Shown: in pieces, positions 1-32,137 of the stretch
Layout of the letters: each line of letters starts with the position of its first letter
How positions within the stretch are numbered: position 1 is the stretch's first letter
Origin: Sodaliphilus sp.
GTDB lineage: Bacteria > Bacillota > Clostridia > Oscillospirales > Ruminococcaceae
Assembly: GCA_963649995.1 (NCBI GenBank)
Contig: CAVJKI010000001.1
Coordinates: 4,802-36,938 of the forward strand
Direction of reading: 5' to 3'
Length of the DNA stretch: 32,137 bases
The notes under the pieces: model-generated
Told to the model about the DNA's origin: nothing
Databases searched by the model: none
Seen by the model: only the letters and a program-made list of their open reading frames with translations
Program-made: the position numbers and the translations under genes

Positions 1-1
1 G

Positions 2-1363
2 ATGTATGTAGGCGGAAATGTTTATTTCACAAAAGGTGTCGAAGACTGGAAAATGAAAAGCTATGCGGAGCATATCACATTTGTTGACAGCGACGGAAGC
101 AAGCATACTTACAGTGAAATAAACGAAATCAAGAATTGCGGCAGAGTAGTTGAATGTAAATCGGCGATTACTCTGACGCTTGACGAAACAACCACGATCA
201 TCGACCTTAAGGAAAGCATAGATGCCATAAAGGCAGAAAACGGCGGGGGCGGCTACACTTATGTATGGCCCTCGCAGGAAAAGCTTTGCGAAAACATTGA
301 TGACGTTAAGGCAGAGATCAACAGAAAGATAGGTGACCCCAAGTACATCAACTGGGATATTGAGAGCAAGTTCAAGAACGGCGAAACTCTTAAGGAAGCT
401 ACAAACATAGAATATAAATTTGTTGATTACAAGGCTGAACACGTTGTAACGCTTTCAGCAAAGGATAAAACCGAATATGTAATGGGAGATATAAAATTCC
501 CGATAAGCTATGACAACTTCGGAATAATATTTGATACAGACGCAGGCGGCGGAACATATAAGGACATATATGTTTACCTTAAAGCCAACTGTGAGTATTA
601 CGAAGAAAACGGTCAGGAAAAATACCGTGCGGACGATCCGACAAAGTACAACTGCTTTATGTGGAATCCTCCCAAGGGTTCAAGCTATGTCGGCGAGAAG
701 AACAACAACCCGTTCCATGTATTTGTTAAGGGTAAGGGTTCGCTCATAATGGTACTTCCCGATAACGTAAAGTATGTAGCTAATTATCAGAGCTATGTCG
801 GACATATAGCTATTTACGAAAAGATAATCGGAAAGACGGTTACAGCGGCAAACAGCCTTGACGCTATCGGTGCATTCGGCAACATCAAGGGCAAGATAAA
901 CGATATTCTTATCAATGACAAAACCAGCAAGAAGAATGCTTGCTTCACAGACGAGTTTATAAATGAAACAGGCGACAGCGGAACAAAGACATACGCTCAT
1001 AACAATGTGTTCCTTGTAACTATTGATAAGAATGCGTCAATGAACTTCCAGCCTCAGCAGAATATGTTTGCAGGATTTATCTATGCACCGTATATGACAT
1101 TTGAGGCAAGCTCACAGGGCGGCCAGGCAGGTATGCTCGGCGGTATGATAGTTTCCGACTATACTATGAAAGAAACGTCCAACACATATATGTGTACAAT
1201 ACCCTATGATTACTACGACAGATTTGTAACACCCGGCGCAAACGAGGCGCAGAAAGAAGAAGAACGCCTTAAGTACATGGAAAAGATAATGGCGGAATCG
1301 GGCTGTACAACTACAATAGGCTCATCTGTTGCCAAGTCATGGAGAGTTTATGGCTATAATTAA
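2..1363 (+). CDS. C-terminal part of a large T4P-associated protein (minor pilin/adhesin-like, PilX/PilK-type); probably 5'-truncated by the window edge
   Basis: Open frame from the window start. Sequence is Asn/Tyr/Gly-rich and beta-like, with an FAGFIYAP motif and a terminal SWRVYGYN strand. It lies directly upstream of two prepilin genes in the same orientation. Confidence 0.55.
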   Translation: MYVGGNVYFTKGVEDWKMKSYAEHITFVDSDGSKHTYSEINEIKNCGRVVECKSAITLTLDETTTIIDLKESIDAIKAENGGGGYTYVWPSQEKLCENIDDVKAEINRKIGDPKYINWDIESKFKNGETLKEATNIEYKFVDYKAEHVVTLSAKDKTEYVMGDIKFPISYDNFGIIFDTDAGGGTYKDIYVYLKANCEYYEENGQEKYRADDPTKYNCFMWNPPKGSSYVGEKNNNPFHVFVKGKGSLIMVLPDNVKYVANYQSYVGHIAIYEKIIGKTVTAANSLDAIGAFGNIKGKINDILINDKTSKKNACFTDEFINETGDSGTKTYAHNNVFLVTIDKNASMNFQPQQNMFAGFIYAPYMTFEASSQGGQAGMLGGMIVSDYTMKETSNTYMCTIPYDYYDRFVTPGANEAQKEEERLKYMEKIMAESGCTTTIGSSVAKSWRVYGYN

Positions 1364-1380
1364 TGAAAGGAGCGATAGCT

Positions 1381-2232
1381 ATGAAGCAATTAAAACGTTT
1401 GCTTAAGAAAAAGGGCTTTACAATATCCGAAGTTCTGATAGCGATGATGATATTTGCTATTATGTCGGCTATCGTGATGCAGATATTAGCTATAGCGATA
1501 AATCAGCATAACAGAAATGTCAACAGCGAAAAGGACATGGATAAGCAGGTACAGGATATTGTTGAGTATAACAGCAATATGGTAAAACGTGATAATGCGG
1601 ATATTGCTATTAACTTTGTCAGAACAGGAAACAATAAGGTTGCGTCTATTGACATTGCCGGTGCAGAAATTATGAAGAATAACGGTTCGGACGGCAGTGA
1701 CGGCAGACTTGAGCTGAATACCATCAAAGCGAATATCGACAAGGATTCATCGGGTGACGACGACAATAAGGATAACGCAGGTATGGTATCCGAGCATGAC
1801 CATATTTACGGTACAAAGGGCATTACAAGCATAACTGTTACCGAAACAACGGCAGATAAGGACGCTTCTACAAAGACTGTTACTCTGAGCGTTACGATAA
1901 CGGATAATAATAATGTCCTTATGAAGGCAGAGAGCAATTCTCTGAAAATCGTAATTCCCGACAACAATTTTAATACGAAGGTTACTGTAAACGGCAGTAA
2001 TATGAAGTATGAGCCGCTGTCAAGCACTAATTTCAGATTTACGGCGGTAAGCAAGGCAACGTCATATTCTTTCACGATCAAATTTGATTTGACAAATGAC
2101 GATTACGAGAGCGAGTATAAGTCGTTTGCAAAGTACTTCATTGACCCTGAGTACAGCGGAAGCGATGAAACTACATTGCGTTCGGCAACGTTCAAGGATT
2201 CAAAAGACCCCGGCGTTTATAACCAGAGATAA
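1381..2232 (+). CDS. Type IV prepilin-like protein (minor pilin)
   Basis: AAGGAG SD precedes ATG 1381. Class III signal peptide MKQLKRLLKKKG|FTISEVLIAMMIFAIMSAIVMQIL (basic leader, G|F cleavage, E5, hydrophobic helix). Confidence 0.9.
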   Translation: MKQLKRLLKKKGFTISEVLIAMMIFAIMSAIVMQILAIAINQHNRNVNSEKDMDKQVQDIVEYNSNMVKRDNADIAINFVRTGNNKVASIDIAGAEIMKNNGSDGSDGRLELNTIKANIDKDSSGDDDNKDNAGMVSEHDHIYGTKGITSITVTETTADKDASTKTVTLSVTITDNNNVLMKAESNSLKIVIPDNNFNTKVTVNGSNMKYEPLSSTNFRFTAVSKATSYSFTIKFDLTNDDYESEYKSFAKYFIDPEYSGSDETTLRSATFKDSKDPGVYNQR

Positions 2233-2243
2233 CGGGAGGGCTT

Positions 2244-2957
2244 ATGAAGTTAACAAGATTACTTAAAAAGAAAGCCTTCACGCTGGTTGAGCTGATAGTT
2301 GCCATGGCAATTATGATGATACTTATCGTTGCGGCTATGTCGATGTTCAATCCCGTTAACGGCATAATCAAAACCATTGACGAAGATGTGGTGACAAATG
2401 CCATAACCGACAGCATGACGACATATATTCATTCCAAGATTAACACCTGCTCAACGTACAATATTGATATTTATGACAATACATCGCTTACGGCAGGTGA
2501 ATCGGTTGACGGAAGTGCGGCAAAGAGATGTAAGGCAATTCTGGGGTCAATAAAAAATCCCGTTGCCGAATCATCTTACTGCATGGTGCTTCGCAGAGAG
2601 AGCGGCACCTTCAAGCTTTACGATCTGGGTAAGATTACGAGTGTGGCTCAGTTTGTAGCGAGAATTAATGATCTTGAGAGCTACGCGCTTTTCAATGACG
2701 AGTATTACAATGATGTTGATTTCCGTTTTACATTTGAAACGACATCAGGCTGGTGTAAAATAGGTATTACATCGCTTGACAGGCAGACGGGAGAAGTCGA
2801 GGTTGAAACACGAACAGATATGTTCAAGCTTGTAAACCTCACATCTACACCCGAAAGCAATCCGATCCTCAAAAATTATGAATCAATCGGAACAGATAAG
2901 AACATCGTGATTTTCTATAACATTATAGATTACACGAAGTACACACCTACAGCATAA
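2244..2957 (+). CDS. Type IV prepilin-like protein (minor pilin)
   Basis: GGAGG SD. Class III signal peptide MKLTRLLKKKA|FTLVELIVAMAIMMILIVAAMSMF with Ala at -1. Confidence 0.9.
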   Translation: MKLTRLLKKKAFTLVELIVAMAIMMILIVAAMSMFNPVNGIIKTIDEDVVTNAITDSMTTYIHSKINTCSTYNIDIYDNTSLTAGESVDGSAAKRCKAILGSIKNPVAESSYCMVLRRESGTFKLYDLGKITSVAQFVARINDLESYALFNDEYYNDVDFRFTFETTSGWCKIGITSLDRQTGEVEVETRTDMFKLVNLTSTPESNPILKNYESIGTDKNIVIFYNIIDYTKYTPTA

Positions 2958-2958
2958 T

Positions 2959-2986
2959 AAAAATCCCCCGCCATATCGGCGGGGGA
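2959..2986. terminator. Intrinsic terminator between the convergent pilin operon and pilD
   Basis: TCCCCCGCC-ATATC-GGCGGGGGA hairpin at 2964-2986. The A5 run at 2959-2963 gives a U-tract on the minus strand. Confidence 0.8.
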
Positions 2987-3003
2987 AATATAAACGCTGA
3001 TTA

Positions 3004-4050
3004 TTACAGCATCGAAAGATAAGCCTTGATAATTGTTTCGCCGAGCAGCATTCCTACTGCAAGTCCGACGCTCAGCGCAGGACCGAAAGCGATACGGCGG
3101 CGGAGCTTTATTTTTGTTATCTTACTGTTTTCAACGGTTGCACGGAATACATATTCCCTACTGTCGGGAAGCTCGCCCATTACTTCATTCAGCTCGTTGC
3201 TGAGTGACTGTGTTGCGGCTTTCAGCTCATCGCCCGAAAGCTTCCACGCTTTTTCTTCAAAAAGCTCAGGGTCGATTTTGCATTTGCCGTGCTCAAACTC
3301 ACCAACAATGACATCTTTGGAATTATCGACTGTTTTGCCGTCACACCATTGTGAGAGCTTTTCGCTTATGACAACGGAACGCTCCTTGGTAAACTTTGAC
3401 GTAGTGCAAAGTACGACAAGTCCGTATATCGCACCGACGATCACGCCGATAACTGCTGACGGAACTATCTTCCAGCCGAGCAGGAATCCTGACGCCGCCA
3501 TGAGCTGGACGTCGCCGCCGCCCATACCGCCGAACAAGGCGAGTATAGCAAACGGCACTGCGATTACTGCCGCACCGACAAAATGTTCCCACCACGGCAT
3601 ATTGGGTTCGGTGAAGAATGTTGCGATACCGAGTACTGCAATGGATATGGTACACCAGTAGGGTATTTCCATGTGGTCGATGTCGATACAGCTCAGAACT
3701 ATGAGCAACGAGAAAAAGACTATTGCAACCACCATCGGCAGGCTTGCGGAGAATCTTATGTAGGCAAGCAGGAACATAAGCCCGGTCAGAGCCTCAACTA
3801 TAGTGTAGCGCACCGAGATCGGCGCTTTACAATTACGGCATTTGCCGCCTAATATGATCCAGCTGAATATCGGCACAAGATCATACGGCTTTATGCGTTC
3901 GCCGCATGAAAAGCAGTGTGACGGACCGTTCACGATCGACATACGCAGAGGAGTGCGGTATATGACCACATTCAGGAAACTGCCGATGATCGAGCCGAAA
4001 ATAAATACAAGTACGCAAATAATGGTATCATACCAAAGTATACCTGTCAT
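3004..4050 (-). CDS. pilD: Prepilin peptidase / N-methyltransferase (peptidase A24) with C-terminal insertion
   Basis: Motifs GSFLNVVIYR, SHCFSCG and GKCRNCK (Zn cysteines), DIDHMEIP and GMGGGD (catalytic aspartates), and terminal IAFGPAL. Start reassigned to ATG at 4050 (GGAAAGGA SD), because the ORF-track extension to 4230 lies in a repeat element. Confidence 0.92.
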   Translation of the reverse strand: MTGILWYDTIICVLVFIFGSIIGSFLNVVIYRTPLRMSIVNGPSHCFSCGERIKPYDLVPIFSWIILGGKCRNCKAPISVRYTIVEALTGLMFLLAYIRFSASLPMVVAIVFFSLLIVLSCIDIDHMEIPYWCTISIAVLGIATFFTEPNMPWWEHFVGAAVIAVPFAILALFGGMGGGDVQLMAASGFLLGWKIVPSAVIGVIVGAIYGLVVLCTTSKFTKERSVVISEKLSQWCDGKTVDNSKDVIVGEFEHGKCKIDPELFEEKAWKLSGDELKAATQSLSNELNEVMGELPDSREYVFRATVENSKITKIKLRRRIAFGPALSVGLAVGMLLGETIIKAYLSML

Positions 4051-4094
4051 ATATATAACCATCCTTTCCTTTTTGGAACGCTGTAAAAACGGTA

Positions 4095-4314
4095 CAGATT
4101 TTAACAAATGGGGTTTGGGGCAACGCCCCAAGTAGGGTCGCAGGGGCGATAGCCCCGCATTATTCCCCTTTCCCGGGGAAAGGGGGCGTTCGGCAATGAT
4201 GCCGAAATAAGGACACGCAAAGCTTTGCACGATGCAAAGCCAACAGAGTGTCCTAAAGGGGTTAGGGATAATAAATCCGCTCTGCGATATAAAATTAGCT
4301 TTTGTTGCAATCTG
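4095..4314. mobile_element. MITE-like non-autonomous element, copy 1 (220 bp, hairpin array)
   Basis: Terminal inverted repeats (TIRs) CAGATTTTAACAAA (4095-4108) and TTTGTTGCAATCTG (4301-4314) match 12/14. Flanking near-direct repeats are AACGCTGTAAAAACGGTA (4077-4094) and AACGCTGTAAAACAGCGTA (4315-4333). It is colinear with 7773-8130. Confidence 0.75.
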
Positions 4315-4338
4315 AACGCTGTAAAACAGCGTATGGAT

Positions 4339-4367
4339 ATTTTACCACATATCTCCGCTTTTTTCAA
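4339..4367 (-). promoter_or_regulatory. Sigma-A-type promoter for pilD
   Basis: On the minus strand: TTGAAA (4367-4362), 17-bp spacer, TAAAAT (4344-4339), with extended TGn. Confidence 0.65.
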
Positions 4368-4411
4368 GTATAAGCGGACAGCACATCACTGATAACAGGG
4401 GGAACAGCTCA

Positions 4412-6103
4412 ATGAAGAACATACCGATAGGACAGATCCTTGTAGAGAACGGATTCCTGAAAGAGGATCAGCTGAACGAGGCGCTCGAAAAACAGCGTAC
4501 CGAGCCGGGCAAAAAGCTCGGTGACGTATTGCTTGAGCTTGGCTACGTTTCGGAAACACAGCTTGCTCAGGCGCTGTCGATACGTCTTAAAGTACCGTTT
4601 GTTGATCTTACAACTACAAAGATTGACATAGAGGCGGTTAAGAAGATCCCGGAGGCAATAGCAAAGAAGAATTGCTGTGTAGCATTCCAGATGACCGATT
4701 CACGTCTTACAGTTGCAACAGACGATCCTATCAACTTCTATATATTCGAGGAACTCAAGGTTATCTCCGGCATGGAGATACACGCGATGATTGCTACCCG
4801 TACCGCTATTAACGAAACCATCAACAAGGCGTACTCACAGCAGACGGTTAGTAACGTTATGGATAACCTCAACAAGGAGTACAACAGCGCAACGGATTCC
4901 GTTATCCAGGACGACCCCGAATCTGGCGAGCGTGTTGATAATGCGCCTATAGTTAAGCTGGTTAATACAATAGTTGAAACCTCGTTCAGAATGAACGCAT
5001 CGGATATTCATATAGAGCCTTTCAAGGACAGGACAAGAATCCGACTCAGAGTCGATGGCGAGCTTATCGAACAGATGAAGGTAAAGCCTGCCGCTCATAA
5101 CTCCCTTATAACACGTATCAAAATCCTCGGCGGTATGAACATCGCCGAAAAGAGAATCCCTCTTGACGGCCGTTTCGGTATGACTATCGACGGTGTTAAC
5201 CTTGACGTCCGTGTATCTACGATTCCTACCGTTTACGGCGAAAAGTGCGTTATCCGTCTGCTTTCAACGGCAGATGAAAAGACAAGAAAGATTACCGACC
5301 TCGGTATGACGCTCTACAACTATGAAATGTTCAAGCAGATCATTCGTTGCCCCCACGGCGTTATGCTGGTTACGGGGCCTACAGGTTCGGGTAAATCTAC
5401 AACGCTGTATGCGACACTCGGTGAGCTTTCAAAGCCTAACGTTAATATCGTTACTGTTGAAGACCCTTGCGAAAAGAAGATAGACGGTGTAAACCAGGTG
5501 CAGATAAACGCAAAAGCAGGACTTACCTTTGCGGCGGCTCTGCGTTCTATCCTCCGTCAGGACCCTGATATAGTAATGGTCGGTGAGATTCGTGACGGCG
5601 AAACTGCGGATATTGCTATCCGTGCCGCTATCACAGGTCACTTGGTGCTTTCAACTCTGCATACAAACGATGCCGCAGGTACGATCCTCCGTCTTGTTGA
5701 TATGGGTGTTGCACCTTACATGGTTGCGTCCTCACTTGTCGGAGTCATCGCTCAGCGACTTGTAAAGCTCCTTTGCCCTGAGTGCAAGGAAAAGGTTACT
5801 CTGACTGACCCCGCCGATTTACGACTTGTCGGCAAGACAGAACCCGTTGAAGTATGCAAGGCGCATTACGGCGGTTGCCGTGCCTGCCATAGCACAGGCT
5901 ACAAGGGCAGAACTGCTATTCACGAGATCATAGTAAGCTCAAACGACATCAAGGAGCTTATCTCAAGCGGTGCTACAGCCGAGCAGATAGGTGCGCAGGC
6001 TGAAAAGAACGGCACAAAGCTTCTGCGTAGCAACGTTACCGATATGGTGCTTGCAGGAACTACAACGCTTGACGAACTGGTAAAAGCCACCTACTCCGTT
6101 TAA
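4412..6103 (+). CDS. pilB: Type IV pilus assembly ATPase PilB/GspE with N-terminal MshEN domain
   Basis: Motifs ASDIHIEP, Walker A GPTGSGKSTT, TVEDPCE, LRQDPDIVMVGEIRD, STLHTN and tetracysteine CPEC...CRAC. The N-terminus has tandem xLGxxLxxxGxxxxxQLxxAL repeats. Confidence 0.95.
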   Translation: MKNIPIGQILVENGFLKEDQLNEALEKQRTEPGKKLGDVLLELGYVSETQLAQALSIRLKVPFVDLTTTKIDIEAVKKIPEAIAKKNCCVAFQMTDSRLTVATDDPINFYIFEELKVISGMEIHAMIATRTAINETINKAYSQQTVSNVMDNLNKEYNSATDSVIQDDPESGERVDNAPIVKLVNTIVETSFRMNASDIHIEPFKDRTRIRLRVDGELIEQMKVKPAAHNSLITRIKILGGMNIAEKRIPLDGRFGMTIDGVNLDVRVSTIPTVYGEKCVIRLLSTADEKTRKITDLGMTLYNYEMFKQIIRCPHGVMLVTGPTGSGKSTTLYATLGELSKPNVNIVTVEDPCEKKIDGVNQVQINAKAGLTFAAALRSILRQDPDIVMVGEIRDGETADIAIRAAITGHLVLSTLHTNDAAGTILRLVDMGVAPYMVASSLVGVIAQRLVKLLCPECKEKVTLTDPADLRLVGKTEPVEVCKAHYGGCRACHSTGYKGRTAIHEIIVSSNDIKELISSGATAEQIGAQAEKNGTKLLRSNVTDMVLAGTTTLDELVKATYSV

Positions 6104-6151
6104 TGCGGATTCGGTGTTTGCAATATATGTTTTTAAAAGGAGAAAACAAAG

Positions 6152-7213
6152 GTGGATATTAACAAAATACTTGACGAGGCAAGAAGGCTCGGCTGCTCGG
6201 ACTTACATTTTACTGCGGGACTTCCTCCCGTTGTACGTCTGCACGGCAGTATCAAAAAGCTCAGCGGCTATCCCGACTGTACAGAGCCTATCATAGTCAA
6301 TATCATAAATCAGATAACCTCTATGAAGCACAAGGCTTCTATCCAGAAGGGTCTTGACACCGACTTCTCGTATGTATCCGCATCAGGACACAGACACAGA
6401 GTAAACGTGTACAGACAAAGGGGCTATCACGCAATAGCCATGCGACTTCTGCGTAATGATATTCCTACATTGCAGGATCTTATGCTCCCCGGACTTATGG
6501 GTGAATTTGCACTCCGTCCGAGAGGACTTGTTCTTGTAACAGGACCTACAGGTTCAGGTAAGTCAACTACTCTTGCGGCTATGATCGACCATATCAACCG
6601 TAACAAGAACTGCCATATCATCACAGTCGAAGACCCTATCGAGTATCTTCACACACACAAGCAGTCAATGGTAAACCAGCGTGAGATCGGCGCCGATGTA
6701 GACAGCTTCGCAGGCTCACTGCGTGCCGCACTCCGTGAAGACCCCGATGTTATCCTCGTCGGAGAAATGCGTGACTTTGAAACTATCAACGCCGCAGTAA
6801 CCGCCGCAGAAACAGGTCACTTGGTGCTTTCGACACTGCATACGACAGGTGCGGCTGAAACCATCGACCGTATCATAGACGTATATCCGCCTCACTCACA
6901 GGGACAGATCAGAGCGCAGCTCGCTAACTCCCTTGTAGCTGTTATCTCACAGACGCTCGTTCCCACAGCGGACGGCAAGGGACGTATAGCCGCCCTTGAG
7001 CTTATGAGCTGCACAGACGCTATCAGCTCACTTATCCGTGAAGGTAAGATATTCCAGATACCGAACTCCATTCAGACCTCAAAGGCTCTCGGTATGTTCT
7101 CGCTCGACCAGGATCTTGCAAGACTTGTCCGTACAGGCAAAATTACGGAGGAAGTTGCAAGAAGCCGTTGCCAGAATCCCGATGACCTCAAGAGATATAT
7201 CGGAGCATATTGA
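6152..7213 (+). CDS. pilT: Type IV pilus retraction ATPase PilT
   Basis: Motifs CSDLH, GPTGSGKSTT, VEDPIEY, ALREDPDVILVGEMRD, STLHT and AIRNLIRE-like AISSLIRE. AGGAG SD and GTG start. Confidence 0.95.
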   Translation: MDINKILDEARRLGCSDLHFTAGLPPVVRLHGSIKKLSGYPDCTEPIIVNIINQITSMKHKASIQKGLDTDFSYVSASGHRHRVNVYRQRGYHAIAMRLLRNDIPTLQDLMLPGLMGEFALRPRGLVLVTGPTGSGKSTTLAAMIDHINRNKNCHIITVEDPIEYLHTHKQSMVNQREIGADVDSFAGSLRAALREDPDVILVGEMRDFETINAAVTAAETGHLVLSTLHTTGAAETIDRIIDVYPPHSQGQIRAQLANSLVAVISQTLVPTADGKGRIAALELMSCTDAISSLIREGKIFQIPNSIQTSKALGMFSLDQDLARLVRTGKITEEVARSRCQNPDDLKRYIGAY

Positions 7214-7244
7214 TCATCAGCAAAATGCAACAGATATGCAGTAT

Positions 7245-7274
7245 AATGCCGCCGAAATCCACGGCGGCATTTTT
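7245..7274 (+). terminator. Intrinsic terminator after pilT
   Basis: AATGCCGCCG-AAATCCA-CGGCGGCATT followed by TTT. Confidence 0.75.
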
Positions 7275-7298
7275 ATGTAAAAAAGAAAGGATTTTTAT

Positions 7299-7754
7299 AT
7301 GAAATTTGTTATCCAGCGTGTGACCCATGCAAGCGTAACCGTTGACGGCGAGCCCGTCGGAAAGATCGGCAAGGGCTTTATGGTGCTGATTGGCATAGCA
7401 CAGACCGATACCAGAGAAACCGCCGACAAGCTTATCCGCAAGATGACGGGGCTTCGTATCTTTGACGATGAGAACGGCAAGACAAACCTTGCTCCTGCCG
7501 ATGTCGGCGGAAGCCTGCTGCTCATATCCCAGTTCACTCTCTATGCCGATTGCCGCAAGGGCTACCGCCCCTCTTTCGTGAACGCAGGCACCCCCGACAT
7601 GGCAAACGAGCTGTACGAATACATCGTTGAACAGTGCCGTAACTGCGATAATATAGCCGATGTACAGACAGGCGTATTCGGCGCTGACATGAAGGTTGAG
7701 CTTCTGAACGACGGTCCCTTCACGGTTATTCTCGACAGCAATGAGCTTATGTGA
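7299..7754 (+). CDS. dtd: D-aminoacyl-tRNA deacylase
   Basis: Motifs [29 protein letters not shown]. Confidence 0.97.
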
Positions 7755-7772
7755 AATACTGTGTAACGGCTT

Positions 7773-8130
7773 CAGTTTGTCGAAATGGGGTTGAGGGGCG
7801 TAGCCCCCATACAGGTCGTCAGCCATTTGTGTCACTGCATCGTGCAGTGACTTTGTGCGGCTGACTGCAAGCGTCCTTGCTTGGACTGGGCGGTAGCCCC
7901 AGCAAAATAGCCCCAGCACGGATGCTGGGCGTGTATGCCACAAGGCTTTGCAGGACGCAAAGCCAACCAAGCATACACAACCCTTCACCGAGGGAAAGGG
8001 GTTTGGGGTTTCGGCAAGGATGCCGATATAGAACGCCCAAAGGCTTTGCACGACGCAAAGCCCACAAAGCGTTCTTAAAGGGATAGAGAATCTGCTCTAT
8101 TTTTATAAAACAGACTTTTTCTACAGGTTG
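7773..8130. mobile_element. MITE-like non-autonomous element, copy 2 (358 bp, with two extra hairpin modules)
   Basis: Degenerate TIRs CAGTTTGTCGAAA (7773-7785) and TTTCTACAGGTTG (8118-8130) match 9/13. Flanks 7756-7772 and 8131-8147 are 12/17 identical. It shares AAATGGGGTT, two GGG(G)C-N3-4-GCCCC hairpins, CCCTT...AAGGG and the terminal module with copy 1. Confidence 0.7.
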
Positions 8131-8293
8131 AAGTTGTGTAGCGGCGTGCAAAGCATTTTACAGTAGGCTTATAGTGCTTTTCATTATGAGTATAGTGAAA
8201 AATTACTGTAAACTAACATATCACATTTTTCGTCAAAATGCACAACCAAGAAAAATATTTTGTTGCATTTTTGTTAAATTTCCAATCAAACTA

Positions 8294-8322
8294 TAGACAA
8301 ACGGACAAAAAAGTGTTATAAT
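8294..8322 (+). promoter_or_regulatory. Sigma-A-type promoter
   Basis: TAGACA (8294-8299), 17-bp spacer, TATAAT (8317-8322), with extended TGn. Confidence 0.7.
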
Positions 8323-8384
8323 CAAGGCACATTAAAAGGAAACGCCGCAGCAGACAGCACAGCGCTCCCGGAAAGGACTTAAGT

Positions 8385-9149
8385 ATGAATGAAATAAAAT
8401 TAGGTAAAAAGATCTCCGAAGGTAAAACCGTTGACGTATACGAGAGCGGCGACCTTGCAGTAAAGGTATTCAAGCCCGATGCACCCAAGACAGTAGTTTT
8501 CTATGAGGCATTTATGGATGCCAAGGTTGAAGAAACAGGACTGAATGTTCCTAAGATAAAGGAAGTTGAGCTTATAGACGGCAAGTGGGCAATAGCTACC
8601 GAGCTTATCAAGGGCAAGACGCTTGCACAGCTTATGCAGGAAGAACCCGAAAACTGTGACGGCTATCTTGATGATATGGTAGAGATTCAGCTGGGAATCC
8701 ATGCAAAGAAGGTTACAGGTATTTCAAAGCTTAAGGATAACCTCAGAGCTGAAATTGAGAGCCTTGACGTTATCGACCATATCAAGAGATACGATCTTCT
8801 CACAAGACTTGACAGCACACCCAAGCACATAAAGCTCTGCCACGGCAACTTCGGTCCCGAAAATATAGTTATCACAGATGATAACAAGGTTTACATAGTT
8901 GACTGGATCGGTGCTTCCGCAGGTAACGCCAGTGCAGACGTAGCAAAGACATATCTCAAGCTTGCTCTTTCTTCTACGGAAACAGCAGAGAAGTATCTTA
9001 ATCTGTTCTGCAAAAAGACAAACACTTCAAAGAAATATGTTCAGGAATGGCTTCCTATCATGGCGGCTTCAACACTCGCAAAGGGTGTTACAAGCAAGGA
9101 GGAAAAGGATCTCCTCTTTACATGGCTTGACGTTGTGGACTATTCTTGA
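8385..9149 (+). CDS. APH/choline-kinase-like phosphotransferase family protein, atypical HGN catalytic loop
   Basis: Motifs ISEGKT (Gly loop), AVKVF, LCHGNFGPENI and IVDW. The fold is protein-kinase-like; the substrate is unknown. Confidence 0.8.
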   Translation: MNEIKLGKKISEGKTVDVYESGDLAVKVFKPDAPKTVVFYEAFMDAKVEETGLNVPKIKEVELIDGKWAIATELIKGKTLAQLMQEEPENCDGYLDDMVEIQLGIHAKKVTGISKLKDNLRAEIESLDVIDHIKRYDLLTRLDSTPKHIKLCHGNFGPENIVITDDNKVYIVDWIGASAGNASADVAKTYLKLALSSTETAEKYLNLFCKKTNTSKKYVQEWLPIMAASTLAKGVTSKEEKDLLFTWLDVVDYS

Positions 9150-9173
9150 TGACAGCAGGATAAATGATAATAT

Positions 9174-9200
9174 GCGCCCCGCAAAAGCGGGGTGTTTTTT
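9174..9200 (+). terminator. Intrinsic terminator
   Basis: GCGCCCCGC-AAAA-GCGGGGTGT followed by a T run. Confidence 0.85.
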
Positions 9201-9305
9201 GTTGTCTTGCGGCATTCACGGAGCTTTTATATAGCTAAATCGTCGAAATATCACGGGTAACGGAGCTCTATTTTGAATATTTTCTGAAAATTCGTTACAA
9301 AAGGC

Positions 9306-9334
9306 TTAACATTTGGCACGATTTGTGTTATACT
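9306..9334 (+). promoter_or_regulatory. Sigma-A-type promoter for PBP1A
   Basis: TTAACA (9306-9311), 17-bp spacer, TATACT (9329-9334), with extended TGn. Confidence 0.6.
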
Positions 9335-9423
9335 TACAACATGGTATACTCTGTTACCGGGAACATAACTTTACCTGAAACGGCAATACTAAACTGAATG
9401 ACAAACCTTAAAAGGACGTAAAT

Positions 9424-11811
9424 ATGAGCAAAAACAAAACTCAATATCTTAATGCAGACGCAGAGCTTGAGGAGCGTCCCGTCGGTACTAAGACAACAAA
9501 AAAGAAGAAAAAGCAGAACAAGACGCTTAATACCGTAAAGCACGTTTTCGGCGTTATCGGTACAACTCTGCTCAGCTTATTCATGATAGTGATTATCACC
9601 TGCTGTATCGTGGCGGTCACACTGACGGTATACATCATGCAGTTTGCCGACAGCGCATTTGACGTTGACCTCAAAAACGTCGACCTCAGCTATACAAGCT
9701 TTATCTATGCGAAGAACAGCGCAGGCGAGCAGGTGGAAATAAAGCGCCTGTCGGGTGATGAAAACCGTATCTGGGTTGATATGGAGCAGATACCCAAGCA
9801 TACGCAGGACGCATTCACCGCAGTAGAGGATAAGCGTTTCTATGAGCATGACGGTGTCGACTGGAAAAGAACTGTCCGTGTAACGGTGTCGACCCTGTTC
9901 AACGGCTACGGCGAGGGCGGCTCTACCATAACACAACAGCTGGTAAAGAATATTACAGGCGACGACAGAGTAACTCCCGAACGTAAGATAAGAGAGATAT
10001 TCAGAGCGCTTAACCTTGAAAAGCAGTACACAAAGATCGATATTCTTGAAGCTTATCTAAACCGTGTTCCGCTCGGCGGTACAGTCTACGGTGTAGGCTC
10101 TGCGGCTTACTATTATTTCGGCAAAACGGTAGATCAGCTTACTATTGCTGAAAGCGCCATACTTGCAGGTATGACACGTTCTCCGAGCGTGCTTAATCCT
10201 TACGCTAATCTTGAACGCTCAAAGGAAAGACAGCTTTATGCACTGAAATGTATGTATGATCAGGGTCTTATCACGACTGACGAGTATGAGGCTGCCAAGG
10301 TTGAACAGGTGAAGTTCAGGCTCATCGTCGAGGGCGAGGCTTACGGCTATAAAGATCCCAGATATGACGAGTATTATGGAAACAACGCAAATCAAGACGA
10401 CAACAGCGACCAGTATGACGATGTGGACACATACGAGGCTTATCGCTGGAACGAATATGAAATATCGCAGAACTGGTATGTCGATGCGGCAATCCAGCAG
10501 GTTATCGAGGATATAGCAAAAGCCAAGGGCATGACTTATTCCGAGGCAAAAACCGATCTTTATAAGGGCGGTTACAAGATATATCTTAATATGGATATGG
10601 ATATACAGGATAAGCTTGAAACCTTCTTCAAGGATCCGAACAACTTCTTCTACAGCTATGACAAGACGGCGATAGAGGAAAACTGCGCACAGGCGGCGTT
10701 CGTACTCACCGATTACAGAGGCAATGTTATAGCGCTTGCAGGCGGAATCGGCGACAAGCCCGGCGACGGTTGCTTCAACAGAGCTACACAGGCTATACTG
10801 CCTATCGGTTCGACTATGAAGCCTATCTCGGTTTACGGTCAGGCGATAGATAAGGATATTATCAATTATTCTTCAATGATATTCGACAGATGTATCACTC
10901 TTACAGACGGTACAAGCTGGCCGAGTAACTTTGAAGGCGACTACGGCTCAGGCGGATATATACCTGCATGGTACGCCGTACAGCAGTCAAAAAATACTAC
11001 GGCAGTCCGTATGGCACAGGTACTCGGAATAGATACCTGCTTCAACTTCCTTACGGATAAGCTCAACATCACAACGCTTGATTATACCTATGATAAGGCA
11101 TACTCGCCCATTGCTCTGGGTCAGCTCACACAGGGTATGACGCTTCTTGAGCTTGCGGGTGCATATCAGATATTCGGCTCAGGCGGCGTATATTATGAAC
11201 CCAAGCTTTACAATCTTATCACCGACTATAACGACAAGGTCGTTATCGAGCAGGAGCCTTTAGGCAACAGAGTCATGGAAAGCGACAGTGCGTATATTAC
11301 GAACAGACTGCTTAAAGCAGTTACGGATACAACGAACGGCTCAGGTCGATATGCTAAGATCGACGGTATTGAGGTTGTCGGCAAGACAGGTACTTCAAAC
11401 GATGAACGTGTACTTGCATTCGCAGGTCTTACGGCAGATTACTGCGGCGTTATAAGACTGGGCTTTGACGATAACAAGAACATCGGTACGACTAACTATA
11501 TTTATCTTGCACAGGTATGGCATAACTTCATGGTGAATATTGTGAACGATGATTCAACAAATACGTTTGCCAAGGACGCAAATGTTGTTGAAAAGAAGTA
11601 CTGCACCGAAACGGGACTTCTTGCAACGTCAAAGTGTCCGAATACCGCTGTAGGCTATTATAAGGCTGACAATCTTCCCAAGACCTGTGATTCTACCCAC
11701 AAGGACGGCGAGTATGTGAAAAAGCACGGCGGTGAAACCTTGCTTATACCTGACTGGAGCGCACAGAAATCAGACGACAACACGAGCAGTACAAGCTCAA
11801 ATTCAAACTGA
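9424..11811 (+). CDS. Class A penicillin-binding protein (PBP1A family, transglycosylase-transpeptidase)
   Basis: N-terminal TM helix. GT51 motifs EDKRF, GGSTITQQL, RKIRE. Transpeptidase motifs STMK (SxxK), SKN (SxN), KTGT. Confidence 0.95.
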   Translation: MSKNKTQYLNADAELEERPVGTKTTKKKKKQNKTLNTVKHVFGVIGTTLLSLFMIVIITCCIVAVTLTVYIMQFADSAFDVDLKNVDLSYTSFIYAKNSAGEQVEIKRLSGDENRIWVDMEQIPKHTQDAFTAVEDKRFYEHDGVDWKRTVRVTVSTLFNGYGEGGSTITQQLVKNITGDDRVTPERKIREIFRALNLEKQYTKIDILEAYLNRVPLGGTVYGVGSAAYYYFGKTVDQLTIAESAILAGMTRSPSVLNPYANLERSKERQLYALKCMYDQGLITTDEYEAAKVEQVKFRLIVEGEAYGYKDPRYDEYYGNNANQDDNSDQYDDVDTYEAYRWNEYEISQNWYVDAAIQQVIEDIAKAKGMTYSEAKTDLYKGGYKIYLNMDMDIQDKLETFFKDPNNFFYSYDKTAIEENCAQAAFVLTDYRGNVIALAGGIGDKPGDGCFNRATQAILPIGSTMKPISVYGQAIDKDIINYSSMIFDRCITLTDGTSWPSNFEGDYGSGGYIPAWYAVQQSKNTTAVRMAQVLGIDTCFNFLTDKLNITTLDYTYDKAYSPIALGQLTQGMTLLELAGAYQIFGSGGVYYEPKLYNLITDYNDKVVIEQEPLGNRVMESDSAYITNRLLKAVTDTTNGSGRYAKIDGIEVVGKTGTSNDERVLAFAGLTADYCGVIRLGFDDNKNIGTTNYIYLAQVWHNFMVNIVNDDSTNTFAKDANVVEKKYCTETGLLATSKCPNTAVGYYKADNLPKTCDSTHKDGEYVKKHGGETLLIPDWSAQKSDDNTSSTSSNSN

Positions 11812-11879
11812 GGAAATTTAACATTGACAGCGGCCTATACTTATATAAGCCGCTGTTTTGATGAAAGGATAATTTATTT

Positions 11880-12998
11880 ATGACATTCAGACTTACGGCC
11901 CCCTGCCACTTCGGACTTGAAAAGACGCTTTCGTTTGAGGTGCGTAAAATAGGCGGCGAGGATATAGCCGTATCGGACGGACGTGTTACGTTTACGGGTG
12001 ACGAGCGTGTGCTTATAAGAGCCAATATGTGCCTGTCGACCGCAGAACGTGTGGGAATACTGCTTTCTGAGTTCAAAGCGAGGACTTTTGAGGAGCTGTT
12101 CCAAGGGGTAAAGGCTATTCCGATAGAAAAGTATGTCGGAAAATTCGACAAGTTTCCGATAAAGGGCTTCAGCCTGAATTCCAAGCTGACAAGCGTTCCT
12201 GCCTGCCAGAAGATAATCAAGAAGGCTATGGTCGAGCGCATGAAAAGTGTGTACAAAATCGGCTACTTCCAGGAAACCGAGGCATTGTTCCAGTTCCGTT
12301 TTTCCATAATGAAAGATAACGTCACCATGACGCTTGATACATCGGGAGAGGGACTTCACAAGAGGGGCTACCGCCGTTTTTCAAACGCCGCACCTATAAA
12401 GGAAACGCTTGCCGCAGGCATAGCCGACCTTGCGAGAATAAGAGACAACGATATTATCTGCGACCCGTTCTGCGGAAGCGGCACATTGCTTATAGAAAGT
12501 GCGCTGAAAGCGCTTAATATTCCGCCTTGCCTTGACAGGGAGTTTACGGCAATGCAGTGGGAGTTTCTGCCGAAAAAGCTGTGGGACGAGGAAAGAGAGG
12601 CGCTCAGAGCCAACATAAGAAAGCCCGATAATTTCAGGCTTTACGGCTTTGATATAGACCCCGAAGCGGTAAGACTTACCCGTGACAATGCGGCTAAGGC
12701 GGGTGTGGGTGAATATATACAGGTTGAACAGCGTGATGTTGCGGATTTTATATATCCAGACGGCTGTACCGTTGTACTTTGTAATCCTCCTTACGGCGAG
12801 CGTATGCTTGACGAGGAACAGGCGCATGAGCTGTATAAGGTCATGGGTGAGAGAATGCTCCCGACAGACGGCAGAAGATTGTTTGTCATTACTCCCGACG
12901 GAGAGTTTGAGGAGCTGTTCGGTAAGAAGGCGGATAAGAACAGAAAGCTGTATAACGGTATGCTTATGTGCAGACTGTACAGCTATTTCAAAGGTTGA
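11880..12998 (+). CDS. THUMP-domain SAM-dependent RNA methyltransferase (RlmL/YpsC-like)
   Basis: Motifs LDTSGEGLHKRGYR, APIKETLAA, DPFCGSGT, CNPPYGER. Confidence 0.92.
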   Translation: MTFRLTAPCHFGLEKTLSFEVRKIGGEDIAVSDGRVTFTGDERVLIRANMCLSTAERVGILLSEFKARTFEELFQGVKAIPIEKYVGKFDKFPIKGFSLNSKLTSVPACQKIIKKAMVERMKSVYKIGYFQETEALFQFRFSIMKDNVTMTLDTSGEGLHKRGYRRFSNAAPIKETLAAGIADLARIRDNDIICDPFCGSGTLLIESALKALNIPPCLDREFTAMQWEFLPKKLWDEEREALRANIRKPDNFRLYGFDIDPEAVRLTRDNAAKAGVGEYIQVEQRDVADFIYPDGCTVVLCNPPYGERMLDEEQAHELYKVMGERMLPTDGRRLFVITPDGEFEELFGKKADKNRKLYNGMLMCRLYSYFKG

Positions 12999-13014
12999 TA
13001 AGGCTTATGTGATC

Positions 13015-13048
13015 AAGCGGTATGCCATACATTTGGCATACCGCTTTT
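13015..13048 (+). terminator. Intrinsic terminator
   Basis: AAGCGGTATGCCA-TACATT-TGGCATACCGCTT followed by TT. Confidence 0.85.
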
Positions 13049-13184
13049 GTGTTGTGGATATTGTCAAAATAACGTAACTGTTATTTGTCTAATATGTCAA
13101 TAGAATATATGACAAGATTGCGATATACTTATAACAAACAAAGTGCTTTGTCGATCGATTAATTTTTATGCTTAGGAGGATTAA

Positions 13185-13774
13185 ATGAAATTATTCAAAA
13201 AATATTTGCAACAATAATAGCATTTTTGACTATTACTGTAGCGTTATCCCAGAGTGTTTTTGCAACGGCTAATTATTCTTATAGCGTATCAATGCTGAAC
13301 GATATGAACGATAATATTTCTAAAGATGGTTTTGTACTCATGAGCGAGAATCAGTACAAAGAAAATGGCTACATAATTACAGACCGAGTATACACAAAAG
13401 AAACTGAAGTTTCACCTATGAGCAAAAGCGGTTCACGAACAGTTAGACACGAAAAAGATATTGCTGCTGACAGCGGTGACAAAGAATTACTCTATACGTT
13501 TTACGTGAGTGGTTTTTTTAAGTGGAATCTGGATAATGATACAGTAACTGTTTCTAATGTCTCTAAAGGATATACAAGTTATATATCCGGTACATATCCA
13601 AAAGTGGTTTCGAGTACTACAGAATATAAGAGTAATCAAGGTGCAACATTTTTGCTTGGTAATAAATATGCGTATGCTAAGCATATACTTGTTTTGCAGA
13701 ACGCATTTGGTTCTCAGTCTACCTACACGGTATATGTAGATGTTAATGTAAGGGGTATTTCAACGAAATCATAA
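13185..13774 (+). pseudogene. Secreted protein of unknown function, frameshifted at an A6 tract (phase-variable, pseudogene or assembly error)
   Basis: AGGAGG SD and ATG 13185 read MKLFKKYLQQ* as written. Adding one A to the A6 run (13197-13202) gives the signal peptide MKLFKKIFATIIAFLTITVALSQSVFA, in frame with the 13226-13774 ORF. Confidence 0.75.
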
Positions 13775-13793
13775 AATGTTAGGAGGTATCACC

Positions 13794-14192
13794 ATGAAAA
13801 TTTTCAGATCAATCGTTTCCGCAATCGTTGCCGCCGCAGGCGTATGGCTCTGCGTGGCACAGGACACTATGCCGGACAGACTTGACTTCTATATCTATTC
13901 GGCTTGTGCATCATTACTTATCACATTGGCTGTCGCTTTCGGCATTTTCACCTTTATAAAGCACAGCTTCGGACGTGTTATCGGTGTTACTGCGGTCGTG
14001 AATGTTGCTATTTGTATATTCCACGCATTCAAGTACCCGTATAACGTGATGAATGTCGGCGGCTTTGCGTCGCACATGGAATGGTTTGTTTCAGTGTTGC
14101 CGTATAATCTTCTTGTCGCCGTGGGCGTAAGCGCAGTGTGCTTACTCGGATATAAGATGATCAACACTCAGCGCAGTAAAACAGCAGTATAA
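13794..14192 (+). CDS. Small integral membrane protein (about 4 TM), unknown function
   Basis: AGGAGG SD at 13781, ATG 13794, four hydrophobic segments, followed by a terminator. Confidence 0.75.
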   Translation: MKIFRSIVSAIVAAAGVWLCVAQDTMPDRLDFYIYSACASLLITLAVAFGIFTFIKHSFGRVIGVTAVVNVAICIFHAFKYPYNVMNVGGFASHMEWFVSVLPYNLLVAVGVSAVCLLGYKMINTQRSKTAV

Positions 14193-14204
14193 AAATGATA
14201 TTTC

Positions 14205-14236
14205 CGACAGCCGCAGATTTGCGGCTGTTGTTTTTT
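14205..14236 (+). terminator. Intrinsic terminator
   Basis: CGACAGCCGCA-GATT-TGCGGCTGTTG followed by TTTTTT. Confidence 0.85.
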
Positions 14237-14367
14237 GTAACCCGTTTTAATTAGATTGTAACCGTAACAAAAGTAAAAACTGTAACCCGGAACGTGTAAA
14301 AAATTACACGAGATTTGTATAAAGTTACAAAAAACTCTGTCATAAAGGCGAAAATTAGGTGTTATTG

Positions 14368-14396
14368 TTGACTTTAACGCCGAAATAATGTAAAAT
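14368..14396 (+). promoter_or_regulatory. Sigma-A-type promoter for the EAL-HDOD gene
   Basis: TTGACT (14368-14373), 17-bp spacer, TAAAAT (14391-14396). AAGGAG SD follows. Confidence 0.7.
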
Positions 14397-14424
14397 TAAC
14401 AAATAAAGATTAAAAACGAAGGAG

Positions 14425-15654
14425 ATGATCTCTGTGGAGAATGTATTTTTTGCACGTCAGCCCATACTTGATGTGAATAACAATACTTATGGCTACGAGC
14501 TGCTTTACAGAAATCAGCCCGGAGTAAACGCATATACGGGAAACAACGGTGATGTAAGCACAGCAGATGTAATCAACAACGCATTTTTTGTCGATAATAT
14601 AACAAGCGTTCTAGGCGGTAAAAAAGCATTCGTCAATTTTACCGGCAACCTCATAAAAAGAGGCGTTCCCAAGATGATTTCAAGCGATATTCTTGTAGTT
14701 GAGCTGCTTGAAAGCGTTATGGCGGACGCAGAGATAGTAAGACGCTGTATAGAGCTTAAGAAGCTGGGCTATCTGCTGGCGCTTGACGACTATGAATACG
14801 GTGAAAATACGAAAGCGTTGTTTGAGCTTGCCGATATAGTAAAGCTTGACTTCCACACCTCAAGGGAGGCAGTGGAACGCACAGCGGAAAAGTGTATCAC
14901 ATATAATAAGATAATGCTTGCCGAAAAGGTGGAAACACAGCTTGAGGTCGAATATGCAAAGAGGCTCGGCTGTACGTATATGCAGGGCTATTTCTTTGCA
15001 AAGCCGTTGCTGATGACGCACAGGACGAACACGCCCATGGCGAAGACGTTCCTTCATATACTGGGTCTTGTGTATTCACCCGAGCCCGATTATGAGGAAA
15101 TAGCGGCGGTAATCTCAACGGACGTTGTTCTGACAATACGGCTTCTGAGGCTTATAAACGTAATGTACGGAAGTACGGGGAACAAGATTTCCACTATTCA
15201 TCAGGCACTTGTCCTGCTTGGCTTTGAAAAGCTGAAGGAATGGATATACCTTGTCGGACTGCAAAGGCTTCATAAGGATACTCCCGACGAGCTGATAAGG
15301 CTTGCTCTGTTCAGGGCGAAGTTCTGCGAAAGCGTTTCCAAGGTAATGCCGGGACAGTACATACACAGGAAAGAAATGTACCTTATGGGTCTTATGTCGG
15401 TAGTGGCGGGTACGACCGATGAGCGTGATATAGGAAACGTCATGAAGGAGCTGCCTGTAACAGATGAGATAAAGAACGGTCTGCTCGGTGCAGACGGACT
15501 TTTCGGAGATGTGTTCAGACTGGTCGTTGACTACGAACACGCAAACTGGGATAAGGTAGAGGAGTTTGTAAAGAAGTACAATGTCGATGCACAACAGCTT
15601 GCAAACGAATATGTACAGTGCGTCAGATTCATGCAACAGTTTTATATCAGTTAA
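14425..15654 (+). CDS. EAL-HDOD c-di-GMP phosphodiesterase (YuxH/PdeH-like)
   Basis: Motifs ARQPI, GYELLYR, AFVNF, LALDDY, LAEKVET, QGYFFAKP. The C-terminal region is HDOD-like (LRLIN...ISTIHQALVLLG). Confidence 0.9.
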   Translation: MISVENVFFARQPILDVNNNTYGYELLYRNQPGVNAYTGNNGDVSTADVINNAFFVDNITSVLGGKKAFVNFTGNLIKRGVPKMISSDILVVELLESVMADAEIVRRCIELKKLGYLLALDDYEYGENTKALFELADIVKLDFHTSREAVERTAEKCITYNKIMLAEKVETQLEVEYAKRLGCTYMQGYFFAKPLLMTHRTNTPMAKTFLHILGLVYSPEPDYEEIAAVISTDVVLTIRLLRLINVMYGSTGNKISTIHQALVLLGFEKLKEWIYLVGLQRLHKDTPDELIRLALFRAKFCESVSKVMPGQYIHRKEMYLMGLMSVVAGTTDERDIGNVMKELPVTDEIKNGLLGADGLFGDVFRLVVDYEHANWDKVEEFVKKYNVDAQQLANEYVQCVRFMQQFYIS

Positions 15655-15730
15655 GATTTGCTAAGCCGCTGTCTGCGACTTTTGCTTTTTAAAACATATT
15701 AATTCATTTGCGCAAAGACGGAGGGATAAC

Positions 15731-17098
15731 ATGGCTGGAAATAAATGTGCCGCAGCATCAGAGCCTTCAAGCAGAGATCTGAGTGAACTGAAAAATCGTT
15801 TCAAGCCGGGGTACGACTGGGAAACGATATACTCCACCATGCTGGATCATCTTATGTGCGGAGTAGCAATATATGAGCTTTGCCCCGACAAAGTAAGGTC
15901 ATTGTATTTCAACGAAAGATACTATGAAGTGGTGGGCTATACAAAGGAGCAGTATGAGCAGTATGCTGACAGCGTGACATCATCGCTGTACGATGAGTCG
16001 GCTCAGCTTATATTTGAAAAGGGCTTTCATTCGGCTCAGACGGGGGAAACGTTCTATGCAGAATGTAAAGGAAAGAGATTTGACGGCAGTGATATATGGG
16101 TGCTTATAAAGGCGAGAACGGTTGACTTTATAGTAAGCGAGCATCCCATATTCCTTGCGATAGTCCAGGATATGACAAGCAAAAAGCTTGCCGAATATGA
16201 AAATGCGGTGAATCTTGAGCGCTACAGAATACTGGAGGCGACCTCAAATGCAGTTACATTTGAATATGATGTTCCGGGAGATGTTATGACATTCTTCTAC
16301 GGAAACGGCAGTAAAGGCAACGCCGCTTCCTCCGACCGCTCGATAAGTAATTACACAGAGGTATCCAAGCGCACGCAGATAGTTTATCCCGAGGACGCTC
16401 CTAAGTTTTATAAGGCGCTTAAAATTGCCTGTAAGGAGCCTGTGAGCTGTCTTATACTCGATTACAGGTCGACTATTATAGACCAGAACAGCTATCGCTG
16501 GGTAAAGACCTGTTATTCAAGCATTGCCGACGCAAGCGGACGGGTCGTCAAGGTTTTGGGCAGAACTCAGGACATAGACGATGAAAAGCGGGAGCATCAG
16601 AGAATGGCACAGCTTGTCGAGCTTGACAGCACAACGGGACTGCTCAATAAGCTGGCAATAACCAATCACATACAGCGGCTGATCGACGAAAAGACGCAGG
16701 CAAAAAGCTTTTTTGTAATGCTTGATATTGATGATTTTAAGCTGTTCAATGACACATACGGTCACAGCTTCGGCGACGAGGTGCTGGCGGCGGTCGGTAA
16801 ATCGCTGTCAAAGAGAATCCCCGATTCGGTTATAGGCAGATTCGGCGGCGACGAATTTATCGTTTTTGCAAGGGCGGTAAACGAATCGGTGATAGTGGAT
16901 AATTTTGAGGACTTCCTTAAAACGGTCAGAAATACCGAAATAAAGGGAAAACTGTACGATATAAAGTGCAGTATCGGCATAGCATGGAGCGACAGCAACG
17001 ATATTTGCTATTCAAAGTACTTTGACGAGGCTGATGAACAGCTTTATAAGGCTAAAAAGTCAGGAAAATGCCGTATATGTCACAAGAAAATCGTCTGA
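15731..17098 (+). CDS. PAS-domain diguanylate cyclase (GGDEF)
   Basis: Motifs DSTTGLLN, LDIDDFKLFNDTYGHSFGD, GRFGGDEF, ADEQLYKAK. Two PAS-like segments lie N-terminally and no TM helix is evident. Confidence 0.92.
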   Translation: MAGNKCAAASEPSSRDLSELKNRFKPGYDWETIYSTMLDHLMCGVAIYELCPDKVRSLYFNERYYEVVGYTKEQYEQYADSVTSSLYDESAQLIFEKGFHSAQTGETFYAECKGKRFDGSDIWVLIKARTVDFIVSEHPIFLAIVQDMTSKKLAEYENAVNLERYRILEATSNAVTFEYDVPGDVMTFFYGNGSKGNAASSDRSISNYTEVSKRTQIVYPEDAPKFYKALKIACKEPVSCLILDYRSTIIDQNSYRWVKTCYSSIADASGRVVKVLGRTQDIDDEKREHQRMAQLVELDSTTGLLNKLAITNHIQRLIDEKTQAKSFFVMLDIDDFKLFNDTYGHSFGDEVLAAVGKSLSKRIPDSVIGRFGGDEFIVFARAVNESVIVDNFEDFLKTVRNTEIKGKLYDIKCSIGIAWSDSNDICYSKYFDEADEQLYKAKKSGKCRICHKKIV

Positions 17099-17154
17099 AA
17101 TCTGTAAAAACAGCCCTGAACGGCTTGTTTTACGGTAAAATGACATAATTTTGC

Positions 17155-17183
17155 TTGACAACGGGCATAATGTGTGGTATACT
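17155..17183 (+). promoter_or_regulatory. Sigma-A promoter of the rimP-nusA-infB operon
   Basis: TTGACA (17155-17160), 17-bp spacer, TATACT (17178-17183), with extended TGn. Confidence 0.85.
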
Positions 17184-17203
17184 TACTTAAAGTAGAATAT
17201 GGT

Positions 17204-17238
17204 AGGCTAAAGACTGAGTTCATCTCGGTCTTTAGCTT
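17204..17238 (+). promoter_or_regulatory. Leader hairpin of the rimP operon (possible weak attenuator)
   Basis: 15-bp stem AGGCTAAAGACTGAG-TTCAT-CTCGGTCTTTAGCTT (with G-U pairs), followed by ATATATA, between promoter and SD. Confidence 0.6.
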
Positions 17239-17284
17239 ATATATAGGGCTTTTTACGGCTCTAAGGCGAAAGGAGGCTTTCAAA

Positions 17285-17776
17285 GTGCCGAAAGAAAAAG
17301 GCGGCAAGAAAAATCAGGCTGAAAAGGTCGAGCAGCTTACCGAACAGAAGGTGCTTCCGATAATCGAGCAGTACGGCTATGAATTATGGGACGTTATCTT
17401 TGAAAAGGAAGGCGCAATGTGGTATCTCAAGGTGCTTTTCGATAAGGCGGACGGCGGCATTGACGATACCGAGTGCGAGGAGATCACAGACCCTCTCAAC
17501 AAGGCGGTCGACACGTTACCGTGCATAGACCTTGTAGATGTGTTCGAGGTGGGCTCGCCCGGACTTGACAGACAGCTGAGAAAGCCTTTCCACTTTGTGA
17601 AAATGAAGGGTGAACGCATTAAGGTCACTGTGCGTGACGAAAACGGCAAGACGGCATATTATGCGGGCGTTCTTGGAGATTACGATGAAAATTCGGGCGA
17701 GTTTACTGTACAGACAGATGACGGCGATATGAGGTTCAATACCGCTAAGTGCAGAAGAATAGCCCTTGACGCATAA
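17285..17776 (+). CDS. rimP: Ribosome maturation factor RimP
   Basis: AAGGAGG SD and GTG 17285. Motifs YELWDV, FEVGSPGLDRQL. First gene of the nusA operon. Confidence 0.92.
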   Translation: MPKEKGGKKNQAEKVEQLTEQKVLPIIEQYGYELWDVIFEKEGAMWYLKVLFDKADGGIDDTECEEITDPLNKAVDTLPCIDLVDVFEVGSPGLDRQLRKPFHFVKMKGERIKVTVRDENGKTAYYAGVLGDYDENSGEFTVQTDDGDMRFNTAKCRRIALDA

Positions 17777-17804
17777 AAAATATATAACGGAGGAATTACT
17801 TAAA

Positions 17805-18917
17805 ATGGCTAACAGCAACACAACGGAGCTTTTTGAGGCTCTGACATTGCTTGCAAAGGAAAAGGGGATAGAACCTGCTGTACTGATAGAAAAGATTCAG
17901 ACAGCGCTCGTTATTGCGATAAAGAAGGAATATCCTAGAAGCGAGAACATCAAGTTTGACATCGACATTGCAAAGGGCAAGTTCGATGTGGCAATCCAGA
18001 AAGAGGTTGCCGAGGAAGTTGAGGACGGCGCAAATCAGATCTCAATGGAAGAAGCAAAGACCCACACACGCAGAAAGCTTGAATACGGCGATATTGTAAC
18101 TATCAAGCTTGACACACAGCATTTCGGAAGAATTGCCGCACAGACTGCAAAGCAGGTAATCAAGCAGGGTCTTAAAGAGATAGAGCGTGAACAGCTCGTA
18201 GCTCAGTGGGGCGGACTTCAGGACGAAGCGGTTACCGTTACGGTGCTGAAGACAGAACCCAGAACAGGCAACGCTACAGTAAATCTCAACGGCAACGAAG
18301 TGCCGCTGTTCAGAAGCGAGCAGATTCCCGGAGAGGTATTGAAGCCCGGCGATATGATAAAGGTTTATGTTTCCGGCGTATCCGCATCGGATCACAGACC
18401 TACACTTAAAATTTCAAGAGTAAACAAGGAGCTTGTAAAGCGCCTGTTTGAAAGCGAAGTACCTGAGATATTCGACGGCACTGTTGAGATAAAGGCTATC
18501 AGCCGTGAGGCAGGCTCACGCTCAAAGGTAGCGGTTATCAGCAACAACCCCGATGTTGACGCACTCGGCGCTTGCATAGGACCCGGCAGACAGCGTATCA
18601 GCAAGGTTTGCGCTGAGCTTGGCGGAGAGAAGATGGACGTTGTTTTCTACAGCGAAAATCCGGAAGAATTTATAGCACAGGCATTAAAGCCCAGCGATGT
18701 TATCAGAGTAGAGATACCCGACCCTGAGGTTAAGGCTTGTGCCGCTATTGTTCCCGACAATCAGCTCTCGCTCGCAATCGGCAATAAGGGACAGAACGCA
18801 AAGCTTGCCGCAAAGCTTACAGGCTTTAAGATCGATATACGTCCCGAAAGCGGTTTCTACGAAGGAATTGAGAGTAAGCAGGATAAGGCTGAGGAAGAAG
18901 CTTCCGCAGAGGATTGA
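17805..18917 (+). CDS. nusA: Transcription termination/antitermination factor NusA
   Basis: Motifs FGRIAAQTAKQ, LFESEVPEI, REAGSRSKVAV, LAIGNKGQNAKLAAKLTG. GGAGG SD and ATG 17805. Confidence 0.97.
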   Translation: MANSNTTELFEALTLLAKEKGIEPAVLIEKIQTALVIAIKKEYPRSENIKFDIDIAKGKFDVAIQKEVAEEVEDGANQISMEEAKTHTRRKLEYGDIVTIKLDTQHFGRIAAQTAKQVIKQGLKEIEREQLVAQWGGLQDEAVTVTVLKTEPRTGNATVNLNGNEVPLFRSEQIPGEVLKPGDMIKVYVSGVSASDHRPTLKISRVNKELVKRLFESEVPEIFDGTVEIKAISREAGSRSKVAVISNNPDVDALGACIGPGRQRISKVCAELGGEKMDVVFYSENPEEFIAQALKPSDVIRVEIPDPEVKACAAIVPDNQLSLAIGNKGQNAKLAAKLTGFKIDIRPESGFYEGIESKQDKAEEEASAED

Positions 18918-18952
18918 CCTGCTTTATGCCGTTGACGAAAGGATGAGTTGCT

Positions 18953-19228
18953 TTGGCAGTTAAAAAGACACCTATGAGAAAATGCGCAGGCTGTGAAGAA
19001 ATGAAAGACAAGAAACAGCTTGTCAGAGTGGTCCACACTCCCGAAGGAGAGTTTATGCTCGATTTTACCGGCAAAAAGTCCGGCAGAGGAGTGTATGTCT
19101 GCAAAAGCCGCAATTGTCTTGAAGCGGCGCAGAAAAAGAGAGGACTTGAACGCTCCCTTAAATGTGCCGTGCCTCAGGAGATATATCTTGAGCTGTTGAA
19201 AAGCATCGAAGAAAGCGACGGTGAATAA
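18953..19228 (+). CDS. ylxR: YlxR/RnpM family RNA-binding protein
   Basis: Motifs PMRKCAGC, KKQLVRVV, GRGVYVC. Conserved position after nusA. Confidence 0.92.
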   Translation: MAVKKTPMRKCAGCEEMKDKKQLVRVVHTPEGEFMLDFTGKKSGRGVYVCKSRNCLEAAQKKRGLERSLKCAVPQEIYLELLKSIEESDGE

Positions 19229-19233
19229 CGGCA

Positions 19234-19539
19234 ATGAATTTTTTGAGTACGCTCGGTCTTTGCAGAAAGTCGGGACGGCTGATACACGGCTTTGATCCTG
19301 TCTGCGATGAACTTAAAAATCCGAAATCCAAAATTGCAGGTGTAATCGTTGCAAAGGACGTTTCGGAGAAAACGCAGAAAGAAATGAATTTTTTCTGTGA
19401 CAAGTACAAGGTAAGATTATTTGTGTGTGCAAACACAATGGACGAGATAAAAAATGTTCTCGGCAAACGCACAGGAGTGCTTGCGGTACTTGACGAGGGC
19501 TTGTTTGCAAGTCTTACGGGCGAGCGTAAAGGGAAATAA
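19234..19539 (+). CDS. ylxQ: L7Ae/L30e family RNA-binding protein (YlxQ-like)
   Basis: Motifs LGLCRKSGRLIHG and VIVAKDVS. Located between ylxR and infB. Confidence 0.85.
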   Translation: MNFLSTLGLCRKSGRLIHGFDPVCDELKNPKSKIAGVIVAKDVSEKTQKEMNFFCDKYKVRLFVCANTMDEIKNVLGKRTGVLAVLDEGLFASLTGERKGK

Positions 19540-19596
19540 GCGGTAGATCCGATTTATATATATAATTCTAAATTAGACCAAAAAGGGGATCAGTGA

Positions 19597-22395
19597 ATGG
19601 ATAAAAAATATCGTGTAAACGAGTTGGCAAAGGACCTTAATGTTTCAACGGGCGACATTACAGATGTCGTGCAGGAATATTTCGGGGTGCAGAAGAAATC
19701 TCAGGCTTCTCTTACGGAAGACGAGCTTTCTGTTGTGCTGGAAAAATATTCTCAGAAAAATCAGGTAAGTAATTTTAATTCATACTTTGCGTCTGCAAAC
19801 AAGCCTAAGGAAGAAAAGAAAGAGGAAAAGGCAGAAAGCAAGCCCGCAAAGAAAACGGAAAAGGCCGAAAAGAAAGCCGAGCCTAAAAAGAAAACTGAAA
19901 AGGCAGAGGTCAAGGCTGAAAGCGAAAGCGCAAAGCCCGCAGAGGCAAAATCAGAGCCGAAAACGGCGGCAAAGACTGAGGCTAAGGCAGATGTAAAATC
20001 AGAAGCCAAGGCAGATGTCAAGGGTGAAAAGCCTGCCGACAGAAAGCCCGCAAATAACCGCAGCGAAAGAGGCGGAGAACGTAACGGTAACCGTAACGAC
20101 AGACCGCAGGGTGACAGAAAGCCTTACGGTGACAGAAACGGCGATCGTAACGGCAATCGTAACGACAGACAGTTCGGCGACAGAAAGCCCTACAGCGACA
20201 GAAACAACGACCGTGGCGACAGACAGTACGGCGACCGTAACAATGACAGAAGAAACGATAACAGAAACGGCTATCAGGGCAGGAACGACCGCAGGGATCA
20301 AAAGCCCGTACAGCAGACAGCTCCGACACAGCCCGTTATCGACCTTGCAAACATAAAGACAAACGCACCTCCGACAAAGCACGTCAAGGGCGAAGCCGTA
20401 CAGAGAGGCGAGCAGGTCACAAAGCACGTTGATACAAGAGGAAGCTATGTAAACCTTGACAAGTACAACGAAAAGTATGAAACGATCGCTTCAACCGAGG
20501 GCGGCAACAGACGTCAGAATGACGCTTATACAAAGAAGCAGAAGATAAACCAGAAATCCCAGAAGGGCAAACAGCAGTTCAGCAAGAAGAAGGAAACCGA
20601 GGCTCAGAAGCTGAAGCGCCTTGAGCTTGAAAAGGCAAGAAAGAAACAGCTTGAGATACAGGTCCCCGACGAGATAGTTGTATCCGAGCTTGCATCACGT
20701 CTTAAGGTTACTGCCGCTGACGTTATAAAGAAGCTGTTCGGACTTGGTGTAATGGTTACTATAAACCAGTCGGTTGACTATGATACGGCTTGTATCGTAG
20801 CGGAAGAATTCGGCGCAAAGGTTACCAAGGAAGTTGTAGTTTCCATCGAGGAGCGTCTGTTTGAAGAAGTTGAGGATACAGATGAAAACTTACAGCCCCG
20901 TTCGCCTGTCGTTGTCGTTATGGGTCACGTTGACCACGGTAAGACATCTCTGCTTGATAAGATCAGAAATGCAAACGTTACCGCAGGCGAGGCAGGCGGT
21001 ATCACACAGCATATAGGCGCTTACAGAGTAAAGGCAGGCGGCAGGGATATTACATTCCTTGATACGCCCGGACATGAAGCTTTCACAGCTATGCGTGCAA
21101 GAGGTGCGCTCGCTACGGATATAGCCATACTCGTTGTTGCGGCTGACGACGGTATCATGCCGCAGACGGTTGAAGCAATTAACCACGCCAAGGCGGCTAA
21201 CCTGTCAATCATCGTTGCGATAAACAAGATGGATAAGCCTGCGGCAAATCCCGACAAGGTAAAGCAGGAGCTTACTGAACACGGTCTTGTATGCGAGGAA
21301 TGGGGCGGCGATGTTATCTGCGTTCCCGTATCCGCAAAGACGGGCGAGGGTATAGATGAGCTGCTCGAAATGGTAAACCTTACGGCAGATGTGCTTGAGC
21401 TTAAGGCTAACCCCGACAGACTTGCAAAGGGCGTTGTCATTGAGGCAAGAATCGATAAGGGCAGAGGTCCTATCGCTACTGTTCTTGTACAGGCAGGTAC
21501 GCTCCACACAGGCGATACCATTATCGCAGGTACTGCTGTCGGACGTGTGCGTGTAATGCGTGACGACAAGGGAAGAACAGTAAAGGAAGCAGGTCCTTCT
21601 GTTCCCGTTGAGATCATGGGTCTTGCGGAAGTTCCCAGCGCAGGCGATGACTTTGCGGCTGTAGAAGATGAAAAGCTTGCAAGAGAGCTTGTTGAAAAGA
21701 GAAAGTTTGACGCTAAGGAAGAACAGTTCAAGCTCTATAAGAAGGTCAGCCTTGATAATCTGTTCTCACAGATCGAAGAAGGCTCAATGAAGAAGCTCCC
21801 CATCATCATAAAGGCTGACGTACAGGGCTCTGTAGAGGCGGTTTCACAGTCGCTGTCAAAGCTTTCAAACGAAGAAGTAAGAGTTGAGGTAATACATGGC
21901 GCTGTCGGTGCAGTAACAGAAAGCGACGTTATGCTTGCAAAGGCATCGGGTGCTATCATAGTAGGCTTTAACGTAAGACCTCACCCCGCCGCTGCCGAGA
22001 ATGCAAAGCGTGACGGCGTAGATATAAGACTTTACAGAGTTATCTATGACGCTATCGAGGAAATGCAGACAGCTATGAAGGGTATGCTTGCTCCCAAGTA
22101 CAGAGAGGTCGATACGGGACGTGTTGAGGTAAGACAGGTAATGAAGCTGTCAAGCGTCGGCATAGTAGCAGGCTCTTATGTTCTTGACGGCAAGGTACAG
22201 AGAAACGGTGAGGTAAGAGTTGTACGTGACGGTATAATCGTTGCCGTTGACAAGATAGCAGGCTTACGTCGCTTCAAGGACGATGTAAAGGAAGTAGCCG
22301 CAGGCTACGAGTGCGGTATCACGCTTGAAAAGTTCACCGACATAAAGGAAGGCGACATATTTGAAGCGTTTGTTACCGAGGAGTACAGAGATTAA
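19597..22395 (+). CDS. infB: Translation initiation factor IF-2
   Basis: Motifs [38 protein letters not shown]. Low-complexity K/E/A and DRN-rich N-terminal linker. Confidence 0.98.
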
Positions 22396-22775
22396 TGGCA
22401 AATTTCAATACAGCAAGACTTGCCGAGGATATTAAACGTGAAATATCCACAGCCATGCGTGATATAAAGGACAGCACCGTAGCAAACGCTATGGTCGGCG
22501 TATCACGCTGTGAGCTGACAAGCGATTTATCCTACTGCAAGGTTTATATTACGACGCTTAAGGGAGGCGACACTACAAAGACTGTTGCCGAGCATCTTAA
22601 AAAAGCCGAGGGCTTTTTCAAGAGAAAAATCAATGAGCGTGTAAAAATGCGTAAGCTTCCTCAGCTGATATTTGTTCCCGATAACTCAATGGATTATTAC
22701 GAGCATATCAGCGAGGTTATAAGCAAGCTGCCAAAGCCTGCCGAGACCGCCGATAACGGCGACGACGAAAGGTAA
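22395..22775 (+). CDS. rbfA: Ribosome-binding factor A
   Basis: Motifs DLSYCKVY and KMRKLPQLIFVPDNS. Translationally coupled to infB. Confidence 0.95.
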   Translation: MANFNTARLAEDIKREISTAMRDIKDSTVANAMVGVSRCELTSDLSYCKVYITTLKGGDTTKTVAEHLKKAEGFFKRKINERVKMRKLPQLIFVPDNSMDYYEHISEVISKLPKPAETADNGDDER

Positions 22776-22781
22776 GTGTCA

Positions 22782-23744
22782 ATGATAACAGACGTAAAAA
22801 AAGCGGCAGAGATACTGAAAAACAATGACGATTTTCTGATACTGTCACACGCAAACCCTGATGGTGATACGTTGGGCTGTGCATATGGACTTTGCGGAAT
22901 ACTCCAGAAGATGGGTAAGCGTGCAAAGGTTATGTGTGCCGACGAGATAGCACCCCGTATGGAGTTTTTGCGTGATACGGTAATACAGCAGAGCTTTGAA
23001 GAAAAGATCGTAGTAAGCGTAGATGTTGCGGACAGAAAGCTGCTCGGCAACCTGGACGCTGTATACGGAGATAAGGTTTATCTTGCTATAGACCATCATG
23101 AGAGCAGGCAGGAGTTTGCACGGTATACGCTGGTAGACCCCTGCGCCGCTGCCGCCTGCGAGCTTATTTTCCAGATAGCTGAGGAAATGGGCACACAGCT
23201 TGACGGCGAGATAGCGTCCTGCCTTTATACAGGACTTGCTACCGATACAGGCTGCTTCAAGTATTCAAACACGACAGGCAGAACTCATATAATAGCGGCA
23301 AGGCTTATGGCTTATGACTTTGACGTATCGGGTATCAATTACAGATTATTCGATATGAAGTCAAAGGGCAGACTGGAGCTTGAACAGGCTATCACTCAGG
23401 GAATGGAGTTTTTCTGTGATGACAGGATAGCAATAGTATGGCTTACAACCGAGCTTATGGAGCGCTTTGCAGGCAGGGTTGACAGCGAGGACTTCAACGG
23501 TCTTGCAAGTCTGCCCCGTCAGGTAGAGGGCGTAATTCTCGGTGCTACAGTAAAGCAGAAGGGTCCTTCAACCTTTAAGGTGTCTGTCAGAACGGCAGAG
23601 CCGATAAACGCAGGAAGCGTCTGCGCCCTGTTCGGTGGAGGAGGCCATGCGAGAGCGGCAGGCTGTACTATAGAGGGAAGCATTGAATTTGTAAGAGCAA
23701 AGTTGCTTCCCGTATTTGAAAAGGCACTGAAAGCAAATGAATGA
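22782..23744 (+). CDS. nrnA: DHH/DHHA1 phosphoesterase (NrnA-like oligoribonuclease/pAp phosphatase)
   Basis: Motifs HANPDGD, IDHH, TDTGCF, SVR, GGGGHARAAG. An alternative GTG start lies at 22776. Confidence 0.9.
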   Translation: MITDVKKAAEILKNNDDFLILSHANPDGDTLGCAYGLCGILQKMGKRAKVMCADEIAPRMEFLRDTVIQQSFEEKIVVSVDVADRKLLGNLDAVYGDKVYLAIDHHESRQEFARYTLVDPCAAAACELIFQIAEEMGTQLDGEIASCLYTGLATDTGCFKYSNTTGRTHIIAARLMAYDFDVSGINYRLFDMKSKGRLELEQAITQGMEFFCDDRIAIVWLTTELMERFAGRVDSEDFNGLASLPRQVEGVILGATVKQKGPSTFKVSVRTAEPINAGSVCALFGGGGHARAAGCTIEGSIEFVRAKLLPVFEKALKANE

Positions 23745-24636
23745 GATAAACGGCGTTATCTGTATAAATAAGCCGCAGGATTTCACCTCGTTTGATGTTG
23801 TGGCTATAATGAGAAGATCAACAGGTACGAGAAAAATAGGCCACGGCGGAACGCTTGATCCTATGGCGACGGGCGTTTTGCCGATATATATCGGCAGGGC
23901 GGCAAAAACCGCCGATCTGAATCCTGTCAGCGATAAGAAATACCGTGCAACATTCAGACTTGGCGTTACGACTGATACCGAGGACGTGTGGGGCAAGGTG
24001 CTGACTGAGGATGAAAAGCCGGTAACGCTTGCAGAAATATCCGATGCGGTAAATTCCATGCAGGGCGATATAATGCAGACACCGCCTATGTATTCAGCGA
24101 TAAAGGTCAACGGCAGGCGGCTCTATGACCTTGCAAGACAGGGAATAGAGATAGAGCGTGCCGCACGTCCCGTTACCGTCTATTCGATAGAATTATCGGA
24201 CTATGACGAAGAAAAGAGGACAGGCACTCTTGATATTCATTGCTCGAAAGGCACTTATATCCGCACGATCATAAGCGATATAGGAAAGAAGCTCGGCACG
24301 GGTGCGATCATGACATCGCTGTGCCGTACAATGGCGGCAGGCTTTACGCTTGACGATTGCCATGATATAGAAACACTTCGCAATATGCCGTCCGAGGATA
24401 CAGCAAAGCTTGTTATCCCGACAGAGCGTGTTTTCTCGTGCTATGATGAAGCAAGCCTTGACGATACACAAAAAAAGCTGTTCATGAACGGCATGATGCT
24501 TGACTGTGGAAGAATGGATATTTCTTATCCCGCAGGCACATATCTGCGCCTTAAGCACGGTGATACGTTTATAGGCGTAGCAAGGGTCAATGAGGAAAAC
24601 GGGCTGAAAAGCGTTTATCTCAATATATTATCGTAA
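23737..24636 (+). CDS. truB: tRNA pseudouridine(55) synthase
   Basis: Motifs KIGHGGTLDPMATG, PPMYSAIKVNGRRLY, CSKGTYIR. Confidence 0.97.
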   Translation: MNEINGVICINKPQDFTSFDVVAIMRRSTGTRKIGHGGTLDPMATGVLPIYIGRAAKTADLNPVSDKKYRATFRLGVTTDTEDVWGKVLTEDEKPVTLAEISDAVNSMQGDIMQTPPMYSAIKVNGRRLYDLARQGIEIERAARPVTVYSIELSDYDEEKRTGTLDIHCSKGTYIRTIISDIGKKLGTGAIMTSLCRTMAAGFTLDDCHDIETLRNMPSEDTAKLVIPTERVFSCYDEASLDDTQKKLFMNGMMLDCGRMDISYPAGTYLRLKHGDTFIGVARVNEENGLKSVYLNILS

Positions 24637-24671
24637 ATTTCCCATGTAATGCGGGACACGGAGGTTTTTTC

Positions 24672-25562
24672 TTGATCGACATTACCGAAAATATAATACC
24701 CATCCCGCCGACAGCGACAGCGCTCGGATTTTTTGACGGCTTACATCTGGGACACATGAAGGTCGTGGAGGAATGTTTCAGGCATGACGGCTTATGCCCT
24801 GCAATGTTCACATTTCACAGCGATACTGCACTGCCGAAACGGGAAAAGATAGAAAATCTGCTTACAAACGACATGAAGCTTGAAAAGCTCGATGAGGCAG
24901 GCGTGAAATACATCTACTCACCCGATTTCAATTCTGTGTGCGATTATACCGCACGGGACTTTATAGAAAAGGTTCTCGTAAGGATAATGAACGCAAGGGT
25001 CGTTGTATGCGGTTTTGATTTCAGGCTCGGTGCAGGCGGCGGAAGCAATGCGGACGAGCTTAAAGAAATATGCCGTGAATACGGTATAGACGTTGTTATA
25101 ATACCGCCGTTCAGCCTTGACGGCTGTGTGGTACATTCCACGGCGATAAAAAATCTGATAAAATCGGGAGAAATAGCAAAGGCAAATAAGCGCCTCGGCT
25201 ATGATTTTTCAATTGAGGGCGAGGTCATTGAGGGCAACCGCATAGGCAGGACTATCGGCAGTCCGACTATAAACCAGCTTTTCCCCGATAATATAGTTAT
25301 GCCGAAGTTCGGCGTATACAAAAGCGTTACTTACCTTGACGGCAAAATAATGCCGTCGGTTACAAATGTAGGAGTAAAGCCGACTGTGGGATATAAGGAC
25401 AGTCCGCTTGCAGAAACGCATATAATGGATTATGACGGTGACCTTTACGGCAGAAGGCTTCGTATATCGTTGCTTGATTTTATCCGTCCCGAACGCCGCT
25501 TTGAAAGCGTTGCAGAGCTGAAAAGTCAGCTTGACAGGGATAAGATGAGTGCAAAGCGATAA
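24672..25562 (+). CDS. ribF: Bifunctional riboflavin kinase/FAD synthetase
   Basis: Motifs GFFDGLHLGH, GFDFRLG, GRTIGSPTIN, NVGVKPTV, ETHI, IRPERRF. GGAGG SD and TTG start. Confidence 0.95.
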   Translation: MIDITENIIPIPPTATALGFFDGLHLGHMKVVEECFRHDGLCPAMFTFHSDTALPKREKIENLLTNDMKLEKLDEAGVKYIYSPDFNSVCDYTARDFIEKVLVRIMNARVVVCGFDFRLGAGGGSNADELKEICREYGIDVVIIPPFSLDGCVVHSTAIKNLIKSGEIAKANKRLGYDFSIEGEVIEGNRIGRTIGSPTINQLFPDNIVMPKFGVYKSVTYLDGKIMPSVTNVGVKPTVGYKDSPLAETHIMDYDGDLYGRRLRISLLDFIRPERRFESVAELKSQLDRDKMSAKR

Positions 25563-25672
25563 TTACACCGTACTGTCACACAGGTTTCACCTGTATAAGT
25601 TAAAATATAGCAGATGTGCGCAGGGCGGGTATAGTTATGCCCTGCCGTATACTTCATTTTAAGGAGCAGAAA

Positions 25673-26656
25673 ATGATAGAAGTAAAAAATCTGACTAAGC
25701 GTTACGGCTCTAAAACGGCAGTCAGCAATGTTTCCTTTACCGCCGAAGAAAGCGAGATACTCGGCTTCCTCGGACCTAACGGTGCAGGAAAATCAACTAC
25801 CATGAATATCCTTACGGGTTATCTTTCCTCAACAGAGGGCGAGGCAAAGATAAACGGTATAGATATTCTGGAGGAGCCTGTAAAAGCAAAGCAAATGATT
25901 GGCTATCTTCCCGAACAGCCCCCGTTATATCTTGATATGACGGTTATGGAATATCTGAAGTTCGTTTACGGACTTAAGAAGTGTAAGTTGCCGATAAATT
26001 CCCATCTTAAAGAGATTTGCAATCTTGTAAAGATCACAGATGTAAAGGATCGTGTTATCAAGAACCTTTCAAAGGGTTACAAACAGCGTGTAGGTCTTGC
26101 ACAGGCACTTGTCGGAAATCCCCCGGTGCTTATTCTTGACGAGCCTACGGTCGGACTTGACCCCAAGCAGATAATCGAGATAAGAGCGCTTATAAAAAAG
26201 CTCGGCAAGAATCATACGGTTATCCTGTCAAGCCATATACTCCCTGAAATTCAGGCAGTATGCGATAAGATAGTAATTATCAACAGGGGTAAGGTCGTTG
26301 CAAACGACAGTGCGGACAACCTTGCAAGAAATATGTCGGCTGACCATAAGCTGGTTATCCGTTGCGAAGGAAATCCCGCTGAGGTTAAGAAGCTTCTTTC
26401 GGCGATCCCCGGTATGGACGAAGTATTTGTCAACAGGGAGAATGTCGAGGATGGCGTCAGCGAATACTTCCTTAATGCAAAGCCCGGCACAGATATTCGC
26501 CGTGAGGTGTCAAAGCGCCTTGCTTCAAGAAATTACACGCTCCTTATGATGAAATCAAGCGAGCTTACTCTTGAAGAAGTATTCCTCAAGATTACTACCG
26601 GTGATATTTACGGCAATGTCGGCGACAGCGTTGATAAGCTGAAGCTGTCTAAGTAA
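25673..26656 (+). CDS. ABC transporter ATP-binding protein (GldA-like)
   Basis: AAGGAG SD and ATG 25673. Motifs GPNGAGKST, LSKGYKQR, ILDEPTVGLDP, SSHIL. Confidence 0.93.
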   Translation: MIEVKNLTKRYGSKTAVSNVSFTAEESEILGFLGPNGAGKSTTMNILTGYLSSTEGEAKINGIDILEEPVKAKQMIGYLPEQPPLYLDMTVMEYLKFVYGLKKCKLPINSHLKEICNLVKITDVKDRVIKNLSKGYKQRVGLAQALVGNPPVLILDEPTVGLDPKQIIEIRALIKKLGKNHTVILSSHILPEIQAVCDKIVIINRGKVVANDSADNLARNMSADHKLVIRCEGNPAEVKKLLSAIPGMDEVFVNRENVEDGVSEYFLNAKPGTDIRREVSKRLASRNYTLLMMKSSELTLEEVFLKITTGDIYGNVGDSVDKLKLSK

Positions 26657-26675
26657 TCGGAAAGGCGGAATAAGA

Positions 26676-27380
26676 ATGTTTGCAATATTTAAAAGAGAAT
26701 TAAGAGCATATTTCACATCGCCGCTCGGCTATGTGTTCCTTGCTATTTTCTACGCATTTTCCGGACTGTTCTTCTATATATTCGCTCTGTCGGTTGGCTC
26801 AACGGATATATCGAGCGTATTCCTGATGATGTTTATGGTACTTATGGTATTTGTTCCTCTGCTTACGATGCGACTTTTGTCGGAGGATAAAAAGCAGAAA
26901 ACAGACCAGCTGACTTTAACGACTCCCGTAAGTCTTTTATCAATAGTAATGGGTAAATTCCTTGCCGCTTATGCTATATTTGCGATCGGTGTTGCGGTAA
27001 TGCCGGTTTACGGCTTTGTAATGTCTACGTTTGCTACTGTTTCGTGGCTTCCCATCTGGGGTAATACGGTAGGACTTCTGCTGCTCGGCGGTATATTCGT
27101 TTCTATCGGTCTGTTCGTATCATCGCTTACCGAAAATCAGATGATCGCAGCAATAGGCAGTTTCTTTATCAATCTTATGATACTGCTCATGAACACGCTT
27201 ACAAGCGCGCTTCCCACAGGATTTTTCAAGGATGTGCTTTCAAGCATTTCGGTATACTCAAGATATTCCGAGATAACAAACGGAATATTCAGCCTTTCAA
27301 GTCTGATATTCTTTGTAAGCGTTATCTTCATTTTCCTGTTCCTTACGGTAAGGGTACTTGAAAAGCGCCGTTGGGCATAA
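26676..27380 (+). CDS. ABC-2 type permease (GldF-like)
   Basis: About 6 TM helices. Motifs MFAIFKRELRAYFTSPLGY, LTMRLLSEDKKQKT, SSLTENQMIAA. Confidence 0.88.
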   Translation: MFAIFKRELRAYFTSPLGYVFLAIFYAFSGLFFYIFALSVGSTDISSVFLMMFMVLMVFVPLLTMRLLSEDKKQKTDQLTLTTPVSLLSIVMGKFLAAYAIFAIGVAVMPVYGFVMSTFATVSWLPIWGNTVGLLLLGGIFVSIGLFVSSLTENQMIAAIGSFFINLMILLMNTLTSALPTGFFKDVLSSISVYSRYSEITNGIFSLSSLIFFVSVIFIFLFLTVRVLEKRRWA

Positions 27381-27408
27381 GCGATGACTACGATAAAGGA
27401 GAAAACGC

Positions 27409-28995
27409 ATGAGTAAAATAAACGAAGCGGCTGAGGTTAAGGACACAGCGGCTGAGAATACAAAAGATACTGCCGTAGCTAAAAAAGACGACGGCGGTAA
27501 GACGAAAAAATCGCATAAAAATCCGTTTAAGAACAAGAAGCTGAAGTACGGCGGTCTGTCGATACTGTTTACTGTTATTTTCATAGTGGCAGTAGTGCTT
27601 GTAAATGTAATAATAACACTGCTCGGCGACAGATTTATGCCTGCGGCTGACCTTACGGATTCGGGACTTTACAGCATAGAGCAGTCAACGGTTGATTATC
27701 TTAAAACAGTAACAGACGAGGTTACGATCACGGTAACAAGCGAAGAATCCGCTTTCACGGGAGGAAGCACTTACTACTATCAGACAAATGAGATATTAAA
27801 GAAGATCGCTGCGGCAAATTCAAATATCACATTACAGTATATAGATGTTGTATCAAACCCCGGCTTTATAGCAAATTACACCGAAACCATAACATCAAAT
27901 GAAATTATGGTTGAAAGCAAGGCTACAAAGCGTGTGAAGGTCCTGACATACGAGGACTTCCTCAGCATAACCTATAACGAAACCTACCTCAACTATTACG
28001 GTATAAAGCAGCCCGAAAAGGTCGAGGCCAATGCAGAGCAGGCTGTAGTATCGGCTATCATGAATGTTACCGATACAGACCCTGTCAAGGTTGCGGTTAT
28101 AACAGGCTACGGGGAAACAGAAAATACTGTTTTACAGAGCCTGCTTGAAACAAACAGCTATGTTATCGAATCCGTTAACATTACGCTTACCGATAAGATA
28201 AGCGAGGATTATGACTTCGTATTCATATTCGGACCTGATAAGGATTATTCAGTTGCCGATATAAGCAAGCTTGATACATGGCTTGACAACGGCGGTAACT
28301 TCGGTAAAAACCTTATATATGTAAACAACCCCAAGCTTGGCGGTTCACCGAACCTTGACGGTCTGCTTGACCAGTGGGGCTTAAAGGTTGAAAAGGGTCT
28401 TACCTATCAGACCGACGAGAACTACACATACAGCGGCATGAACACATATCAGGTGCTTTCCGTACCCGATACGAATTTCAGCACATTTACAAACAGCTCG
28501 CCCGTACACGGCTATAACATGAGCGCAATTACGACCAAGTGGGAAAACGGCGGCTACGGAAATATGTCAACACAGTCGATTCTGGACACCTACGATGGTG
28601 CGGTTATAAAGCCTCAGGACAGCGGCGATAACTGGACACCCGACAGTGATACGGCGAGAAAGCAGTATTCGGTAATCATGCAGTCGGCTAAGACAAAGTA
28701 TGAAGGCACAACACCGTATACAAGCCGCATAGTTGCAATAGGCGGTATGGAATTCCTCAATACATCCTTCTTACAGACTGCGTCTGTAAACAACTCTCAG
28801 CTTATCATGAACATATTCAATGTAAGCTGTGACAAGGAAGAAGGAATCACGCTTACTCCCAAGTCTTACAATACAACGACATTTGAGATAACAGACGCTC
28901 AGAAGAACGGTCTTGTTATCGGATTTGTAATCGTTCTGCCCCTGATACTGATAGCGTTCGGTATCGTTATTTGGGTAAAGCGTCTGCATAAGTAA
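27409..28995 (+). CDS. GldG-like ABC accessory protein
   Basis: N- and C-terminal TM helices flank a large extracellular domain. Motifs DLTDSGLYSI, AEQAVVSAI, TGYGE, GPDKDY. Confidence 0.8.
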   Translation: MSKINEAAEVKDTAAENTKDTAVAKKDDGGKTKKSHKNPFKNKKLKYGGLSILFTVIFIVAVVLVNVIITLLGDRFMPAADLTDSGLYSIEQSTVDYLKTVTDEVTITVTSEESAFTGGSTYYYQTNEILKKIAAANSNITLQYIDVVSNPGFIANYTETITSNEIMVESKATKRVKVLTYEDFLSITYNETYLNYYGIKQPEKVEANAEQAVVSAIMNVTDTDPVKVAVITGYGETENTVLQSLLETNSYVIESVNITLTDKISEDYDFVFIFGPDKDYSVADISKLDTWLDNGGNFGKNLIYVNNPKLGGSPNLDGLLDQWGLKVEKGLTYQTDENYTYSGMNTYQVLSVPDTNFSTFTNSSPVHGYNMSAITTKWENGGYGNMSTQSILDTYDGAVIKPQDSGDNWTPDSDTARKQYSVIMQSAKTKYEGTTPYTSRIVAIGGMEFLNTSFLQTASVNNSQLIMNIFNVSCDKEEGITLTPKSYNTTTFEITDAQKNGLVIGFVIVLPLILIAFGIVIWVKRLHK

Positions 28996-29009
28996 GTGAA
29001 AGGTAAGCA

Positions 29010-30488
29010 ATGAAGAAAAACACTAAAATAATAATCGGCTCGGTTGTAGGTTTGGCAGTACTTGGTGCGGCAACGCTCGCACTTGTGCTGACACAGCCCG
29101 CTTCCGACACCGAAAGCTCGGATACATCGAGCGATTCAAAGGTAAGCATCACAGATTACCAGACAGACGATATTTCCACTCTCACTATCAAAAACGAAAG
29201 CGGAGAATATACGATCAACCGTCTGGGCAAAGAAAAGTGGGGCATTGATTCCATTCCCGAAGCGCTTGCAAACAGCAGCTCATATTCAACGGCCATGAGC
29301 AGTGCCGGAGGAATAAGCGCAAAGCAGATAGTTGAAGAAAATGCCGACGATCTTGCAAAGTACGGCTTTGATAACCCTACTGCAACGGTAAAAATGACAT
29401 TCAAGGATAACAAGGCTGAGGATATTACCTGTCTTGTCGGTATCAAGTATGAGGGTGAAAACTCATGGTATGTAAAGACCGATAAGAGCAACACCGTATA
29501 CCTTGTAGCAAATTCAGGCGTAAGCTTTGCTATGAAAACCGAATTATCCTATGTAAACACATCAACGCTTATCGCTTCATACGATTCCGAAAACGATACG
29601 GTGAACAGAGTGCGTATTCAGCGCAAGGATCTTGAAAAGGACATTGTTCTCGACAAGCTTCCCGAAGAAACGGAAAAGGAGTTCTCGTCAACCTATGTAG
29701 CTTATGAAATGTCAAGCCACAACGGTATACTTGCAGACGATGAGCTTGACAAGAACGTTATCTACGGCTTATATGCAATATCGGCATCTGACGTATTTGC
29801 GGTATCTCCCACAGATGAGCAGAAAAAGCAGGCAGGTCTTGACGCCCCCTACTGTACTGTTACCATGGTAAGCAATGAGGATACGGTTACTAAGCTGACG
29901 ATAGGTTCGGCTGTATATACAGTGACAAAGAACGAAGAAACAGGCGAGGAAATCAGAACTGTCACGGGCTACTACGGTATGCTCTCCGACAAGGACGCAA
30001 TTTATGTGTTCTCACCCGACAGCCTGCCGTGGCTTACGGTAACGCCCGAAAGTATACTTTACAAGCTGTTCCTTACACCTTATATCTACTATCTTGACGG
30101 TGTAACTATCTATGACAGCGACAGAAAGGCATACGACTTCACTATAACAGGCGATGCGGACGAGTCAAGCTTTACCTATGACGGTAAGGAAATTGATGCG
30201 TCGAAGTTCAAGACCTTCTATCAGTATCTGCTTTCAGCTTACGCAGAGCAGATTTATCTTGACGACCTGACCGATGATAACAAATTTATCGCAGGCGTAA
30301 CATACGACCACCGTGAAGAAGGCAAGGAGAACGATGTGATAGAGTTCTACTCAAGCGAAAGCGACAGAACCTGCATTATCGTTGTAAACGGTGATGTGCG
30401 TTATAAGGTAAGACAGATTTATGCAACAAGACTTGTTGAAAATCTCAATGCGCTCCTTAACGGCGGCGATATTGTATCAGAATTCTGA
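29010..30488 (+). CDS. DUF4340-like membrane-anchored extracellular protein
   Basis: N-terminal anchor, repeated LAKYGFDNP / QAGLDAP motifs, and the typical position after GldG. Confidence 0.75.
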   Translation: MKKNTKIIIGSVVGLAVLGAATLALVLTQPASDTESSDTSSDSKVSITDYQTDDISTLTIKNESGEYTINRLGKEKWGIDSIPEALANSSSYSTAMSSAGGISAKQIVEENADDLAKYGFDNPTATVKMTFKDNKAEDITCLVGIKYEGENSWYVKTDKSNTVYLVANSGVSFAMKTELSYVNTSTLIASYDSENDTVNRVRIQRKDLEKDIVLDKLPEETEKEFSSTYVAYEMSSHNGILADDELDKNVIYGLYAISASDVFAVSPTDEQKKQAGLDAPYCTVTMVSNEDTVTKLTIGSAVYTVTKNEETGEEIRTVTGYYGMLSDKDAIYVFSPDSLPWLTVTPESILYKLFLTPYIYYLDGVTIYDSDRKAYDFTITGDADESSFTYDGKEIDASKFKTFYQYLLSAYAEQIYLDDLTDDNKFIAGVTYDHREEGKENDVIEFYSSESDRTCIIVVNGDVRYKVRQIYATRLVENLNALLNGGDIVSEF

Positions 30489-30594
30489 TGCCGAAAGGCA
30501 TTTTAATGTAATGTGACGATAGGGGGCGGATCTTAAATCATGCACGGGATCTGTCCGTCACATACTGACCGTTAGTGCGACGGTGGAGGTTATT

Positions 30595-30873
30595 ATGACA
30601 GAGCAGGAATTTTTCACCTATAAAGGTCTTCCTCTTGTAAGGAAAGACAACACCATCTATTATGGCAATATGTCAGACAAATACGTTGCCATGCTGACTG
30701 TATTATCCACCCACAAGGTCAAGGATCTTGAAATAGCTGACAAAACAAGAGTTCAGCTTATGTCAACCGACCCGAAAACCCCTGCTACCGAGATAATCAC
30801 AAAGACAAGCGAAAGAGGCAGTCTTTACGAAGCTCTTGACGTAGCAAGTATATGGCTTTCAAAGAATAACTAA
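30595..30873 (+). CDS. Small hypothetical protein
   Basis: GGAGGT SD and ATG 30595, 92 aa, followed by a strong terminator. Confidence 0.75.
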   Translation: MTEQEFFTYKGLPLVRKDNTIYYGNMSDKYVAMLTVLSTHKVKDLEIADKTRVQLMSTDPKTPATEIITKTSERGSLYEALDVASIWLSKNN

Positions 30874-30915
30874 AAAGCAACTCCGCTGTAACCTCGTTAC
30901 AGCGGAGTTGCTTTT
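30873..30915. terminator. Bidirectional terminator (20-bp perfect inverted repeat)
   Basis: AAAAGCAACTCCGCTGTAAC-CTC-GTTACAGCGGAGTTGCTTTT. Confidence 0.88.
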
Positions 30916-30920
30916 ACAGT

Positions 30921-30951
30921 AAAATACCCCCGTGCCGTAAGCACGGGGGTA
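30921..30951 (-). terminator. Terminator of the minus-strand zinc-ribbon gene
   Basis: TACCCCCGTGC-CGTAA-GCACGGGGGTA. The A run at 30921-30924 gives the minus-strand U-tract. Confidence 0.75.
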
Positions 30952-30972
30952 AAGCATATCTGATACACTAAA

Positions 30973-31446
30973 TTACTTGATAAGTGAAATCTTGCCTATA
31001 AGGGGAAGCTCCTTAGCCTGACCCTGAGCGGCATTGATAATACCCATAATCATAAGTACAAGCTCAAATATAGATACCGCAACACCTAAGATAGGGCCTA
31101 AAACCCAGCCTATAAAAGGAATTATAGTGATAGTACCTGTTACTACAGAACCGGCTAAACCGAGCAGGAAAAGTACCAGACCCTGGTTTGTGTGAAAGCG
31201 TGCGAATCTTGAGTTAGGACAAGCGAGCAGGGGGATAAGGAACAGGATACCGATGTAAGCGAGTACCGACATACCCTTGTTGTTTGCAATGTCCTGGGGG
31301 TCGAACTGAGATGTTGTGTCGTTTGTGTTCATCATGTTGTTAACGAAGTTCTGTGCGTTCTGTGTGCCGCCTACGGGAGTGCCGCAGCTGGGGCAGTTGT
31401 TTGCTCCGTCGGGGAGCTGATTTCCGCATTTGTTGCAAAAAGCCAT
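30973..31446 (-). CDS. Zinc-ribbon plus DUF4870-like membrane protein
   Basis: MAFCNKCG...CPSCG, then hydrophobic LAYIGILFLIP, FHTNQGL, GIINAAQGQAKELPLIG. GGAGGT SD. Confidence 0.85.
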   Translation of the reverse strand: MAFCNKCGNQLPDGANNCPSCGTPVGGTQNAQNFVNNMMNTNDTTSQFDPQDIANNKGMSVLAYIGILFLIPLLACPNSRFARFHTNQGLVLFLLGLAGSVVTGTITIIPFIGWVLGPILGVAVSIFELVLMIMGIINAAQGQAKELPLIGKISLIK

Positions 31447-31645
31447 TGTTTTTTACCTCCGAATAGTATTCAAACATTCCGCAATTAGAATTATTCGGCA
31501 AAAAGCCGTTACTTAAATTATAAAACTAAAGTTACCAAAAGTCAACCGATTTCGCCGAAATTTAAGTAAAAATAAATTTTTTCAGATAAATTTGTTTTTC
31601 TGCTATGTGAAAACAGCGTTAAAGTGCCATAAATTATAAAAAATC

Positions 31646-31674
31646 TTGCAATCCGCTTAAATGTGTGATAGAAT
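31646..31674 (+). promoter_or_regulatory. Sigma-A-type promoter for the aminotransferase
   Basis: TTGCAA (31646-31651), 17-bp spacer, TAGAAT (31669-31674), with extended TGn. Confidence 0.65.
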
Positions 31675-31781
31675 AAAACTATTGTAACAGCGGCAGTCCC
31701 AATATGCCGCTCACCCATTACAAAATAAATGCAAGGAGGAAAGGTCATACCGTTTATGCGGCGGTAAGACCATATATAAAT

Positions 31782-32137
31782 ATGAACGCATTTTCATACA
31801 GAGTACAGACATTGCAGCCATCAGCAATAAGAGAGATACTTAAATTTACGGCAGATCCTGAGGTAATCAGCTTTGCGGCAGGTAATCCTGCTCCTGAGGC
31901 TTTCCCCACAGAGGAGATCGCCCGTATAACAAACGAGATACTTACAAATACGCCCATAGATGCCCTACAGTATTCAATCACAGAGGGCTATACACCGCTT
32001 CGTAACTGGATAAAGGCAGACCTTAAGAAAAAGGGTATGTTTGACGAGAATGACGAAGACGTTGTTATTACATCGGGCGCACAGCAGGCCATTGAAGTAG
32101 TAACCAAGGAGATATGCAATGAGGGTGACACGATTAT
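31782..32137 (+). CDS. PLP-dependent aminotransferase class I/II (2-aminoadipate transaminase-like), 3'-truncated
   Basis: Manual translation gives MNAFSYRVQTLQPSAIREILKFTADPEVISFAAGNPAPEAFP...ALQYSITEGYTPLR...VITSGAQQAI. It is absent from the ORF track because it runs off the window. Confidence 0.88.
   Translation, partial: MNAFSYRVQTLQPSAIREILKFTADPEVISFAAGNPAPEAFPTEEIARITNEILTNTPIDALQYSITEGYTPLRNWIKADLKKKGMFDENDEDVVITSGAQQAIEVVTKEICNEGDTI

Follow-up and report, generated by a model that had tools for sequence, protein, structure and literature searches.

A fold-defined two-hairpin module of 67-70 nt, likely a gene-less mobile element, occupies MITEs, other repeats and a gene

The window (the whole stretch of DNA that was analysed, 32,137 nucleotides of Sodaliphilus sp. 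contig CAVJKI010000001.1) contains four copies of a two-hairpin module within two host MITEs. This locus raises the question of whether the module is an independently inserting unit recognized by its shape or a selected protein-binding fold, both of which the preliminary description proposed. Re-reading of the sequence bore out the positions, stems and loops of all four copies, and a covariance-model search of the 32-kb window recovered exactly these four. They also fold as claimed (z -4.6 to -7.2; 0 of 200 shuffles equally stable for each copy). Unit boundaries given here include the 2-nt 3′ tail. Host MITE copy 1 (4095..4314, + strand, 220 bp) has IS1182-like ends and lies between the left (4077..4094) and right (4315..4332) copies of its target duplication, to which no strand is assigned. 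The left copy is a slightly decayed, terminator-like hairpin of about 18 bp, which is single at the orthologous empty site in genome G016. Module A (4189..4256, +; outer stem AGGACAC, loops AATGAT and ACGAT) occupies slot D of MITE 1, and slots A′, B and C are empty. Host MITE copy 2 (7773..8130, +, 358 bp) is located 3′ of dtd. It carries module B (7816..7883, - strand, 68 nt) between host hairpins 1 and 2, module C (7912..7980, +, 69 nt) at the base of host hairpin 3 and module D (8010..8077, +, 68 nt) in a G-rich tract close to the right end. As had been described, B and C explain nearly all of the length difference between the two host elements (137 bp of 138 bp), and their slots are unoccupied in MITE 1. 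The four outer stems are all different, yet paired; the outer stem of B has one G-T pair.

Throughout the family, the module is a two-hairpin unit of 67-70 nt that is conserved in shape rather than in sequence. In 19 copies, 94.9% of cells were paired as compared with 69.7% after shuffling, and 0 of 500 shuffles were as good. Two-sided substitutions preserve pairing at 18 of the 21 base pairs. The stem sequence is free, while the tips (GC-A..GAY-GC) and the helix lengths are constant; 54 tip hairpins were counted in the genome of the window against 1-3 in three shuffled genomes. The module ends are not conserved in sequence and there are no terminal inverted repeats (TIRs). Six matches (two chimeras, one deleted copy, two partial copies and one antisense match) were excluded before model R2 was made.

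Further copies exist well beyond the window. The search of the genome and its relatives gave 24 module matches in the genome itself and about 80 in one complete relative; of the 108 genomes from the genus, 61 had matches. The module was not found in 149 other genera of the same taxonomic family. In the genome searches with a negative outcome, 32-80 candidates were scored per genome with strict filters. Its distribution is patchy: at 79-83% NusA identity, five genomes possess the module and six do not. In viral contigs, one module pattern gave 0 matches and a second gave 31, none of which scored on the covariance model. A GTDB pattern scan, which may omit near genomes, gave one match, in a Bacteroides MAG, and this match had no outer stem. 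In the sequence-read search, no run contained half of the query words; one RNA run was found at a share of 0.05. In the contigs of relatives, which were the material covered here, neither a circle nor an excision product nor a transcript of the module came to light.

The module was also found outside the host MITE. Copies lie in REP loops, within a tRNA fragment, nested in other modules and inside a protein-coding gene, and an empty allele is present for each. The main inference of the preliminary description, an independently inserting unit recognized by shape, is supported, and it withstood the refuting conditions set there: further copies are numerous, covariation is strong, sites outside the host element have empty alleles, and Rfam gave no match. 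In the gene (G031), the insertion is 69 nt long and is missing in all six homologous copies from five genomes; a 70-nt stretch at this site has a weak fold (-5.3 kcal/mol). One module body (T/D type) is present at four unrelated hosts. Across unrelated sites the ends are constant to 1-2 nt, with at most one base repeated: on its 5′ side the module begins at the small hairpin's foot, and on its 3′ side it stops 1-3 nt beyond the foot of the long hairpin. We scored 12 sites, namely four MITE slots, the A-type, the REP loop, the tRNA-Leu T-loop fragment, three nested insertions, a second hairpin repeat and the gene; their registers and tails were assigned by hand before scripting. The flanks of these sites have no common motif. 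A universal T^T or shared-base target rule was rejected, since it holds at 8 of the 12 sites only. In tests in which the REP row was mis-cut, sharing of the first base at 8 of 12 sites gave p = 0.03, and likeness between arm and target was weak (p = 0.04). Because the stems of the small hairpin differ from site to site and no two freshly identical copies were found at unrelated sites, the activity may be old.

The host MITE itself is IS1182-like; fragments of IS1182 transposases in G018 and G026 have the same TIRs. Its target duplications are terminator-like hairpins of 24-32 bp. The cognate transposase was found as fragments only, in four of six genomes, and a search for a full-length autonomous IS1182 partner gave at best 94 bits against a cut-off of 270. 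The host MITE had no match among plasmids. Its lengths rise in steps of about 69 nt, and among 45 copies, 24, 8, 7, 5 and 1 carry 0, 1, 2, 3 and 5 modules, respectively. The ortholog of MITE 2 carries no module in G016 (153 bp) and four in G062, and five other genomes do not possess the MITE at this site. Orthologous MITEs differ in their slots in a way that resembles gene conversion rather than fresh jumps. The contrast between filled and empty slots in the window likewise reflects old insertions that the host MITE has carried and reshuffled. Precise excision as the origin of the empty slots was rejected: the expected variants occurred in 0 of 24 empty G016 MITEs.

Most of the scored sites carry a footprint. 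At 9 of the 12 scored sites (about eight of them independent), one additional base, nearly always A, is located 3′ of the module. Its distance follows a simple rule: the extra base is n + 1 bases 3′ of the module, where n is the length of the small-hairpin arm (5, 6 or 7 nt). For example, the extra A of module B (7810, on the module strand, -) is the sixth base beyond the 3′ junction and the arm is 5 nt, and that of module C (7987, +) is the seventh base and the arm is 6 nt. At B, C, A′, the tRNA fragment, N1, N2 and N3, the rejoined flanks had 0 matches as they are and 2-22 matches after removal of the A at base n + 1; only without this base do they match the empty site. N1 and N2, which have the same arm and flank, may stem from a single event, and A′ obeys the distance rule only in its 3-C allele. 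At the gene, the extra base was deduced by comparison with uninterrupted homologues. In the REP loop, it is present in five of nine filled copies (A in three, G in two) and absent from the other four. In slot C, 15 of 18 filled copies have the extra A as compared with 0 of 57 empty copies; in slot A′, the numbers are 10 of 11 and 0 of 58. In slot B, counted from listed motifs only (totals from loose anchors, which include chance matches, were set aside), the A was found in 13 filled copies and in none of 31 listed empty copies. The footprint is missing at three sites: D (no extra A is visible beside module D of the window), the A-type and the second hairpin repeat.

We propose that the module is likely a gene-less, non-autonomous mobile element, which an enzyme would recognize by its fold and insert as DNA via two staggered strand events. 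A folded strand would be released, probably as a closed dumbbell. Its junction with the target would form at the small hairpin's foot, and the target is likely to replace the 5′ arm of this hairpin. When a second break n bases on is sealed, one extra A may be added, whose register is that of the invariant loop A. Each site would be hit once; the filled alleles would then multiply when the host MITE or REP transposes and through gene conversion between copies, while template switching would maintain the perfect stems. If the module is a mobile element, a DNA-level recombinase or transposase is somewhat probable, an RNA-templated route is doubtful, and another route has a small chance. A rolling-circle origin of the tandem arrays was rejected because the array junctions hold the right flank of the host and not a complete small-hairpin arm.

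An RNA-templated insertion would join a transcript to one DNA strand; a nick located n bases downstream would prime RT, which would copy the transcript and add the extra base. In retrohoming of group II introns, the second strand is cut some nucleotides inside the 3′ flank and bases are added, and the module footprint may be analogous to this. The tips are CsrA-type RNA loops, and the internal loops show an excess of A and C that is confined to one strand (337 A, 172 C, 38 G and 29 T). Nevertheless, we regard this reading as rather unlikely: RVT_1 is present in just two of five module-rich genomes and does not track the module, G-U pairs are rare and without strand bias, and there is no orientation bias (26 sense and 23 antisense modules; 37 of 81 on the leading strand; both by crude ORF calls). 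This lack of bias, together with Watson-Crick pairing in 1017 of 1050 paired cells and similar numbers of G-T (12) and A-C (10), favours the DNA route. Alternatively, a resident HUH transposase (IS200 TnpA or RAYT) might mobilize the module in the manner of a PATE or a REPIN. The module does share the defining traits of PATEs (available text of PMC3119063): hairpins near the termini, and neither a TIR nor a real target duplication. The genome of the window does encode RAYT, but the REPs of this RAYT serve as targets of the module, and the module has no GTAG/GTGG foot and no conserved terminal or target tetranucleotide. Over 36 genomes (17 module-positive and 19 module-negative), none of RAYT, TnpA and DUF559, which had been suggested as enzyme models, tracks the module: RAYT is encoded in 1 of 17 positive versus 6 of 19 negative genomes, and Y1_Tnp in 8 of 17 versus 5 of 19, being missing from module-rich G017, G018 and G026. 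We therefore consider movement by a HUH enzyme improbable. The RAYT locus of the window's genome contains no module. In the complete genome G016, IS200 is the sole multicopy transposase and the sole multicopy ORF, and its end hairpins are unrelated to the module; lone tip hairpins adjoining a gene, a sign of an autonomous partner, were not found in this genome. Three module matches occurred in 33 loci of the IS200/IS605 test, and in the two inspected they were not at element ends. Profiling of Y1_Tnp, RAYT and DUF559 (36 genomes) and RVT_1 (five genomes) found no enzyme for the module.

Two further readings were considered. The fold could be kept mainly as an RNA of use to the host, namely a pair of CsrA-binding sites that serves as a sponge or mRNA-stability element and for which MITEs are passive carriers. 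GGA is present in 51 of 53 small loops, mostly as AAGGAT or AGGAT, and in 36 of 52 long loops. CsrA binding has been predicted for TwoAYGGAY (available text of PMC4333381 and of preprint 10.64898/2026.09.22.753630). The csrA gene is present in the window's genome and in 16 of 17 module-positive genomes, but also in 14 of 19 module-negative genomes. Half of the copies are antisense, the long loops of the window's genome often do not contain GGA, and the precise ends, nesting, gene disruption and footprint are left unaccounted for; this explanation is quite unlikely. Alternatively, hairpin-stalled replication, template switching and gene conversion may copy the unit between repeats, with no enzyme dedicated to it. 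Palindrome-corrected copies (C39 of G000 and slot D of G062), chimeras (C108 and C10), tandem arrays at short repeats and linked flank variants show that copying processes do act on modules. As the sole origin of the insertions, however, copying is very improbable, because the ends are constant to 1-2 nt at unrelated sites, the gene was entered without homology, and the extra A tracks the arm length. Insertion of the module as a mobile element is our preferred reading.

The spread of very small hairpin repeats (SDRs, SMRs and TwoAYGGAY-like) is still puzzling because they leave few traces. In this module family, filled alleles can be set against empty ones, the ends are fixed and nested insertions order events; about half of the genomes in the genus are module-positive, which makes the genus usable for gene profiling. 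The footprint constrains any proposed insertion mechanism. If the extra A is enzymatic, related elements in other taxa can be sought by it, and an insertion assay can read it out directly. Moreover, a two-hairpin fold of the AYGGAY type can parasitize other repeats, rather than be a regulatory RNA gene. We tentatively suggest that the module may represent a new class of minimal mobile DNA, a fold-defined dumbbell in which the small hairpin would determine both where joining takes place and where, at a distance of n bases, a second cut is made, with one additional A left behind. Similar inserts in hairpin loops might be the origin of TwoAYGGAY-type "orphan RNAs", and the enzyme would accept cargo of flexible sequence, needing neither TIRs nor a target consensus.

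How does the module compare with known systems? The preliminary description did not recognize a described family. The Rfam search of the window, its genome and nine loci indeed gave nothing at the gathering threshold or at a useful E-value, but a described look-alike exists, the TwoAYGGAY core (RF01731), although its model does not score. The best score in five relatives was 24.9 bits against a 43-bit cut-off, for one G017 module at model positions 45-113, and nothing exceeded 43 bits in six module-rich genomes. Like TwoAYGGAY, as described in the available text of PMC2864571, the module has two adjacent hairpins with ANGGAY-type loops and is multicopy with highly variable copy number; in the accessible part of their preprint, Li et al. 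(10.64898/2026.09.22.753630) suggested a mobile-element-like expansion of TwoAYGGAY. In contrast, the hairpins of the module are unequal, its core is a separable insert with empty alleles, and it lacks a basal stem of its own: such a stem is found only where the module sits in a REP or tRNA-fragment loop, and it belongs to the host. Our literature search, the scope of which did not extend to the Bacillota TwoAYGGAY supplements (preprint; Weinberg 2010), gave no description of the module family or footprint.

Cyanobacterial SDRs, reportedly described by Elhai et al. in 2008, are said to be very small (about 21-27 nt), hairpin-forming and precisely inserted by an enzyme that is not known, one of them targeting HIP1. 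The module is like them in its small size, hairpins and precise insertion, compared by description (available text of PMC4390886). It differs from SDRs in its length of 67-70 nt, its two hairpins, the lack of a target consensus and the extra-A footprint. From the available text of PMC3119063, Haloquadratum PATEs and SMR-A, like the module, possess no transposase gene and no target duplication; SMR-A prefers other mobile elements as targets, and its mobilization is called enigmatic. According to the same text, PATE ends resemble IS605-type ends with a conserved terminal oligonucleotide, and SMRs are >95% identical and bounded by terminal inverted repeats; none of these features holds for the module. 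The GTAG/GTGG tetranucleotide of REP/REPIN, as defined in the available text of PMC6006769, is not present at the foot of the module hairpins. Two features of a CsrA/Rsm sponge sRNA are present: hairpin loops carry GGA, and the genome encodes csrA. The host MITE, and not the module, is like the IS1182 family in its TIRs, hairpin targets and long duplication; IS1272 targets stem-loops (available text of PMC5678879), and the host MITE likewise hits terminator-like hairpins. Unlike this host, the module has neither a TIR nor a long target duplication.

The module, a two-hairpin unit of 67-70 nt, is real: a miniature insertion element that is defined by its fold, restricted to one genus and marked by a distinctive footprint. 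The four units of the preliminary description are present at 4189-4256 (A, plus strand), 7816-7883 (B, minus), 7912-7980 (C, plus) and 8010-8077 (D, plus). Folding agreed with the shape proposed there: each unit combines a small hairpin with a long one that contains an internal loop (z -4.6 to -7.2). A covariance model seeded on six copies recovered exactly these four in the window. Two-sided changes were found at 16 of 21 pairs in 19 copies and at 18 of 21 in 53 genus copies (cells paired, 96.6% versus 62.8% shuffled); these counts lean high, because both alignments were fitted to the structure and the copies are related. In an alignment not fitted to structure, two-sided changes were still observed at 8 of 12 pairs. 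Conservation is confined to the hairpin tips, GC-A(N)GGAY-GC and GC-AN(G)GAY-GC. Because template switching can yield compensatory changes without selection, the covariation is weaker as evidence of function.

There are 24 matches in the genome of origin (88% complete) and 79-81 in the complete genome of a relative, G016. Within the genus, 61 of 108 genomes possess the module. Wider searches, in which limited candidates were scored, found none across 149 further genera in the family, 24 further families in the order and 150 genomes of the phylum. The module is present in all ten relatives with NusA identity of at least 87%; of those at 79-83%, five have it and six lack it.

Both clusters in the window are hosted by one MITE family, as element 1 (4095-4314, 220 bp, holding A) and element 2 (7773-8130, 358 bp, holding B, C and D). 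Copies of this family bear terminal inverted repeats, and they duplicate terminator-like hairpins of 24-32 bp. The MITE ends also occur on IS1182 transposase fragments in two relatives, and an IS1182 derivative with these ends, 420 bp long after internal deletion, lies between terminator-like hairpins at L128:1417-1837 (G026). Stem-loop targeting is reported for IS1272, an IS1182-family member (PMC5678879). In G016, nothing is inserted at the element 1 site. At the element 2 site, five genomes lack the MITE, G016 has it without modules, the window has three modules and G062 has four; in an eighth relative, G107, the stretch is too diverged for scoring. Together, the three modules add 205 nt, which equals 358 minus 153. 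Among 45 MITE copies found in G016 by pattern search, 24 hold no module, 8 hold one, 7 two, 5 three and 1 five.

The window, contig C1 of its genome, encodes type IV pilus genes, dtd and the rimP-nusA-infB region; the gene content suggests a Clostridia-type gut bacterium. The pilus locus (2-7213) comprises two N-methyl pilin-type ORFs, a prepilin peptidase and PilB- and PilT-like ATPases. The peptidase and pilB genes are divergent, with element 1 between them, and this element could influence their promoters. Upstream of rimP-nusA, an EAL/HDOD gene adjoins a PAS-GGDEF gene (14425-17098; c-di-GMP signalling). Tandem repeats in the infB N-terminal coding region (19815-20240) are an ordinary low-complexity IF2 linker.

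The earlier idea that the module inserts independently was supported by copies at unrelated hosts outside the MITE. One host is the GTAG REP flanking the RAYT gene of the genome of origin, where the module occupies the loop; the others are a second hairpin repeat, a tRNA-Leu fragment (in its T-loop) and, in three nested forms, other modules (in their inner stem). Furthermore, a protein-coding gene is interrupted in G031 at a target that is not a strong hairpin, and its six homologous copies, from five genomes, have no insert. In G013 (L232), this gene contains a distinct hairpin-like insertion of 27 nt, located further 3'. One module body is common to four unrelated hosts. The ends are structurally constant, the 5' end at the small-hairpin foot and the 3' end 1-3 nt beyond the foot of the long hairpin, with a single ambiguous base in 8 of 12 sites. 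Tandem GTAG REP units, targeted by modules elsewhere, precede the RAYT gene (G000:C14, L001:800-1830). In a tRNA-derived repeat (G016:2499698-2500288), a single junction is occupied by a tandem series of at least four different modules.

Comparison of filled and empty alleles exposed an additional base 3' of the module, at position n+1, where n is the arm length of the small hairpin (arm and tail lengths were set by hand). At slots B, C and A' of the MITE, the tRNA site and the three nested forms (n = 5, 6, 6, 6, 5, 5 and 7, respectively), the rejoined flanks matched no empty site unaltered and 2-22 once base n+1, an A, was removed. The extra base is present in 15 of 18 filled versus 0 of 57 empty copies of slot C, in 10 of 11 versus 0 of 58 of slot A', and in 5 of 9 REP copies; the G031 gene is consistent with it, as judged from homologues. 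The same comparison revealed no footprint at D, the A-type or the second hairpin repeat. Because nested forms N1 and N2 may go back to a single event and only one of the two A' alleles fits, about eight independent sites back the rule. In the G031 gene, the 69-nt insert alone would preserve the reading frame, which the extra A disrupts; thus, selection for the A is unlikely.

None of the 24 empty G016 MITEs, the element 2 orthologue included, has footprint bases. Therefore, gene conversion between MITE copies is the best reading of the difference between element 2 and this orthologue, with every slot filled once and later reshuffled. Chimeric, palindrome-corrected and tandem copies show that recombination and template switching act on modules. 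Head-to-tail arrays (L278 and L282 in G017, L056 in G028) arose at short repeats with host flank. In G000:C39 and L285 (G062), the internal loop is rewritten as a perfect palindrome, a template-switch signature. Several hosts in G017 have a T-rich 5' flank and an A-rich 3' flank.

Fixed ends, free stems, fixed tips, unrelated targets and the footprint are established directly. We infer that a trans-acting enzyme would read the fold and join the module to the target at the small-hairpin foot; a second break n bases further, made or sealed by this enzyme, would leave an A in register with the invariant A of the loop. Pairing is near-perfectly Watson-Crick, G-T is no commoner than A-C (12 versus 10) and there is no strand bias; we therefore lean towards a DNA-level mechanism. 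MITE hitch-hiking could mask a strand bias. An RNA-templated route is a less likely alternative. In G016, a lone reverse-transcriptase-like ORF of 500 aa (G016:2216712-2218215) has no module close by. The enzymes named in the preliminary description (RAYT, TnpA and DUF559) do not follow the module across 17 positive and 19 negative genomes, among which kin are not independent: RAYT occurs in 1 and 6, Y1_Tnp in 8 and 5, and strong DUF559 matches in 4 and 4, respectively. RVT_1, present in 2 of 5 module-rich genomes, did not track either. The distribution of csrA (16 of 17 positive and 14 of 19 negative genomes, with the same kinship) is compatible with CsrA binding of the module but does not discriminate. 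That the insertion chemistry is new seems possible, though somewhat doubtful.

In the literature searched, PMC3116915 included, no account of the module family or footprint was found; the supplements of Weinberg 2010 (PMC2864571, on TwoAYGGAY) and of the preprint 10.64898/2026.09.22.753630 may cover Bacillota variants. The core fold resembles TwoAYGGAY, for which CsrA binding was predicted (PMC4333381) and mobile-like expansion suggested (that preprint). However, the TwoAYGGAY model gave no passing match here, and its basal stem, where present at all around the module, belongs to the host. REPs are taken here as defined in PMC6006769. The module works like SDRs (PMC4390886). It also works like SMR-A and PATEs, as portrayed in PMC3119063, but where tested the module is without the defining features of SMR-A and PATEs.
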